A stretch of 64,000 bases of DNA from Escherichia phage vB_EcoM_Skers, in sequence record MW748999.1; one strand, written 5' to 3'. The notes beneath the pieces are model-generated. The model had not been told where the DNA came from. It did no database searches and saw only the letters and a list, made by a program, of their open reading frames with translations. Both the position numbers and the translations under genes were made by a program. Shown here in pieces: positions 1 through 64,000 of the stretch. Each line of letters begins with the position of its first letter. The first letter of the stretch is position 1.

Positions 1-140
1 ATCGTCTCTCTTTTCGCCTCGCTGTAAATCCTTAACCACTTTGAGTATACTACCGGATTATTCAGCGCCTCCCATTGCAACTTAGTCGCATCGATCTTCA
101 TGTCAGCTTCTAATTGTTCTTTCAAATCGTTTAGGTCCAT
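1..140 (-). CDS. uvsY: UvsY recombination mediator, N-terminal fragment; gene continues beyond window start
   Basis: ATG at 138-140 with SD AAGGGG; translation MDLNDLKEQLEADMKIDATKLQWEALNNPVVYSKWL matches recalled T4 UvsY N-terminus; lies downstream of gene 25 as in T4. Confidence 0.7.
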   Translation of the reverse strand, partial: MDLNDLKEQLEADMKIDATKLQWEALNNPVVYSKWLRIYSEAKRET

Positions 141-187
141 AATATCCCCTTATTCACACTAAGACCTATATCATATCACACACAAAA

Positions 188-586
188 TCACTTTGCAAGT
201 CTTATGCGTAGTTGTTCAAGATCATCTGGGTTATCTATTACTGAAAAGTAGATTGATACTATGATTGAGTTATCGTCGTACTGCGGAGTTACTTCTACTG
301 TCAGGTTTCGGACCCGTGGTTCATAGTTTCGGATCGCCTCATTGATGTTTTTTGATAAAGTGTCTACTGTCAGTGGGTTCATGTTCTCAAACAGTGATTT
401 ATTGAGATCGCATCCAAACAGTGGATCAAATGGACGAGATCCCTTGCGAGTAGTCACGATCAGTAGAATAGAATCCTTAACCGCTTTAATCCCTATGTTC
501 TTTTTAACGTCGTTATTCCACGATCTGGATATATTGAGATCCAAATCAGTATACATCTGATTAATAGTTGCCATGTTATACCTCAA
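188..586 (-). CDS. 25: Baseplate wedge subunit gp25
   Basis: 132 aa, same length as T4 gp25; motifs TRKGSRPFDPLFGCDL and IDNPDD match recalled gp25. Confidence 0.9.
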   Translation of the reverse strand: MRYNMATINQMYTDLDLNISRSWNNDVKKNIGIKAVKDSILLIVTTRKGSRPFDPLFGCDLNKSLFENMNPLTVDTLSKNINEAIRNYEPRVRNLTVEVTPQYDDNSIIVSIYFSVIDNPDDLEQLRIRLAK

Positions 587-1212
587 AGAATTTTAAGGAA
601 ACTGGATAGACCTGATAATGAATATACACCAGATTCCCCGCATTCGCACTTGATCGGTACTGCCAGCGTGATTTGATTTCTTGTTAGCTCGTCGATCACT
701 TCTTCCACTTTATCCGTGGTAAGCATATCCAGCACGCGGTCAAAGTCCTGTGCGTTCAGGTCGTCTATATTGAATTGCTGATCGCCGATCACGATATATT
801 CGATACATGCAATTACCATCTGCATAATATCAACATCTTCTGTAAATTTAGGTTGACGAAACTTGATTTTTACTTGTCCTAAGTCCAGAATATACGGTTC
901 AACTTCTGGTATCTGTGTGCGTGAAACATCAAGAGAGTATACTTTCTCTTTATTGCATACACCACACACCCAAGTAGCATCAATTTTCATCTTATTGAGG
1001 CTGTGACACCATAAGAGAAGAAAAATATATTCTGCTTCGCATTTCTCTAGCTCTAATGCATTGATCCCCGTACATTCATGTATGATCTCTATAACAACCT
1101 CTGACAGCTTGCCAGTCTCTTTTGCTGCTACCAGTTTTTGAAATTCGCCGAAGGTGAAAGCACGGGCGTGTATCAACTTTTCGCCTAATTGGATCTTGAA
1201 AAAGTATTGCAT
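583..1212 (-). CDS. 26: Baseplate hub subunit gp26
   Basis: 209 aa (T4 gp26 is 208 aa); position between gene 25 and divergent gene 51; CxxCNKE zinc-ribbon-like motif. Confidence 0.7.
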   Translation of the reverse strand: MQYFFKIQLGEKLIHARAFTFGEFQKLVAAKETGKLSEVVIEIIHECTGINALELEKCEAEYIFLLLWCHSLNKMKIDATWVCGVCNKEKVYSLDVSRTQIPEVEPYILDLGQVKIKFRQPKFTEDVDIMQMVIACIEYIVIGDQQFNIDDLNAQDFDRVLDMLTTDKVEEVIDELTRNQITLAVPIKCECGESGVYSLSGLSSFLKIL

Positions 1213-1254
1213 AATAAAACACCCTTTATAAACACATAGAATTATTTAGTATTT

Positions 1255-1262
1255 TATAAATA
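1255..1262 (+). promoter_or_regulatory. T4-type late promoter (TATAAATA)
   Basis: Exact TATAAATA about 20 nt upstream of the gene 51 ATG. Confidence 0.55.
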
Positions 1263-1282
1263 CCCGAAAGGGGGATTATACC

Positions 1283-2053
1283 ATGAATATTATCCGAATA
1301 AAACTACCGGAAGGTGTGCAGAGATTTAAACCATTCACGGTAAAAGATTATAGAGATTTCCTTCTGGTGTCAACTGAAATTAAGATGAATCCAGAAGAAG
1401 AACAAACGATTCTGGATGAGCTATTAGAAGAAATATATCCAGAAGTAGATCCGGCATTTCGTGAATATATTTTCCTGAATGTCTTTACTAGTTCAATCGG
1501 TAAAACTAAGATACCGCTTTGTTTTACTTGCCCGACTTGCAACAAAGAAAGAAAAATGTTGCTTAACTTACAGGTTGAAGCACTAAAACCAATCGTTCTA
1601 GAGGCCGCAGGGCTTAAAATAACTTTCCGGTATGTTAAACCATCAACCGACTATGCAAAAACGTTTCTGGATGCGATAGAGCGTGTATCTGATGGTATTA
1701 ATGATTATCTATGGACTGAATTACCGGAAGAAGTTAGAGAACAGGTTATCGATTCAATCTCATTTGCTGAATTTGAAGAAGTTGTTAAGCAGATGCACAC
1801 AATCAAGATCGAACAAAAGATATCTTGTTGTGAAAGTCATGACCTGAAATACATAGGTCTTCTTCCATTATTCAAATTGTTGTTGAATCCAGATGAGTTA
1901 TTCATCTTTTATCGAATAAACCATCTATTGGCAAAATCAAATTATTCTATCAGTGATCTTATGGATATGTTACCGATTGAGAGAAACATTGCACTGACAC
2001 TGGTCGAGAAAGACGTAAAAGAGGCAACTAATGCAAAGAACGGGGTTTCCTAA
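1283..2053 (+). CDS. 51: Baseplate hub assembly protein gp51
   Basis: 256 aa (T4 gp51 is 249 aa); divergent from 26 and upstream of 27 as in T4; paralogous to gp26 (EYIFL, CxxCNKE motifs). Confidence 0.65.
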   Translation: MNIIRIKLPEGVQRFKPFTVKDYRDFLLVSTEIKMNPEEEQTILDELLEEIYPEVDPAFREYIFLNVFTSSIGKTKIPLCFTCPTCNKERKMLLNLQVEALKPIVLEAAGLKITFRYVKPSTDYAKTFLDAIERVSDGINDYLWTELPEEVREQVIDSISFAEFEEVVKQMHTIKIEQKISCCESHDLKYIGLLPLFKLLLNPDELFIFYRINHLLAKSNYSISDLMDMLPIERNIALTLVEKDVKEATNAKNGVS

Positions 2054-3140
2054 TGTCTCAATAAAACTTTATCAGGATTATGAGGCATTTCTAAATCATC
2101 GCTTTATAGAGTTGGGTGCTACCTTTGTTACAATGACTCTGCGTGATTCGATTCGTGGGGTGAATGAAGGATTGTTGCAATTCTATGATAATAAGGCGAT
2201 GCATACAAAATTAAATGGGAGAGAGATCATTCAGATTTCGCTATCCACTGCTAATACAGATGAAGTGTTTAACCGAATCTATGGGATCTCTCATAGTAAT
2301 GTAACAATTGACCAAAAATCCGACAACATTTTAACATTCCAGTTAAAGAGCTATCACGAAACACTAAACCTTAAATTTTCTCGCTCATTAACAAATAACG
2401 CTGTTAATAACGTAACTAGCATGATTGATGCCATCTATAAGGAAGTTCCTTTATGGAAACCTACTATAAAGGGTGATAACGTTGTTATTCCTCGTTGTCC
2501 GTGGGTTAGTACCGTAAATGACTATATGGATTTTGTGAGGGCATACGGGCAAAGCGTAGAAACAGAGTCTTTCGTGTATTGCTGGGAAGATTTTGATGGT
2601 ATAACGATCGCTGGACACGATACATTATTAAAAAATGAGCCAATACCAGCTATAATCTGTGAGCCTAGACTCATGGGTCAATTTATTGATATGTCACCTA
2701 ATCTGATGGTTTTTAATTTCGAGTGGCAGACTAAGAGCAATGCTAAAGTCAAAAACTCGTTTAACAATGTGACATACACAGCTATTGATTTTGTTACTAA
2801 GCAGTATAATAAAATTGTTGTTGGTAATGGGGATAATATTGCACACTTTGCTCATGGTGGCGCTTATGGAGATTTAACTTATAAGAATGCGTTTTTGGAA
2901 GGTTCTAAACTTGCCACAATAGAACAATATGATTCGTATGCTACCGCCGTGTGTCACGGTAATTTTTCGTTGCGCCCCGGTATGGTTATTCGATTCTTTG
3001 ATGAGAAACAACAAGCACGCAATGATTTTATTGTTGACGAAGTTGTGCATGAAATTAGCCGAGAGCAATCATTAACTCACCTGTATATGATCGGTAACAG
3101 CGAAGAATTACAGGAAGTCAAATTTGAAGGTAAGATATAA
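2031..3140 (+). CDS. 27: Baseplate hub subunit gp27
   Basis: 369 aa; N-terminus MQRTGFPNVSIKLYQDY resembles recalled T4 gp27; gene order 51-27-28-29. Confidence 0.8.
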   Translation: MQRTGFPNVSIKLYQDYEAFLNHRFIELGATFVTMTLRDSIRGVNEGLLQFYDNKAMHTKLNGREIIQISLSTANTDEVFNRIYGISHSNVTIDQKSDNILTFQLKSYHETLNLKFSRSLTNNAVNNVTSMIDAIYKEVPLWKPTIKGDNVVIPRCPWVSTVNDYMDFVRAYGQSVETESFVYCWEDFDGITIAGHDTLLKNEPIPAIICEPRLMGQFIDMSPNLMVFNFEWQTKSNAKVKNSFNNVTYTAIDFVTKQYNKIVVGNGDNIAHFAHGGAYGDLTYKNAFLEGSKLATIEQYDSYATAVCHGNFSLRPGMVIRFFDEKQQARNDFIVDEVVHEISREQSLTHLYMIGNSEELQEVKFEGKI

Positions 3141-3658
3141 TGACAGAAACTAAACCTATGTTAAAATTTGTTGTTCCTGTAAAAAAATTAGAGATAAACG
3201 GGAAACATATTAAGATCCCAAAAATGGGGATTAAGCAACATCGATTATTAAAAGATGTTCGTAGCTGTGATGAAACATTAAAGATTCTTCTTGATTCAAT
3301 CTGTCCTGGGTTAAACGCTGCCGAGTCTGAATTGGTTATGCTTAACCTTTGTGCGTTTAATGGTAAGTGTCTGGAAGAAAAAGATGGTCTTAAGCTGTCT
3401 GATGTGTATATTTGTACAGAGACCGAATTTACTTTAAATGGTAAAGTCTTTAAATTTAAAAATCCAATGTATACTTCTGACCCCATTATCGATGACGCTG
3501 ATTTCTTGAGTCATCATTATCACGATCCTAGTGTAGACTTCCATGATTTCCCAGCTTTTATTATGGATTGGGCTACAGGATTAAGAAAAACTATTGCGCT
3601 GGATACGCCGGAAGGCACTATCTATGGTGGAATTAACATATTGGATCGCCTATCATGA
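3140..3658 (+). CDS. 28: Baseplate hub distal subunit gp28
   Basis: 172 aa (T4 gp28 is 177 aa); start overlaps gp27 stop; position. Confidence 0.75.
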   Translation: MTETKPMLKFVVPVKKLEINGKHIKIPKMGIKQHRLLKDVRSCDETLKILLDSICPGLNAAESELVMLNLCAFNGKCLEEKDGLKLSDVYICTETEFTLNGKVFKFKNPMYTSDPIIDDADFLSHHYHDPSVDFHDFPAFIMDWATGLRKTIALDTPEGTIYGGINILDRLS

Positions 3659-5388
3659 ATGACGCATTAACATCATTTCGCGGGATGCGCAAGGAAGCGG
3701 AAGAAAATCCGATTGATAAACTTAACAAGTTAGATAAACTTGATTCTATTGATAATTTGCAAGCCGCTACCGAATTGGTGGCGGAGACAGTAGAACAAAA
3801 ATCTAATGAAGTTGTTGGTGCGGTAGAGGATAACACCGCAGCCAATGAATTGACGGCAGAGAATACCCAATCTACCGCTGGCAATACCCAAAAAACTTAT
3901 GAAGAATTGCAAAAACTCAATAATTTCTCTTCTCAGATGAATGAGAAATTACGTGGTTTTGGTGTTATGATGGAACGTAGATTTGGTGTTGTCAGTAAAA
4001 TGGCTAGCGGTATTGGTGCGATTGAAGAAGCACTGAAAAAACCTGAACAACCGCAAACAATGCCATCACCTCAGCCAGTTTTGCCTACTGTACCGGAACA
4101 GCCTAATAATGACAACTATCAAGGTCTTCCAAAGAAAAAACCAGATGTTGAGGAACGGAAGAAAAAGAACGCCGCAGATAAGCGCAATGCGGATTCTATG
4201 GAAAATCTTCTTAAAGTTGTTCGTGGAGGATTTAAAGAAACCATAGGTATCTCTAATAAGGTCTTAGGGATGTTATTTAAGATCACCTTGACCGCTATGG
4301 CAGAAGCCGCAAAATGGGGCGCTATTTTGATGGGTATTGTTTTTGCCATCGACACCCTTATGATTCATTTCAGATATTGGAGTGATTTATTCGAAACAAA
4401 ATTCGATGAATTTATGGATAAGGCCGGAGAATGGGCTGGACCAATTAGTGATATTCTAACAACTATTCGTCAAGTTCGAGATTATTGGTCTAAAGGTGAA
4501 TATGGAGAATTAATTAAATCTCTTGTTATGGGTATTGGTGATGCATTCTATAAAACCTTTATCCAACTTGATCGAATTATCACTACTGGTATTGCTAAAA
4601 TTCTTCGCATGATCCCTGGTATGGGTGATTATGCCGATAAGTTAGAATATGGTGCTTTAAAATCTGCTGTCGCTCAAGGCTATACGCCAAATGAAAGAGA
4701 ACTCGAATTAATGGATAAGGTCGAGTCTGAACACGAAGAGGACAAATACGGGGAGCGTACTGGCTGGACCGGAAAAGCCCGTGATATTGGTGAGGCTATC
4801 GGTGACTCCATTAAAGATAAAGTTAACGAGGGTCTTGTTAGTCTGGGCTGGAGAGATCAAAAGGATGTTGACGCAGAGAAGCGACAAGAAGAATTAAAAC
4901 GCGGGGAATATGAGTCTGTTTCTGCTGAACAGCGATCTGCTAGTCGTAAACTTAGAATTAAAAGCGAGGGCGCGATCAATAATATTAATGAAGTTATGGA
5001 GAACTTGAGCGGTGACTATGACAAAGAAAAAATTGGAGAGTTGAAAAAGGATATTGATGTTTACCGTGAGCAAGTTCAAGATCCTACATTAGTTGAAAGT
5101 GATCGTTCTCAGTTAGAGCGTCTTATTGAAAAATTTGATGAGATGTATGCTGATAAAACTAAGGGTGTGGTTCCAGCTAAATCTGTTCCGGCAACTGAAA
5201 CGGAAACAGCAAAACAAGCGGAACGTACTGAACAAATGCAGAAACAAGCTGCAATCCAGCAACAAACGACAAATCAGACCTCAAACGTAAATAATACACA
5301 AATTGTAACAAACAATAGAACTATTAAACAGGGTGCACCAACAACTAGAATTGATGCACCAGGTACAATTAATATGGGGAACTTTTAA
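3655..5388 (+). CDS. 29: Baseplate hub / tail length determinator gp29
   Basis: 577 aa (T4 gp29 is 590 aa); charged coiled-coil-rich sequence; position. Confidence 0.8.
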   Translation: MNDALTSFRGMRKEAEENPIDKLNKLDKLDSIDNLQAATELVAETVEQKSNEVVGAVEDNTAANELTAENTQSTAGNTQKTYEELQKLNNFSSQMNEKLRGFGVMMERRFGVVSKMASGIGAIEEALKKPEQPQTMPSPQPVLPTVPEQPNNDNYQGLPKKKPDVEERKKKNAADKRNADSMENLLKVVRGGFKETIGISNKVLGMLFKITLTAMAEAAKWGAILMGIVFAIDTLMIHFRYWSDLFETKFDEFMDKAGEWAGPISDILTTIRQVRDYWSKGEYGELIKSLVMGIGDAFYKTFIQLDRIITTGIAKILRMIPGMGDYADKLEYGALKSAVAQGYTPNERELELMDKVESEHEEDKYGERTGWTGKARDIGEAIGDSIKDKVNEGLVSLGWRDQKDVDAEKRQEELKRGEYESVSAEQRSASRKLRIKSEGAINNINEVMENLSGDYDKEKIGELKKDIDVYREQVQDPTLVESDRSQLERLIEKFDEMYADKTKGVVPAKSVPATETETAKQAERTEQMQKQAAIQQQTTNQTSNVNNTQIVTNNRTIKQGAPTTRIDAPGTINMGNF

Positions 5389-6446
5389 TGAAAATTAGTG
5401 TTATCAATGATGCCGTTGATAGCTTTAAAGCGGGGGTTAAAACCTCCGCTGGTTTTACCTCAAAAAATAAAGGGAAAACATTAACCGCTCAATTCCCCGC
5501 TGAACGTGCTAGCGGTAATGATGCTAGCGGTTATTATATCAACGACTTATATAATAATGGTCTGTTATTCACTGCATACGATTACACATCTCGTACTACT
5601 GGATCGTTGCGTGATTTCAGGAAAAAGAAAAATGTTGCTAGCGGTTTTGGTGGTAGCGTTAATATCGCTGGTTTTGATTTAAATTTGGGTGGGAGAAATG
5701 CTGCATTTGACCGAGAGGCAATTGCTAATATTCTTCTTCCTCGTAGTCAATCTGACGTTGACGCTGCCAGCCATAAGTTTAATGATGTTGGTGAATCTGT
5801 TATTTCTCGCGGCGGTGGTACTTTAGGCGGTGCTCTTTCTAATATGGCATCTACGGCCGTTTTTGGTGGTATCGAAAGTATTACTGGTGGATACCTTGCC
5901 GATCACGGTGAACAGATTTATAATACTGCGCGAAGCATGTATGCGGGTGCTGACGCACGAACGAAAAACTACGTATGGCATCTAACCCCACGTAGTATTG
6001 AAGACCTTCGCAATATTCTGATCATATACGAAACGTTTTTAGAGTTGTCTTATGGTTCTAGTGGTATTTCCAGCACCGCAAAAGAATTAAAAGCGGAAGT
6101 TGATGCGTGGTATAAAAATACACTATTGAGCAAATCCACTCCAGCCGAGGCAAAGAGAAATGATACGCTGTTTGAAGGGATCACCGATTTTCTATCAAAC
6201 GTAATTACTGTATCTAACCCGACAATATGGATGATATCTAACTTCGGTAAGCGTACATCGTTTGAAGGGCGTAGCGATGCATTTGGTCCCGCTCAGATCT
6301 CAAGTGTACGTCTGGACAAGTCGCCTGATGGTAAGTTTAATGGCCTTGCTATTTCTCCTAACTTGCCGAGTACCTTTGTTCTGGAAGTATCATTTAGAGA
6401 GATCTTGACACTTTCCCGTGGTACTATATTTGGGAGTGCGGCATAA
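5388..6446 (+). CDS. 48: Baseplate tail-tube junction protein gp48
   Basis: 352 aa (T4 gp48 is 364 aa); ATGA overlap with gene 29; position. Confidence 0.8.
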   Translation: MKISVINDAVDSFKAGVKTSAGFTSKNKGKTLTAQFPAERASGNDASGYYINDLYNNGLLFTAYDYTSRTTGSLRDFRKKKNVASGFGGSVNIAGFDLNLGGRNAAFDREAIANILLPRSQSDVDAASHKFNDVGESVISRGGGTLGGALSNMASTAVFGGIESITGGYLADHGEQIYNTARSMYAGADARTKNYVWHLTPRSIEDLRNILIIYETFLELSYGSSGISSTAKELKAEVDAWYKNTLLSKSTPAEAKRNDTLFEGITDFLSNVITVSNPTIWMISNFGKRTSFEGRSDAFGPAQISSVRLDKSPDGKFNGLAISPNLPSTFVLEVSFREILTLSRGTIFGSAA

Positions 6447-7378
6447 TGTTTGATTTAAATGACTTTAACGAACAAGCCGCTAACCTTGACTTTCAGCGAT
6501 CGAACTTATTCAGTGTGGCATTTGCCACCACTCCAAGTAATAAGACACAAGCGATCCTAGAAAGTATGGGCGGTGCGGTATATGATATTATACCAAATGC
6601 ATTAAATGACTATTTCGGGATTACTCGTGGTGATTATACTGACGCATTAACAAATCTTGCTGTACAGGGTGTTAGGCGTGCTGTTGATTCATCCGGTGTC
6701 AAAAAGTATCTTTTAGGTGCAATGTCATCCCGCGTAGTTCAATCTCTTCTGGGGCAATTTGATGTTGGTACATATGCGCTTGACTGGTTCAATATGGCAT
6801 ATAAGACAAGCGGTCTTCTGGTGTATGCTGTTAAGGTTCCAGAAAACAGATTGAATTATGAAATGGACCGTAACCACAATGCGCCGAACATTCGAATTAC
6901 CGGACGTGATTTTGATCCGCTTGTATTGAGCTTTAGAATGGACTCTAGCGCATCAAACTATAGAGCAATGCAGGATTGGGTTAACTCAGTAGAAGACCCC
7001 GTTACAGGGCTTCGTGCGCTTCCTGTTGACGTTGAAGCAGATATTCAGGTCAACTTACATAACCGAATGGGAGTTCCTCACACGATCATGATGTTTAATG
7101 GTTGTGTTCCTGTTGGTGTGAGTGCACCGGAATTAAACTATGAAAACAACAACGAAATCACAACATTCGATGTTACTTTCGCATATCGTTCTATGCAAAC
7201 TGGTGCTGTAGGAGAGCAAGCCGCGCGAGAATGGATTGAGGATAAGGCAATAAACGCAATAACAAACACTTTCGGCAATAATTTACTTGATAGTGGGTTA
7301 TCTGCTGCTGGTAATGCTTTATCGCGTCTAAATGGCGTTGGTGGGCGTGTGGTGAATACTGTCACTAACTGGTTCTGA
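6446..7378 (+). CDS. 54: Baseplate tail-tube initiator gp54
   Basis: 310 aa (T4 gp54 is 320 aa); overlap-coupled to gene 48; followed by terminator. Confidence 0.8.
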   Translation: MFDLNDFNEQAANLDFQRSNLFSVAFATTPSNKTQAILESMGGAVYDIIPNALNDYFGITRGDYTDALTNLAVQGVRRAVDSSGVKKYLLGAMSSRVVQSLLGQFDVGTYALDWFNMAYKTSGLLVYAVKVPENRLNYEMDRNHNAPNIRITGRDFDPLVLSFRMDSSASNYRAMQDWVNSVEDPVTGLRALPVDVEADIQVNLHNRMGVPHTIMMFNGCVPVGVSAPELNYENNNEITTFDVTFAYRSMQTGAVGEQAAREWIEDKAINAITNTFGNNLLDSGLSAAGNALSRLNGVGGRVVNTVTNWF

Positions 7379-7384
7379 TAAGCG

Positions 7385-7412
7385 AAAGGCGGGGATTATC
7401 CCCCGCCTTTTT
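7385..7412. terminator. Bidirectional intrinsic terminator between convergent genes 54 and lipoprotein gene
   Basis: Hairpin GGCGGGGattatCCCCCGCC flanked by A-run and T-run. Confidence 0.7.
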
Positions 7413-7899
7413 ATTTTGCTAAATCATTGCAATATTTTAGTGCCTTAGTTTGAAATTCTGCGCTGTTAAGTTCTTCATAACGGTCATAATCACCGTTTAA
7501 TGCTGCCTTTCTTGCTTCTTGCTCTATCTGCATGTCAGACATGATAATACAGCGATCCCGTGCTTTCATCTTCTCAAGTTGTATAGACTCTTCTTTCTGT
7601 TTGCGCAATTCTTCTTGACGCTTCTTTTCTTCTCGTGCTTTCTCTTCCCGCGCTTCTTTGATTGCATCCTTGAACATCTGCGTTTGTGGTGCTAAACCAA
7701 CTTTAACGCGATCCACGTCTCGACGTTCCATTTTAGAAATAAAGCATGATTCGATCTGACCATCACTTGCATATGCTGCTTTACATTCACGAAGCAAGAA
7801 AACCGGATCTGATTTAGCCTTCATCATAGCTTCCATGTTAGCACAACCATTAAGCATAGCCACTAAAGCCGCAAGACCAATTAGTTTAATCATTTTCAT
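7411..7899 (-). CDS. Putative lipoprotein with Lys/Glu-rich coiled-coil
   Basis: N-terminal signal peptide with lipobox-like LNGC; KEAREEKAREEKKRQEELRK low-complexity helix. Confidence 0.55.
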   Translation of the reverse strand: MKMIKLIGLAALVAMLNGCANMEAMMKAKSDPVFLLRECKAAYASDGQIESCFISKMERRDVDRVKVGLAPQTQMFKDAIKEAREEKAREEKKRQEELRKQKEESIQLEKMKARDRCIIMSDMQIEQEARKAALNGDYDRYEELNSAEFQTKALKYCNDLAK

Positions 7900-8720
7900 T
7901 TAGTCACCTCACCGAAAATTGTAAATTGTCTACGATTCTCATCGCCGAAAGATTCTACTACGTCGTTTACCTTGACGCAAGTCCCGCGCGGTAAAATTAC
8001 TTCACATTCGCAAGGATTCCATGCAATCGACCCAACAACAAAACCTTTATGATCTTTTACGTCAATTACCCATGATACATTACAAGAATGTTGCATCTTT
8101 CCGGTCATCGATTCATATCGATTCTCACAATAAAGGCTAGTGCTATTTGAAAGCCAGCCTCCAAAGATGATTGGTGTCATGCTGGTTGATACAAAGTTTT
8201 TAAAGGTAAATTCCTTATCTTCAATAATACGCTCTATTGTTTGAATGTCAAGATGTTGACCACGATAAAGAGTACCGTTTAACTTTTCGGTTTTATCCAT
8301 GACGCAATCCATCAAATCAACAATTTCGGATATCTCGTCGGTCATGTCTTCTTCCCCTAAGAGAGCACCATTTACCCATTCGTATTGTTCAGACACATAA
8401 TCACAGATTGCATTATATTCTGCTGGGGTTATGTTGTTATGTTTGTAATGTTTGAATACATTATCTCCAAAATCTTCGGAGTGTACTTCATACATCACAT
8501 TAATGATTTTCTTGATAAATCCATAATCTTGTGTCTCACGCTCAAGGAAGCGGATAACCTTCACATAATCATCAAAGTTAATCTGATCACTGATCATCTC
8601 AGTGATCATGTAACCATTAATCCCCTCAATGTCATATGTTTCGATGTAATTATCCATACGTTCCATCATTGATTCGCGTGATTCTTCTGAAAGACGAAAA
8701 TCCTGTAATTTCTTGAACAT
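7896..8720 (-). CDS. Alt/Mod-family ADP-ribosyltransferase (small paralog)
   Basis: R-S-ExE catalytic triad: LYRGQ, FVSTSMT, ECEVILPRG; homologous to C-terminal domain of adjacent Alt. Confidence 0.8.
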   Translation of the reverse strand: MFKKLQDFRLSEESRESMMERMDNYIETYDIEGINGYMITEMISDQINFDDYVKVIRFLERETQDYGFIKKIINVMYEVHSEDFGDNVFKHYKHNNITPAEYNAICDYVSEQYEWVNGALLGEEDMTDEISEIVDLMDCVMDKTEKLNGTLYRGQHLDIQTIERIIEDKEFTFKNFVSTSMTPIIFGGWLSNSTSLYCENRYESMTGKMQHSCNVSWVIDVKDHKGFVVGSIAWNPCECEVILPRGTCVKVNDVVESFGDENRRQFTIFGEVTK

Positions 8721-8738
8721 TTTAAACCTCCCATATAA

Positions 8739-8773
8739 CAGAAAACGGGGCTAGTATAAAACTAGTCCCCGTT
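8739..8773 (-). terminator. Hairpin terminator downstream of alt
   Basis: Stem ACGGGGCTAGT/ACTAGTCCCCGT followed by T-rich tract on minus strand. Confidence 0.5.
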
Positions 8774-8797
8774 TGAGTCAACCATTATTTCTTAAAA

Positions 8798-10849
8798 TTA
8801 CATTTTAAATTTATCTGGCATTGCGTCTACAGATACCAGATCAGCGATAAGCTGACGTAGAGTTGCCTTATCTGCTTTCTTACGTTCGGTTTTAGCTTCG
8901 GTAATAAAGCTGGAGAAAGACAGGTCAGAAGCAGGTTTAATAACACCTTCACGGATGAATGCATCACCGTCAGCGATCATCTCGCCAGATTCTTGTAATG
9001 CTGCCAGTTCATTTTTGTTCATAATATGTGCCTCAATGTAATAAGTTTCTTGTGAATCCGTCGATGCCGTAGCACGAGTTACCGTATCAAAGGATAGCAC
9101 AACACCGCGAGGAAGTAAAATCTCGCATTCTTTGTAAGCAAATGCTTTGTTACCTACTGGCAATACAGGGATGTTTTCCGCGCCAGCAATGGAGAAAGCA
9201 ACATTAGCGCCACCTTCACCGCGAGAGCCAGCCATAGAATCAACACCAGCAACGGCACTAGCCACGTTTGCATTCCAGCCGCCAAAAATGTTAGGTGCAA
9301 GGGAAGTGCTCACATAGTTTTTAAAGTAAAACGCTTTTTGCTTACGTGCAGTTTCCCACATTTGCGAACGGAAGTCCATACCACGATACAGAATAGTACC
9401 CGGATCAAGTTTAACGCCATAGTTAGAGAAGGCATTATCCAGTGCATCGCACATCTTGACCAATTCTTCTGGATCTGCGATGCCGTCAAACTCTTCCAGC
9501 TTACGGTCGGTTAGGAAGTTGTTCATATTGATGTATGCTGCATCGGCATATTCGCTCAACACAAAACCTTCCGCGCCCGGCAGATCAAGATCAATATCTG
9601 CCATCATTTCACCCATGTTGCTAGCAATTGCTTCAAACATACCGGAAGCAACATTACGTAGGGCATCGGTTTTAATCTGTGTGATGTGACTACGCAACAT
9701 TTCAGCTTTTACATCTGCTGGCATAGACTGGTCTACTCGATCCATTGCTATGGCAGTGATCTTGTTTTCGAATACGTCCTCGCTCATGATTTCTTTTAAG
9801 CGTTTGATTGATGCTGCGATAACTTCCGCAGACAACGGATCATATTGATCCTGAACTTTTACCAGTTCGCTTACTGCGTATTTTGCATCGGCTTCGCTTT
9901 CAAAAATAGTACGCATGAAACCATAGCGAGTGATAATATCACTTGTCCAGTCATTCAGAGAACGAGCGGTTGAACGTTCTAAGGCTTGACGATCAATCAG
10001 AGTATTAAACTGTTTCTTAGGTTCTGCTTCGGTGATATCTTCTTCCGGTTTAAGATTAATTTTTTCTGGATGATTCACATAGTCGCTGTTATAGGTCGCT
10101 TGAGTTTTCAGCATTTCTTCTTTAGTCAAACGAGATTTAGCCGCTACGCGTTGTTCTGCTTCCGCGTTTCGTTCTTCTTCTGACACAAGACTAGCCGCAT
10201 ATGCCTCATCTTTAGTCAGAGATTCACCAGTAGCCTTAGATACCCAGCGATCACCTAAATCACTTTCTACTTTAGTGAACAAGGATTCATCAAGTTTAAT
10301 CCCTTTAATCTTATCAATCGCCATCCCGCGACGCTTGACAACAACTAAAGCGATCTTTTTGCTGGTCATTACTTCCTGCTGGAATACTTCAAACTTCGGT
10401 GTACGACGCACCAAACGCTCTATAACGCGCTTAACCAGTTCGGTCTTACCCTTCATACGGGATACGTTAAAACGGAACATAACAGCGTCTAATTGCGCTT
10501 TACGGGCTGTTTCCATAACCACATCAAAAGCACTTGCCATAACTGCAATCGGGTTATCGCCTAGACCATTTTTAAGCTGTACAATACGACCGCTTTTGTT
10601 CATTTCGCACAGTACAACATGTGCGGTCTTGTCACCCATACGAATGATTTTAGGTGTTTTGTTGGTGAAGTTACAAAGACGGACAATCACATCTTTATCG
10701 CGTGTCTGTACTGCAAAAAGCTGTTTAGGATTCTGCTTAGGCTTTAAGCACTGTACCGGAGCAATACTGCCAAAGTTTTCTTCCTCTTCCGTCAACAGCC
10801 ATTTCTCGAAAGATTCAATCATTAGATCGTCGATTTCTAAGTTAAACAT
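8798..10849 (-). CDS. alt: Alt ADP-ribosyltransferase (packaged RNA polymerase modifier)
   Basis: 683 aa (T4 Alt is 682 aa); C-terminal LYRGMD, YVSTSLAPNIFGG, ECEILLPRG triad. Confidence 0.9.
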   Translation of the reverse strand: MFNLEIDDLMIESFEKWLLTEEEENFGSIAPVQCLKPKQNPKQLFAVQTRDKDVIVRLCNFTNKTPKIIRMGDKTAHVVLCEMNKSGRIVQLKNGLGDNPIAVMASAFDVVMETARKAQLDAVMFRFNVSRMKGKTELVKRVIERLVRRTPKFEVFQQEVMTSKKIALVVVKRRGMAIDKIKGIKLDESLFTKVESDLGDRWVSKATGESLTKDEAYAASLVSEEERNAEAEQRVAAKSRLTKEEMLKTQATYNSDYVNHPEKINLKPEEDITEAEPKKQFNTLIDRQALERSTARSLNDWTSDIITRYGFMRTIFESEADAKYAVSELVKVQDQYDPLSAEVIAASIKRLKEIMSEDVFENKITAIAMDRVDQSMPADVKAEMLRSHITQIKTDALRNVASGMFEAIASNMGEMMADIDLDLPGAEGFVLSEYADAAYINMNNFLTDRKLEEFDGIADPEELVKMCDALDNAFSNYGVKLDPGTILYRGMDFRSQMWETARKQKAFYFKNYVSTSLAPNIFGGWNANVASAVAGVDSMAGSRGEGGANVAFSIAGAENIPVLPVGNKAFAYKECEILLPRGVVLSFDTVTRATASTDSQETYYIEAHIMNKNELAALQESGEMIADGDAFIREGVIKPASDLSFSSFITEAKTERKKADKATLRQLIADLVSVDAMPDKFKM

Positions 10850-10888
10850 TTTATATCCTCTAGTTGATAACCTATAAACCTATATTTA

Positions 10889-10911
10889 TGAAAAAGGGGC
10901 TTAACGCCCCA
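10889..10911 (-). terminator. Hairpin terminator
   Basis: GGGGCttaacGCCCC followed by TTTTT on minus strand, just downstream of 10916..11128. Confidence 0.5.
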
Positions 10912-10915
10912 TTTA

Positions 10916-11128
10916 TTATAATGCACCATCGAGCAATTGCTCTAAGGTGTATCCTGAATAGTCTTTTTCAATCAGGATATATTTTCCTACTCGTTTAATA
11001 CAACCACGCATTTCAACGTATTCTGCGTAGTTGATGGTACGAGTTGTTCCATCTTCCAGTAATGCAGTACCGATTTCGTTAATGCGGTCATAAGTTACGT
11101 CGGTAATGATGATTTCGATGTTAGCCAT
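10916..11128 (-). CDS. Hypothetical protein (70 aa)
   Basis: ORF with SD AAGGAG and PeSL promoter upstream. Confidence 0.6.
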   Translation of the reverse strand: MANIEIIITDVTYDRINEIGTALLEDGTTRTINYAEYVEMRGCIKRVGKYILIEKDYSGYTLEQLLDGAL

Positions 11129-11164
11129 TTGATACTCCTTAGTAGTTCGTTTCGGTATGGGTGT

Positions 11165-11193
11165 ATTATGATATACACCCTCTGTTATGTCAA
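11165..11193 (-). promoter_or_regulatory. PeSL-type early promoter cassette
   Basis: Minus strand TTGACA-N17-CATAAT; palindrome GGGTGTAT/ATACACCC spans the -10; followed by SD and ATG. Confidence 0.7.
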
Positions 11194-11199
11194 CAACTT

Positions 11200-11379
11200 T
11201 TAGAACATTTTTGAAATTAATTCTGCTTTGATTTCGCAGAGAACATCTAAAGATTTCTCGTCACCTGCTTTTGCGGCTTCTGCTTGCATTTTTGAAATGG
11301 CTTCAATGTCAGTGCAATTATAAGCCGCTTGAACTTTAGCGATTGCGATGATTGCCGATTCGATGGTTAAGTGTTTCAT
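11200..11379 (-). CDS. Hypothetical small protein (59 aa), not in ORF track
   Basis: ATG at 11377-11379 with SD GGAGAATCAAAC; PeSL promoter upstream; translation MKHLTIESAIIAIAK.... Confidence 0.45.
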   Translation of the reverse strand: MKHLTIESAIIAIAKVQAAYNCTDIEAISKMQAEAAKAGDEKSLDVLCEIKAELISKMF

Positions 11380-11411
11380 GTTTGATTCTCCTTTCGTTTC
11401 GGTATGTGTGT

Positions 11412-11440
11412 ATTATAGGGGATCGATGATCCCCTGTCAA
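11412..11440 (-). promoter_or_regulatory. PeSL-type early promoter cassette
   Basis: TTGACA-N17-TATAAT with 17-nt palindromic spacer GGGGATCatcGATCCCC. Confidence 0.75.
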
Positions 11441-11447
11441 CAACTTT

Positions 11448-11966
11448 TTAGTTATTTTTTAATTGCTCATCTTGCAATAGGGCAATCACATGCTGGCGAT
11501 GCTCTTCCGATTGAGGCACACCGAAAAAGTTTGTTTTGTAGAAATACTCTAATCGGTCTTCTCGTGTGCTCTCTTCCATCATGATCGCTGGTAGTCCGAG
11601 ATTTCGGAAACGTCGCTTTTCTGCTGGAGTAAAATCACTGTAATACAACATAGAATCATCATTACCAGCAATGCTAAACTCATCCTTCATAAAGGAGAAT
11701 ATTGCGTTTAAACGCTGTTTACCGTCCACGATTTCGATCTCATAGCGAGAGCCATCATCAATCTTAGCCATTGCGATAGCACCAACCGGAAAATCATTAA
11801 TAAGGTTTTCGATAAACATACGTTTGTTTTCTGTGTCCCATACTAAAGGACGCTGATAATCTGGGTTCATGTTGATATAGCCATCTTCTAACCATGCATC
11901 ATAAACAGAGATGACAAAGTTTTTAGTATTGGTATAGTAACGGCGTTTAGGCGTTAAACGGTTCAT
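11448..11966 (-). CDS. DUF262 (ParB-like / GmrS N-domain-like) protein
   Basis: DGKQRL (DGQQR-type) motif and PDYQRPLVW; start trimmed to ATG 11966 with SD AGGAG; last gene of five-gene operon. Confidence 0.6.
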   Translation of the reverse strand: MNRLTPKRRYYTNTKNFVISVYDAWLEDGYINMNPDYQRPLVWDTENKRMFIENLINDFPVGAIAMAKIDDGSRYEIEIVDGKQRLNAIFSFMKDEFSIAGNDDSMLYYSDFTPAEKRRFRNLGLPAIMMEESTREDRLEYFYKTNFFGVPQSEEHRQHVIALLQDEQLKNN

Positions 11967-11967
11967 G

Positions 11968-12300
11968 TTATAGTCTCCTGAATGGATCATCACGTAAATC
12001 AATATCTTTTAAGAACTCCTCCCATGAATGGCGGATATTGTTCTTAATTCTCCAGATAAGAGCAGGGATTGAACGCTCTCCCATCTGGAAGTATGGATCA
12101 TATGATCCATATGCCCAATATGCTACTACAATTCCACAATCAGCGCAATAATATTCTATTTCACTTGCTGGCGACCAAAGTCCATCAATATGATCGGTGA
12201 TCTTGCTTTCGATGTTATGGCTATGACAATCAGGGCAACGGATGCAATGACCTTGTTTATCGTAATTTGACGTTAGAGAATACTTAAACAATCTCATCAT
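11968..12300 (-). CDS. Zinc-ribbon protein (110 aa)
   Basis: CIRCPDCHSH ... YYCADCG (CxxC ... CxxC); ATGA overlap with upstream gene. Confidence 0.6.
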   Translation of the reverse strand: MMRLFKYSLTSNYDKQGHCIRCPDCHSHNIESKITDHIDGLWSPASEIEYYCADCGIVVAYWAYGSYDPYFQMGERSIPALIWRIKNNIRHSWEEFLKDIDLRDDPFRRL

Positions 12301-13013
12301 AGATCCTTATTTGCTTCAAATACTGCCTTTGCGAATCCTCGCGGGGTAAGTGACCTTATAGTCTTTGTTTTCGTTCCTTTCCCGCCTAGCTTAGAATGCT
12401 GTTTACTGTACCCTTTATTAATCTGCAAAGGTTTCTTTTCTGGCATTATAAAGCCTTGTCCGGTCCATAAGCAAGTCTTTTTCGGGTACATATCACGGGC
12501 GGCAATATACTCAGGAAACGTAGGATGCTTATCATCTTCCGGCAAATAACCGCCATATTCCCACGGATGGAACATATAATCAGGCTTACGCCACATGCTA
12601 GAGATAACGCTTACAGGATTCTCTATCATGTAGGGAACTCCTAGCCATTCACCCAAATACGCGGTTATTTTGGCTGCCCTTACATCATGAACTTGAATCA
12701 ATGGTCCTTGTTCTCGTTTCTTTCGTTCAAAGTGCGCAGCGCCACTAACAGCTAAATTGGTGCACGGTGGGAATGCAAAGATAATATCCGGTTTCCCCCA
12801 TTCAAGGTCCATTGCTCTTTCCAGCCAGTTCAAATCAATCCAGGTGTTTACATAGGTAATGTTTGGATGTTCAAATCGGGTATTATACTTTTTGTATGTG
12901 CCGTGGTCGGCGTCATCCGCATTAAAGCAGACTACCTTATGACCTGCTTTAGCCCATTCTAGCCCCATTATCCCCGATCCGTCAAAGTTGCAGAATATTA
13001 ATTTTTGTTTCAT
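12297..13013 (-). CDS. Minimal C5-cytosine methyltransferase-fold protein (no target recognition domain)
   Basis: Motif I FDGSGIMG (FxGxG), motif IV FPPCTNLAVSG (PC catalytic Cys), motif VI ENP (ENV-like), C-terminal RSLTPRGFAKAV (R.LTPRE-like). Confidence 0.6.
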   Translation of the reverse strand: MKQKLIFCNFDGSGIMGLEWAKAGHKVVCFNADDADHGTYKKYNTRFEHPNITYVNTWIDLNWLERAMDLEWGKPDIIFAFPPCTNLAVSGAAHFERKKREQGPLIQVHDVRAAKITAYLGEWLGVPYMIENPVSVISSMWRKPDYMFHPWEYGGYLPEDDKHPTFPEYIAARDMYPKKTCLWTGQGFIMPEKKPLQINKGYSKQHSKLGGKGTKTKTIRSLTPRGFAKAVFEANKDL

Positions 13014-13255
13014 ATACGCCCCTTTAATCCAACACAGATTTTAGAAGGTTCTTTGCCGTGCCACATTAAGTAAAGTCCGTTAATGCGGCCTTGTTTTGTA
13101 TATGATTCTTTTCTGATCTTCTTATAGTGTCGTGCTTCCTCAACCGATTGTTTAGAATACCAATCATAAAGGAAGAGGCACAAAGGCCAACCATTAGCGG
13201 CCTTAATGCAGTTATTAAGAAATTCCTTATTGCGTTTAATTAATTTTCTTTTCAC
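13010..13255 (-). CDS. Hypothetical protein (81 aa), GTG start
   Basis: GTG start with SD GGGGG; overlap-coupled in operon. Confidence 0.5.
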   Translation of the reverse strand: MKRKLIKRNKEFLNNCIKAANGWPLCLFLYDWYSKQSVEEARHYKKIRKESYTKQGRINGLYLMWHGKEPSKICVGLKGRI

Positions 13256-13503
13256 GCTGCCCCCATTGGTTTGATAGTAACAGAATCTAAAAGACCTTTG
13301 TTAGCCAGTTCGCGGCAAGTTTTCAGATCCGCAACTTCCCAGCCAGCCGCAATCAGGTTATCAATGAGGCTGTTAGCAACTTCTTCGCTCATGAAAGAGC
13401 ACTGTTTGCCGATGGTGTAGCGTACACGCTGTAATTTCAGTTTACGGAAGCCTTTAACGTTCAGGTCTTTAGCGATTTTCTTTGCGGTTTCGATGTTAGC
13501 CAT
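13252..13503 (-). CDS. Hypothetical protein (83 aa), first gene of operon
   Basis: ATG with SD AGGAG directly downstream of PeSL promoter. Confidence 0.6.
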   Translation of the reverse strand: MANIETAKKIAKDLNVKGFRKLKLQRVRYTIGKQCSFMSEEVANSLIDNLIAAGWEVADLKTCRELANKGLLDSVTIKPMGAA

Positions 13504-13543
13504 TGTTTGATTCTCCTAAGTGGTATCTCGTCTTGATGGTTGT

Positions 13544-13572
13544 ATTGTAGGGGAGTTATCCTCCCCTGTCAA
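13544..13572 (-). promoter_or_regulatory. PeSL-type early promoter cassette
   Basis: TTGACA-N17-TACAAT; spacer is the palindrome GGGGAGgataaCTCCCC. Confidence 0.75.
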
Positions 13573-13586
13573 CACTTTTTATAAAA

Positions 13587-13754
13587 TCATTTGTTAATTT
13601 CTGGTGCGTTGCTAGGATAGTAACCTTCTTTAACTCCGAGGTATTTCGCAACCATCCCTACAATCTTCTGTGCTACTACAATGTCAAATTTCAGATAATC
13701 TTCGCCGTGGGTTTCAATGATATATGCTTCACATGCTGCTTTCGTCTCGAACAT
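13587..13754 (-). CDS. Hypothetical small protein (55 aa); paralog of 16858..17025
   Basis: Start trimmed to ATG 13754 (MFETKAACEAY...); the ORF-track N-terminus runs into the promoter. Confidence 0.6.
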   Translation of the reverse strand: MFETKAACEAYIIETHGEDYLKFDIVVAQKIVGMVAKYLGVKEGYYPSNAPEINK

Positions 13755-13787
13755 TTTGATTCTCCTATATCTCGTTGGTATGTGTGT

Positions 13788-13815
13788 AGTATAGGGGATC
13801 ACCGATCCCCGTCAA
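13788..13815 (-). promoter_or_regulatory. PeSL-type early promoter cassette
   Basis: TTGACG-N16-TATACT with palindrome GGGATCggtGATCCC; almost identical to cassette at 17060..17088. Confidence 0.7.
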
Positions 13816-13829
13816 CAACTTTTTTAAAA

Positions 13830-14111
13830 TTATTCGTGATTAGTTTCGATGTTGTGCATTTTGCACCAGTTCAGCCAATCGCCCAGATCCTGATAGTTGA
13901 TGCTTTTATCTGCTGCCATCGTTTTTGTCTTGATACCCATATGTGCGTTATGAGTAAGCATTTTTACAGTGAACTCGATTTTATCGCCTTTAGCTTTAAC
14001 ATCAACCAGTTTGGTCCACTGGCTACCAGCGCCGCGAATGTTCATACCAACGATGTTTCCGATGTATGCTTCTTTGTTTTTCAGGATTTCGGTTGCTTTG
14101 ATGAATTTCAT
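13830..14111 (-). CDS. Hypothetical protein (93 aa)
   Basis: ORF with SD; PeSL promoter upstream. Confidence 0.6.
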   Translation of the reverse strand: MKFIKATEILKNKEAYIGNIVGMNIRGAGSQWTKLVDVKAKGDKIEFTVKMLTHNAHMGIKTKTMAADKSINYQDLGDWLNWCKMHNIETNHE

Positions 14112-14145
14112 TGTTTGATTCTCCAGTTCGTTTCGGTATGGGTGT

Positions 14146-14174
14146 ATTATGCTATGTTCTTACTTTGGTGTCAA
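14146..14174 (-). promoter_or_regulatory. PeSL-type early promoter (degenerate, no palindrome)
   Basis: TTGACA-N17-CATAAT; conserved UTR CGAAACGAACT. Confidence 0.65.
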
Positions 14175-14183
14175 CAACTTTTT

Positions 14184-14453
14184 TTAGATATTTTCAGAAA
14201 TAAATTTTAAAACTTGACGTAAATGTTTCTCATCTTTGATAGTCGCCGGAAGTTCTTCTTTTACTTCCTGTGCAAGATAGATATTTCCGTTCCAAGTGAA
14301 AGATCCGTCTTCGTTTACGCGATAGCTGAACATCCACTCGCAATCATTTTCGATTTCATATACACACAGAAGGGTGTAATCGTTAAAGCTATTGATTTCA
14401 AGGTCGAAGCCGTGGCGTTTTGCAAAGTTGGTAGTGGTTTTAGTCAGTGCCAT
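14184..14453 (-). CDS. Hypothetical protein (89 aa)
   Basis: ORF with SD AGGAG; promoter upstream. Confidence 0.6.
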   Translation of the reverse strand: MALTKTTTNFAKRHGFDLEINSFNDYTLLCVYEIENDCEWMFSYRVNEDGSFTWNGNIYLAQEVKEELPATIKDEKHLRQVLKFISENI

Positions 14454-14493
14454 TGTTTGATTCTCCTAAGTGGTATCTCGTTTCGATGTGTGT

Positions 14494-14522
14494 ATTATGC
14501 TATAGGCGTGATCTGGTGTCAA
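14494..14522 (-). promoter_or_regulatory. PeSL-type early promoter (degenerate)
   Basis: TTGACA-N17-CATAAT. Confidence 0.65.
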
Positions 14523-14540
14523 CAACTTTTTTAATTTTTT

Positions 14541-14573
14541 GGAAATAAAAAAAGCCGACACTAAGGTCGGCTA
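14541..14573 (-). terminator. Intrinsic terminator
   Basis: AGCCGAC-loop-GTCGGCT followed by TTTTTTTATTT on minus strand, after 14580..14891. Confidence 0.65.
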
Positions 14574-14579
14574 ATAAAA

Positions 14580-14891
14580 TCATTTAGACAAATAATCATT
14601 CTGTGCAATCCGGTCAGCATGTTCCGGCGTTACGTCAATTGCAATCACTTTAACGCGCGCTTTCTTGACTGAATTTTCTCGTAGCCAGTGCGTGTGAGCG
14701 TGCACATTTTTATATTTTGATGCTGATGCGGTTTCAAAGGTACGGATCGGACCAGGGTAATCAGCGTAAAGGATCTCTAGGTCATCGGTGATGTAAAAAT
14801 ATACATCATAATTACTGTTCTCTAGTTTAAGCAGAGACTTTCGGAACATTGGGAGATTTTCGCGGGTAAATTCAAAGATATTATCTTTCAT
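14580..14891 (-). CDS. HxHW-motif small protein family member (103 aa)
   Basis: Shared motifs YITDDL, HAHTHW, IAIDV. Confidence 0.6.
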   Translation of the reverse strand: MKDNIFEFTRENLPMFRKSLLKLENSNYDVYFYITDDLEILYADYPGPIRTFETASASKYKNVHAHTHWLRENSVKKARVKVIAIDVTPEHADRIAQNDYLSK

Positions 14892-14913
14892 AGTATTATC
14901 CTCAATAGTTGGA

Positions 14914-14936
14914 TGAAAAGGGGCGTTAACGCCCCC
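14914..14936 (-). terminator. Intrinsic terminator
   Basis: GGGGCGttaaCGCCCC followed by TTTTC on minus strand. Confidence 0.55.
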
Positions 14937-14941
14937 ATATA

Positions 14942-15229
14942 TTAAAACAGTCCTTCCTGTACACCGTAGTAGAGTTCATCGCTGATAATTTCATTAATGC
15001 GACGGTGTGCATATTCCTGATTTGCGAAGTTATCAGCAAGTTCTACTTTAGTTTCGCCGTCATGAGTCCATTTAGTGATAACTTTACCATCTGCAAATTT
15101 GAAGTTGAACTCTTTAGCTACCGCATCGCGTACCAGACGTGCAAACTTATTGTTGCGGATTGCATTGTCGGTTTCGTGTGCAGCGTGAGCGAATTTGTTA
15201 ACTTTCAGGGTGATAGTAATGTATGCCAT
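14942..15229 (-). CDS. Hypothetical protein (95 aa)
   Basis: ORF with SD; PeSL upstream. Confidence 0.6.
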   Translation of the reverse strand: MAYITITLKVNKFAHAAHETDNAIRNNKFARLVRDAVAKEFNFKFADGKVITKWTHDGETKVELADNFANQEYAHRRINEIISDELYYGVQEGLF

Positions 15230-15275
15230 AATTTGATTCTCCTAGTTAGAAAGTGTATCTCGTTTCGATGGGTGT

Positions 15276-15304
15276 ATTATGCTATACACCCGATCTTATG
15301 TCAA
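15276..15304 (-). promoter_or_regulatory. PeSL-type early promoter cassette
   Basis: TTGACA-N17-CATAAT; palindrome GGGTGTAT/ATACACCC. Confidence 0.7.
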
Positions 15305-15310
15305 CACTTT

Positions 15311-15589
15311 TTATAAAATAATTTTTTGATATTTTTCTATGATGTTCGTGTAAGTCACATCAACCGCTAGCACCGTTGCTTCGAATCCACCGTTTAGCCA
15401 ATGGCTATGATCATGATCGTGAAAGAAACCTAGACCAGTACGAAGACCTTCTTTATATTCTGCGCGTACATTCAGTTTGTCGTCGATAAACAGATAAAAC
15501 CATGAATTTTTACTAGGATTGATGATACAACCTTTCAGATTAGGGAGAATATCACGACTAAGAATAAACTTATCACCTACTTTGAACAT
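15311..15589 (-). CDS. HxHW-motif small protein family member (92 aa)
   Basis: FIDDKL, HDHSHW, LAVDV. Confidence 0.6.
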   Translation of the reverse strand: MFKVGDKFILSRDILPNLKGCIINPSKNSWFYLFIDDKLNVRAEYKEGLRTGLGFFHDHDHSHWLNGGFEATVLAVDVTYTNIIEKYQKIIL

Positions 15590-15603
15590 AATATTTTCCT
15601 CAC

Positions 15604-15912
15604 TTATAAAGTTTGACCGTTGTTTTTCGCATAATGCTTAATGCGTGCTTGATCTGCTTCCGCTGGTGATAGATTCCATGCAACCACTACAACTTCTGAC
15701 GCATCATGATCATTATCACTTACCCAATGATTATGATTCATACAATTGTTTGCTATCGCGTGAGTAAATGATCTCATTACCGGAGACGTATAATCATAGT
15801 AACGGATTTTCAGATTTTCATCAACGTACAAGTAGATCGTATACGGCTTATATTCAGTAACCAGTAACAGACAGTTACGCAATTCTGGGAAAATCTTTTT
15901 AGTTAATTTCAT
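15604..15912 (-). CDS. HxHW-motif small protein family member (103 aa)
   Basis: Start trimmed to ATG 15912 (SD GAGGA); YVDENL, NHNHW. Confidence 0.55.
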   Translation of the reverse strand: MKLTKKIFPELRNCLLLVTEYKPYTIYLYVDENLKIRYYDYTSPVMRSFTHAIANNCMNHNHWVSDNDHDASEVVVVAWNLSPAEADQARIKHYAKNNGQTL

Positions 15913-15913
15913 T

Positions 15914-16135
15914 TTATAATCCTCGGTCGCGGCTATAGTACACTGTACGCCATACAATTTCATGTTTCGTGTCGCTCCAGCACACGATCTCATTTACTCT
16001 TAAATCTTTGTTATCAACAAAAGATGAACATTGTGACGCTTCTTTCATCATTTTATCTGCTGTTTTCTCATCAAATACAGCACAGATTTCTTTATACACT
16101 CGATAATCTTTAAACTTGCTCATAATTAACACCAA
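15914..16135 (-). CDS. Hypothetical protein (73 aa); tandem paralog of 16126..16335
   Basis: Shared MSKFKDY...KMM.EAS.C.SF pattern with neighbouring gene. Confidence 0.55.
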   Translation of the reverse strand: MVLIMSKFKDYRVYKEICAVFDEKTADKMMKEASQCSSFVDNKDLRVNEIVCWSDTKHEIVWRTVYYSRDRGL

Positions 16136-16335
16136 TCAAGAGTTTTTGAAAACACATCTATCCATTGTTGAGTATATGCGGTTTCTTTCCATGACACAAT
16201 ACCAGTCGAATAATGGTTTTTGTTTCCAGAAAAGGACGGGCATTTTGATGCATCTTCCATCATCTTTTCGGCGAACTCTGGTGCGTATACTCGCAGGATC
16301 TGTTGATATGCTTTATAGTCTTTAAATTTGCTCAT
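16126..16335 (-). CDS. Hypothetical protein (69 aa); tandem paralog of 15914..16135
   Basis: See paralog. Confidence 0.55.
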   Translation of the reverse strand: MSKFKDYKAYQQILRVYAPEFAEKMMEDASKCPSFSGNKNHYSTGIVSWKETAYTQQWIDVFSKTLDWC

Positions 16336-16600
16336 AATCGTTAACTACCTTATCAGCTTCTTTTATTGTTTTTACATCAACTGCGATAATCCGTAAAGGT
16401 TCGTCGAAGGTCCACCAGTGGTCATGAATATCAGCTTGTGATTTATCACCAAAGGAATCACGAATATCATTTTTACATTTATAGCTAATGTGACCTTCAT
16501 AGTCAACATAAAGGTAATTATCGAAAATCGGCGTTTTTAAGATCATACCGAAAAATCTTTCTTTGTGTGTCTTATCCAGTGTTGCAGTAATTCGCATCAT
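16322..16600 (-). CDS. HxHW-motif small protein family member (92 aa)
   Basis: YVDYEG, HDHWW, IAVDV. Confidence 0.6.
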   Translation of the reverse strand: MMRITATLDKTHKERFFGMILKTPIFDNYLYVDYEGHISYKCKNDIRDSFGDKSQADIHDHWWTFDEPLRIIAVDVKTIKEADKVVNDYEQI

Positions 16601-16612
16601 AATATATTCCTC

Positions 16613-16792
16613 TTAGAAAGGGATGGTCATTTCTTGAGCTTGTACATTCTCGTTAGGATTAAACTTCATCCAACCGATATTGTCTACCAGCATATGCACA
16701 TTTTTATCATATCCTACGTGAGTAGTCAACACTAAATGTGCTTTACCTTCAACGATGATTTCCATGTACTTCTGAACTTCGATAGCTTTCAT
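16613..16792 (-). CDS. Hypothetical small protein (59 aa), not in ORF track
   Basis: ATG 16790-16792 after SD GGAGAATCAAAA and PeSL promoter; translation MKAIEVQKYMEIIVEGK.... Confidence 0.45.
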   Translation of the reverse strand: MKAIEVQKYMEIIVEGKAHLVLTTHVGYDKNVHMLVDNIGWMKFNPNENVQAQEMTIPF

Positions 16793-16825
16793 TTTTGATT
16801 CTCCGTTTGTTGTCTTGATGGGAGT

Positions 16826-16854
16826 ATATTACTACTCCCTTTAATCATTGTCAA
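16826..16854 (-). promoter_or_regulatory. PeSL-type early promoter cassette
   Basis: TTGACA -35; palindrome GGGAGTA/TACTCCC spans AT-rich -10. Confidence 0.65.
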
Positions 16855-16857
16855 CTA

Positions 16858-17025
16858 TTATTTGTTAATTTCCGGTGCGTTGCTCGGATAGTAACCTTCT
16901 TTAACACCCAGATATTTCGCAACCATTCCGGTGATCTTCTGTGCTACTACGATATCGAATTTCAGGTAGTCTTCACCGTGGTTTGCTACAATGTATGCTT
17001 CGCATTCTGCTTTAGTCTGGAACAT
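16858..17025 (-). CDS. Hypothetical small protein (55 aa); paralog of 13587..13754
   Basis: MFQTKAECEAYIVANHGEDYLKFDIVVAQK... near-identical to 13587..13754 product. Confidence 0.55.
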   Translation of the reverse strand: MFQTKAECEAYIVANHGEDYLKFDIVVAQKITGMVAKYLGVKEGYYPSNAPEINK

Positions 17026-17059
17026 TTTTGATTCTCCTATATCTCGTTGGTATGTGTGT

Positions 17060-17088
17060 AGTATAGGGGATCACCGATCCCCTGTCAA
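17060..17088 (-). promoter_or_regulatory. PeSL-type early promoter cassette
   Basis: TTGACA-N17-TATACT with palindromic spacer GGGGATCggtGATCCCC. Confidence 0.75.
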
Positions 17089-17096
17089 CAACTTTT

Positions 17097-17399
17097 TTAT
17101 TCTTCGTCTTTATCTTTATATGCGTATTTCATAAATTTGTCTGCTACTTCATCGGCATGTTCCGATTCTACGTCGGATTCGAGAACAATAGCAAGATCGG
17201 TTTCGTCGTTTCCGTCATACCAATGATTATGGGTATCGTTTTCTTCGATATAGAATGAGTCATTTGGAGTTGGACGACAATATACATCTAAATTCTCATC
17301 GATGTAAAAGATCCAATCTTCGTAAAGAATAACCGTATTAGCCAGATTTTTATTGCCTTCAACGAAAGGTTCAGCTACAAATAGCTTAGTTTGTTCCAT
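17097..17399 (-). CDS. HxHW-motif small protein family member (101 aa)
   Basis: Start trimmed to ATG 17399; YIDENL, THNHW. Confidence 0.55.
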   Translation of the reverse strand: MEQTKLFVAEPFVEGNKNLANTVILYEDWIFYIDENLDVYCRPTPNDSFYIEENDTHNHWYDGNDETDLAIVLESDVESEHADEVADKFMKYAYKDKDEE

Positions 17400-17415
17400 A
17401 ATATTTTCCTCAAAA

Positions 17416-17607
17416 TTATACAGCTTCGTAAACTTCCCAATGTTCAGCGCCAGCACGCTTAACGAAAAGGTTTTCTTTGATGTTATTCATAAACGTCTGG
17501 ATGGATTTAATGCGGTTGGAAGGTTTCCAGTCTTCGTTGGAATTGCGTCGATACATCATAACATTACCAGATCGCTTATATTCAGCAACCATTTTAAGAC
17601 CACACAT
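17416..17607 (-). CDS. Hypothetical protein (63 aa)
   Basis: ORF with SD GGAGG-like upstream. Confidence 0.5.
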   Translation of the reverse strand: MCGLKMVAEYKRSGNVMMYRRNSNEDWKPSNRIKSIQTFMNNIKENLFVKRAGAEHWEVYEAV

Positions 17608-17663
17608 AATATTATCCTCAATTTGTGGGAGAGTATTACCCTCCCGATTATTGTTATACTACA

Positions 17664-17966
17664 TTACGCAAAATGGCGTGTCAATGCTTCTTTTGCTGTT
17701 CCGCTAAGATTCTCGATCTCTCCTGGCATAACATCAACCGCCAGAACTTCTACAACATCCTCTGATCCTAACCAGTGAGTATGACCTTTGTAGAACTTGA
17801 TATCCCATTTATCGCTATCGCTAGCCCACCACACATCACCGTCGATAAAGTTGATGTAAAGCACACTACGACACATTGAATTAATTACTTTCAATACTGC
17901 GCCTTTCATATCTTCCACGGTATGGTCTTCCATTTTGAAGACCTCACCTACCTGAACTTTTGCCAT
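17664..17966 (-). CDS. HxHW-motif small protein family member (100 aa)
   Basis: GHTHW, LAVDV. Confidence 0.6.
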   Translation of the reverse strand: MAKVQVGEVFKMEDHTVEDMKGAVLKVINSMCRSVLYINFIDGDVWWASDSDKWDIKFYKGHTHWLGSEDVVEVLAVDVMPGEIENLSGTAKEALTRHFA

Positions 17967-17983
17967 TTAGTCACCTCTCTTTA

Positions 17984-18163
17984 TTACATAACAATCACGC
18001 CAGCCGTTGAAAGTTGATGTTTCAACTGAGCATTTTCTGCTACTGTCAAATCAATGATTTCTTGTGACGCTGCAATCATATAGCCATTGGTGATATTGTT
18101 TTTCATCAGTTCAATGGTTTCTTCGTTGTAGCGGATTTTAGCGATGATTTCGTTGAAGTTCAT
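17984..18163 (-). CDS. Hypothetical small protein (59 aa)
   Basis: Start trimmed to ATG 18163 downstream of PeSL promoter (MNFNEIIAKIRYN...). Confidence 0.5.
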   Translation of the reverse strand: MNFNEIIAKIRYNEETIELMKNNITNGYMIAASQEIIDLTVAENAQLKHQLSTAGVIVM

Positions 18164-18197
18164 GTTTGATTCTCCTAGTTCGTTTCGGTATGTGTGT

Positions 18198-18226
18198 AGT
18201 ATAGGGGATCGGTGATCCCCTGTCAA
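18198..18226 (-). promoter_or_regulatory. PeSL-type early promoter cassette
   Basis: TTGACA-N17-TATACT; spacer palindrome GGGGATCaccGATCCCC. Confidence 0.75.
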
Positions 18227-18239
18227 CAACTTTTTTGAA

Positions 18240-18716
18240 TTATTTTTCTTGATGCTCGCGCTCGTACTTTTCGAAATAAAATTCTACTGGCTGGTCGTGG
18301 ATTGACAGTAAGCCAAAGCGTTTAGCCGCTCGCAATCCCATATTGCGCTGAATGTACTTCTGGAAGTTCTCGCGTATACACTTACGCCAGTATTCTAAGC
18401 CCATACAGCTTTTATAAAGATTGCATTGCACACATGCCGGATTCATGTTATCAAGTATATCATGCTCCGGTTTATGCATTCCTACAACCTTATACTTCCA
18501 CGATCCATCATCATTACGGGCAATTCGTCCATTTTCATCATAGACTACCTTTGAGCGTCGCAATACTGGTTTGATGTGGTCTGCGTGCCAGCGATCCCCT
18601 AGTTCCTCGCCACAATAGGCACAACGTCCACCATATTTCATTTTCAGGATCTGGCGTTGCTCTTTCTTTGACAATTTTTTAGGTTTAGGGGCTTTCGCCC
18701 CTTCATTATCACACAT
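18240..18716 (-). CDS. HNH endonuclease
   Basis: CAYCGEEL ... WHADHIKPV ... NMNPACVQCNLYK (HNH / zinc-finger nuclease motif). Confidence 0.75.
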   Translation of the reverse strand: MCDNEGAKAPKPKKLSKKEQRQILKMKYGGRCAYCGEELGDRWHADHIKPVLRRSKVVYDENGRIARNDDGSWKYKVVGMHKPEHDILDNMNPACVQCNLYKSCMGLEYWRKCIRENFQKYIQRNMGLRAAKRFGLLSIHDQPVEFYFEKYEREHQEK

Positions 18717-20208
18717 CGAATACCTCTTTTACTGTATTTGCAGTGGTCTTGTCGTAGCGAATACGTTTGATGATCGGGAGAAATAAAGAGAACTCTGGTT
18801 CATCTTCTTTACGTGATTTGCTGCGGATATACCCGTTGCATGTCATCTCAATGACTTTTCCAATCAGGTTATGACGGTCAGCCCATAACATTTCTCGGTC
18901 AAGTTCATTTCTACGATCGAACGGAATCACACGTTCAATACCATCATCTTTTTCGGTTGTAGTGTCGGTCAATCCCGATCCGGTGTTGGTCATCATTCGT
19001 CCGCACGCACTACGGACAGTAAAACCGCCTACCTTATTAGGATCTTTACTATGCGGATATACATCAACAATTTCCGCGTCGAAGTCAATCACTTCTTTAA
19101 ATTTAACCTGATCTTTACTACGGCGATCTTCAAATACACCATGTAAATTTTTAAGGATAATACCTTCTAAGCCCATGTTTACATAGCGATGATATACTTC
19201 GCGAGCTTCATCTATATTGTTAACTACAGTGTTTTCGATTATCTGAACACGAGGATCGTTAAGTTCTTCAACAATCTGTTTTAGTTCTTCGAATCGATCT
19301 TTATATTGCTTCGTTGCTTTCTCGTTTCCGTAATACACATCACGGTCGATAACATCCCAGACAGTGTAAACAATACATTGGGCTTCTTCTTTTGGAATAG
19401 TTCCTTTCAGTGATTTGTTGAGGATACCATTTCCGGTCTGACGATCTGCAACAACGGATTCTTTTACTGCTTCCGCTACTGGCGTTAATGGCATTTCCTC
19501 TTCTTCAAATATCCATGACAGAGTACCATCATAAACGCTTTCAACGAAGTTCTGCGCTGGTGTTTGCGAAAGGGTAGGCATATATACCAATTCCCCATCT
19601 AGAACAATTCCACGGCCTCGTAGACGCTCTAAAACAGCAAACAAATCATCCAGCCCCTGATAGGTATTACCTGAACGGGTATAGATTGCTAATGTTTCCC
19701 CGTCAATATCAGCCATCCCACGAGCGCCATCGCTTTTAAGTTGTGCATACGCCGGATACTTGATATTAGCAATAGTCTTATCAGAACATGACGATGCAAG
19801 GTGGCACGGTTGCTGAGGGATCAGTTTCTTCCATACCTTGTTTGCAGTGGTAGCGGAACAACCGCATTCCAGATCACGATTCAGGACCATCATTGCAACT
19901 TTAGCATCATCTTCTGACAAGCAAGTCAGAGTATCGGTAACTAGCTGTAATGCTGCATTACCAGTTACTTGACGCGTGGCAAGTTTATTTTTAAAGACCT
20001 GTAATGCACCGGATAAAGACAATACAGACGAATAACGCGATGGTTTATCGTATTTCTTTACGCCAAACGTAACCTGTTTGCAATATGCCAGATAAAAACA
20101 TTCTTTCAGTGTTTCATTGCTTGCAGATTCTTTCAGGATCTTTTCTTTCAGCGATGTTTTGTCTGTTGCTGCAAGCTGGTTAATGATATTAAGAATTGAC
20201 ATTTTCAC
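18709..20208 (-). CDS. 30: ATP-dependent DNA ligase
   Basis: 499 aa; adenylation motif KSDGARG (KxDG); N-terminus resembles recalled T4 gp30. Confidence 0.9.
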   Translation of the reverse strand: MKMSILNIINQLAATDKTSLKEKILKESASNETLKECFYLAYCKQVTFGVKKYDKPSRYSSVLSLSGALQVFKNKLATRQVTGNAALQLVTDTLTCLSEDDAKVAMMVLNRDLECGCSATTANKVWKKLIPQQPCHLASSCSDKTIANIKYPAYAQLKSDGARGMADIDGETLAIYTRSGNTYQGLDDLFAVLERLRGRGIVLDGELVYMPTLSQTPAQNFVESVYDGTLSWIFEEEEMPLTPVAEAVKESVVADRQTGNGILNKSLKGTIPKEEAQCIVYTVWDVIDRDVYYGNEKATKQYKDRFEELKQIVEELNDPRVQIIENTVVNNIDEAREVYHRYVNMGLEGIILKNLHGVFEDRRSKDQVKFKEVIDFDAEIVDVYPHSKDPNKVGGFTVRSACGRMMTNTGSGLTDTTTEKDDGIERVIPFDRRNELDREMLWADRHNLIGKVIEMTCNGYIRSKSRKEDEPEFSLFLPIIKRIRYDKTTANTVKEVFDV

Positions 20209-20668
20209 CTCGTTTTGTTAAACGTTCACGAATATCATTGAGGATACTACAAAATTCCGATTCAGTCAATATAGTCTTTAACGGATCAGTTCCACCTATG
20301 CTATGTCGCAATTTCTTATTTCCGGTCGCGAGTAATGCTTTACAAAATTCTGGGTTATTCCGTGCCATCGTAACAAATGCCAGATGTACCAGTCTGTAAT
20401 AATGCTCACTCATTCGATGAATCGGGCGACCCTGAAAATATAACATGTGATTCTCAATCTTTTCAGTTCTTCCGGTTCTTTTTGCTTTGCCACCGTGCAT
20501 CAAAAAGATTTCTCTTTGTCTCTGAGGGTTCTTAAATCTTAGCCCCTGTAAAAATCCTTCTGTGCTGTTAATATCGCAACCAAATAGACGGAATGGTCTT
20601 TTATTGAAATTACTCAATTCACCCGATGGATAAGGTCCACCCGCATAGATATCAATTTCAGAAGTCAT
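20189..20668 (-). CDS. NADAR (YbiA-like, DUF1768) domain protein
   Basis: LSNF, STEGFLQGLRF, ALLATGNKKL and GG.DP segments match the NADAR pattern (FSNF ... SEHYFQ..KF ... LLAT). Confidence 0.55.
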   Translation of the reverse strand: MTSEIDIYAGGPYPSGELSNFNKRPFRLFGCDINSTEGFLQGLRFKNPQRQREIFLMHGGKAKRTGRTEKIENHMLYFQGRPIHRMSEHYYRLVHLAFVTMARNNPEFCKALLATGNKKLRHSIGGTDPLKTILTESEFCSILNDIRERLTKRGENVNS

Positions 20669-20822
20669 TGAAACTAATCTCGCTAATCAGAGAGAACGGA
20701 TCATAATCGTCATTAGGAATATCGATAGTAATCGAATGAGGATTTACCCATACACCAAACTGGTCTTCTTCGGTGAATACTTCGGTATGGATTTCGTGGA
20801 TGTTTACATTCATAGTTTTCAT
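20655..20822 (-). CDS. Hypothetical small protein (55 aa), not in ORF track
   Basis: ATG 20820-20822 with SD AAGGAA; stop overlaps NADAR start. Confidence 0.4.
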
Positions 20823-20861
20823 AATAAAATTCCTTAATAATCAATAACTTACAAAATCATA

Positions 20862-20894
20862 TAGCCAAAATATAGGCGGGATTATTTCCCGCCG
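20862..20894 (-). terminator. Intrinsic terminator downstream of gene 31
   Basis: GGCGGGaaataatCCCGCC followed by T-rich tract on minus strand. Confidence 0.55.
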
Positions 20895-20904
20895 TTTAAA
20901 ATCA

Positions 20905-21228
20905 TTAACCGTAAACTACCACAATATTCTGTTTGTGCGTTACAGTCCATTTCAGGTCGATCTCTTCTTCCTTCTTAACGCCGTTAATAACGTCTGGATG
21001 AGGAACTTTATTCATCTTTCCATGTGGCAGTAGAACAGTTTTACCCAGCAATTCTTTATCTACCGTTTCACCAATATCAATAATCTTACCTACCAGCGGA
21101 ATCTCGCCCATAGTGCGCTTTTGCTCAATAATGATCCCCATAGAGCTTTTTACTTCGGTCCCTGCGCTTTCTGCTTTAGCTTCGATAATTACATAATCAC
21201 CAAGTGCTTTAGGAGTTTTAACGGTCAT
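20905..21228 (-). CDS. 31: Co-chaperonin gp31 (GroES-like)
   Basis: 107 aa; GEYVI/VPHP pattern resembling recalled T4 gp31; position next to cd. Confidence 0.8.
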   Translation of the reverse strand: MTVKTPKALGDYVIIEAKAESAGTEVKSSMGIIIEQKRTMGEIPLVGKIIDIGETVDKELLGKTVLLPHGKMNKVPHPDVINGVKKEEEIDLKWTVTHKQNIVVVYG

Positions 21229-21270
21229 AATTTTTATTACCTCTTCAAATCAATACAGTTTAATGATGAA

Positions 21271-21591
21271 TTATTTATAAATTTCGACGATCTGCGCTGG
21301 AGTCAGCCCGTCTACATTAATCAGACTATCAAGCCCAAAACTACGGAAACCTTCAACTGCAATTTCATATACTGGCAAAGATGTTTCTGATTCTTTACGC
21401 GGTTTTTCAACATTAGGAACTAACCACTTTTCGTATGTTTCAAACGGCATCAGTGCCGGATCTCGCGTGGCGAACATCTCACGGACAGTACCATCTTTCT
21501 TAGTAAACTGTAAAGAGTGAGTACCTACAGCAAGCATTTTCTTTAGTGCTTCACGAAGTGCGATATTATCAATTTGTTCAGTCATTATCAA
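21271..21591 (-). CDS. Hypothetical protein (106 aa)
   Basis: ORF overlap-coupled to cd. Confidence 0.55.
   Translation of the reverse strand: MIMTEQIDNIALREALKKMLAVGTHSLQFTKKDGTVREMFATRDPALMPFETYEKWLVPNVEKPRKESETSLPVYEIAVEGFRSFGLDSLINVDGLTPAQIVEIYK
21272..21279 (-). promoter_or_regulatory. T4-type late promoter (TATAAATA) upstream of gene 31
   Basis: Minus-strand TATAAATA about 44 nt upstream of gene 31 ATG, overlapping the stop of the upstream ORF. Confidence 0.5.
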
Positions 21592-22084
21592 TACCCTTCA
21601 AATCAGTCAATAATGCTTTTGGAATACGCGTAACCGTAATGTCGGCTTTATCCAAAATATCAGCCCAATCACGCCCACCATTTCGGTCGTATGTATCGCA
21701 ATAGTATAGATGTTTAATACCACTGTTTGCAATTGCTTTAGCGCAATCTGGACACGGTGAAGCAGTACACCACATACTAGCGCCTTCAATCGATACACCG
21801 CTACGGGCAGCAAACAAAATAGCATTTAATTCAGCGTGGATCTCGTTTTTCTGTGACCATGCACTATGTTCTGGTCGTTTTTCTGGGATCATTTTACCGT
21901 CACCATCCAGCCAACCGCTTTTATGTGCATGACAGCTACAATTTACTTGCCCTGCTGGAGTGCCATTAAATCCAGTAGAAATGATTCGCCCGTCTTTTTC
22001 AATTAGTGCGCCTACCTTCCACGAAACACATTTAGAGTTCTTTGCGATTAGATAGGCGATCTGCATGTAAGTTTGTGACAACAT
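21578..22084 (-). CDS. cd: dCMP deaminase
   Basis: Zinc-binding motifs HAELNAI and PCPDCAKAI. Confidence 0.9.
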   Translation of the reverse strand: MLSQTYMQIAYLIAKNSKCVSWKVGALIEKDGRIISTGFNGTPAGQVNCSCHAHKSGWLDGDGKMIPEKRPEHSAWSQKNEIHAELNAILFAARSGVSIEGASMWCTASPCPDCAKAIANSGIKHLYYCDTYDRNGGRDWADILDKADITVTRIPKALLTDLKGIDND

Positions 22085-22105
22085 AATATAATCCTCACAT
22101 ATTAA

Positions 22106-22309
22106 TTAACCGTATACGCGAAAGTATTCTACTGATCCGTCGCTATATTGTTTTACATTGAATGTATTCACGCCATGATCATTGCTCATAATGACATACA
22201 CACTGCGACGCTCATCACTAAACGGGTTAACTGGTGCTGGTTCAATTTCAACATTAAAACCACGTTTAGCAAGTGCTTCGCCTAATTGCTTGAGTTTATC
22301 GGTAAACAT
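22106..22309 (-). CDS. Hypothetical protein (67 aa)
   Basis: ORF between pseT and cd. Confidence 0.5.
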   Translation of the reverse strand: MFTDKLKQLGEALAKRGFNVEIEPAPVNPFSDERRSVYVIMSNDHGVNTFNVKQYSDGSVEYFRVYG

Positions 22310-23187
22310 TAAAAGTCTCCGTAGTTAACCTGAAAACATTCTACACCAATTGAGCGGTACATGTCAACCACTTGATCACGGTCATCTACTGCCAAAACAA
22401 CATGATATCGCGGTGCAATTTCAGAGAAGAAAATCTCTTTCTTTACTTCATGATCAGGACGACGATCATTAGTTTCACGTTGAAAGTGATCACTAGGTTC
22501 AATACCCTGTTCACGCAACCATTGCAGAGTATCTTCTTCGCAAACATCCTCACGCCCTGAGCATGTAATGATACGATAGCCATTATCACGATACAGTTTA
22601 AGCATTTCGACCACTTGCTGACGTGGTTTATCTTCTTTGACCTTTGTCCAGTCAAACGGATGACGACCGCCCTTATCCGCTAATGTTCCATCAATATCAA
22701 AGATCACTGCCTTTGGCAGCATAGTATTCGGTTTGTATACTTCTTGACCCATATATTCCTGCATCAGATAAAATTGGTTACGCAAATGAGAAAGTGGAAT
22801 TGCTTTCTCGCCGCGATAGAAATTACGTTTCTTTAGTGTCTCAAACGGTTCATTGAACACTTGTTCAGTATACACCGCGTTAAATTCTTTTGCAAGTTCT
22901 TTGTAGAATACACGATGTTTTTCTTTCAGGTTGGTATCAGAGATAATGATACTCAATCCGCGTGATAGAGTCTCGCGAGCAATCATTCTCTGAATAGACT
23001 CTACCAGCTTTTCCTTTTCCTTAGTATATTTGTATTTCAAAAGTGAGTCAACACCAAACAACATAAGACGAAGGTCATCACGATTCACATTACGATAATT
23101 ACTAAACCTTTTACATGTTTCCATAGCCCATGTAGTTTTACCGGACCCAGAACAACCAACGGTTAAAATCACTTCACATTTCGGCAT
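22309..23187 (-). CDS. pseT: Polynucleotide kinase / 3'-phosphatase
   Basis: Walker A GCSGSGKTT; HAD phosphatase motif VIFDIDGTL; start trimmed to MPKCEVIL by comparison with recalled T4 Pnk. Confidence 0.85.
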   Translation of the reverse strand: MPKCEVILTVGCSGSGKTTWAMETCKRFSNYRNVNRDDLRLMLFGVDSLLKYKYTKEKEKLVESIQRMIARETLSRGLSIIISDTNLKEKHRVFYKELAKEFNAVYTEQVFNEPFETLKKRNFYRGEKAIPLSHLRNQFYLMQEYMGQEVYKPNTMLPKAVIFDIDGTLADKGGRHPFDWTKVKEDKPRQQVVEMLKLYRDNGYRIITCSGREDVCEEDTLQWLREQGIEPSDHFQRETNDRRPDHEVKKEIFFSEIAPRYHVVLAVDDRDQVVDMYRSIGVECFQVNYGDF

Positions 23188-23639
23188 TATTTCTCCTTCG
23201 GTTTGCACCGTTCCTCATTAAGTTCTTTTCGATAATAACACATGATCAACTTACTTTCAAGTGTATATCTCTTAATATCCGCAAGCCAGACTCTGAATTT
23301 TTGGGAGTCCTCCCACGACATAGAAACTCTAGGTTTACCGTCTATTGTATCCACTTTCAGGTCAATGTCAACTTTTTCTATTGGTGCTGGTAGTGGAGGA
23401 TGTAATTTCGGTTCCTGTGAATAATGGTCCATTGTACACGAAGAAAGAGCAAATACAATAGGTACAGCGCAGACATGGATTATGGCGGTCTGAAAATTCT
23501 TATGTGCTTTCTTAAACATCCAGTGTATCACGAAAATTGAAAACACCATCAGGATAATAATGCTTGCACCTATCCCCAGATAATCAACAAGATTAAAATT
23601 GTTTATCTGCTCTTGCGTAGACAATATTTCTATGCTCAT
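23187..23639 (-). CDS. Putative o-spanin-like membrane lipoprotein (Rz1-like) with N-terminal extension
   Basis: Internal signal/lipobox-like FALSSC then proline-rich segment PPLPAPIEK; adjacent to i-spanin and pseT, as T4 pseT.2/pseT.3. Confidence 0.45.
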   Translation of the reverse strand: MSIEILSTQEQINNFNLVDYLGIGASIIILMVFSIFVIHWMFKKAHKNFQTAIIHVCAVPIVFALSSCTMDHYSQEPKLHPPLPAPIEKVDIDLKVDTIDGKPRVSMSWEDSQKFRVWLADIKRYTLESKLIMCYYRKELNEERCKPKEK

Positions 23640-23959
23640 TTAGTCGCCTCCTTTAATTCTTCGGTAAACTCCTTAAATGAATCATTAAGCTGTTTCTCTA
23701 CCAACTTGGGTTTTTGTGCTACTACATAGCCTCGTGTAGCGTCTTTCATTGCTTTGTTTTGTTCTTCTGCAAACTTAGTTCTTATTCCGTACATCTCCTT
23801 TTGTAGTGAGTCTACGACCTTCATCTTTTCATCTGTCTTTTTCTTATATTCTGTAAATTCCTGATTCAGTCGATCTACCTCTTTTTTATTTTCCCACCAC
23901 ATATTGCCACCCACCCCCAGCAATACAGATATGATAACAATGTATATCAGCTTTGACAT
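23636..23959 (-). CDS. Putative i-spanin (Rz-like)
   Basis: Start trimmed to ATG 23959 (SD GGGGG); N-terminal TM helix then coiled-coil periplasmic domain. Confidence 0.55.
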   Translation of the reverse strand: MSKLIYIVIISVLLGVGGNMWWENKKEVDRLNQEFTEYKKKTDEKMKVVDSLQKEMYGIRTKFAEEQNKAMKDATRGYVVAQKPKLVEKQLNDSFKEFTEELKEATK

Positions 23960-23969
23960 ATTACCCCCA

Positions 23970-23999
23970 ACGACAAAAGGCGGGGAACTAGCCCCGCTT
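23970..23999 (-). terminator. Intrinsic terminator downstream of rnlA
   Basis: AAGCGGGGctagttCCCCGCCTT followed by TTTTG on minus strand. Confidence 0.55.
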
Positions 24000-24003
24000 A
24001 TTA

Positions 24004-25173
24004 TTACCAATCAATCTTATCAGCCGGAATAAGTTTCTTATAATTCCGTAGATAGTAAGTTTTCATTGAATCCATAATACGGTCATAATCAAGACCATCA
24101 AATGCAATCATCAGACACATGAAAATATATGCTTGTGCATCACCGTGTTTACGTGATTCGATAGTCGCATTTGATGCATATGTCTTTCTGTCTTCTCCCG
24201 CGTGTGCGTTATAAAATTCTGTTGCTGTCGTGAAGGCATTGCGAAGAATAGACCTGAATGCTTCCTCGAATAGCTCGATTCGTTCCATTGCTTCCGGTTC
24301 GCCTTCATATGCAGCACGCAAATCATCGGTTTCGCTTTCTACGACATAGTAGATCAGGTTATTAGGAAACATCGATGTGTTTTTAATGTTGTGCACACCA
24401 ATATACCATTCACTCTTCACTTTGAACATTTGACCGTCTTTAGTGCGGGCAACAATTCCTTCGATACCTTCTGCGATCCTAACTTCATCAAGAATATTGC
24501 TAAAACGCGCTGAATCAACCTGTAACGCATTTACCAGATGAGGACGTAGGATTGCGTCAGCAAATAGCATTTGATGCGGTACGTACTCTCCTGTGACGTT
24601 ATGGCGTACATTCAGAAGTGTTAGCGACGGTTCAGAATATTCTACAACAATTCGGTTGCTGGGTGCTGTATATTCAAAGTTGAAAGTATAATCAGACCCA
24701 ATATCAGCAATCTTAGCGCGTAGATCCGCATACTTCTCTGAATACAGAAGACCGTTTGCTCTCTCTGCCTGGCTTGAGTACAAGGCCGCTTTAGACTTCA
24801 ACTGAACATAGCCGTTATCAATGTATGTGCTTACTAGACTACCGTCCATTTTGTCCATGACCATTTCCACATCTTCCGGCTTAAAGCGAGCGCGATCATT
24901 CTCGCCCAAATTAAAAAACTTCTCCATAGGACGAGATGCGATGCGGACCGGACGACCTTTATCGTCAATTTCAAACATGATCCCGCGACACTCTAACGCA
25001 TCTGGTTTATTCCACATTTCCGGTTTGCTCAAGTACAGATAGCTAAAAATGCGCATACGGGTTTGCATCGCCGTAATTTCATCTTTGTAATAGAACGTAT
25101 CAGATCCGTCACATAGTGCCATCAGATTTTTGAACAATGCTAAAACTTTTTTGTTGTTTTCTTTTGTTGACAT
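24004..25173 (-). CDS. rnlA: RNA ligase 1
   Basis: 389 aa; nucleotidyltransferase motif KMDGSL; N-terminal LFKNLMALC resembles recalled T4 Rnl1. Confidence 0.85.
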   Translation of the reverse strand: MSTKENNKKVLALFKNLMALCDGSDTFYYKDEITAMQTRMRIFSYLYLSKPEMWNKPDALECRGIMFEIDDKGRPVRIASRPMEKFFNLGENDRARFKPEDVEMVMDKMDGSLVSTYIDNGYVQLKSKAALYSSQAERANGLLYSEKYADLRAKIADIGSDYTFNFEYTAPSNRIVVEYSEPSLTLLNVRHNVTGEYVPHQMLFADAILRPHLVNALQVDSARFSNILDEVRIAEGIEGIVARTKDGQMFKVKSEWYIGVHNIKNTSMFPNNLIYYVVESETDDLRAAYEGEPEAMERIELFEEAFRSILRNAFTTATEFYNAHAGEDRKTYASNATIESRKHGDAQAYIFMCLMIAFDGLDYDRIMDSMKTYYLRNYKKLIPADKIDW

Positions 25174-25570
25174 AATTTGTGTTCCATTCTGGTTTAAATT
25201 TGGTGATCAAAACAGGTTCTTCGATATCGGCAGTGCTTATAATATCTTTACCCGTTGGATTCTCAATATATAACTCAAAGCACTGGCGGTAATAGAATGT
25301 TACTGTCTTCCCTTCCTCTAGCGCCTTATGAATATTCTTACTCTTGCGAGTATCCGCCGTTGGTGTCTGTCTGTTAATGCTAGTCCGGTAATAATTGATC
25401 CGCTTTCTGAGATTAACAGTCTGACCAATATATACCAGTTCATCATCAACCACAATAGCGTAAAGAACATTTAAACGGTTCTTCTGAGGCGGTAGAATCA
25501 CATCACCATCTTTACACTCTAAACATGAATATTTAACGAATCCATAGTTTTCTATTAGCTCATTAATCAT
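25109..25570 (-). CDS. denA: Endonuclease II (GIY-YIG family)
   Basis: VLYAIVVDDELVYIGQTVNLRKRINYYRT closely matches recalled T4 EndoII; 3' end overlaps rnlA start by about 65 nt. Confidence 0.8.
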   Translation of the reverse strand: MINELIENYGFVKYSCLECKDGDVILPPQKNRLNVLYAIVVDDELVYIGQTVNLRKRINYYRTSINRQTPTADTRKSKNIHKALEEGKTVTFYYRQCFELYIENPTGKDIISTADIEEPVLITKFKPEWNTNYVNKRKQQKSFSIVQKSDGTM

Positions 25571-25587
25571 TATCCTTTCCTCACGTC

Positions 25588-25614
25588 ACAACAAAGGCGG
25601 GATTTCTCCCGCCC
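25588..25614 (-). terminator. Possible hairpin terminator
   Basis: GGCGGGAgaaaTCCCGCC; weak T-tract. Confidence 0.35.
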
Positions 25615-25620
25615 ACCTTA

Positions 25621-26019
25621 TTAACTTTCCAGAATATCGCGAGCTTCGTTACGCTCCTTGATGATTTTCAGGACAAATTCCAGTTTTTCTTTGTTCAGTG
25701 TTCCGTTTTCCATTGCTTCTTTGACGGTAAACACTCCGCCACCTTGCCCGTATACAGTGACAGTGATTTCACCTAACATCGTGGTATGAAAACCGCCAAT
25801 TTTCGGTGATTCGAAAGAAACAATTACCTCGCGGACATTATTACCGTCGTTGATTTCTGAGAGGGTAATGTCGTTTTTGTAGGCGGTTGCTTTAACCATA
25901 CGGATCAGCATAGTCTGATCTGGGGAGATGGTCATTTTGTCCATTGCATGTTGCAATGCAGCGTAACCGAAAACTTTAACGAAGTCCAGAACGTCTTTGC
26001 GAGTTTGAAATTTAATCAT
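25621..26019 (-). CDS. Hypothetical protein (132 aa)
   Basis: ORF with SD AGGAG downstream of PeSL. Confidence 0.6.
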   Translation of the reverse strand: MIKFQTRKDVLDFVKVFGYAALQHAMDKMTISPDQTMLIRMVKATAYKNDITLSEINDGNNVREVIVSFESPKIGGFHTTMLGEITVTVYGQGGGVFTVKEAMENGTLNKEKLEFVLKIIKERNEARDILES

Positions 26020-26060
26020 CTTGATACTCCTTAGTAAGTTAGTTTCGTTTCGATGGGGGT

Positions 26061-26089
26061 ATATTACTACCCCCGTTTCATGCTGTCAA
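26061..26089 (-). promoter_or_regulatory. PeSL-type early promoter cassette
   Basis: TTGACA -35; palindrome GGGGGTA/TACCCCC; -10 TAATAT. Confidence 0.65.
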
Positions 26090-26308
26090 CTACTTTTTAA
26101 TGACAAGTTCGAATTTTGCTACCTTGCGTCCTCGTTTATTGAAAGCAACCCACGGACGGTTTTCAATGTAGAACAATTCTTCACCAATAATGAATACTGG
26201 CTGATTGTAAAGGCGACCCATCAGGTCACGCTGGCGAATGGTAGTAGATTCGTATACTTCTCCTACTACAAAGTGTTTGCTGATAGAGTCGGTGCAAGTA
26301 AATTTCAT
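26090..26308 (-). CDS. Hypothetical protein (72 aa)
   Basis: ORF with SD after PeSL. Confidence 0.55.
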   Translation of the reverse strand: MKFTCTDSISKHFVVGEVYESTTIRQRDLMGRLYNQPVFIIGEELFYIENRPWVAFNKRGRKVAKFELVIKK

Positions 26309-26341
26309 TTTGATTCTCCTTTGTTTCGTTTCGATGGGGGT

Positions 26342-26370
26342 ATATTACTACCCCCGTTATTCAGTGTCAA
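26342..26370 (-). promoter_or_regulatory. PeSL-type early promoter cassette
   Basis: TTGACA; palindrome GGGGGTA/TACCCCC; near-duplicate of 26061..26089. Confidence 0.65.
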
Positions 26371-26377
26371 CTACTTT

Positions 26378-26596
26378 TTACTTGTTGTATTCATTCCACC
26401 ATTGAGTGAGCTTATCAATTATTTTTGTGTTTCTATCCAACTTATCCCACCGTTTTCGAGGGTTTATCAACCGGAATAGGTAAGGTGTACTTGTTAAGTG
26501 GACTCGGTCAATATAGTGATTGATGTACTGTTTTTCGATTCTAAGTTTCATCTTTTTACGATGAAAATATGCAATGACTTGTTCTTCTGTTTCCAT
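26378..26596 (-). CDS. Hypothetical protein (72 aa)
   Basis: ORF with SD GGAGGAA. Confidence 0.55.
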   Translation of the reverse strand: METEEQVIAYFHRKKMKLRIEKQYINHYIDRVHLTSTPYLFRLINPRKRWDKLDRNTKIIDKLTQWWNEYNK

Positions 26597-26620
26597 ATGT
26601 TCCTCCGTTTCGATGTGCGT

Positions 26621-26649
26621 ATTATGCTATGGCAAGATCCGATTATCAA
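26621..26649 (-). promoter_or_regulatory. PeSL-type early promoter (degenerate)
   Basis: TTGATA-N17-CATAAT. Confidence 0.55.
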
Positions 26650-26656
26650 CACCCAA

Positions 26657-26686
26657 TAACAAAAAAGTCGCCACTATGGGCGACTT
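26657..26686 (-). terminator. Intrinsic terminator downstream of HAD gene
   Basis: GTCGCCcatagtGGCGAC followed by TTTTTTGTT on minus strand. Confidence 0.6.
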
Positions 26687-26696
26687 TGAACAAACA

Positions 26697-27173
26697 TTAA
26701 TCATGACCGTGATTTGCAATATCCGCTCGCGTCTTATCTTTGTGATTTCCTACGTCAAAGACACGATAACCATTTTCACGCAAAACTTTAATCACTTCTG
26801 GGTTATCCTCAAAGACTCCGACAACTTCATCTTTATCAAAGGATTTAATTACCTCTAATTTGATGTGATAATCTTTACGGGAATCGGTACGGCCTCTCAT
26901 AAAGATTTTATCAAAACACACCCCGTTAGAAATTAACCAATCAATTGTTTCCATGTAAGCATGTGAACTTCGTCCGGTGAGGATGTAAATCAAATGCCCG
27001 TTGTCGGAAAGAGCATTAATAACACGAATTACATCGTAAATGGGGGAATCTCCCCCACATGCCTTGTTATATTCGATCCATGACTCGACTTTATCAAGAT
27101 TTTCGGTTGGCATCTTTGCTAGTCGATGTGTTGGATCTGTGATCGTAAAATCTAAATCGACAAAATATATCAT
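26697..27173 (-). CDS. HAD-superfamily phosphatase (putative nucleotidase)
   Basis: N-terminal DxDxT motif (VDLDFTIT); ATGA overlap with nrdB. Confidence 0.65.
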   Translation of the reverse strand: MIYFVDLDFTITDPTHRLAKMPTENLDKVESWIEYNKACGGDSPIYDVIRVINALSDNGHLIYILTGRSSHAYMETIDWLISNGVCFDKIFMRGRTDSRKDYHIKLEVIKSFDKDEVVGVFEDNPEVIKVLRENGYRVFDVGNHKDKTRADIANHGHD

Positions 27174-28357
27174 AGATATTTACCGAATCGGTTGTAGTCA
27201 TCGTCTGTTAAATCGGTATTAACCTGAGACACCAGATACATAATCTCTACTTCTTGCGCCGCGTTTTGAACTTCGTCAGAGTTTAACCACTTACGCATCC
27301 ACGGTAACGGATGACGACGAACACTAAACGGGCTTTTCAGTCCGACAGCACGCATACGGGAATCTGCCAGGTATTCTACATAGGTTTTCAGAATTTCCGG
27401 TGACAGGTTAGGAATTGCCCCCATTGCGAATAGGTGGTCTACCCATTCTTTTTCTTGCTCGACAACATCCAGAAAGATTTTCGTTGCTTCGCCTTCAAGT
27501 TCTTCCGCAATCTGTTTCCACTCATCACCATCACCCCCCGTTTGCCATTGACGAATAATGTATTGTGTGCCTTTTAAATGAAGTTGTTCATCACGCGCAA
27601 TAAATTTCATGATCTTCGCGTTACCTTCCAGTAAACCACGTTCGGCAAAGCTGAAAGTACATGCAAAGGACACATAAAAACGGATTGCTTCCAGTGCATT
27701 GACGCAGTGTGCACACAGATAAATCGAAGCCATCAGATCTCGTTTTGTATCTTCAAAAAATCTTCTTGCATCATCTAATTCTGTCTGATCGTCTCGTTCT
27801 TCCCAATAGTGGTGGAGAACTTCTTCTTCCCAATAGCGGAGATCTTCTTTTGCATTCTCATACTTACGAATCCAATAAAGAACATCATCATAATATTTCC
27901 CGATAGATTCCGCTCGCTTCATGATAGCAGGGTTATCGATGATCTGGTCGAACTCACTAGCCGGATCAATGAAACAGTTACGCATAATGTGTGTATAGCT
28001 TCGGCTATGAATCGTTTCGCTGAATGTCCATGTTTGCAACCATGTATCGAGAGTTGGATCAGATACAATTGGACCAAATGCTGCGGACGGTGCGCGACCT
28101 TGAATAGAATCAAGTAATGTCTGATACTTCAAGTTTTCGGTAAAGAAACGCTTTTCAACGTCACCCATATTAAGATATTGTATGCGGTCGGTTGCAAGTG
28201 AAATCTCTTCGGGACGCCAGAAAAATGACAATTGCTTTTCGATCAGTTCTTCAAATACTTGATGACGCTGAATATCATAGCGAGCGATACCCAACCCACT
28301 ACCCAGAAACATCGGTTCGTTCATAATATCAACATGTTCGCGGTTAAATACGCTCAT
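27170..28357 (-). CDS. nrdB: Ribonucleotide reductase small subunit (class Ia beta)
   Basis: 395 aa; ferritin-like R2 sequence (FACTFSFAERG, EQLHL); uninterrupted. Confidence 0.9.
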   Translation of the reverse strand: MSVFNREHVDIMNEPMFLGSGLGIARYDIQRHQVFEELIEKQLSFFWRPEEISLATDRIQYLNMGDVEKRFFTENLKYQTLLDSIQGRAPSAAFGPIVSDPTLDTWLQTWTFSETIHSRSYTHIMRNCFIDPASEFDQIIDNPAIMKRAESIGKYYDDVLYWIRKYENAKEDLRYWEEEVLHHYWEERDDQTELDDARRFFEDTKRDLMASIYLCAHCVNALEAIRFYVSFACTFSFAERGLLEGNAKIMKFIARDEQLHLKGTQYIIRQWQTGGDGDEWKQIAEELEGEATKIFLDVVEQEKEWVDHLFAMGAIPNLSPEILKTYVEYLADSRMRAVGLKSPFSVRRHPLPWMRKWLNSDEVQNAAQEVEIMYLVSQVNTDLTDDDYNRFGKYL

Positions 28358-28372
28358 TAATTCACCTCACTA

Positions 28373-28540
28373 TCACTTTTTAACACAAAAGAACTTAGTA
28401 TTTCTGTTTATTTCGTTATCCTGTTGCAATTCCTGCACGGCTTCAAAACAGCTTTGATGTGATGAAAACTCCACGCTGGTAACAGTTCCTTTATTATATG
28501 ATCCTACGCTAACGGAAAGCAATAACCATAATGTAGCCAT
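28373..28540 (-). CDS. Hypothetical small protein (55 aa), hydrophobic N-terminus; not in ORF track
   Basis: MATLWLLLSVS...; start overlaps upstream stop as TAATG. Confidence 0.45.
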   Translation of the reverse strand: MATLWLLLSVSVGSYNKGTVTSVEFSSHQSCFEAVQELQQDNEINRNTKFFCVKK

Positions 28541-28713
28541 TAGTTCACCTTTTGTTTTTCAACGCAATATAGATTCATAAAGCGTTTATTGTCTTCACGG
28601 ATAATCTCGCGAGCTTTAACGCAATCCTGCTTTGTTGCAAACTCAATGCTTGACATATTTCCGTAATTATACATTGAATTGCTTATTGCAATCAATAACC
28701 ATACAGTAGCCAT
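28540..28713 (-). CDS. Hypothetical small protein (57 aa), paralog of 28373..28540; not in ORF track
   Basis: MATVWLLIAIS...CVEK; TAATG coupling on both sides. Confidence 0.45.
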   Translation of the reverse strand: MATVWLLIAISNSMYNYGNMSSIEFATKQDCVKAREIIREDNKRFMNLYCVEKQKVN

Positions 28714-28880
28714 TATCCTACAACCTCAAAACATTTATCATCGGGAAGAATAGCCCATTCTACGCCGTATTCATCCTCAACGTAGTAGCAAGTCCCATCA
28801 TATCGAGCCTCATATACATCACCGACAACAAAGCTATCAGCTAGCTCAAAATCTACAGCAACACATTTTAATTTGGTCAT
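28713..28880 (-). CDS. Hypothetical small protein (55 aa)
   Basis: Start trimmed to ATG 28880 (SD GAGGA) downstream of PeSL promoter. Confidence 0.5.
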   Translation of the reverse strand: MTKLKCVAVDFELADSFVVGDVYEARYDGTCYYVEDEYGVEWAILPDDKCFEVVG

Positions 28881-28911
28881 AATAAAATCCTCACTTGTTT
28901 TTGATGGTTGT

Positions 28912-28940
28912 ATTATAGCGGGGATTTCTCCCCGCGTCAA
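28912..28940 (-). promoter_or_regulatory. PeSL-type early promoter cassette
   Basis: TTGACG-N17-TATAAT; spacer palindrome CGGGGAgaaaTCCCCG. Confidence 0.75.
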
Positions 28941-28948
28941 CACTTATT

Positions 28949-31192
28949 TTACAGCTTGCAAGATGAGCACTCGCTAGCGTCTTCCGTACCATCTGCACCG
29001 TCGCGAACGTTCGCATAATACAGGGTTTTCAGACCGTAATGTTGAGCGAACAACATATCATCTAACACATCAGCAATATCGACTTTACCAGTCTTATAAG
29101 TGCTTGGATCATAGGATGTATTGGAACTAATCGCCTGATCTACAAACTTCTGCATGATCGCTGCCAGTGTCAGATAGGGCTTGTTACCTTTCTTGATCAG
29201 TGTCCAAAGCAGGTCAATAACATCAGCATTATTCTCTACGTTCGGAATAACCTGATTAAATTGCCCTTCTTTCGATCCTTTAACCGATACAATCCCGCGA
29301 GGCGGTTCAATACCGTTTGTGCTGTTAGATACCTGAGAAGACGACTCACAAGGCATCAGAGCCGAAAGCGTACTATTACGAATGCCATATTTTTTCAGGT
29401 CTTCGCGCAGTTCTTCCCAATCCATCTCATACACAGGATCAACCAGTTCATCTACTGTCTTTTTGTACCAGTCGATAGGCAGTTCACCGCGTCCATAACG
29501 TGTTTCGTGCATCAGTTCGCAAGCACCCTTCTCTTTAGCCAGTTGCACACTAGCCTTAATCAGAGCATATTGCAAGCGTTCAAACGTTTTATGCGTAAAC
29601 TCGTTAGCGTCTTCATATGTGAAGAAATTATCCGCTAGATATGACGCAAAGTTAGTAACACCAACACCCAGAGAGCGACGTTTTTTGGCTGTCAGAGCTT
29701 GTTCTACAGGATAATCCTGATAATCTAACAGGTTGTCAAGTGCACGCACCATAACCATAGCAATGCGTTCTACTTCTTCCATGTTTTCGATATCGAAATT
29801 ACCTAAAACATATGCTGCCAAAGTACATAGGCTGATCTCTGAATCATCACGCCCCATCGGTTTAGTAGGCAGAGCAATTTCACAACACAGGTTAGATTGT
29901 TTAATTGGTGCTACATTACGAATAAACGCCCCGTGATTGTTCATGTTGTCTGTGAATGTTGGGTAGATTCGACCAGTGTTAAAACGTTCAATTGCCACCG
30001 CTAAAAACAGGTCTTCGGCTTTAACACGAGTTTTACGAACACTCGGATCTTTTTCCAGTTTTTCGTAAAGCTGGCGGAAACCTTCCTCATCTCGGAAGTA
30101 CAGATCCCACAACAAGCCACCTGCAACATCTGGACTAAACAGAGTAATGTAATCCCGTTTAAGGAATCGCTCTACCATCAGGTTATTAATCTGTACGCCG
30201 TAGTCAAGATGGCGAATGCGGTTATCTTCCACGCCCTTATTGTTCTTTAACACAATCAGACTTTCAAACTCTAAATGCCACATTGGGTAATAGAGAGTCG
30301 CCGCCCCGCCACGAATACCGCCTTGTGAGCATGACTTAACGGCAGTCTGAAAATGTTTCCAGAATGGGATAACGCCAGTATGACGAACTTCACCATGCCC
30401 GATCTTAGATCCTTCCGCGCGAATCATGCCAGCGTTGATACCGATACCAGCACGCTTGCTAATATACTTGATGATTGCATTTGCTGTTTCGTTGATGCCC
30501 TGCAATGAGTCATCACTTTCAATCACCACACACGAACTAAATTGTCGTGTTGGAGTACGCACACCCGCCATAATCGGAGTAGGCAGAGAGATTTGCTTAT
30601 TCGCAACAGCATTATAAAAATCAATCACATGTTCAAGTCGATTTTCTGTCTCTTCTTGATGCAAACACATACCAATCAGCATATACGCAAATTGCGGTGT
30701 TTCGATGATTTTCTTAGTGCTGCGATCCTGAACAAGATATTTCTCTTTTAACTGCATCGCACCAGCATAGGTCATTTTAAAATCAAGTTTATGGTCGATG
30801 AATTTCTCCAGATATTCCACTTCTTCACGGGAATATTTTTGCAGAATTTCGCGATCATATTTTCCGGTTGCAATATTACGCTCAATATGGCTATAAAAAT
30901 CAATAGGTTGGAATTGACCGTATACTGATTTACGAAGCGCGAACATTGCAAGGTTACTTGCTACATATTGATAATCAGGCGTTTCTACAGTAATGTTATC
31001 TGCGGCGACCTTAATCAATACTTTCTGGATATCATTGGTAGACATACCTTCTGTCAGAAGTGGTTCAACCATATCAAACAATTCATATGGATCAACGTTA
31101 TGACCTTCGGCTGCCGCTTCCAGAATTTTCATTACTTTTTCTTTTTCAAACGGAACAGTCAGACCGGAAGACTTAACAACATTTTTAATCAT
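28949..31192 (-). CDS. nrdA: Ribonucleotide reductase large subunit (class Ia alpha)
   Basis: 747 aa; ATP-cone N-terminus; C-terminal CSSCKL redox pair. Confidence 0.9.
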   Translation of the reverse strand: MIKNVVKSSGLTVPFEKEKVMKILEAAAEGHNVDPYELFDMVEPLLTEGMSTNDIQKVLIKVAADNITVETPDYQYVASNLAMFALRKSVYGQFQPIDFYSHIERNIATGKYDREILQKYSREEVEYLEKFIDHKLDFKMTYAGAMQLKEKYLVQDRSTKKIIETPQFAYMLIGMCLHQEETENRLEHVIDFYNAVANKQISLPTPIMAGVRTPTRQFSSCVVIESDDSLQGINETANAIIKYISKRAGIGINAGMIRAEGSKIGHGEVRHTGVIPFWKHFQTAVKSCSQGGIRGGAATLYYPMWHLEFESLIVLKNNKGVEDNRIRHLDYGVQINNLMVERFLKRDYITLFSPDVAGGLLWDLYFRDEEGFRQLYEKLEKDPSVRKTRVKAEDLFLAVAIERFNTGRIYPTFTDNMNNHGAFIRNVAPIKQSNLCCEIALPTKPMGRDDSEISLCTLAAYVLGNFDIENMEEVERIAMVMVRALDNLLDYQDYPVEQALTAKKRRSLGVGVTNFASYLADNFFTYEDANEFTHKTFERLQYALIKASVQLAKEKGACELMHETRYGRGELPIDWYKKTVDELVDPVYEMDWEELREDLKKYGIRNSTLSALMPCESSSQVSNSTNGIEPPRGIVSVKGSKEGQFNQVIPNVENNADVIDLLWTLIKKGNKPYLTLAAIMQKFVDQAISSNTSYDPSTYKTGKVDIADVLDDMLFAQHYGLKTLYYANVRDGADGTEDASECSSCKL

Positions 31193-31261
31193 ATTACCTC
31201 ACTTCATATTTTAGCAGGAACAAGTTTATCCTCCATATTGGGGGCTTTCGCCCCCTTTTGT

Positions 31262-32497
31262 TTATACTGCCATTTGAGCGGTGATTGCTGGATGGCTTTG
31301 ATAGTTGTGAATTTTAAAGTCTTTCGGAGTCTTTGTCAATACCTCATCTAAAGACTTAAATTCCGGCAACTCAATTGTTGGTTTATCAAACGGAACACGG
31401 CTTAACTGTTCCATAACTTGATCAAAATGGTTTTTGTAAATGTGGCAATCCCCACACTGATAAACCAGTTCGCCAACTTCTAACCCGCAAATCTTCGCGA
31501 TGATATGCGTTAACAGTGCATAGCTCGCTACGTTGAACGGATTCCCTAAAAAGAGATCATTCGAACGCATGAAAAATAAACAACTCAATTTGTTGTCGTT
31601 GGAAACATAAAACTGTACCATCGGATGACATACACCTAACACAGCATTATGCGTTTCCTGTACGTTCCATGAATCAATGATAATACGACGACTATACGGA
31701 TCATTCTTGATCATGTCAATAACTTTTTGTAACTGGTCTTCCCAAATCTTCGGGCGATAGACATATTCTTCATCGTCTTTAGTGCTTGATGTGTCTACGT
31801 CCATACTAGCAAAGATCGTGGTATCTGGTGCTAAAATATCCCCACCCAGATAATCACTATCAAGCAGATAACCGAAATAACCATCATCTACCCATTCCTG
31901 GAATCCCCACAAGCAATATGCATCATTAACAAAATTAGATTGAGTCTTCCAGTGATCGGCTACTAAGAATTGATTATATTCAGAATCAAACTCTTCATAA
32001 CGCATACCACGCCAGATAGCACATAAACGGTCTTCTGTTTCATTGGTTGGCGTAAAGTCTTCTACCCACGGGTGCTTAAATGTATGTGCATATTTGCTCT
32101 TAACTCGCTTAATTTTGATTTCACCGTGTGGATGAATCGGTTTGCGTCGCCACGCCATACCATACATATTGCCGACATTATAACCATTGAATCGCAAGGG
32201 ATTCTTTTCTTTCATATCAAGACAGTTGCCGCGCCAAATATCAAAGGCTTCCTCGTCAAACTTGCCGCGTGTAATTTCCTGTAAGCGACGGCGGTCAAGT
32301 GATCCCTCCATAAACCATAGCAATTCGCCAATTACAGAGGCTGTAGCCATCTTTTTAGTGGTCAGTAAGGGGAAACCCTTGCTTAAATCAATTCGCATCT
32401 CTGCGCCGAATTTAGAGAGCGTACCTACCCCCGTTCGGTCGTCACGAGGCCAACCATTATCAAGAACATCACGCAATAGTTTCAAATATTCTTTCAT
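31262..32497 (-). CDS. td: Thymidylate synthase with about 115-aa in-frame insertion
   Basis: RDDRTGVGT, catalytic CHPMVQFYV, LGNPFNVASYALL (Asn, dUMP-type); 411 aa versus about 286 aa for T4 Td. Confidence 0.85.
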   Translation of the reverse strand: MKEYLKLLRDVLDNGWPRDDRTGVGTLSKFGAEMRIDLSKGFPLLTTKKMATASVIGELLWFMEGSLDRRRLQEITRGKFDEEAFDIWRGNCLDMKEKNPLRFNGYNVGNMYGMAWRRKPIHPHGEIKIKRVKSKYAHTFKHPWVEDFTPTNETEDRLCAIWRGMRYEEFDSEYNQFLVADHWKTQSNFVNDAYCLWGFQEWVDDGYFGYLLDSDYLGGDILAPDTTIFASMDVDTSSTKDDEEYVYRPKIWEDQLQKVIDMIKNDPYSRRIIIDSWNVQETHNAVLGVCHPMVQFYVSNDNKLSCLFFMRSNDLFLGNPFNVASYALLTHIIAKICGLEVGELVYQCGDCHIYKNHFDQVMEQLSRVPFDKPTIELPEFKSLDEVLTKTPKDFKIHNYQSHPAITAQMAV

Positions 32498-32738
32498 CCC
32501 ACATCACCTTTTTCTTATTGATTGCTTTCTTACGCAGTTTTGCTACTGTCTCGTCAATGTCTATAAAGATAACACCACGGTCGAATACAGTAACAGGTCT
32601 TGAAATGTCGCTATTTTCCTGTACTGGAAGCCATGACGCTTGAGCTTCATCATAGAGATATTGTAAACCGTAATAATCTACGGCTACTGCGTAGTTTTCA
32701 CTGGTAGCTGACCATAATTGAATAATACCGACTTTCAT
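32469..32738 (-). CDS. Hypothetical protein (89 aa)
   Basis: Start trimmed to ATG 32738; TAATG-coupled to a 30-codon CxxC...CxxC micro-ORF (32738..32830). Confidence 0.45.
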   Translation of the reverse strand: MKVGIIQLWSATSENYAVAVDYYGLQYLYDEAQASWLPVQENSDISRPVTVFDRGVIFIDIDETVAKLRKKAINKKKVMWDERIFETIA

Positions 32739-32831
32739 TATTGTTCCCGTCCGCAATGTAAACACCGACTACCAGCAAACATCAAAGATTCACCACAATG
32801 TTTGCACTCATAATCTGTCAGAATTTTCATG

Positions 32832-33401
32832 TTACGCCTTCTTACGTTCTAAAATTTGTTCGCTGATCAGGTAATCATCAAGGAAGTAATTATGTTCTTC
32901 TTTTGTTGCAAAGTCAAAATATAATTCCTGAATCATTTCCTTAGAGATACCAACATCATATTCGAACGGATCATTAATTCCTGCTCGTTGAACATACGTT
33001 AATACAATACGGTCCGCAAAGTCAACCGCTTTTTCAATCAGGGAAGGTCCGCCGATAACACTTACCAAACCTTGCGTTTTCTCTAGGGCTTTTAACAGAT
33101 CCTTCAATTCAATTCCAGTATACACATCAGGTTGGTCGCCGTTTTTAGCTTTCGGTTCTGGCTTGTTGGTATCGGTGCTAACAACCACATTCAAACGTCC
33201 CCAAAGTGCTTTAGGCAGACTTTCAAAGGTATTGCGTCCCATTACTACCGCAGAAAAATCAACCTCACCAATAGTGCGGATTTGAAAGTTTTCCATATCT
33301 TTTTTGATTGGACGACCCCACGGTAAGCCACCTTTAAAACCAAAAGCCCAATTTTCATCCGACATTTTAGTGTTACCAATCGCAAATACACATTGAATCA
33401 T
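32832..33401 (-). CDS. frd: Dihydrofolate reductase
   Basis: GLPWG motif; start trimmed to ATG 33401 with SD AGGAG (track used upstream TTG). Confidence 0.85.
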   Translation of the reverse strand: MIQCVFAIGNTKMSDENWAFGFKGGLPWGRPIKKDMENFQIRTIGEVDFSAVVMGRNTFESLPKALWGRLNVVVSTDTNKPEPKAKNGDQPDVYTGIELKDLLKALEKTQGLVSVIGGPSLIEKAVDFADRIVLTYVQRAGINDPFEYDVGISKEMIQELYFDFATKEEHNYFLDDYLISEQILERKKA

Positions 33402-33415
33402 AATATAATCTCCTG

Positions 33416-33745
33416 TCAAATCAGTTTAAAGAAGTTTTCGTTTACATTTTCTTCTGTGATCTCGGTTTTAAATTCATTACCATCATCGGGAGAAACATAA
33501 TAGCGTTCGGAATAATCACGCCACATTTTCAGTAAGCTGACACCAACATTAACACCGTTTTCCCAGAAACGGAATACAATTTTATGTGCGGTGTAACGAT
33601 AATCACTTTGAATTAAGCTGCCATCCCCGCGACGAGATTCATAAACCGTAATACAATCGCGGTTAGCGGCGTTAAGACATTCTTCAATAGTCCCGCATGA
33701 GACAATTTCGGTTGATTCGTCTACGATTTTTTCTACTGTCCACAT
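33416..33745 (-). CDS. Hypothetical protein (109 aa)
   Basis: ORF with SD GAGGA downstream of PeSL. Confidence 0.55.
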   Translation of the reverse strand: MWTVEKIVDESTEIVSCGTIEECLNAANRDCITVYESRRGDGSLIQSDYRYTAHKIVFRFWENGVNVGVSLLKMWRDYSERYYVSPDDGNEFKTEITEENVNENFFKLI

Positions 33746-33776
33746 AATATAATCCTCTCTTTGTTTCGATGTTTGT

Positions 33777-33804
33777 ATTATACACTGTTGCGTTACGCTG
33801 TCAA
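33777..33804 (-). promoter_or_regulatory. PeSL-type early promoter (no palindrome)
   Basis: TTGACA-N16-TATAAT. Confidence 0.6.
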
Positions 33805-34971
33805 CTCTTTTTCAAAAGATTTTACGATATACATGATAGTGCTCAATTCAGACGGCGCTACTGTCTCTGTCCAGCCATCCGGCATATCTTCTTTCGAGAT
33901 ATAGGAAGTTTTACCTTTCATCGCTTCCTTGATTTTGTTTTCTAATTCTAAGATCTTTTGACCATCTTGTAAAGTCAATTCATAAAAGATCTCGTGATCG
34001 AACTTTGAAACACGAGATTGGTTTCTCATGCGCTCATGTGTTTCTTTGTTTGTTATTCCAAATTTCACGCCAACAAAGGAATCATTGTTGGTTAATTTCT
34101 GTATATAAAGAGTTCCTGTCTTTAATGCCTGATAACCATGCTTAGAACACAACGGGCAGCGTGTTCCGCGATTAACAAAATTATCAATAGTTACAACCCA
34201 TTCATGGTTACGTTCGCATGTCAGAAGTATTCTTGTTAATGCACCTTTCCACTTTCCTGAAATCCCAATAAATTTTAGTCTGTTGGTTTCGCATATTTTT
34301 TCAATTTGTTTTAATCGGTCACTTTTTGTTATTGGTGCTGTTCCGCTACATTTGTGACACCGACGACCTAGTTTGAACTTATCATAACTTTGTTCGTAAA
34401 TGTGATTATTAGGACACTCAAATTTAAGTTTAGTTTTTGTTCCTTTCCATTCCCCAATTATACCCAAAAATTTATAATCTCCTTTATTTTCATTTATATA
34501 AGATAAGGAATCTTCTTTATCATACATCTTGCCACCGTTACATAAAGGACATCTTGTTTTTTGATGAATGAAATCTGTATATGTTGGTTGGTATGTGTGT
34601 CCGTTTGCACAGTTCATAATGAGTCTTGTTCTGCTATTTTTATACTCCCCACCAACAAAACCAACAAATACATCGTTTGTTTCTTGTTTTATTCTTTCTA
34701 TCACATGGTTTAGGTTTAATCTTTGAGAATCAACCACACATTTCTTACACGAAACTTTTTTCCTGATATTTGCTAGAGTTGATGTGTATTCATGCTTGTT
34801 ATTACATAATATAAGAGCTTTTGTTTTGAGACCAGACCATTCTCCAACAAACCCCATGAAAGAATAACCAACTTCCAAACATGAATTTTTTACAACATTT
34901 TCCCAATAGAAGGGAGTTTTCGTGTTTCCTTTTATTTCTATACGAATCTCATGTGCTTGACGTACTAACAT
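33793..34971 (-). CDS. Repeat protein: four zinc-ribbon-like repeats plus C-terminal GIY-YIG-like (T5orf172-type) domain
   Basis: Four ~60-aa repeats F.G..GEW.G..T...C.N.H...(x)...RC..C; C-terminal GTLYIQ...VKFGITNKETHERM...HEIFYEL...GWTE; start trimmed to ATG 34971. Confidence 0.5.
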   Translation of the reverse strand: MLVRQAHEIRIEIKGNTKTPFYWENVVKNSCLEVGYSFMGFVGEWSGLKTKALILCNNKHEYTSTLANIRKKVSCKKCVVDSQRLNLNHVIERIKQETNDVFVGFVGGEYKNSRTRLIMNCANGHTYQPTYTDFIHQKTRCPLCNGGKMYDKEDSLSYINENKGDYKFLGIIGEWKGTKTKLKFECPNNHIYEQSYDKFKLGRRCHKCSGTAPITKSDRLKQIEKICETNRLKFIGISGKWKGALTRILLTCERNHEWVVTIDNFVNRGTRCPLCSKHGYQALKTGTLYIQKLTNNDSFVGVKFGITNKETHERMRNQSRVSKFDHEIFYELTLQDGQKILELENKIKEAMKGKTSYISKEDMPDGWTETVAPSELSTIMYIVKSFEKELTA

Positions 34972-35001
34972 AATTTTATCCTCCTTTGTTTCGATGTTTG
35001 T

Positions 35002-35029
35002 ATTATACATCCTAACATCAGCATGTCAA
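35002..35029 (-). promoter_or_regulatory. PeSL-type early promoter (no palindrome)
   Basis: TTGACA-N16-TATAAT. Confidence 0.6.
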
Positions 35030-35049
35030 CACCTTTTTCATAAAAATTT

Positions 35050-35081
35050 AGGCAATAAAAAAGCCTCCCCGAAGGGAGGCT
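35050..35081 (-). terminator. Intrinsic terminator downstream of gene 32
   Basis: AGCCTCCCttcgGGGAGGCT followed by TTTTTTATTGCC on minus strand. Confidence 0.7.
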
Positions 35082-35091
35082 GTAAAATTCA

Positions 35092-36066
35092 TTACATCGC
35101 TAACAGAGAATCCAGGTCATCCAGATCAGAAGCGGAGGAAGTACCGCCACCCAGATCCAGAGATGCCATCAGGTCATCAGCGGAAGAATCTAACGCCGTG
35201 CTAGCTGCGTTAATACCAACTACAGTGCTAGCTGCGGTCATACCAGAATCGAATGCATTCATCTGTGCGTCAAAATCGTCAAGCTGGCTGTTAATCGCTG
35301 CCGCAGCACTGGAAGCCGCAGCACCAGCTACCATAGAAACGCCCATAGTTTTCTTAAATTTGGTTTCCAGTTCATCGAACGGTTTAAACTGGCTAGGCGC
35401 TACAATCTCACTCAGATCAACCATGTTTTCCATCAGATATTTCTGATATGCTTCGTCTTCAATTTTCGGAAGCTGTGATTGCTGCATGAAACGAGAATCA
35501 TCATAGTTCTGGTGTTTATCAACCTTCTTAGCTTTCAGGAGGAAGTTAGCACCAGAGAACACACAAGTTACATCGACCGGAACTTCGCCCATATCGGTAT
35601 TCACGTTCACCATTGCAACGATCTTATCATAAATTTTCTGACCGAAGCGGAATTTGAATACCTTACCTTCATTTTCTGGTGCTTGAGGATCTTTCAGTAC
35701 CAGAATGTTTGCGTAGTAAGACGCTTTACGCTTAATCAGTTGCCATTCGGTTTTATCGGTATTGTACAAGTCTTTTTCGTTAATATATTTGCACACAGGG
35801 CAAGAATCAAAATCACCGTGGGTGCTGGAGCAGTTTTCCCAATACCATTTGCCATTAACTTTGAAGGAATGGTTTACCAGTTTCACAATCGGCAGACCGT
35901 CTTCTGTCTTAGACGGCAGGAAGCGAATCAGGGCTTCACCGTTACCTGCTGCATCAGTCTTAATCTTCCACTCTTTCGGATCTTCTTTGGAGAAACCGTT
36001 GCCACCTTTCAGTGCGGCCAGTTGAGCTTGCAATTTGGAGCTATCTTGACGACGAAACATGTTCAT
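35092..36066 (-). CDS. 32: Single-stranded DNA-binding protein gp32
   Basis: Strong match to recalled T4 gp32 (LPSK, NGKWY, CSSTHGD.DSCPVC zinc site, acidic C-tail). Confidence 0.92.
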
Positions 36067-36126
36067 AATTATACCTCTTTATACATTAACTATTGATTAA
36101 TTTACGTTTTATACTATATCAGATAC

Positions 36127-36723
36127 TTAATTGCTTGTCAATACTTTATCAATTATATCTAACAGTTTTGGCTTTCTATTTTCAAATTCTAACATCTCTT
36201 CGGGAGAAATGTCAACTACTTCTGTTTTGTTGAAAAAGTTTGGGTCTATAGCATCAGCAACAAAGTTTCTCGCAAGTGCTGCCGCTTTCTCATGAACATA
36301 TATTCCCAAATATATCAACTTCTTTCTTTCGACCTGAATATTGGCAACATATTTACCATCTCGTTTATAAAGACTAACACCGATATATTCAGACGATCGA
36401 CCTTTCTGTTTACCCATATTTCTTGAGTTTTGTTGCTCGTTCGCATCTCTCAAGTTTTCAATCCGATTATCTGTTATAATTCGGTTAACATGGTCAACGT
36501 ATTTTGGCATGTATCCATGATGCATAAAGAAAATTATTCTATGCTCTTTATGATGTTTACCATCGATACACACCAATCTGTATCCATGACTAGGATTAAC
36601 TCCACCCGCTCTAGATCCGACTTTATGCTTTCGGTTTGTCGATATCTTGCGAATCAGCTTACCGTTATCATATTTAAAGAGTTCATGACAACGAGCATAC
36701 AATTCAGGATCATATGTTTTCAC
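36127..36723 (-). CDS. HNH homing endonuclease with AP2 DNA-binding domain
   Basis: HNH motif HHGYMPKYVDHVNRIITDNRIENLR; AP2-like SEYIGVSLYKRDGKYVANIQV; inserted between genes 59 and 32. Confidence 0.75.
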   Translation of the reverse strand: MKTYDPELYARCHELFKYDNGKLIRKISTNRKHKVGSRAGGVNPSHGYRLVCIDGKHHKEHRIIFFMHHGYMPKYVDHVNRIITDNRIENLRDANEQQNSRNMGKQKGRSSEYIGVSLYKRDGKYVANIQVERKKLIYLGIYVHEKAAALARNFVADAIDPNFFNKTEVVDISPEEMLEFENRKPKLLDIIDKVLTSN

Positions 36724-37387
36724 CTTTTAACCTCGATATTTCTTTACACTCTTTAACTACTTTAACAAATAATGCTCTTGCTTTTGCGGCGTCAATAACA
36801 AGTAGTTTCTTGTACGCCTTCATTTTAACACTATAAGTTTGCCAAATCAAGTCTTTGGCTACCTTGTCGTGTTCGTCGATTATATTTAGAAAGCTATCTA
36901 ACAACATAAACGACTCAAACGATATAATCCGATTTTGCAGTAGTTTAAAAATACCGCTTGTTTCGGTTGCGGGATTATATGTAATTAGCTCTTTAAGAGT
37001 AACCCCGCGTTTCTCGGAGAAGTATACCAGACTTTTAATGTCATCGTCAAATCTTGTTGCTGCATCGGTTATCTTTCCTATGTATTCCATATAAAAGCCG
37101 TATGCGTCAACATCAGTGATTTCACCTACCCATGCATCGGTATTGGCTACCAGATTGCTTAGGAATAGGAAGTATAATTCTCTTAGATTGTATTTTTCCG
37201 CTAATTTCGCGAAATAATACTTATCTCTGCGTTTATTGAATGCGGCATCAGATAACCGCATCCTCCAATTATATTTTACGCAATCATAACGCCCGTTCAT
37301 ATGAGCTTTCATCATGCAATATAACATATACACAGATTTAGCATTAATTCGCATATCTGGATCTGGAGGAAGACGGTTTCTGATCAT
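36710..37387 (-). CDS. 59: Helicase loader gp59
   Basis: KSVYMLYCMMKAHMNGRYDCVKYNWRMRLSDAAFNKRRDKYYF matches recalled T4 gp59. Confidence 0.9.
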   Translation of the reverse strand: MIRNRLPPDPDMRINAKSVYMLYCMMKAHMNGRYDCVKYNWRMRLSDAAFNKRRDKYYFAKLAEKYNLRELYFLFLSNLVANTDAWVGEITDVDAYGFYMEYIGKITDAATRFDDDIKSLVYFSEKRGVTLKELITYNPATETSGIFKLLQNRIISFESFMLLDSFLNIIDEHDKVAKDLIWQTYSVKMKAYKKLLVIDAAKARALFVKVVKECKEISRLKGENI

Positions 37388-37396
37388 ACATACCCC

Positions 37397-37666
37397 TTAA
37401 ATATCGAGAGTGTTGGTCGGTTCGTCGATCACTCCCTTCCTGAGTGTTCTATTTACTATACATTCTTGTGTGATCTTGTCAATAATGGACACCGGAATAT
37501 ACTTCTGATAGTGACCATATTCTATAGAGTTTTCCTCTACAAACTGAGTGGTCGCTTCAAGATAAGTCAATCCCTCTTCAACAACCAGTTTTTCGATTGC
37601 AAGACCGTTTGCTGTTTTGTTCGCGGCTTTTACCGCATGTTCATTAAGCATTGAACACCCGATCAT
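37397..37666 (-). CDS. 33: Late transcription co-activator gp33
   Basis: IEKLVVEEGLTYLEATTQFVEENSI matches recalled T4 gp33. Confidence 0.85.
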   Translation of the reverse strand: MIGCSMLNEHAVKAANKTANGLAIEKLVVEEGLTYLEATTQFVEENSIEYGHYQKYIPVSIIDKITQECIVNRTLRKGVIDEPTNTLDI

Positions 37667-37919
37667 AGAGTTCTACCGCTTCATCGCGTTCTGCTTCGAA
37701 GGTTTCGCGCTGTTGCTGGTGATACAGTTTAAACAGAATGCCCCACATTTTACCATCTACGCCTAATTCTTCTTTAGCACGCTGTTTGATCTCTTTGATC
37801 TTATCGCCATATGCTTCTTGAATGGTTTTCTGATCGCTGGCTTCTTTAATCAGTTGTGCCAGGGTATTTCCGTGTACATTTTCATCGAATACTACTTTTT
37901 CTTTTTTCTGTTCAGTCAT
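37644..37919 (-). CDS. dsbA: dsDNA-binding protein DsbA
   Basis: FDENVHGNTLAQLIKEASD ... ELGVDGKM ... ELYDRVF matches recalled T4 DsbA. Confidence 0.85.
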   Translation of the reverse strand: MTEQKKEKVVFDENVHGNTLAQLIKEASDQKTIQEAYGDKIKEIKQRAKEELGVDGKMWGILFKLYHQQQRETFEAERDEAVELYDRVFNA

Positions 37920-37924
37920 AATAT

Positions 37925-38524
37925 TTAACCCTCTTTCGTCATTAATTGAAAACCACGTTCAGCTTTTGAAATTTCGCTAGGACTTAAATCGTCACCAACA
38001 TATCCTAGCATCATTTCTCGGATAATGTCAAGTGCTTTTTCATCACCTGATTTTAACTCGAACTCAAGTTCATAATTCGCGCTTGTGTTGATATATCTAC
38101 CTATTCCTGCATAATTAAATGCATCGGTGCATATTTCAACTACGCCTATACCAGTATCAATTGTTCGAGCTACTCTAGCTGTCATAACATAAAATTGCGG
38201 TCTAAGTTGTGTTAAGTTAACACCCAAACAATTAACAAATTCAGAAAAATCTTGATAACTACAAAACACTATTTCTTCTCGGTTAAATAAACCGCTTTCG
38301 TGACTTCCATGTTTTATTAGAAATTTATTTGTCTTTTTGTCAAGACGTGCATACACTCCCTGTTTATGTAAAATATATTCTTCGTCATCATAATACGATT
38401 CTAGCTTATTATAGATTTTTCTGTCTACAATACTATAACAATCATATAACTTAGAACATGCGTCAAAAATAGACTTAAGCCCTTTGTTTGACCTTGCATA
38501 GTATTTTAATTCAAGTTCTTTCAT
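37925..38524 (-). CDS. CYTH-like (triphosphate tunnel metalloenzyme) domain protein
   Basis: N-terminal ELELKY (ExExK) and C-terminal ELEFEL acidic strand motif; about 199 aa, typical CYTH size. Confidence 0.45.
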   Translation of the reverse strand: MKELELKYYARSNKGLKSIFDACSKLYDCYSIVDRKIYNKLESYYDDEEYILHKQGVYARLDKKTNKFLIKHGSHESGLFNREEIVFCSYQDFSEFVNCLGVNLTQLRPQFYVMTARVARTIDTGIGVVEICTDAFNYAGIGRYINTSANYELEFELKSGDEKALDIIREMMLGYVGDDLSPSEISKAERGFQLMTKEG

Positions 38525-38534
38525 ATGTCAACCC

Positions 38535-39482
38535 TTAGAACTCACCAATTTTCTGCAACATTTTAACTAACGCATTTGTTACAAAATAGTTATAAATCTT
38601 ACCGCGTGGTGCTGGTTTAGATTTCTCCCATGACTCCAGGATCTGATTCTGGATATTGTCTGGGATCTCGTCAAAGTCAATCAACTGACGGTTTTCATCA
38701 AATCGACGTGCTTCTTCCTCTGTCATCAAAGACTTTGGATCTTCGGCATCGAAAATTTGCTCTAACCATTTGGTTGCAATTGGTTTAGCTCGTTCTCCTT
38801 CCAGTCGTGAGATAATGAAATCACTACGGCACTTGATCGAAGCTACACCGTCTTTTGCGTCACCCTTAACACATTTTACCATAAGGTCTTTGTAAGGGCT
38901 ACCATATTTGCATTTCTTCCATGCTTTCTGTACTGGCGCCCACTGTTTCACGTTTTTGTATTTGTGCAACTGTGTGTAGTCACCATCGCCGGAGTTGATT
39001 AGCACCTGGCGACCTTCTACAGAAAACTTTTTAGTTAACACAGCGATTATATCATCCGCTTCAACTTTGTCAACCTTAATAACGTGATAAGGCATGTTCT
39101 CTTTAAACTCTTCGGTGATCTTATTGATCGCAGCAAAGATCATCTCCCAATCACGCGGATCTGCGTCTCGTTTTTCCTTACGGTTGCGTTTATAGTAAGG
39201 GGCGATATCACGTCGCCAGTAACCTTTGCTTGAATCAAAGGCAAGTACCGTAATTGGGTATTGCTCTTTGAATTTTGTCATATTATAACGCATGGTGTCA
39301 AGAATAAGATGACGGATCATGCCTTCACTAATAGGGTCTTCCGGTTTAAAGGTATGCGAGATAGTAGCAATCATAAGCTGCGACATATCAATCAAATGCA
39401 CACCTTCCGGCAGTTTATCTTCTGGAGCATCGAAGAAATCATTAAGTGTAGCGGTAGTTTTTGTAAACGGGTTATACGTCAT
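38535..39482 (-). CDS. rnh: RNase H (5'-3' exonuclease / flap endonuclease)
   Basis: YWRRD.APYYKRNR, KYPNVKQW-like, DFIISRLEGER and PRGKIYNYF match recalled T4 RNase H. Confidence 0.9.
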   Translation of the reverse strand: MTYNPFTKTTATLNDFFDAPEDKLPEGVHLIDMSQLMIATISHTFKPEDPISEGMIRHLILDTMRYNMTKFKEQYPITVLAFDSSKGYWRRDIAPYYKRNRKEKRDADPRDWEMIFAAINKITEEFKENMPYHVIKVDKVEADDIIAVLTKKFSVEGRQVLINSGDGDYTQLHKYKNVKQWAPVQKAWKKCKYGSPYKDLMVKCVKGDAKDGVASIKCRSDFIISRLEGERAKPIATKWLEQIFDAEDPKSLMTEEEARRFDENRQLIDFDEIPDNIQNQILESWEKSKPAPRGKIYNYFVTNALVKMLQKIGEF

Positions 39483-39484
39483 AA

Positions 39485-39670
39485 TTAAGTTCTCTCCACT
39501 CTCACAACAACAGACTCATCAAACGAGCTAGATACTTCACGATCATACCCGTATTTCTCCATAACTCGCAGAATTGCATTGTTTAATTCGGCACGGAAAT
39601 AATTGTAATCCTTATCTGGGATTCTGTCAACTACCCATTTTGCACCATCTGACAAATCAAATTTAACCAT
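39485..39670 (-). CDS. Hypothetical protein (61 aa)
   Basis: ORF between rnh and gene 34. Confidence 0.5.
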   Translation of the reverse strand: MVKFDLSDGAKWVVDRIPDKDYNYFRAELNNAILRVMEKYGYDREVSSSFDESVVVRVERT

Positions 39671-39708
39671 AATATATCATCCTCTTTTGTTTCTATCAAG
39701 CCTTATTT

Positions 39709-39716
39709 TATAAATA
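39709..39716 (+). promoter_or_regulatory. T4-type late promoter (TATAAATA) for gene 34
   Basis: Exact TATAAATA about 28 nt upstream of gene 34 ATG. Confidence 0.6.
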
Positions 39717-39744
39717 TGAACATACTATAAAAGGAGACCCAATA

Positions 39745-42700
39745 ATGGCAGATTTTTCTCAACATTTCAAGGCCACATTTGGCTTTGATGCTGGTAATGA
39801 AAAGGTCGTCAATGTAGCATTGGCTGATAAGAATGTCAACACCGATGCGGTCAACGTTGAATTTTTCAATTACCATAATGGTATTACTCAGTATGACACA
39901 ACTCGCGGTTATGATCAATACGGAACTACAATCTATCAAAACCGCCCGTATTATGCAAAAGAAGATATCGCAAAACCAGCAGGTGACTTTGACCCGACTA
40001 AATGGCAAGCACTGCGCACGGACCCACGTTGGGATTATGTTGCAGCAACTTCCGGCGATACTCCTTTAAAGTCCGGTGATTATATCGCAGCGGACTGTCA
40101 GTTTGCAAACTTGACATTCTCAATGCCTACTAATCCGGCAGAGGGCGACACTATAACAGTAAAAGATATCGGTGGCAAGTGCGGTGTTAATGAGTTATCG
40201 TTCCTTGCGGCTGGTCATGAGTTCTATCATAACGGTGTGGTAAACAACCGCAAATGGTATTGTACTACCCCTTATGCAATGAACTACTTCATTTTTGCTC
40301 GCAATCGCTGGCACGTTTACCAGACGGGAACGGAGCCACGCGGGGTATATGCACAGCCATCTATTGATCCGATCCAGATGCAAAACGGTGATCAGGTATT
40401 CCGCCGTAGTTCTTTGGGTAACATTGTTTTGATGCTTCCTAAGTTTGCTAATAACGGTGATATGATCCAGACTACCGATCTTGACGGATTGACTGCAACC
40501 AACCATGTTACGGTAAAAGTGCATGAAGGTGCGCAAGAACAATCGATCGGTACTTTCGGGGTAAAAGAAATTGTTGGTAAGCGTAGCGGTCATGGTGTAT
40601 TCATCTTTGACAAACCGGAAAACTTATGGCGTTTGTGGGATGGCGATCAGTCTGTTCGCTTGAATCCTATCATTAGTGATACTCGCTTATCCCCTAATAG
40701 CTATGTTGCTGTATTTGGTGATCGTGATGTTACCTTGACTTTACCGACCAATGTCGAGCCGGGTGATCGTATTCAAGTTTCTATGCAGTATATGCACGGA
40801 AACCAGACTTGCCGAATCATTACCTCAGAAGAGGATACAAAAATCCTTATGCAGAAAAACATGGTTCAGTTTCCTAAGCGTAGCGAGTACCCATTCAATG
40901 GGACCGATACATGGACGGGAGTGTCTGAATTGTCTTTCAACGCTGCAAATGATTATGTACCTTATCTGGAGTTCTCTTATTCAGAAGGTGATGATGGTAA
41001 GAAATACTGGTTGGTGGCACATGCTCACCCGATTGTAGAACGAGTAGATCCGACTCGTAAAGATCGTGTTGGTGTAATTGCACTGGCTACCCAGGATGAA
41101 ACAAACAAAAACCATGAAGATAATCCTAGCGACGAAGTTGCGGTGACTCCAAAGGTTCTGGCTAACAAAACAGCCAACGAAACTCGACGCGGTATTGCTC
41201 GCATTGCAACTCAAGCGGAAACGCATCAAGATACTGGTTCCAGCTTCCTGGATGATGTTATCGTTACACCTAAAAAGTTAAATGACTGTGTTGCTACCGA
41301 AGACCGTCGTGGTGTGATGGAAATTGCAACTCAACATGAAACAAACGAAGGTTTAGACGATACCCGCGCAATCACTCCTAAGAAGTTAGAAGAACGTCGC
41401 GCGTCCGAGGATCTTGCTGGTATCGCTGAAATTGTTCAGGTAGGCGGTAATGCTGCCGCTCTAAGGGGTGAAGCTGGTACAGGGATCTATAATATCAATG
41501 ACCATGCTAAAATTGTTACACCGCAAAACATCAACGAAGTTAAGGCGACCGAAACTTCCCGTGGTGTTGGGTATCTGGCGACGGATGAGGAAGTTCAAGG
41601 GGCGACTGAATCAACCCCACAAGATGCATTGCTTATCACTACTCGCACGTTAACCAAGCGTACTGCCACCGAATCCCGTACTGGTATCGCTGAAATTGCT
41701 ACGCAGGAAGAAACTAACTTAGGCCAAAGTGACAACCATATCATCACGCCTAAAAAGCTACATACTCGCCGCGCAACGGAAACTTTACACGGTTTAGCAG
41801 AAATTGCAACTCAGTCTGAATTTGACGCAGGTCGTGACGATGCTCGCATTTCTACCCCATTGAAGATTAAAACCTTCTTTGAGAATGCACAGCGTTTGAA
41901 AGTAGATCCGACTCAGGGGCTTAACCTTACTGGTGATTTGTGGCAAGGTATCATGATCAGCGGTCTTGATGCAACCGAAGATACAAAAGGTGTCGCGAAA
42001 GTTGCAACTACTCAGCTTACAGACGCAGGAGAAGATGACGCTACGATCATTACTCCTAAAAAGCTGCAAGGCAAAAAGGCCACCGAAGGTAAAGAAGGTA
42101 TTATCCGAGTTGGTACTCAAGACGAAACCGTAGCTGGTACTATGGACAATGTAGCAATTTCTCCGAAGAACTTCAAATATGTTGTTCAGACAGAGGATAC
42201 ATGGAAAGCAACCGAATCGCGTCGCGGATTCCTGAAAGTAGCAACACAAGAAAACTGTTTTGTTGGTGACAATCTGCAAGGTTCTACTCAAGATCTTGAT
42301 AACTATCAGCATGACGGGATTGCGGTAACTCCGAAAGGATTAAACTACGCACTTGCTAATTTCTTACCTAAGATGGCAACCGCTCAGAATAGTTTGAAAT
42401 TGGGTAACGTAGAGGCCGCTAAATGGGCGCGTAGAGACATTGACCAGACCATAGAGAGCAATTACACGTTTAATAAAAACGTTAACGTGAAGGGCGATTT
42501 AGAGTGCTTAAAATCAGGTTCCTTTGAAACTCTGTCTGTGACTAAGAACTCTACTGATGATCCGAGTAATGGTCATCTGGTGTTGGGTGAGCGTGGAGTT
42601 GACGGTCACACCGGAATTACTCTGCATGGCACAACCGCATCGGAAGGCATGGAAAACTCATGGTCTATTATCGTTGGTGGCACTGGAACATCTCAAGTTG

Positions 42701-43485
42701 TTGATAGTAATGCTATCGCTTTCGGTAAAATCAATGATGGTGGAGTCGTCGAGCATTACGCCTTTGCTATGGAACACAATGGCGACGCGACAGCATATAG
42801 AGACTTTATTGCAGGTCGTAACCTGTATGCGAAACAAGGCGGTTTATACATTGTTGATCAGTCTAATCCGGCGATGACTCGCTCAGAAGACGGTATGTTG
42901 AATATCGGGCACGGTGGAAGTGTTAACATCAAAGCAGGTTATCAGACGCTTACTACAGAGATTGCCGGACAGAAATATCAGATCGTCCACGCAGGAAACG
43001 CAGACGAAGTTCTTAATCGTCAGTTTGTTAAGAATGCTGGCGATACGATGACCGGAAAGCTGATGATGGATAATGCGTCTATTGTATCAGTTAAGCATGA
43101 AGCGATCGCTACTACTGCGCCAGCAATTGGTAACATTGGCTTCTGGAACATGCGAGTAACTACCCAAAACATCAAAGAAACCTACCCAGAAAAGAAAAAT
43201 GGTACATTGATGCAATGGGGTACTGATGAAAACGGCCTTACCCAAATCTGGTCGCCTGATGGTACTCATAAGCATTATATCCGTTCTGGTACAGATGGTC
43301 AATGGACCGCATGGGGCGAAATTTACACCAAACAGAACAAGCCTACCGCTCAGGAAATCGGGGCAGTGGTTGCCGAAGGTGGTTTGATGAACTCTATGAC
43401 GGTTCGTGATTGGATCAAAGTTGGTAATGTTAAAATCATCGCCAATAATCTGACTCGTACCGTAGACTTTATCTGGGAAGACTAA
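39745..43485 (+). CDS. 34: Long tail fibre proximal subunit gp34
   Basis: 1246 aa; N-terminus and repeated ATQ.ETN.G..D...I(T/S)PKKL units match recalled T4 gp34. Confidence 0.92.
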   Translation: MADFSQHFKATFGFDAGNEKVVNVALADKNVNTDAVNVEFFNYHNGITQYDTTRGYDQYGTTIYQNRPYYAKEDIAKPAGDFDPTKWQALRTDPRWDYVAATSGDTPLKSGDYIAADCQFANLTFSMPTNPAEGDTITVKDIGGKCGVNELSFLAAGHEFYHNGVVNNRKWYCTTPYAMNYFIFARNRWHVYQTGTEPRGVYAQPSIDPIQMQNGDQVFRRSSLGNIVLMLPKFANNGDMIQTTDLDGLTATNHVTVKVHEGAQEQSIGTFGVKEIVGKRSGHGVFIFDKPENLWRLWDGDQSVRLNPIISDTRLSPNSYVAVFGDRDVTLTLPTNVEPGDRIQVSMQYMHGNQTCRIITSEEDTKILMQKNMVQFPKRSEYPFNGTDTWTGVSELSFNAANDYVPYLEFSYSEGDDGKKYWLVAHAHPIVERVDPTRKDRVGVIALATQDETNKNHEDNPSDEVAVTPKVLANKTANETRRGIARIATQAETHQDTGSSFLDDVIVTPKKLNDCVATEDRRGVMEIATQHETNEGLDDTRAITPKKLEERRASEDLAGIAEIVQVGGNAAALRGEAGTGIYNINDHAKIVTPQNINEVKATETSRGVGYLATDEEVQGATESTPQDALLITTRTLTKRTATESRTGIAEIATQEETNLGQSDNHIITPKKLHTRRATETLHGLAEIATQSEFDAGRDDARISTPLKIKTFFENAQRLKVDPTQGLNLTGDLWQGIMISGLDATEDTKGVAKVATTQLTDAGEDDATIITPKKLQGKKATEGKEGIIRVGTQDETVAGTMDNVAISPKNFKYVVQTEDTWKATESRRGFLKVATQENCFVGDNLQGSTQDLDNYQHDGIAVTPKGLNYALANFLPKMATAQNSLKLGNVEAAKWARRDIDQTIESNYTFNKNVNVKGDLECLKSGSFETLSVTKNSTDDPSNGHLVLGERGVDGHTGITLHGTTASEGMENSWSIIVGGTGTSQVVDSNAIAFGKINDGGVVEHYAFAMEHNGDATAYRDFIAGRNLYAKQGGLYIVDQSNPAMTRSEDGMLNIGHGGSVNIKAGYQTLTTEIAGQKYQIVHAGNADEVLNRQFVKNAGDTMTGKLMMDNASIVSVKHEAIATTAPAIGNIGFWNMRVTTQNIKETYPEKKNGTLMQWGTDENGLTQIWSPDGTHKHYIRSGTDGQWTAWGEIYTKQNKPTAQEIGAVVAEGGLMNSMTVRDWIKVGNVKIIANNLTRTVDFIWED

Positions 43486-43518
43486 TTAAAGGGGGCTAAA
43501 GCCCCCTATGGGGTTATT

Positions 43519-44658
43519 ATGACACAAGAGATAGAATTACGCAATACTGGAATTAAGTTTGCGCATTTCGACGAAGACTCCGCGACATTTACAAGCATTT
43601 CAGAAAACAACTCTGTGATGTATAAGCTGGAAGTGCGCGGATCTAATGCAGATTCTACCAAACCAGCAAGGATTAGATTTAATGGAGCGGAGATCGTTGG
43701 TACTGGCTATGAAAATGGCCTAAATTTTAAAGTTCTTACTCCAACTGGACAACTACACGAAGAAAAGGTATTCTATGGTCGCGGTGCTGTTTTGGCAATG
43801 CGTGATTATCTTTCTTTGCTGAAAGGTGACTATATCATTGCGATGGCAACGCATGGAGAATTGTTTGCAGATCCGATAAGTGATGTTGTATTTTCTAAGA
43901 TGGGATCTGTATCATTCCCGAATCACATTTTGTTACAGCAAATGCCTCGTGTATCCTATGCAGCAATTTATTCTACTAAAATGGGTAAAATTGTGTGTGA
44001 AGGGATGCAAGCAACGAACGGGGAAGGTCAAGATTCGTCTATACAGATCGAGAAAGTTTATGATACTATAGACGATCTTGCAATAACAGGAACACCACAA
44101 CGATTTTTAGATTATCCGGTTGAGTATGTTAGCGAAGATGCCGAACATTTCGAGCTAATACAATGGCCTCATGATGAGATCAGCGCACCACTTGAATATT
44201 TTAACATAAAGGCAGGTGACAAACTATCAATATCCTTTGAATTGTTCCGTGATAGTGCCGCAGCCGCAGCCAACGTAACAGCGCGTTTCTATCACAACTA
44301 CTTCACTGATGGACAATATCAAACTGGCGTTCGTTATAATGCCAGCCAGAAAGATCAATGGGAAAAGTTTGAAGCCGTCTATACCGTACCGGAAGGAGTT
44401 GATAGTGTTACCACTGGTTGTATCAGATATCCAACCAACTCAAATGAAGGTATTGTTAAAATTAGAAACATACTAATAACGCCGATCAGTGGAGTCGTCA
44501 AAACTACTGGTCCTACTTCATTTGGTGTTAATGGTGTTAGAACAACTCATATTCAGGATAACGGTGATTTTACTAACCCTGTAATGAGTCTTCTTAAACT
44601 ACCAAGAGACAATAAACATATCACATCCAACAACTTTAAAGAGTTTGATGTTGATTAA
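43519..44658 (+). CDS. 35: Long tail fibre hinge protein gp35
   Basis: 379 aa (T4 gp35 is 372 aa); position between 34 and 36. Confidence 0.75.
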   Translation: MTQEIELRNTGIKFAHFDEDSATFTSISENNSVMYKLEVRGSNADSTKPARIRFNGAEIVGTGYENGLNFKVLTPTGQLHEEKVFYGRGAVLAMRDYLSLLKGDYIIAMATHGELFADPISDVVFSKMGSVSFPNHILLQQMPRVSYAAIYSTKMGKIVCEGMQATNGEGQDSSIQIEKVYDTIDDLAITGTPQRFLDYPVEYVSEDAEHFELIQWPHDEISAPLEYFNIKAGDKLSISFELFRDSAAAAANVTARFYHNYFTDGQYQTGVRYNASQKDQWEKFEAVYTVPEGVDSVTTGCIRYPTNSNEGIVKIRNILITPISGVVKTTGPTSFGVNGVRTTHIQDNGDFTNPVMSLLKLPRDNKHITSNNFKEFDVD

Positions 44659-44668
44659 CATTTTTAAC

Positions 44669-44699
44669 AAGCCGATCCTCGTGGTCGGCTTTATTTTTA
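44669..44699 (+). terminator. Intrinsic terminator after gene 35
   Basis: AAGCCGATCCtcgtGGTCGGCTT followed by TATTTTTAT. Confidence 0.7.
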
Positions 44700-44819
44700 T
44701 ACAGTTGGTTAAAACATAACCAAAACGAAGAAAGATCTTTAGAATAATAGAAAATTTGTTTCGGTTAAAAAGTAGTCAGTGCCTCCGGCACGTCGCAAAG
44801 CGATATTTTGTTAACATTC

Positions 44820-44827
44820 TATAAATA
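44820..44827 (+). promoter_or_regulatory. T4-type late promoter (TATAAATA) for gene 36
   Basis: Exact TATAAATA about 33 nt upstream of gene 36 ATG. Confidence 0.6.
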
Positions 44828-44860
44828 CTCGGAACTATAACTAATTTTTGAGGTTACTTT

Positions 44861-46351
44861 ATGGCAGATTTGAAACATGGATCTACTGTAGGCGGATCTC
44901 CCATTTGGACGCAAGGAAACTTGACGATCCAGCCAGCGGGTGATCAGCTTTTCTACAAAGGTCATAAAATCTATACCGCTTTTGATAAACCTTCGGCTGC
45001 CGATTTTGATGCTGTTAGTGCATCCGAAGGTGGTACATTTCAGAAACTGGTCCATTTTGAGGAAGGTTTAAGCGTAGGTAGCGCATCCGGTGGAGAAACC
45101 AAAAAGAACGGGATCTTTAAAGGAAATAGTGATGCGGCTAACTTTGATGGTGTAAGTTGGGGTTTGCATTCGTGGAAATCTATTGGTTTTGTTAATGCTC
45201 GTGATGATGTTATCATGGCTTATATTGACACTACCACAGGTGATTTTAAAACTAAAGGGACTATCGAAGGGACAACCATTAAAGACACAGGTCAACGCGT
45301 CTATAGCCCTGTTAATAAACCAACGAATAATGATTTAGATTTGGTGTCTCGTCGCGGTGATACCCTCACAGGAACATATAATTTAAACACTGTCACTGTT
45401 AAACTATCGGTTGATTCTAAATTAATTGCAAGGGAACGTGATTTAATTAATTTTGATGCGACTAAGATCTATTATGGTAACGTTCTTGATACGTTGGTCT
45501 TCCGAAGTAAAGATGAGCCTACCATTTTTGTTAATGGCAGAGAAGGTCGTTTTTATCACACCAACAATAAACCAACTAAAGCCGATGTTGGGCTAGGCAA
45601 TGTCACCAATGATGCACAGGTTAAACGTGCTGGTGATATTATGGAAGGTAACTTGCAAGCGCCTAGAATGTTGGCGACAAACGATCCTGCTGGTCCTAAT
45701 GAATTGGTTCGTTTGAGCTACTTTGAGAGAAAATCAATGGTAGCAAATCCAACCATCATTGGAAACGTTGATTGGAACACTCTTATTAATCGCGGTATCT
45801 ATCGTGTGGAAAATGCTGGGTCAGGTACTAATAAACCGTCTGATAGCTATTATAACGGCGTTTTGATGGTATATCGCCCAGAAGATGCGGTCGGTACTCG
45901 TCGAATTGTTCAGGTGTATTATCCTGAATCTATTGACCATCCGATGTGCTGGCGTTCGTGTTCTAATGAATCATGGACTGCATGGAACTATGTAGATCAC
46001 CGTAAATTGGCTGATATTCGCTATGTTAACGTCACTGGCGATACCATGACAGGACCGTTAACTGTTCCGGCTGCAAACGGTGTTCATACCGCAGAAGCTA
46101 ACTATAATGGTGATAATTGCTACGCTGGACTTAATAGCTTAAATGGTACAGCAATGATTTATCGTGTTAGCGATATTAAAGCGCACGAGAAACTAGGAAT
46201 CACACATGATTCTAAAATTATTTTCGTTAAATCTCGTGACAATACTCAGGACACCGATACCTTTGAATTATACCACGAAGGACATAAACCAACTCCTGAT
46301 GAGGTTGGCGCGGTTCCGCTCAATGCGGTAATTGATTTTGGTACTTTCTAA
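44861..46351 (+). CDS. 36: Long tail fibre distal connector gp36 (enlarged)
   Basis: N-terminus MADLKHGSTVGGSPIWTQGN...PAGD...YKGHKIY matches recalled T4 gp36; 496 aa versus 221 aa in T4. Confidence 0.8.
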   Translation: MADLKHGSTVGGSPIWTQGNLTIQPAGDQLFYKGHKIYTAFDKPSAADFDAVSASEGGTFQKLVHFEEGLSVGSASGGETKKNGIFKGNSDAANFDGVSWGLHSWKSIGFVNARDDVIMAYIDTTTGDFKTKGTIEGTTIKDTGQRVYSPVNKPTNNDLDLVSRRGDTLTGTYNLNTVTVKLSVDSKLIARERDLINFDATKIYYGNVLDTLVFRSKDEPTIFVNGREGRFYHTNNKPTKADVGLGNVTNDAQVKRAGDIMEGNLQAPRMLATNDPAGPNELVRLSYFERKSMVANPTIIGNVDWNTLINRGIYRVENAGSGTNKPSDSYYNGVLMVYRPEDAVGTRRIVQVYYPESIDHPMCWRSCSNESWTAWNYVDHRKLADIRYVNVTGDTMTGPLTVPAANGVHTAEANYNGDNCYAGLNSLNGTAMIYRVSDIKAHEKLGITHDSKIIFVKSRDNTQDTDTFELYHEGHKPTPDEVGAVPLNAVIDFGTF

Positions 46352-46356
46352 TATTA

Positions 46357-46378
46357 GCGGGGATTTCCCCCGCTTTTC
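46357..46378 (+). terminator. Hairpin terminator/attenuator after gene 36
   Basis: AGCGGGGatttcCCCCGCT followed by TTTT. Confidence 0.6.
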
Positions 46379-46419
46379 TAAATAATATTATTCTAATAAC
46401 CGTTTAAGGATTTTATAAA

Positions 46420-49400
46420 ATGGCAGATTTAAACAGAATCCAGTTTAAACGCACTAGCGCAGCCGGACGTAAACCGGATGCTGGTACGATGAATCCGGGA
46501 GAGTTGGCAATTAACTTAGCAGACCAATATCTGCTTACAAAAAATGATGGTGGGCAAATTGTTAATTTAAGTTGCCCGCCAGTTTATGACAAGAGCGTAG
46601 ATCGGAAGAGCACACCGTCTGAACTCCAGTCACCGGCTATGATCTCGTTGACCGCCGTGGTCTACACGGCCCTGAACACTCTTTCCTACACGACGCTCTT
46701 CCGATCTGCAGATTTAAACAGAATCCAGTTTAAACGCACTAGCGCAGCCGGACGTAAACCGGATGCTGGTACGATGAATCCGGGAGAGTTGGCAATTAAC
46801 TTAGCAGACCAATATCTGCTTACAAAAAATGATGGTGGGCAAATTGTTAATTTAAGTTGCCCGCCAGTTTATGACAAGAGCGTTAATGTAAAAGGTCGTG
46901 TGGTTGCAGATGACCTTATGTGGAGTAATACCGCAAACTATTTCGATGACCCAACCGCACGGAATCTTGATAAATTCGGTGCATTTCGTACTAATGATAT
47001 GGATGGTCATCTAGCATTGGCTTTGCATATTCCTCATCCTAGCGGTATAAACCATGCTCGTGGGTTGGATTTTACTTATGGTTCTAACGTTGTTCCTACT
47101 GTAAAAACCTATGGTTATAACGCTGATGGTGCATTGGCATATTCATATCGCATGTATCACGAAGGTGATAAGCCTAGTCCGTCAGAATTAAATGTATACA
47201 GCAAACAAGAAGTAGATCGGATGTTCCAGAAGACCATCAACTTTGGTGTAGAAACTGGATGGTTTAAAATTGCTACAGCATTTATTCCGCAAAATGATGG
47301 ACGTAGCTTGAAAATTAGATTGGTTGGTGGAAATGGGTGGAACGTAGGCCAAACGGGACAATGTAATATTATTGAACTTGTTATAAGGACTAGCAACGGT
47401 TCCCCTAAAGGAATTAACTTTGTTGCATATCATCATGTTTCTGGTTACGAAAATCAATTTTGTGCCATTAATACAGGTGATGACACTTATGATATCTATG
47501 CATATTACTACGAATTTACTAATATGGTATTGGCTGAATATCAAGCGTCCAGCGATGTTAATTTAACTGTATTTGATCGACCTGAATATGTAGGCGAAAA
47601 ACCTGTAGCTGATCATATCTATGATGCATATACAATACGCTCCTTTAACAGTTTCAGTAACCGTGGAACATTAAATTTTGCTGGCAACCATCAAGGCCAA
47701 TATGACATTGAGCATATGAACGAACAACCGACAAATGCTAAAAAGATGTTGCGTCGGTTTCGAAGCTCTGCCAGCGCGACAATCTGGCATGAAACCGTTG
47801 ATGACCAGAATTATCGTCTTGCCGCTGGAAGTACAGACTCAAGTCAACAATTATTGTTGTCTACTGGGACTGGTTTGCATATTCGTAGATTGACCATCGA
47901 TGGTGGCTTAGGTTCCGGTTCTAATGCTGGTATTGATATTCGTCGAGGACCAAACGAATCAAGCCATTTTAATTTTATGGATTATCGCACTGGTCAAGAT
48001 GTTCGTAATGGTTGGTTTGGTTTTGGTGATTTGACGACCAAAGATTTTATTTGGTGGAACGATAACGGTCAAAACTCGATAAACTTGATCGAAAACGGTG
48101 AATTACATATTACTGGTGGTAAAGGCCAGAAAATTGTAATGAATAGCGAAGTTGCATTATCTGAAAATGCTCGTTTGGCTGTTAAAGGTGGTAATTATGG
48201 TTTGTTGTTCCGTAATGATGGTGTTAGTTTCCATATACTGACTACTAATTTAAAGGATTCTTTTGGAAATTGGAATAATCGTAGACCATTTAGTTATGAT
48301 TTTGCCGAAGGTGGATTGGATCTAGGTGGTACTGAAACTGCTCGTTGTTTGCATCTGGGGATCGATGGTAGTACCCGCATCGAAGATAACTTAGTTTTCC
48401 GATCTGGGTCGCGTCAATCAATGGACTATATTGAAATGATCCATTGGGGTAACAGTAATACAGGACGCAACAACGTTTTGAGTATGAAAGACTCGAAAGG
48501 ATTCTTGGCTGAATTTGAGCGCACCGGAACCAATAGCATTAAAACTAGATTCTTTGGTGAAACATTCACTGATGGTACATTATACCTAAATCAGATGAAT
48601 AATAGCTCTGAACGATTCTCTATCAATAATTGGGGAAATTCAGAAGTTGGTCGCGCGGCAGTCTTAGAAGTTGGTGATTCTAAAGGTTATCACTTTTATG
48701 CTGAACGCAGGACTGATAATAGTTCTTTGTTCTCTGTTGGTGGTGCTTTGTTTGTGCAGGGACCTTCCGGGATTATTATCAAAAACTCTGCTGGTGCTCG
48801 CCATGTTTGGTTTAAAGATGACGGTGATAATGAAAAGGCTGTTATTTGGGCGACCGATGAAGGTATATTACATCTACGAAATAATCATGATGGTGCATTT
48901 AGTCATCACTTCCAGGGCGCAATGATTAAACTGCAAGGGCGTGTTCCTTATGATGCAGCAAAGGGAATTGTTCGTGGTGAAGTTTCTGGTGGTGCATATG
49001 TTGCATGGAGAGACCGCCCTGCTGGTTTGTTAGTTGACTGCCAGCAAAGTGTTGATAGTGCTCATGCTGTTTGGAAAGCGGTTGATTGGGGGCGTCAATA
49101 TATCGCTGCTATGGACGTTCACTGTCCTGGTGATGGTAATAATACCGCAGCCGCTGTTCTTCATGTTCAGGCTGCTGATTATCAATTCCATGCAAGCGGA
49201 GAATTTCATGCCAGTGGCAACGGAAACTTTAACGATGTGTATATTCGTTCTGACCGTCGCCTTAAAGACAATATAGAAGATTATACTGGAAATGCGTTAA
49301 GTTTGATTGGTAAACTGAAAGTGAAAACTTACGATAAAGTTAAATCTCTTAAGGACCGTGAAATTATCGGTCACGAGATCGGCATTATCGCACAGGATTT

Positions 49401-49602
49401 ACAAGAAATATTACCGGAAGCTGTAAAATCTTCAAAAATTGGCAATCTTGATAATCCAGATGAAATTCTGACAATTTCTAACTCTGCCGTGAATGCTCTT
49501 TTAATTAAGGCTATTCAGGAAATGAGTGAAGAAATTAAAGAATTGAAAACACCTCTCTTTACTAAAATTGCTCGCAAAATTAGTAAATATTTTAAATTCT
49601 AA
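46420..49602 (+). CDS. 37: Long tail fibre distal subunit gp37 with C-terminal intramolecular chaperone domain; reading frame includes a 285-bp probable assembly artefact
   Basis: N-terminus MADLNRIQFKRTSAAGRKP...GELAINL matches gp37; C-terminal SDRRLKDNIEDY chaperone-type motif; codons 60-154 derive from adapter plus duplication. Confidence 0.85.
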   Translation: MADLNRIQFKRTSAAGRKPDAGTMNPGELAINLADQYLLTKNDGGQIVNLSCPPVYDKSVDRKSTPSELQSPAMISLTAVVYTALNTLSYTTLFRSADLNRIQFKRTSAAGRKPDAGTMNPGELAINLADQYLLTKNDGGQIVNLSCPPVYDKSVNVKGRVVADDLMWSNTANYFDDPTARNLDKFGAFRTNDMDGHLALALHIPHPSGINHARGLDFTYGSNVVPTVKTYGYNADGALAYSYRMYHEGDKPSPSELNVYSKQEVDRMFQKTINFGVETGWFKIATAFIPQNDGRSLKIRLVGGNGWNVGQTGQCNIIELVIRTSNGSPKGINFVAYHHVSGYENQFCAINTGDDTYDIYAYYYEFTNMVLAEYQASSDVNLTVFDRPEYVGEKPVADHIYDAYTIRSFNSFSNRGTLNFAGNHQGQYDIEHMNEQPTNAKKMLRRFRSSASATIWHETVDDQNYRLAAGSTDSSQQLLLSTGTGLHIRRLTIDGGLGSGSNAGIDIRRGPNESSHFNFMDYRTGQDVRNGWFGFGDLTTKDFIWWNDNGQNSINLIENGELHITGGKGQKIVMNSEVALSENARLAVKGGNYGLLFRNDGVSFHILTTNLKDSFGNWNNRRPFSYDFAEGGLDLGGTETARCLHLGIDGSTRIEDNLVFRSGSRQSMDYIEMIHWGNSNTGRNNVLSMKDSKGFLAEFERTGTNSIKTRFFGETFTDGTLYLNQMNNSSERFSINNWGNSEVGRAAVLEVGDSKGYHFYAERRTDNSSLFSVGGALFVQGPSGIIIKNSAGARHVWFKDDGDNEKAVIWATDEGILHLRNNHDGAFSHHFQGAMIKLQGRVPYDAAKGIVRGEVSGGAYVAWRDRPAGLLVDCQQSVDSAHAVWKAVDWGRQYIAAMDVHCPGDGNNTAAAVLHVQAADYQFHASGEFHASGNGNFNDVYIRSDRRLKDNIEDYTGNALSLIGKLKVKTYDKVKSLKDREIIGHEIGIIAQDLQEILPEAVKSSKIGNLDNPDEILTISNSAVNALLIKAIQEMSEEIKELKTPLFTKIARKISKYFKF
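46423..46598 (+). repeat. Direct repeat copy 1 (176 bp) flanking adapter-derived insert
   Basis: Identical to 46708..46883. Confidence 0.9.
46599..46707. other. Illumina adapter-derived sequence (sequencing/assembly artefact)
   Basis: Contains AGATCGGAAGAGCACAC(C)GTCTGAACTCCAGTCAC and ACACTCTTTCC(-)TACACGACGCTCTTCCGATCT, near-exact TruSeq adapter sequences. Confidence 0.9.
46708..46883 (+). repeat. Direct repeat copy 2 (176 bp)
   Basis: Identical to 46423..46598; offset 285 bp keeps gp37 frame. Confidence 0.9.
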
Positions 49603-49606
49603 CAAC

Positions 49607-49626
49607 AAGGGGGCGTTGCCCCCTTT
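49607..49626 (+). terminator. Hairpin (weak terminator/attenuator) between genes 37 and 38
   Basis: AAGGGGGcgttgCCCCCTT followed by a short T-run. Confidence 0.4.
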
Positions 49627-49638
49627 GGAGTATAAATT

Positions 49639-50418
49639 ATGGCAGTAGTTGGTGTTCCTGGTTGGATTGGAAGTTCAGCCGCAAATGAAACAGGACAACG
49701 TTGGATGAGTCAAGCGGCTGGACAATTAAGATTGGGTGTTCCCTGCTGGATGAGTCAATTTGCAGGTCGCTCGCGAGAAATTATTCATACTGTAGGAGCA
49801 AACCACAATTTTAATGGCCAGTGGTTCCGTGATAGATGCTTTGAAGCTGGCGGTGCACCTATTGTATTCAATATTGTCGGTGATATCGTTTCTTATTCTA
49901 AAGATGTACCACTTTTCTTTATGTATGGAGATACACCTAATGAATATGTGGTTCTTAATATTCATGGCGGAGTTCATATGTGGGGACGAGGTGGTAACGG
50001 TACTGTAAACGGAAACCCGGGCACAAATGGCGGCGATGTAATCCAAAATGATATCGGCGGAAGACTTCGTATTTGGAACTATGGCGTTATTGCATCAGGC
50101 GGCGGCGGTGGTGGTGCAGTGTCATTACAGAATAGCTGGGCGCCAAATGCTACAGCAGGTGGCGGTGGTGGTAGACCATTTGGCATCGGCGGAGGCGGCG
50201 TTAATTGGCCGGGTGGTAATGCTAGTTATGACGCACCGGGCGGAGCCGGTTACACTTCCCAATTCGGCGGAGGCAATGGCGGTGATGCTGGAGGTTGGGG
50301 TGGAGATGGATGGGGTAATCACTTATCTAGATCCGGCGGTGGTGCTCCAGGTAGAGCGGTATTCGGTTCTTCACCATCATGGGGTGCTGTAGGGACAATT
50401 TATGGATCTTACATTTAA
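49639..50418 (+). CDS. 38: Tail fibre adhesin gp38 (T2-type, glycine-rich motifs)
   Basis: N-terminus [28 protein letters not shown] matches T2-type gp38 as recalled; C-terminal half has multiple poly-Gly runs (GGGGGG) separating short variable segments. Confidence 0.85.
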
Positions 50419-50478
50419 CCGTTAAAAAAGAATTAAGGAAAACTCCCACGGAAGGGAACTTACTAAGGAGAAACGGCT

Positions 50479-50718
50479 ATGGTCTATAATATCGTCATTG
50501 GTGCTTTGTCTAATTTCGGAATGAAACTATTATCAAAGTTAATTAGTGAAAAGATGCTCACTAAAATTTTCTTCTACTGCGCTCGTCGTCTTGCGGCTTA
50601 TACCAATACGCCAATTGATGATCGTTTTGTGGAAGAACTTTATAAGGAGTTTAATAAAGATCAGTCAGAAGATAGTAACGAGCAAGATAAACCTAGTGAT
50701 AGTCAAGTACCTAAATAA
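50479..50718 (+). CDS. Hypothetical protein (79 aa), hydrophobic N-terminus
   Basis: ORF between gene 38 and t with SD AAGGAG. Confidence 0.5.
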   Translation: MVYNIVIGALSNFGMKLLSKLISEKMLTKIFFYCARRLAAYTNTPIDDRFVEELYKEFNKDQSEDSNEQDKPSDSQVPK

Positions 50719-50751
50719 GAGTACACTGTCATAGTTATTTTAGGGCATTAT

Positions 50752-51408
50752 ATGCAAGTTTCTGAAAAAGAGAAAGACTTTGCTATCTCAAATGTCCTGC
50801 GCGCTATTTTCACAACTAAAAGCACGGAGTTGCTCGTACTTCGTGTTTTTGCTGCCGTCGTGTTGTCCATATTAGCATTTGTCGTTTATAGTAAAAACGA
50901 GTTATTTGCCTTGTATAAAGAGACTCGTTATGAGACTTATGCTCACGTTCTCCAGGTAGAGAAAGACCGCAATTTTGATAATGCAGCACAGGAGCAGTTA
51001 CAGATAGTTCATGTGTCGGCTGATGCCGATTTTTCTGCTGTTTTTAGTTTTCGTCCGAAAAACCTAAACTATTTTGTTGATTTGGTGGCATATGAAGGAA
51101 AGCTACCACATACAATCGATGAAAAGAATTTAGGCGGATTCCCTATCAATAAAACGAGTGAAGAATATCGTAGGCATCTTTTAGGTAAATCATATTTTAC
51201 CGATAAAGATTTCCAGTATATTCCATCGAGGGAGAAAAAATTAGAGAATATCGATATAGGGTTTATGTATTCTTGTCCTATATTCAATCTCGATAATGTC
51301 TATTCTGGTAGTATTGCCATTGCATGGAAGAATAAACCAGATATTGACATTGAGAATTTAGATACTCTTTGTAATCAATCTGCCAGAATCCTCGGAAGGA
51401 TTAGATAA
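50752..51408 (+). CDS. t: Holin
   Basis: 218 aa, same as T4 T; LEQLQIVHVSADADFSAVFSFRPKNLNYFVDLVAYEGKLP and CNQSARILGR match recalled T4 holin. Confidence 0.92.
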   Translation: MQVSEKEKDFAISNVLRAIFTTKSTELLVLRVFAAVVLSILAFVVYSKNELFALYKETRYETYAHVLQVEKDRNFDNAAQEQLQIVHVSADADFSAVFSFRPKNLNYFVDLVAYEGKLPHTIDEKNLGGFPINKTSEEYRRHLLGKSYFTDKDFQYIPSREKKLENIDIGFMYSCPIFNLDNVYSGSIAIAWKNKPDIDIENLDTLCNQSARILGRIR

Positions 51409-51412
51409 AATT

Positions 51413-51448
51413 AAAGGGGAAGCCTTTCGGCTTCCCCTTCTTTTTTTA
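51413..51448. terminator. Bidirectional intrinsic terminator between convergent genes
   Basis: GGGGAAGCCtttcGGCTTCCCC flanked by A-run and T-run. Confidence 0.75.
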
Positions 51449-51694
51449 TTGACGCATAGACGCGCCTGAATCGCATTTTGACGCTGTGTGATGAAAACAG
51501 GTAGCGTACCAGTCATCGGCTTGTTTGTCTTCGTCAGAAAACGCGTAATTTCGTTGTACGCCGTTTTCTACTTTGACCAGTGCAATAGCTGTTTCTGGAA
51601 GATCAATCAATCGGACAAAATCGCCATCTTCCCATTCTACACGAGCAATATCATAGCCCATCTCAAAGTATACAATCGCTTGTTCTAATTTCAT
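51446..51694 (-). CDS. Hypothetical protein (82 aa)
   Basis: ORF; overlap-coupled to upstream gene. Confidence 0.5.
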   Translation of the reverse strand: MKLEQAIVYFEMGYDIARVEWEDGDFVRLIDLPETAIALVKVENGVQRNYAFSDEDKQADDWYATCFHHTASKCDSGASMRQ

Positions 51695-52023
51695 TCTGGA
51701 AACTTCCCGTAAATGTTCTCTGCCAACATACGCGCATCGCTAATGATATCTTTCATGCTATGACCGTAGTGTTCAGCCATTGAGTTGACACAATCAACAA
51801 AGAAATTATAACGGCGACGGTTTAAGATTTCTTCTCTGTTATAGTTTTCATATTTGACGGTCGAGTGTGCTTTCTCGATTGCCTTGATCGCTATATTGAC
51901 TTCATTGATAATGGTTTTAGCATTGTATGCGCCACGACGGATCAGGATATTTGTCAATTCTCTTGCAATATCTTGCAATTCTTCATATTCATGTTCAAAC
52001 ATAATCAACCTCTCAAAATACAA
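51691..52023 (-). CDS. Hypothetical protein (110 aa)
   Basis: ORF with SD GAGGTTGA. Confidence 0.5.
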   Translation of the reverse strand: MYFERLIMFEHEYEELQDIARELTNILIRRGAYNAKTIINEVNIAIKAIEKAHSTVKYENYNREEILNRRRYNFFVDCVNSMAEHYGHSMKDIISDARMLAENIYGKFPE

Positions 52024-52026
52024 TCC

Positions 52027-52359
52027 TTACAGATGAAAACCTGTTACAATTACCGCATCGATCGTACCGCTAGGAATAAACGGTTCACCCTCTTTTATTT
52101 CAACTTTGAATTGATGCCATTTCGCTAATACTTCTTCCGGTACACCCAGCGATTCGGCGTCTGCTTTAGTTTCATCCATAATCCAACTAGGCTGCATGAG
52201 AGCATAGTTTACATAGTCCATTTCTGGGGTCATGTCATCAATGTTAATATATTTGCAGTTGACGCGTTTCAGAATTTCAAATTCTTTATTATCAACCTGT
52301 ACCATGTATAATTCAGTAGTTTCTGGAATCAGTTCCCACACAATCAGTACATTTTTCAT
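52027..52359 (-). CDS. Hypothetical protein (110 aa)
   Basis: ORF with SD-like upstream. Confidence 0.5.
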   Translation of the reverse strand: MKNVLIVWELIPETTELYMVQVDNKEFEILKRVNCKYINIDDMTPEMDYVNYALMQPSWIMDETKADAESLGVPEEVLAKWHQFKVEIKEGEPFIPSGTIDAVIVTGFHL

Positions 52360-52367
52360 AGTTCACC

Positions 52368-52736
52368 TCACTTAACAAAGATTTTCTTTAATGCTTTCAG
52401 GATCGTTGCTTCCGGTGCTTCTTCCGGTGGAGGAAGCAATTCTACCACTTCCTCTTCCAACTCGATATAGTCTACCAGATATTCTACATAGAATGCAAGT
52501 GCTTCCATGAAATTAGATGCTACATCCGATTCACCACAAGCGCCTACATGCATTGTATAAACATCACTGCGATCAAGTTTGTGGATGCTTCCCAGATAGT
52601 TCCGGTTATACCAGACTTCCCACACTTTCAGCTTTCCGGTTTTGGTTGATGTTTTATAATCGGTTTCGTAATGATGCAATTGACGTTGCAAATCATTGAT
52701 AATAACACATTTTTCGTAATTGTTTTGAATTTCCAT
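52368..52736 (-). CDS. Hypothetical protein (122 aa)
   Basis: ORF with SD GAGGA. Confidence 0.5.
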   Translation of the reverse strand: MEIQNNYEKCVIINDLQRQLHHYETDYKTSTKTGKLKVWEVWYNRNYLGSIHKLDRSDVYTMHVGACGESDVASNFMEALAFYVEYLVDYIELEEEVVELLPPPEEAPEATILKALKKIFVK

Positions 52737-52746
52737 GATGTAATCC

Positions 52747-52938
52747 TCACTTATCGTTAAGAAGTTCTAAAACTTTCTGTCGTACTTTGTCAATATTAGT
52801 TGATTCAAAAACTGTACGGTATCCCCAGCTTTGACCGTATGAGCGGTTGCAATCTCCATATCCCCATTGTTCAACCTGATAGTATTCAAGGAATGGATGC
52901 TGCCGAACTATGATACCATCGCGATTAAAAATTACCAT
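52747..52938 (-). CDS. Hypothetical protein (63 aa)
   Basis: ORF with SD GAGGA; truncated -35-like CGTCAACA motif immediately upstream. Confidence 0.5.
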   Translation of the reverse strand: MVIFNRDGIIVRQHPFLEYYQVEQWGYGDCNRSYGQSWGYRTVFESTNIDKVRQKVLELLNDK

Positions 52939-52961
52939 AATATAATCCTCACGTCAACAAC

Positions 52962-53249
52962 TTATTTTCGGTTGTGGTCACGATATGTTTTAAAATATCC
53001 CTCGTACCACGGTAAAACATCTGGATTTTTACCACTATACAGACCTTTAACCATCATGTCAATAAGACCGTCCGGTGTTTGATAATTACCAGCTTTTATA
53101 AGCTCTCTGATTAAAATTTCCCTGTATATGTCTTTCGGATCTTCGTAATCAACTTGTATCGTTGTTGTGGTCTCATTCAATTTGGTTTCTGGAGTATCTT
53201 GCATCGCCTTCCACCAATCTTTTGTGATCTTCATGTTATTGAATTGCAT
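52962..53249 (-). CDS. Hypothetical protein (95 aa)
   Basis: ORF with SD GAGG. Confidence 0.5.
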   Translation of the reverse strand: MQFNNMKITKDWWKAMQDTPETKLNETTTTIQVDYEDPKDIYREILIRELIKAGNYQTPDGLIDMMVKGLYSGKNPDVLPWYEGYFKTYRDHNRK

Positions 53250-53260
53250 AATTTAACCTC

Positions 53261-54019
53261 TTACTTGCAAACGTATTGATCTACATCAATTGCGCCACCG
53301 AATGTAGGATGACGTTTTTCAAATCGAATAGTTCCGTCGTTTGGTTCGAAAACGGAGTATTCATATAGATCTTTCTTACCAACATTCTTATAAAACCCGC
53401 CTTTAGTCATAACGGTTTCTTGTACGTTTGCTTTGTGTACGTTGTATTCATCAATGTATACAAAATCAACCATCTTCCCATTTTTAATGGTTACTTTAAG
53501 ATCCCCTGGCTGGTTTCCATATTTTGCATACAGTGGAGCCTCTTTAATTTTGGTGGAAATTCCATCTTTCATACTCCACTCATAACGAACGGTGCATTGA
53601 TAGGTAAAAGTTTCGTCCTTCGGTTCTTCCACCACTTTTTCTTCCTGTTTCGGTTGTTCTTCGTCAACCTTTGCAGAAGTCTCTGAATCGCTTTCTGACG
53701 CGGTTTCTTCTTTAGGTAATACATTCATCAAGTTTTGGATTTGAGCGTTGTATACAGCCTCCAGTGGCTGAATCTGCCCGATATTGATCATTGTATCACG
53801 AACAGTTTTATTCCAGTTACGTTGTTCTTGTTTCAGAGATGGATCAATCTTAACAGCCTTAACATATACTTCATGAAGTTTCGAATCCAGTGCGGAAATT
53901 GACTCATTAGCACAAATAAACTTCTCTGATTTGGTAGTGGCTTTAGCGCAATCGAAGGACGCAGCATTAGCACCGAATGCAGTAGCAGAAAGAACGATAG
54001 CAGCGATAATGTTTTTCAT
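53261..54019 (-). CDS. Secreted protein with DUF1311 (LprI-like) N-terminal domain
   Basis: Signal peptide MKNIIAAIVLSATAFGANA; pattern C...T..E..IC...LD..L..Y...QR.W...RD. Confidence 0.55.
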   Translation of the reverse strand: MKNIIAAIVLSATAFGANAASFDCAKATTKSEKFICANESISALDSKLHEVYVKAVKIDPSLKQEQRNWNKTVRDTMINIGQIQPLEAVYNAQIQNLMNVLPKEETASESDSETSAKVDEEQPKQEEKVVEEPKDETFTYQCTVRYEWSMKDGISTKIKEAPLYAKYGNQPGDLKVTIKNGKMVDFVYIDEYNVHKANVQETVMTKGGFYKNVGKKDLYEYSVFEPNDGTIRFEKRHPTFGGAIDVDQYVCK

Positions 54020-54053
54020 AATATATTCCTCAGTGTTTTGTCTTGATGGGAGT

Positions 54054-54082
54054 ATATTACTACTCCCTTAATCCGGTGTCAA
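54054..54082 (-). promoter_or_regulatory. PeSL-type early promoter cassette
   Basis: TTGACA; palindrome GGGAGTA/TACTCCC; -10 TAATAT. Confidence 0.65.
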
Positions 54083-54089
54083 CTACTTT

Positions 54090-54245
54090 TTAAATTTCTT
54101 CTACAGTAAAGTCTTCAATGTTGTTGTGCTCGGAGAACGTTGCCAAACCAGCATCCCATGCATCATCCTCAGAGAAGAATACACCGTAACGTTCATATCC
54201 CTTAGCGCCTTCAAATTTAACCATTAATTTGTGAGTATGTTTCAT
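54090..54245 (-). CDS. Hypothetical small protein (51 aa)
   Basis: Start trimmed to ATG 54245 downstream of PeSL promoter. Confidence 0.45.
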   Translation of the reverse strand: MKHTHKLMVKFEGAKGYERYGVFFSEDDAWDAGLATFSEHNNIEDFTVEEI

Positions 54246-54276
54246 TTTGATTCTCCTTCGTTGTCTTGATGAGTTT

Positions 54277-54305
54277 AGTATAGGGGATCGCCGATCCCCT
54301 GTCAA
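54277..54305 (-). promoter_or_regulatory. PeSL-type early promoter cassette
   Basis: TTGACA-N17-TATACT; spacer palindrome GGGGATCggcGATCCCC. Confidence 0.75.
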
Positions 54306-54319
54306 CCAGTTTTTAGAAA

Positions 54320-54580
54320 TTATTTTCGCCATTCACCGGAAACAATGAAGTTTGTAAAGTGATTGTGGTCCGTGATAATGTCATTAAGTACCATATGCGG
54401 ATATGCTTTAGTGTAATCACGTTTACGATCAGTCATCCAACCAACGAAAGTCGGTGCAAAGTACGGCACACCGTCAGATGATGCCATATTAAACCCTTTA
54501 TCAGCCATAAATGCAGCCGCCCTAAGATTTTTAATTGAAGTAGTGCGACTAATTTCAAAAACTTTATCAGTAAAATTCAT
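54320..54580 (-). CDS. Hypothetical protein (86 aa)
   Basis: ORF after PeSL promoter. Confidence 0.5.
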   Translation of the reverse strand: MNFTDKVFEISRTTSIKNLRAAAFMADKGFNMASSDGVPYFAPTFVGWMTDRKRDYTKAYPHMVLNDIITDHNHFTNFIVSGEWRK

Positions 54581-54792
54581 TTTAAGCCCCCCGCTCGTGC
54601 ATTAATACGCATTTTCTGAATAGCCATGATCTGGCTTACTGCTTCTTCTTTACGTTCTTGCGTGATAACGTGACCAGATTCCGCAAACTCTCCAGCAACT
54701 TCTTCTACGATCTCGCGAACTTGAGAACGTCCAAAGATGCGGTTTCCTTCGTAGCTCATAAACTCTGTTACTACTTGCTCGATAGATTTCAT
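54577..54792 (-). CDS. Hypothetical protein (71 aa)
   Basis: ORF with SD AGGAG after PeSL. Confidence 0.55.
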   Translation of the reverse strand: MKSIEQVVTEFMSYEGNRIFGRSQVREIVEEVAGEFAESGHVITQERKEEAVSQIMAIQKMRINARAGGLK

Positions 54793-54821
54793 GTGATTCT
54801 CCTTTTGTTTGGTATGGGAGT

Positions 54822-54850
54822 ATGTTACTACTCCCTTATCTTTACGTCAA
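54822..54850 (-). promoter_or_regulatory. PeSL-type early promoter cassette
   Basis: TTGACG -35; palindrome GGGAGTA/TACTCCC. Confidence 0.6.
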
Positions 54851-54857
54851 CTAGTTT

Positions 54858-55100
54858 TTAGAAATTTTTCGCTTCTTCTTCGGTCATCATCACCGCGCAT
54901 TCGTGCATAACTTTGAAAACCGGGTCAATCATATCGAATGCTTCGCGAGACAATTTACGAGAAGCGATTTTGATTGCTTCAACGTCTTCTACTACAGGAA
55001 CAAAAACAGTTTTCAGTTCATCGAGAACGGCAGCTTCTTTTTCATTCAGGAAGATTCCAGCGTCGTACAATGCAACTTCGATAACATTAACTTTAACCAT
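54858..55100 (-). CDS. Hypothetical protein (80 aa)
   Basis: Start trimmed to ATG 55100 (SD GGAGGAAATAAAA) after PeSL. Confidence 0.5.
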   Translation of the reverse strand: MVKVNVIEVALYDAGIFLNEKEAAVLDELKTVFVPVVEDVEAIKIASRKLSREAFDMIDPVFKVMHECAVMMTEEEAKNF

Positions 55101-55134
55101 TTTTATTTCCTCCAGTTCGTTTCGGTATGGGAGT

Positions 55135-55163
55135 ATAATACTACCGATGACCTTTGGCGTCAA
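55135..55163 (-). promoter_or_regulatory. PeSL-type early promoter (degenerate)
   Basis: TTGACG-N17-TATTAT. Confidence 0.5.
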
Positions 55164-55365
55164 CTAGTTTTTTGTTATTTTCGTGAAATTTTTTCGTCGC
55201 CTCATGTGCTTTTCGCTGGGCTTCTAGTTGTGCTTTCTGGCGTGCTGCCTCTTGTGAAGCCATAACGGAAGCATTTGCAGCAGTTACAGCCGCGACCATC
55301 GCTGCGGTATTAGCATTTACCGTACATGCACTAGCCAGCAAAGCAATCGCAATCATTTTCTTCAT
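55141..55365 (-). CDS. Small secreted protein (74 aa)
   Basis: N-terminal signal peptide MKKMIAIALLASACTVNA; Ala/Lys-rich mature region. Coordinates overlap the predicted promoter, so one of the two calls may be wrong. Confidence 0.45.
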   Translation of the reverse strand: MKKMIAIALLASACTVNANTAAMVAAVTAANASVMASQEAARQKAQLEAQRKAHEATKKFHENNKKLVDAKGHR

Positions 55366-55532
55366 AGTTTCCCCTTTAGGTTATCTTCGACCTTCACCCA
55401 TTCCGCGTATTCTTGCGCGGCTACTTTCGGATTTAGTCCGTCTTCGTACATTGCTTCAAGTAATTCTTCGTCGGTGGGCTTATACCCTAGATAAGCCTCC
55501 ACCTGATTTTTCCAAATTTTATACCAGTTCAT
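55362..55532 (-). CDS. Hypothetical small protein (56 aa)
   Basis: Start trimmed to ATG 55532. Confidence 0.4.
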   Translation of the reverse strand: MNWYKIWKNQVEAYLGYKPTDEELLEAMYEDGLNPKVAAQEYAEWVKVEDNLKGKL

Positions 55533-55536
55533 ATTA

Positions 55537-55809
55537 TCACCAATCAAGAGCGCGTGTCTCTGCGTCTTCCCATGCTTGATCCATAACAGCCTTGAAAACA
55601 TATTCTAGAGTATCATCTTTAGAGAATCCGAAGACTTTAGACGGAATATCTTCAATTGCTACTCCCGCAACTTCTGCATTACGCGCTTGGCAATAATGCA
55701 ACTCTAAGTTATCGAGATAGCGACCGCCTAATTTCTCCATATCATCCCAACATTTCCAGTAACCTACTTTATCTGCAATTGCCAACACTTTGCTGTTTTC
55801 GTTGTTCAT
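55537..55809 (-). CDS. Hypothetical protein (90 aa)
   Basis: Start trimmed to ATG 55809 (SD GGAGAATCAAAG) after PeSL. Confidence 0.5.
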   Translation of the reverse strand: MNNENSKVLAIADKVGYWKCWDDMEKLGGRYLDNLELHYCQARNAEVAGVAIEDIPSKVFGFSKDDTLEYVFKAVMDQAWEDAETRALDW

Positions 55810-55840
55810 CTTTGATTCTCCTTTTGTTTGGTATGGGTGT

Positions 55841-55869
55841 ATTATGCAATGCTGGATTATGGAAGTCAA
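55841..55869 (-). promoter_or_regulatory. PeSL-type early promoter (degenerate)
   Basis: TTGACT-N17-CATAAT. Confidence 0.55.
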
Positions 55870-55878
55870 ACAACTTTT

Positions 55879-55912
55879 CAAATAAAAAAAAGCCGACCAC
55901 AAGGATCGGCTT
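55879..55912 (-). terminator. Intrinsic terminator
   Basis: AAGCCGATCCttgtGGTCGGCTT followed by TTTTTTTATTT on minus strand; same hairpin as 44669..44699 in opposite orientation. Confidence 0.7.
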
Positions 55913-55921
55913 AATAGTCAG

Positions 55922-56293
55922 TTACTTACTAAATTTCTTTTTGGCTTCGTCTACTGCATGAGATGCTAGTACCGCTGCCGCATGTGCACTTTTATCTGTG
56001 TTGCAGAGAACACCCAGATAAACATCACGCCAAAGTTTAATCATCTCGTAGATCATATCAATATCATTTTCTTGTTTGTTGGCGATGCTATTCATCGTTA
56101 TCTGGTAAGGCAACGGCTTGATCTGTACTGGTTCCGCCATCGGGCTAATCGGTTTCGGATCAGTCATAATAGGTGCTGTTGTTGGTGGTGTTTTCCATAC
56201 ACCATTATTCCACGGTTTAATCGTTGTATCGTAAAGTTTATAAGGATTTTTGTCTGGATTAACCATCCAGGCATGATGAAGTACCCAAACCAT
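55922..56293 (-). CDS. Hypothetical protein (123 aa)
   Basis: ORF followed by terminator. Confidence 0.5.
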   Translation of the reverse strand: MVWVLHHAWMVNPDKNPYKLYDTTIKPWNNGVWKTPPTTAPIMTDPKPISPMAEPVQIKPLPYQITMNSIANKQENDIDMIYEMIKLWRDVYLGVLCNTDKSAHAAAVLASHAVDEAKKKFSK

Positions 56294-56310
56294 TTGAAGT
56301 AATGCGTCGT

Positions 56311-56520
56311 TCAGTCATACTTTCCCTCCAAAAATTCTTTCATCAAATAGTCTATCGTTGCTCTGTGTTCTGGTGTGTTTGTTATCTCTGCTAACTTGTT
56401 CAGAGATTCAATAGTGATCCGGTTGGCTTCTTCCATAGTCTCAACGACCATCGGTACAATCTTTTTATTGTTGTACACGAAAGCCACATAACCGCCTTCT
56501 GGATATTCTTTCATAATCAA
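56311..56520 (-). CDS. Hypothetical protein (69 aa)
   Basis: ORF overlap-coupled to gene 52. Confidence 0.5.
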   Translation of the reverse strand: MIMKEYPEGGYVAFVYNNKKIVPMVVETMEEANRITIESLNKLAEITNTPEHRATIDYLMKEFLEGKYD

Positions 56521-57878
56521 CCCTTCTTAAGTTCTTTAAGATCTTTCTTATATTCCTTCATTGCGGTCGTCTTTGTCCAATACTCATATTCACTATGATG
56601 TTTATCGGCATCTTTGACCAGTCGATCATACTCTTCTTGAGTAACGCTATACAATGGCATAGAAACGAGCTTATCGGCATATGGGCGAAGTTTTTCATGT
56701 TCATTGATGGATTGCATTACCTCGGCCTTTTTCTTGCCCTGTAGCTCGATTTCGCCCTTAATTACGCGGTCGATAAATTCGGCTTTAGCCATTGCATAAT
56801 TGTATGCTTCCAGCGTTTCCGCTTGCATCAATTCAATGCGTTTATCGACATAGCCTAATCGGATTTCGACGAATCGACGGATCAGATCGCTCGCTTTCTC
56901 GAATACTTCTACTAAACCACGTTCGTTAACTACTACGATATTCTGGGCTACTAACTGCGTTAGTTTAAAATCCTTCATGATTTGCTCATGTCGAGCGGAT
57001 TCATCTTCGCTTTTGAAATAATCGCGTTTCAGTGTTACCTCAAATCTGAATCCGTCCTTAGAGCAACGGTCATTATACGATACAATCAGATCTTTTTCTT
57101 CCAGTGCATCCAGTACCGCTACATATTCTTCACGGTCGAACTTATAAGGAACTTCTGATATTGTCAGTTTAGTCTTGCCGTTTAGTTCATATGTACCCTC
57201 AAGAATCACACCATCGCGATCATCTCGCGGGATAACTTTACCCGTGAATTTCGGGAATTGAACACTAGGTTCTTTATCCAGTTTTCCGGCAAGTGCTAGC
57301 TCTGTGCATTCAATAAGGCTTTCCAATGAATGCGGTAAAATGTCAGTTTTATACCCTGTAGCAATACCACTAATACCATTAGCCAATACCATTGGCACAA
57401 CTGGCAAGTAGAACGCTGGCGGGATGTGTTCCAGATCTTCGTGCTTAGGTGCGCAATTCATATCTTTATAGATTTTAAAGAAGTTTTCATGCACACGAGC
57501 AAAGATATAACGTGCCGCACCTGCTTTCTGGACTAAACGCGATCCGAAGTTACCTTGACCGTCAAGCAGTGGAGTATTATTGCTCCATGTATTCGCCATA
57601 AGTGATCCGGCTTCTACGGCATTAGTTTCCCCGTGGTGATAACCCAACTCAGCAACACCAGATCCAATATCTGCCATCTTACGGAATTTCTTACGGTCGC
57701 CTTTACTCTTTTGAAGTGCGCACTCCATAACAAAGCGTTGTACTGGTTTAAGCCCATCTACCAATTGAGGAATCCCGCGTTCCTCGGCAGAATAGATCGC
57801 ATATTCCTTAGCTTCATTATGTACAATGCTTTCAAGGCTGCGGTAAGTAACTGATTTATTCATCTTCACCTCATACAC
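56517..57878 (-). CDS. 52: DNA topoisomerase II medium subunit (GyrA-like cleavage domain)
   Basis: 453 aa (T4 gp52 is 442 aa); GIPQLVDGLKPVQRFV and active-site AARYIFARV. Confidence 0.88.
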   Translation of the reverse strand: MYEVKMNKSVTYRSLESIVHNEAKEYAIYSAEERGIPQLVDGLKPVQRFVMECALQKSKGDRKKFRKMADIGSGVAELGYHHGETNAVEAGSLMANTWSNNTPLLDGQGNFGSRLVQKAGAARYIFARVHENFFKIYKDMNCAPKHEDLEHIPPAFYLPVVPMVLANGISGIATGYKTDILPHSLESLIECTELALAGKLDKEPSVQFPKFTGKVIPRDDRDGVILEGTYELNGKTKLTISEVPYKFDREEYVAVLDALEEKDLIVSYNDRCSKDGFRFEVTLKRDYFKSEDESARHEQIMKDFKLTQLVAQNIVVVNERGLVEVFEKASDLIRRFVEIRLGYVDKRIELMQAETLEAYNYAMAKAEFIDRVIKGEIELQGKKKAEVMQSINEHEKLRPYADKLVSMPLYSVTQEEYDRLVKDADKHHSEYEYWTKTTAMKEYKKDLKELKKG

Positions 57879-58233
57879 GCTTACAAATCACATTCTTTAC
57901 TTTATCAGATTTATCCGCCCAATCCAATAGCCATTTTAACGGAAGGATTGAAACAATAAACGGGGCAGCAATCAAAGCAAACATGATACACCGGATAATC
58001 AGAAAAACGCAAGTAACAAAACTAGCGATAGTGATCCCGACAAAACAAAATACCATAGAAAACAGAGTAATGATATAGAAAGGCCAGAATACCCACTCCC
58101 GCATCTTAACGCCTTTGTATTCCCTGAATTGCTTAAAATCTACAAACAATTCTCGGATAGACGCGTACAGGACCGAAAAATCATCTTTCATTGCTCTGAA
58201 TGAGCAATCTTCTATTTTAGAATGATCTAGCAT
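57871..58233 (-). CDS. Membrane protein (120 aa)
   Basis: Two predicted TM helices (IITLFSMVFCFVGITIASFV, ALIAAPFIVSILPL). Confidence 0.5.
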   Translation of the reverse strand: MLDHSKIEDCSFRAMKDDFSVLYASIRELFVDFKQFREYKGVKMREWVFWPFYIITLFSMVFCFVGITIASFVTCVFLIIRCIMFALIAAPFIVSILPLKWLLDWADKSDKVKNVICKRV

Positions 58234-58235
58234 TA

Positions 58236-58529
58236 TTAACCGCCTTTAACCATTGATACCGGAATTGTTTTCTGATTTGTGTATAAGTGGCCTACTTCAA
58301 ATTTTTCCTGAATCACCACAACGTTACAATATCCACTGTCTTTAAGTTTTCTGATAATGTCTCGCTTTTGTTCGTCGGTGATAGGATTGACTGTTCTCAC
58401 CAATTCATCGCAAATAATAGCACCATCTTTACAATTACCAGTAACTTTCATGCTACGACCGTGAACAACAACCACATCACCGTAAATCACATTTTTGTCT
58501 TCGTATTTGGTAATAATCGTGACCGTCAT
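58236..58529 (-). CDS. Hypothetical protein (97 aa)
   Basis: ORF with SD. Confidence 0.5.
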   Translation of the reverse strand: MTVTIITKYEDKNVIYGDVVVVHGRSMKVTGNCKDGAIICDELVRTVNPITDEQKRDIIRKLKDSGYCNVVVIQEKFEVGHLYTNQKTIPVSMVKGG

Positions 58530-58544
58530 AATGTATTCCCTCTA

Positions 58545-58568
58545 AGAAAGGCCGCGCAAAGCGGCCTA
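58545..58568 (-). terminator. Hairpin terminator
   Basis: AGGCCGCtttgcGCGGCCT followed by TTCTT on minus strand. Confidence 0.45.
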
Positions 58569-58574
58569 TGTTGA

Positions 58575-58892
58575 TTATTGTTCTACAGTATAACCGTTGT
58601 TTTCAAGCCATGCAATAACAATCTTTTCACCAATTTCATCGAGCATTTCATCAGCGCCATATTCTTTAATGAAAGTCGATGGATCATTATTGCTTACTAC
58701 GTGCTGGATCACAACATGTTCAGGGATTGCATCTAGCAGTTCGCTATGATCATACTCATTAACGATATCTTCAACGGTAACATTATTAGCCAGATCCACA
58801 TCGTCTAAAGTCACCGTAACGCGTCGAGATGGATATGCTACCTGTTCTACTTCAACATGTGCACTTTCGCAAGTAACCTTCATATCAATCAT
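58575..58892 (-). CDS. Hypothetical protein (105 aa)
   Basis: ORF with SD GAGGAA. Confidence 0.5.
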   Translation of the reverse strand: MIDMKVTCESAHVEVEQVAYPSRRVTVTLDDVDLANNVTVEDIVNEYDHSELLDAIPEHVVIQHVVSNNDPSTFIKEYGADEMLDEIGEKIVIAWLENNGYTVEQ

Positions 58893-58906
58893 AATTAATT
58901 CCTCTA

Positions 58907-59908
58907 TTAGTAATGGCTAAAACCTTCGGTTACATCTTCAACCACATAGTAACGATGACAGCGCATTTTGGCATTCGCATAATCTTTCGGGATACTTACA
59001 ACGTGACGCGGATCAACTTTGCATTTAATGATTCGGCCTCGCCCACCGCCATAGTGCGGAATATAGTGTTTCGCTGCAACGTGGAGGCCATTAGAGCAAG
59101 TACGATCATCATCTGGGTCCACGTCTTTACGCTTCATTTTAACCGTTCGCCCTGGGCTATTATCAAACGTATGCGTAAAGAAATCTTTATAATCAACATC
59201 AACACGTTTCCATGCATAGAAACAACCGTCTTCCCCGATCTCAATGTCGTTGTGCTCTAAGAAGTCAAACAGACGATCTACGGCCTTACGGCTAGGGTTT
59301 TTCTTGCACTTCTCAAAGAAGTTCAGATAGTGCGTATATGGCTTATTCTCTTTAATAGACTCCACAACTCGACGAGTCAGATTATTATCAAGAACAATAT
59401 TATGATAATACACAATACCATTTTCGATACGGAAAGCGCCGTGATAATATACTTCAACCGCTTTCTTAATGTCAATCAGCGTAATTGCTTTAATGAAATC
59501 ATTCTGCTTAACTGCTTCCAGTGCTTCATTAAAGTTAACATGTGATGGATCAGCAGTATAAACAATGTCACCACATGTAATAGTAATAAACTTAGTTGAG
59601 GCTATGGCTACGATTTTTGAGGAAGTAGTCACGGGCTTTTTTGCGCGTTCACCGCCTTTTCCTTTACTGGTTTTACGGCGTGCTTTACGTTTTTCTAGTG
59701 CCTTGCGACCTTCCGCTACTGCGTCTTTCTGAATCAGTAATACACGGGAGGCAGTACGACGAGATACCCCAAATGCTGCCGCAAGTGCTTCGCGGGTAGT
59801 AAACTTACCTTCGCCCCACTGTTTAGCCAGTTTGATTTGTTTTTCAGAATCCAGGCATTGAACGTTACGGTCAGAGACGGTGATTTTTGCTTTAGTCATA
59901 GTATTCAT
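58907..59908 (-). CDS. rIIB: rIIB protein
   Basis: C-terminal RLFDFLEHNDIEIGEDGCFYAWK ... FDNSPGRTVKM ... CSNGLHV ... HVVSIPKDYANAKMRC ... VVEDVTE matches recalled T4 rIIB. Confidence 0.85.
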   Translation of the reverse strand: MNTMTKAKITVSDRNVQCLDSEKQIKLAKQWGEGKFTTREALAAAFGVSRRTASRVLLIQKDAVAEGRKALEKRKARRKTSKGKGGERAKKPVTTSSKIVAIASTKFITITCGDIVYTADPSHVNFNEALEAVKQNDFIKAITLIDIKKAVEVYYHGAFRIENGIVYYHNIVLDNNLTRRVVESIKENKPYTHYLNFFEKCKKNPSRKAVDRLFDFLEHNDIEIGEDGCFYAWKRVDVDYKDFFTHTFDNSPGRTVKMKRKDVDPDDDRTCSNGLHVAAKHYIPHYGGGRGRIIKCKVDPRHVVSIPKDYANAKMRCHRYYVVEDVTEGFSHY

Positions 59909-59962
59909 TCCTCTATTAGTTGGGCGACTATCGCCGCCCGATTCACATCATTATACCAGAAT

Positions 59963-60093
59963 TATTTTGCTTCGACAACCTTGCGGATTGTGCGGTCTGA
60001 TACATTATAGATTCGTGCCAGTTCGCCTTTAGTCAAGCCGCGAGCGTATTGTTTACGGATGGTTTCTTTCTGGATAGCGGTCAGTTTAGTCAT
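59963..60093 (-). CDS. Small HTH protein (43 aa), not in ORF track
   Basis: MTKLTAIQKETIRKQYARGLTKGELARIYNVSDRTIRKV; resembles rIIB N-terminal HTH. Confidence 0.35.
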
Positions 60094-60104
60094 AATATCA
60101 CCTC

Positions 60105-62213
60105 TTAAAATTTAACATTCTTAACCAGTTTCATAAAGTCTTGTGCGCGTTTGTCGTTATGCAGAATACGATACCAGTTATCTACAATATCATACAGTAA
60201 CGGGCTATTCTCTTTAAACTTCGCACAAACTGCTTTAATTCGTTCGTTTGCTGCCGTGAATTTTTCATCACAAATCTTTTTAGTTTCTTCGTCCATAATC
60301 CAACGAGTATGAAGGAGTAACTTGGAAACCTCTTTATTATAATGACGACCGTACAGTCTGTCAATAAATTCTGGAACACAGCGTTCTAGTTCATCGTCAT
60401 GAAACAACATAGTGATCACACCCAGATATTCGCCATACCCCAGATGATTGGTCTTAACCTTCTTAGCCAGACCAGCCAGCTTACCGCAAACAAATTCTAG
60501 CGCACATTCCAATTGTTCGTCAACGAGATATTTTTGTGTCTCGTTTCGAGTAATAATATACTTTGTTACCCCGAAGTAGTCAAGCGCCGTGTGTAATGTA
60601 TTTTCACTATGGATCGATTTACGACTACGGCTTTCGAATGCATCACCTACGCGGAACATGTGCAAGCCTGATAACTCGCGAATCTCTGCCGCTTTCATGT
60701 GATGGCTGGTTTTATGCCAATTGTCACCAATCTTTTCCATAATATACACGTTAGGCAGCTTGGGAGTAGCTTCACGTTGTGTACGCTCGGTCTTTTCCGG
60801 TTTAACTGCTTTAGCACGCAGATCATCGGCCTCAGACACCTTAATCACGGTCATTTCAGAATCATCATAATACTGTTTGATGTACTCGAAAGTCTCCATA
60901 TGTTTTTCGTTGCGCTGACGGAACACAAGTACCTTTTTATTGATGCCGTATTCCTGGACCATACCGTTAAGAGTCAGTGCACGCAGTTTCGGTTTATCGG
61001 TATCATCAATAAGACACGTAATATCTTCTTTATGCATCCATACAAAATGCGTAATGTTGTATTGACTGCTAACGAAAGCAGGGCGCAATTTGCTGATCGT
61101 GTGTCGATGATGATACAGAGTATACACTTGACCTTCTACGTCATTAGGCGAATCTTTACCCGCATTCACAAACTTATTATAGATTGCTACCGGATCGTCC
61201 CATTGTCCGATCTTACCCATCTTGCTAATAATATTGCGTTGAGTCGATGAATACTCGCTCATAAATTGCGCAAGTTTACGCTCTGTTTTAATGTTGGCGA
61301 TCTTTTCTTTAACCTTTTCCAACATCATTTCATTGATTTCTGCAATGCGTTTTTCGATGTTCGCTTTAGTCTCAATTGACAAGTGAACTTCTTCACGCGA
61401 TGGCATCAGGTCCAGATCACCCAACTCAAAATTAATGTAAATGGTCTGGTGCTGGCGGTTTACAGCTTCTAACCATGTTCCGCGAACATATTCATACGGG
61501 ATCGGATACTGGATCTTACCCATGATTGCATATACTACATAGGAATCGTTATCACGCCCATTACAAACATAATAATTATCAAAGCTAGGGAAATAATTAA
61601 TTTCGATTGCATTGATATTAGGTTTGTGTTCCCCAAAATGACGAAGTACAAATTGTGCTTCTCGATGCCATGTTTGAATGTCTTTTTCTTTCACCGGAAT
61701 AGTGATTTTCAGACCATTGTCTTCATAGGTCGGTTCGTCGAAAATCTGCACCATTTTCGGCATAGAGTTTTGCACAAATGCAGTAAAGCCATAAGCGCGA
61801 CCATTGTAGTAGTTTACGATTGTAAAGGTGTCGGTATAGCTATAAGCAGACTTCGCACCCAAACCAAAAGACCCGATATAGTCATTAGTCTGGTCTTTTG
61901 TTGATTCAAAGTAAACCGTAAACAGTTGTTCTAATTCTTTCTTAGACGGAATACCAGTACCATAATCACGCACAGAAAAATACGGTTCGATTGCAGTCGG
62001 TAAATGAATATCAAACGGACGATCTAAGGTTCCGGCTTCTTTGTGAGTGTCGGTAGCATTGCACGAATACTCACGGACGCAAGCGCGTTCACAATATTGA
62101 TAAGTGTTCTTAGAAAGCACCATAAAAGCCTTGCTACTTGCTTTCAGTGAAAAATCAACCGCACCGCTCAAGTCACTGCCAAATACTTCTTCATTATCAA
62201 TATGCATTTTCAT
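60105..62213 (-). CDS. rIIA: rIIA protein (GHKL-type ATPase N-terminal domain)
   Basis: 702 aa (T4 rIIA is 725 aa); Bergerat-fold motifs RDYGTGI and GSFGLGAKS; adjacent to rIIB. Confidence 0.85.
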   Translation of the reverse strand: MKMHIDNEEVFGSDLSGAVDFSLKASSKAFMVLSKNTYQYCERACVREYSCNATDTHKEAGTLDRPFDIHLPTAIEPYFSVRDYGTGIPSKKELEQLFTVYFESTKDQTNDYIGSFGLGAKSAYSYTDTFTIVNYYNGRAYGFTAFVQNSMPKMVQIFDEPTYEDNGLKITIPVKEKDIQTWHREAQFVLRHFGEHKPNINAIEINYFPSFDNYYVCNGRDNDSYVVYAIMGKIQYPIPYEYVRGTWLEAVNRQHQTIYINFELGDLDLMPSREEVHLSIETKANIEKRIAEINEMMLEKVKEKIANIKTERKLAQFMSEYSSTQRNIISKMGKIGQWDDPVAIYNKFVNAGKDSPNDVEGQVYTLYHHRHTISKLRPAFVSSQYNITHFVWMHKEDITCLIDDTDKPKLRALTLNGMVQEYGINKKVLVFRQRNEKHMETFEYIKQYYDDSEMTVIKVSEADDLRAKAVKPEKTERTQREATPKLPNVYIMEKIGDNWHKTSHHMKAAEIRELSGLHMFRVGDAFESRSRKSIHSENTLHTALDYFGVTKYIITRNETQKYLVDEQLECALEFVCGKLAGLAKKVKTNHLGYGEYLGVITMLFHDDELERCVPEFIDRLYGRHYNKEVSKLLLHTRWIMDEETKKICDEKFTAANERIKAVCAKFKENSPLLYDIVDNWYRILHNDKRAQDFMKLVKNVKF

Positions 62214-62227
62214 AATATAATCCTCAC

Positions 62228-62485
62228 TTAATTAAAATCTTCTTTGTCCATCTCTGCGTAAATTACATCCCACGCCCATAAATCAATAAACGCATTATAT
62301 GTCACGGTGCAATCGTTGTCAATCACTTCTTTCGCATATTTCTTGATGTTTTCGTAGGAAACTTGCGGATCAATTTTGTGTTTACGAAGATGCGCATATT
62401 CATACCTCAAACACTCCATAAACAGGTCCATCGATTTCTTTTCTCGATGACACTTGGCGATCATAAAATCAAAACTTCGACTCAT
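62228..62485 (-). CDS. Hypothetical protein (85 aa)
   Basis: ORF with SD GGAG. Confidence 0.5.
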   Translation of the reverse strand: MSRSFDFMIAKCHREKKSMDLFMECLRYEYAHLRKHKIDPQVSYENIKKYAKEVIDNDCTVTYNAFIDLWAWDVIYAEMDKEDFN

Positions 62486-62495
62486 TTTCTACTCC

Positions 62496-62690
62496 TTATA
62501 CATTTTCAATCACCCATTGCAGATGGGCTTCTGCGTCAACCAGTTCAGCGCGGCTTTTCTCTAAGCACTTGCTGTATTCTTTACGTTCCCACTCGGCAAT
62601 TTCGTTTTTCAGGACTTCTTCATAGTAAGCAATTACGCCTTTCAGATCGGAAACTTTACGGCTTGCCAGTTCGATGTAATGGTTACGCAT
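62496..62690 (-). CDS. Hypothetical protein (64 aa)
   Basis: ORF with SD AGGAG. Confidence 0.5.
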   Translation of the reverse strand: MRNHYIELASRKVSDLKGVIAYYEEVLKNEIAEWERKEYSKCLEKSRAELVDAEAHLQWVIENV

Positions 62691-62877
62691 TTTGATTCTC
62701 CTTTGTTACTAGATAACGAATTTGGTCTTGCATTGCAATCAGTTCCCAGCGTGCTACTTTCATCATAGAAACCGACTCTTTGAACATAATATTAGCTTTT
62801 TCCTTATCCCCTGTCAAGTAGATTTCTGCAATTTTTTCACAAAATTTTTGAGTTTCTTCATTCTTAAACGGTTTCAT
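62683..62877 (-). CDS. Hypothetical protein (64 aa)
   Basis: Start trimmed to ATG 62877 (track used upstream TTG); PeSL upstream. Confidence 0.5.
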   Translation of the reverse strand: MKPFKNEETQKFCEKIAEIYLTGDKEKANIMFKESVSMMKVARWELIAMQDQIRYLVTKENQNA

Positions 62878-62907
62878 ATAAGTCAACCTTTTGTTTTCGA
62901 TGGGGAT

Positions 62908-62936
62908 ATTATGATATATCCCCGATCCGGTGTCAA
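62908..62936 (-). promoter_or_regulatory. PeSL-type early promoter cassette
   Basis: TTGACA-N17-CATAAT; palindrome GGGGATAT/ATATCCCC. Confidence 0.7.
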
Positions 62937-62943
62937 CAGATTT

Positions 62944-63243
62944 TTAATCTTTTTTCAGTGCATCCATTACTCGCTCTGCGATCAGTTCTCTTAAGCACTG
63001 ATAACCATGATATTTGATGGCAATGTCACGCAGATCATTAACCAGTTCCCGTACTTCATGGTCTTTCAGATCGTCTCTGTATTTCGATTTAATCGTATCT
63101 TTAGGTGGATTGCGGATAACCTGAAAACCTTGTTCTGCAATCACTGCGGCTTCTCGCTGGCGTTCATGCTGTACTGTATTTTTGATCAGGTCTGCTTCCA
63201 TGAACTTTGCCACACTCATCATCATGTTATTCTTTTTGCTCAT
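62944..63243 (-). CDS. Hypothetical protein (about 99 aa)
   Basis: Start trimmed to ATG 63243 (SD GAGGA) after promoter. Confidence 0.5.
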   Translation of the reverse strand: MSKKNNMMMSVAKFMEADLIKNTVQHERQREAAVIAEQGFQVIRNPPKDTIKSKYRDDLKDHEVRELVNDLRDIAIKYHGYQCLRELIAERVMDALKKD

Positions 63244-63277
63244 CGTTAAATCCTCATAAAAGAAAAGGGAGACTCCC

Positions 63278-63305
63278 ATTATAGAGAATCTCCCTTGTAT
63301 GTCAA
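63278..63305 (-). promoter_or_regulatory. PeSL-type early promoter cassette
   Basis: TTGACA-N16-TATAAT with GGGAG/CTCCC palindrome, immediately after gene 39 stop. Confidence 0.65.
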
Positions 63306-63308
63306 GTG

Positions 63309-64000
63309 TTATGATTGCATCCAAATTTTGCGTTGATCTGCATCTTCACTATAGAGCAAATCGAATAGCTCTTTATAGTTTTCCGGTAACGTGATGATCT
63401 CCATTACAGGATCGTTGATCACGCGATGATAATCTGATTCTGTAAGCGATGCTAACCCTTTGATATATCGAATGTTGTAACCTTTGATATTATCTCGGTC
63501 GTTCTCGAAATCTTCTAGGTCATAATACCATCGAACATCATCACCTTTCTTTGGTTCCGCAATGATAATAGGTGTTTTGATAAACCGGATTCGACCATCT
63601 TCGAACAATTCAGGCCAACGAGCAAAGAAAGAGATCAGACTAGGCTTAATAGACCCGATCCCGTCGGTATCAGCGTCTGTCATAATCGCAATATTTTTGT
63701 ATTGCATAACTTCCAATGCATCAACACCAAATTGCAAACCAGTGATCGCCATGATGTTAAAAATTTCAGCGTTCTTAACGATCTTTGCCTCCGGTTGTTC
63801 CCACGTTGTAAGAGTTTTGCCTCGCAACGGGAAACCGCCATGTAAATCTTGATCACGTACAGAGATCAGATAGTTGATCGCGGAATCACCTTCCGTCAAA
63901 AACAGGGTAGTTTCTGCGTCAGTTCCAATAAGGTTAGCTTTAACGTGCTTTGCTACCTTAGCCCGTTTTGCTGCCTTTGCTGCCTTAGTCGCTGCCGCTT
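63309..64000 (-). CDS. 39: DNA topoisomerase II large subunit (GyrB-like), C-terminal part; 5' end beyond window
   Basis: Toprim motifs EGDSA and IMTDADTDG; frame stays open to window edge (the track M is a TTG inside the ORF). Confidence 0.85.
   Translation of the reverse strand, partial: AAATKAAKAAKRAKVAKHVKANLIGTDAETTLFLTEGDSAINYLISVRDQDLHGGFPLRGKTLTTWEQPEAKIVKNAEIFNIMAITGLQFGVDALEVMQYKNIAIMTDADTDGIGSIKPSLISFFARWPELFEDGRIRFIKTPIIIAEPKKGDDVRWYYDLEDFENDRDNIKGYNIRYIKGLASLTESDYHRVINDPVMEIITLPENYKELFDLLYSEDADQRKIWMQS

Follow-up and report, generated by a model that had tools for sequence, protein, structure and literature searches.

ORF262 of Krischvirus phages, a predicted periplasmic protein with a constant DUF1311 module and an exchangeable C-terminal beta-barrel

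What does a T4-type phage do with a secreted protein that the databases name after lysozyme inhibition? This question was addressed for a locus in a 64,000-nucleotide stretch of Escherichia phage vB_EcoM_Skers (MW748999.1), referred to here as the window, which belongs to an RB49-like (T4-type) coliphage of the genus Krischvirus. The first-pass annotation had described positions 53261-54019 as a secreted DUF1311 (LprI-like) protein with its own promoter, and had proposed that it modulates cell-wall hydrolases, including the timing of the phage's own endolysin, or acts in superinfection exclusion. Of that interpretation, export, the DUF1311 domain and the early-type promoter were retained, while lysozyme inhibition as a function and endolysin timing were not. 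The account was also incomplete, as it had missed the C-terminal barrel, the allelic replacement of this barrel and the homologues in E. coli prophages.

The ORF262 locus and its promoter

The interval corresponds exactly to one open reading frame of 252 aa (53261..54019), which lies on the minus strand with its ATG at 54019-54017 and its stop codon at 53261-53263; DUF1311 covers only the N-terminal third of the product. The gene is equivalent to RB49 ORF262 (RB49p262; UniProt Q7Y3G7), which is annotated in RB49 as 'hypothetical protein' and matches phrog_14799, a PHROGs family without assigned function. When about 4 kb around ORF262 was compared with 58 Krischvirus genomes, the 20 best matches showed 93-97% identity, and the end of the window maps to RB49 coordinate ~3.9 kb. 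ORF262 is a real gene and not a chance ORF, as it was found in 58/58 Krischvirus records and strong purifying selection acts on its N-terminal module.

ORF262 is located in a variable early region with topoisomerase gene 52 on one side and the holin gene t on the other. Its neighbours are small phage genes without known function, and no cognate periplasm-acting effector lies alongside. The downstream gene, a homologue of RB49 ORF261 encoding 95 aa (52962..53249, minus strand), starts 11 nt past the ORF262 stop codon and is probably co-transcribed with it. Within the ORF261 coding sequence, a near-consensus sigma-70 site (53062-53034, minus strand; TTGACA-17-TATAGT, 11/12 matches) was observed, which judged from its sequence could drive the next small gene (52747-52938). 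On the upstream side, a mechanically called 80-aa ORF (54090-54332, minus strand) overlaps a stem-loop promoter element at 54305-54277; the annotated RB49 ORF263 has just 51 aa, with an ATG at 54245 behind a GGAGA ribosome-binding site.

The claim of an own promoter was borne out. An exact TTGACA box (54082-54077) is separated by a 17 nt spacer from TAATAT (54059-54054), and a 7-bp stem-loop, GGGAGTA/TACTCCC (54067-54048; -11.9 kcal/mol), overlaps the -10 box. The stop codon TAA of the preceding gene (54090-54092) is inside an AT-rich run, and a Shine-Dalgarno sequence, GAGGA (54027..54031, minus strand), is placed 7 nt ahead of the ATG. The upstream stop codon in its AT-rich stretch, the -35 box and the stem-loop over the -10 box together form a cassette at 54048..54095 on the minus strand. 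Promoter-early stem-loop (PeSL) cassettes of this kind were described in phages phi1 and RB49 (Arbiol et al. 2010, PMC2839356). They combine a sigma-70 consensus with an AT-rich upstream stretch that contains the stop codon of the previous gene and with a stem-loop often over the -10 box, and PeSLs other than that of ORF262 were experimentally confirmed as strong early promoters and terminators in phi1/RB49 (PMC2839356). The element upstream of ORF262 fits this description in full, in its boxes, its AT-rich stop codon, its stem-loop and its repetition, and is thus a member of the group. The promoter type of ORF262 is therefore already published and hence already explained, and the gene is predicted from this sequence to be expressed early from its PeSL.

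The repetition was evident in a scan of the whole window. The minus strand held 32 TTGACA-N16-18-TAnnnT sites and the plus strand 0, compared to a mean of 3.2 for both strands together in shuffled sequences. A near-identical copy of the ORF262 promoter/stem-loop unit is present at 16854, with closely related copies at 26370 and 26089. Many of the 32 sites carry near-identical GC-rich stem-loops, and at least two repeated PeSL subfamilies are scattered in the window. One has the stem over the -10 box (54082, 16854, 26370 and 26089, minus strand), and the other has stem-loops of the GGGGATC...GATCCCC type (54305, 18226, 17088, 11440 and 13572, minus strand).

A DUF1311 module joined to a beta-barrel

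The cleavable signal peptide of the earlier description was confirmed by hydropathy and an AXA motif. Residues 1-19 (MKNIIAAIVLSATAFGANA / AS; 53963..54019, minus strand) consist of an MK n-region, a 13-residue hydrophobic core and an A-N-A cleavage motif of the signal-peptidase I type, followed by A-S. A search of ORF262 for a lipobox gave none, and no further hydrophobic segment was detected. ORF262 is therefore, as far as its sequence allows a prediction, a Sec-exported and soluble periplasmic protein.

The mature protein begins with a constant N-module (aa 20-103; 53711..53962, minus strand), a DUF1311/LprI-like domain that is modelled with three helices and contains Cys24 and Cys36. The DUF1311 pattern reported from the sequence was present as C24...T28..E32..IC36...LD45..L48..Y52...QR67.W69...RD75, and the Pfam profile PF07007 (LprI) matched aa 24-76 above its cut-off (26.2 bits compared to a gathering cut-off of 22; E 1.1e-5). 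This match spans profile positions 1-71 of 106 only, leaving the C-terminal third of the profile unmatched. The other ORF262 alleles and the prophage homologues scored 24.4-26.4 bits against the same profile. Members of the LprI family have four conserved cysteines that form two disulfides (PMC7933661), and the N-module of ORF262 holds just Cys24 and Cys36, so that the second pair is absent. In AlphaFold2 models built on homologue alignments, aa 1-21 were disordered and aa 30-98 formed three helices at moderate confidence (pLDDT 55-72). Neither the full protein nor the N-module, nor a profile of the C-domain, gave a meaningful sequence match in the PDB, and searches of PADLOC and NCBIfam with ORF262 gave no significant match.

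With other PF07007 LprI/DUF1311 proteins (the solved structure 3GI7; the T6SS immunity proteins Etsi4 and Psi15; Salmonella ScwA), ORF262 shares the 'FDC-x-KA-x4-E-x2-IC ... QR-x-W' signature and the export signal and, by prediction, a helical make-up and the periplasmic location, in a family that is tied to cell-wall-acting enzymes. However, its profile match stops after the first two thirds, it has two cysteines instead of four, and it is fused to a swappable beta-barrel.

ORF262 is thus composed of two modules joined by a linker, and two thirds of the protein, namely linker and barrel, are not DUF1311. The linker (aa 104-134; 53618..53710, minus strand) is acidic, rich in Glu, Lys and Pro, disordered and variable in length, with pLDDT <50 for aa 104-132. 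Its length varies by repeat units of the EEKQPE/VEEPK type (alignment columns ~125-150), and the proteins of otherwise similar alleles are between 240 and 273 aa long.

The variable C-module (aa 135-252; 53264..53617, minus strand) is modelled as a small beta-barrel of 8-9 strands with two cysteines, Cys142 and Cys251. When aa 135-251 were modelled alone, an all-beta structure was obtained at high confidence (pLDDT 88.8, pTM 0.81), and its closest structural matches suggest the eight-stranded up-and-down type. In this model Cys142 lies in the first strand and Cys251 in the last, and the barrel is predicted to be bracketed by a Cys142/Cys251 disulfide. A search of 1.84 billion representative proteins with the barrel profile retrieved its own cluster and three giant repetitive proteins only. 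The latter (1,479-2,746 aa) match the first ~35-64 residues of the profile in 5-6 repeats (E 2e-6 to 4e-4), perhaps through a beta-hairpin repeat that they have in common with the barrel, or as an artefact of composition. Several small phage proteins in BFVD resemble the barrel, two of which are annotated as lipoproteins.

LprI of M. tuberculosis likewise combines DUF1311 with a small module of the beta-barrel type in one exported protein, and its lysozyme inhibition was attributed to its second domain, MliC (PMC7933661). ORF262 could accordingly be a true inhibitor of the LprI type, in which a diverged MliC/PliC-like barrel guards against animal or phage lysozymes within the same layout. However, ORF262 has no MliC signature and is not a lipoprotein, and its barrel is non-conserved and replaceable. 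Pfam showed no match of MliC (PF09864) to ORF262 at E<=1, and the barrel profile found no inhibitor in the PDB. The modelled barrel is compatible with an MliC/PliC-like fold, which the data do not specifically indicate, and we consider this explanation decidedly unlikely.

Exchange of the barrel among virulent phages and prophages

The two modules differ in their variation across Krischvirus. The RB49-type barrel was present in 44 of the 58 records, the Phi1/GEC-3S type in 12/58 and the JSE type in 2/58. Proteins of 43/44 RB49-type records were 97-99% identical to the window protein, the remaining one (FL04) being 89.7% identical. The Phi1/GEC-3S type was 62-67% identical over the whole protein, and the JSE type matched residues 1-103 only. 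A profile-profile comparison of the RB49-type and JSE-type barrels gave a probability of 3.6%, with similarity in the first strand only. When metagenome, phage and E. coli homologues were aligned, residues 1-~120 were near-invariant and the C-domain ranged from ~35% identical to unalignable. The DNA of the window, Phi1 and JSE was 92-100% identical over the region upstream of the gene and over its nt 1-350, and identity dropped to 30-60% from ~nt 380, in the linker. The fall at nt ~354-384 places the recombination junction within the linker, at about aa 118-128. These comparisons indicate at least three barrel alleles, deeply diverged or unrelated, that are joined in the linker. The diversifying exchange of ORF262 thus sits within the coding region and not at the PeSL.

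The codon analysis separated the two halves further. In the N-module, dS was 0.10-0.31 and dN <=0.023, with dN/dS of 0-0.13 (about 0.02). In the barrel, synonymous sites were saturated and dN reached 0.6-1.2. The two halves thus differ in their history, the barrels being old alleles that were recombined onto one young and strongly constrained 5' module. Rapid point-mutation divergence, considered as a source of the barrel variety, does not fit this codon pattern.

The allele type does not track the species, since the Makalu phages (Krischvirus gec3s) carry the RB49 type and GEC-3S itself the Phi1 type. Nor does it track gp5, which is at least 98.8% identical in all Krischvirus records; the candidate explanation that the barrel is tuned to the genus's own gp5 was rejected on this basis. 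The adhesin gp38 is at least 97% identical among RB49, Phi1 and JSE, yet each of these phages has a barrel of another type, and the two main barrel alleles occur in both gp38 classes. The ORF261 homologue is itself allelic. It is 47-51% identical to its counterparts in Phi1, JSE and Makalu, with conservation at both ends and divergence in the middle, and its allele is unlinked to that of ORF262, as in Makalu_002, where an RB49-type ORF262 is combined with a Phi1-type ORF261.

A receptor exclusion similar to that of T5 Llp would place the specificity in the barrel, which would bind the periplasmic face of an outer-membrane receptor and block the phages that use it, with DUF1311 as a mere scaffold. 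The gene is early and periplasmic by prediction, allelic variation is typical of exclusion specificity determinants, and the structural look-alikes of the barrel in BFVD include the two annotated lipoproteins. However, the barrel is uncoupled from the phages' own adhesin gp38, as described above, and ORF262 is not a lipoprotein. This role is quite improbable in our estimation.

The sharp junction between a conserved 5' part and a non-homologous 3' part, with alleles shared horizontally, resembles CdiA-CT, Rhs and colicin-style proteins. Unlike these, ORF262 has no co-varying immunity-like gene and no detected toxin domain, and it is a small soluble periplasmic protein. A toxin-immunity module was rejected, because the downstream ORF261 does not co-vary with the barrel and the E. 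coli copies occur without such a downstream gene.

Outside Krischvirus, the N-module was detected in 26/5,426 complete E. coli genomes at 96-100% DNA identity, linked to a JSE-like barrel in 6 genomes and to other barrels in 20. The DNA that the E. coli copy has in common with the virulent phage extends from the ribosome-binding site into the linker. The neighbours of the E. coli copies are prophage genes and hicAB. In E275 and O55:H7 DEC5A, the LprI-family gene is the last gene of a prophage inserted in hicB, directly at the junction; in the DEC5A piece examined (E. coli O55:H7; 1-21342), the antitoxin gene hicB is truncated by the prophage and hicA is intact. Pfam and PADLOC searches of the genes neighbouring the E. 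coli prophage copy gave no informative domains. IMG/VR contigs of ~24-36 kb, which are probably prophages, also carry the gene at the contig end, with several barrel types. By this sequence evidence, related virulent phages and E. coli prophages trade the barrel as a cassette.

More distant relatives occur in other T4-type phages, such as Klebsiella Marfavirus and Aeromonas Ceceduovirus, as proteins of 239-250 aa in which 'AASFDC' comes after the same signal peptide and the DUF1311 module is ~40% identical to that of ORF262. Their C-terminal domains belong to another family, phrog_4675, and in other viral contigs the DUF1311 module is fused to yet other domains. Among these C-terminal partners no functionally informative domain was found, DUF4431 alone having appeared. 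The species-representative genomes of GTDB, when scanned, yielded no relative.

A further candidate role is that of a lipocalin-type small-ligand barrel, which would sequester a periplasmic lipid, nucleotide or signal molecule. The resemblance to such barrels is at fold level only (2-13% identity), and a single ligand is hard to reconcile with a barrel that is replaced by unrelated folds. We regard this as very improbable.

Candidate partners in the periplasm

The names under which these proteins are filed, 'Lysozyme inhibitor LprI-like N-terminal domain-containing protein' for Q7Y3G7 in UniProt and 'lysozyme inhibitor LprI family protein' for the E. coli copies at NCBI, do not amount to a function, nor does the Pfam label establish activity. 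In the ScwA paper the label was noted to lack experimental evidence, and deletion of Salmonella scwA left lysozyme sensitivity unchanged (PMC7933661). The first-pass use of this name as a function was therefore not upheld. Nevertheless, the most plausible class of function is a periplasmic one, directed against hydrolases of the cell wall or serving to exclude superinfecting phages.

Own-lysis timing through inhibition of the endolysin belongs to the same proposals and is suggested by the holin gene t at a distance of about 2.3 kb. However, the RB49 endolysin (RB49p102; 4719-5108 in the piece examined) is a Peptidase_M15_4 enzyme and neither a lysozyme of the T4 e type nor a muramidase, the promoter of ORF262 is of the early sigma-70 type, and the prophage copies are located at the attachment-site end and not in a lysis cassette. 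Endolysin timing, as put forward in the first-pass annotation, is thus highly improbable.

Two cell-wall enzymes were checked for a lysozyme domain, the RB49 endolysin and gp5, and gp5 was the only positive. It carries a Phage_lysozyme domain at aa 189-320 (gene at 15150-16952 in the RB49 piece examined), and Krischvirus gp5 is <60% identical to gp5 of other T4-like genera. In T4, the gp5 lysozyme is inhibited by Spackle, an early, periplasmic, helical protein with a disulfide (PMC7677548). A tblastn search and a small HMM, applied to the RB49 sequence together with the window and so to all but ~3.9 kb of the genome, gave no Spackle homologue. The Spackle role therefore appears vacant in Krischvirus, where the gp5 lysozyme domain is present and Spackle was not found. 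T4 Spackle (gp61.3, phrog_1586) and ORF262 have in common an early gene, a signal peptide and, for ORF262 by prediction, a small helical periplasmic domain with a disulfide. However, ORF262 is three times larger and has an extra barrel, it did not match phrog_1586 (its matches being phrog_14799 and phrog_4675), and no structural similarity to Spackle was seen.

By analogy with Spackle, we tentatively propose, at somewhat less than even confidence, that ORF262 is a periplasmic guard against incoming lysozyme-fold muramidases, and that it is an analogue and not a homologue of Spackle. Within minutes of the start of an infection, or in a lysogen constitutively, ORF262 would occupy the periplasm and would bind and neutralise lysozyme-fold muramidases arriving from outside. 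In Krischvirus the obvious target would be the gp5 tail-spike lysozyme of superinfecting phages, and the same logic would extend to muramidase toxins of the pesticin or T6SS type. The invariant DUF1311 module would contact a conserved partner, and the exchangeable barrel would bring in a further binding specificity that differs between strains.

Several observations are consistent with this proposal. Export is supported by the signal peptide, the AXA site and the cysteine pairs in both modules. One conserved and one variable partner would fit an N-module under strong purifying selection combined with anciently diverged barrels. The absence of a detected Spackle, with gp5 as the sole lysozyme domain of the two enzymes checked, also favors a guard. 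The presence of the gene throughout the genus counts in favor of it too, and the last gene beside a prophage insertion site is a typical place for accessory genes that protect the lysogen. Early expression in the virulent phage and the attachment-site-proximal position in the prophages would suit a protector of a living cell's envelope.

Membership in DUF1311 lends support as well, because proteins of this family have a precedent against periplasmic cell-wall toxins. The DUF1311 protein Etsi4 counteracts the toxicity of Etse4 in the periplasm of E. coli (PMC12981562), and genes for LprI-domain proteins adjoin T6SS effectors with lysozyme-like or pesticin domains, where they are treated as immunity genes (PMC9796082; bioRxiv 10.64898/2026.08.01.741415). 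Unlike T6SS immunity proteins such as Etsi4 and Psi15, ORF262 is encoded in virulent T4-type phages and prophages with no toxin gene alongside.

Other observations argue against a guard. Marfavirus encodes both Spackle (phrog_1586) and a DUF1311 protein, so that the latter is not simply a Spackle substitute. In Klebsiella phage PWKp16 (Marfavirus), a true Spackle homologue and the two-module DUF1311 protein lie within 2.5 kb (107-421 and 2501-3253 in the piece examined), flanking the primase gene. No DUF1311 domain itself has been biochemically linked to lysozyme inhibition, and the neutral scwA deletion points the same way. Furthermore, the model of the N-module is moderate in confidence, the Pfam match is partial and the second cysteine pair is missing. 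The barrel allele is also independent of gp5, gp38 and ORF261, and neither PADLOC nor NCBIfam lent support.

The conserved partner could instead be a host enzyme. ScwA, a soluble periplasmic LprI-domain protein with disulfides, raises MltD levels, and its prolonged overproduction leads to lysis (PMC7933661). By this comparison, the DUF1311 module of ORF262 would bind a peptidoglycan enzyme that is conserved in E. coli, such as the lytic transglycosylase MltD, and would reshape murein turnover for infection or for the lysogen, and foreign enzymes would not be blocked. A near-invariant N-module over virulent phages and prophages of one host would suit such a partner. However, ScwA has a different layout (275 aa, all-helical, with a C-terminal LprI domain), direct binding of ScwA to MltD has not been demonstrated, and the hypervariable barrel is left unexplained. 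We judge a ScwA-like modulator unlikely, and continue with the guard as the preferred reading.

The LprI-like domain call (UniProt and NCBI) and the PeSL promoter type were known already. In the literature searched, including the phi1/RB49 comparison, there was no mention of the two-module layout with an orphan beta-barrel and linker-sited cassette replacement, of a module common to virulent T4-type phages and hicB-integrated prophages, or of gp5 as the sole lysozyme-fold candidate target found in a genus where no Spackle was detected. The new part is the cassette-like variation common to Krischvirus and E. coli prophages.

A broader proposal, which we hold to be rather unlikely, is that ORF262 represents a new class of modular periplasmic exclusion/immunity proteins common to virulent and temperate coliphages. 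In this class the fixed DUF1311 module would neutralise T4-lysozyme-fold muramidases, such as tail-spike lysozymes and pesticin-like toxins, and so take the Spackle role in Krischvirus, and the barrel cassette would set a second, strain-specific target. If true, the DUF1311 domain itself would thereby gain its first real biochemical function. DUF1311/LprI is a large family widely annotated as 'lysozyme inhibitor', and we found no demonstration of this activity by the domain itself. Even if the function of ORF262 proves ordinary, the over-reading of a database name is corrected here. Krischvirus offers a clean and testable system for the family, with a universal and constrained DUF1311 gene behind an early promoter, a tail-spike lysozyme fold as the only one found and no Spackle detected. 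Finally, gene-internal module exchange across phage lifestyles is documented for this gene, which suggests an arms-race partner.
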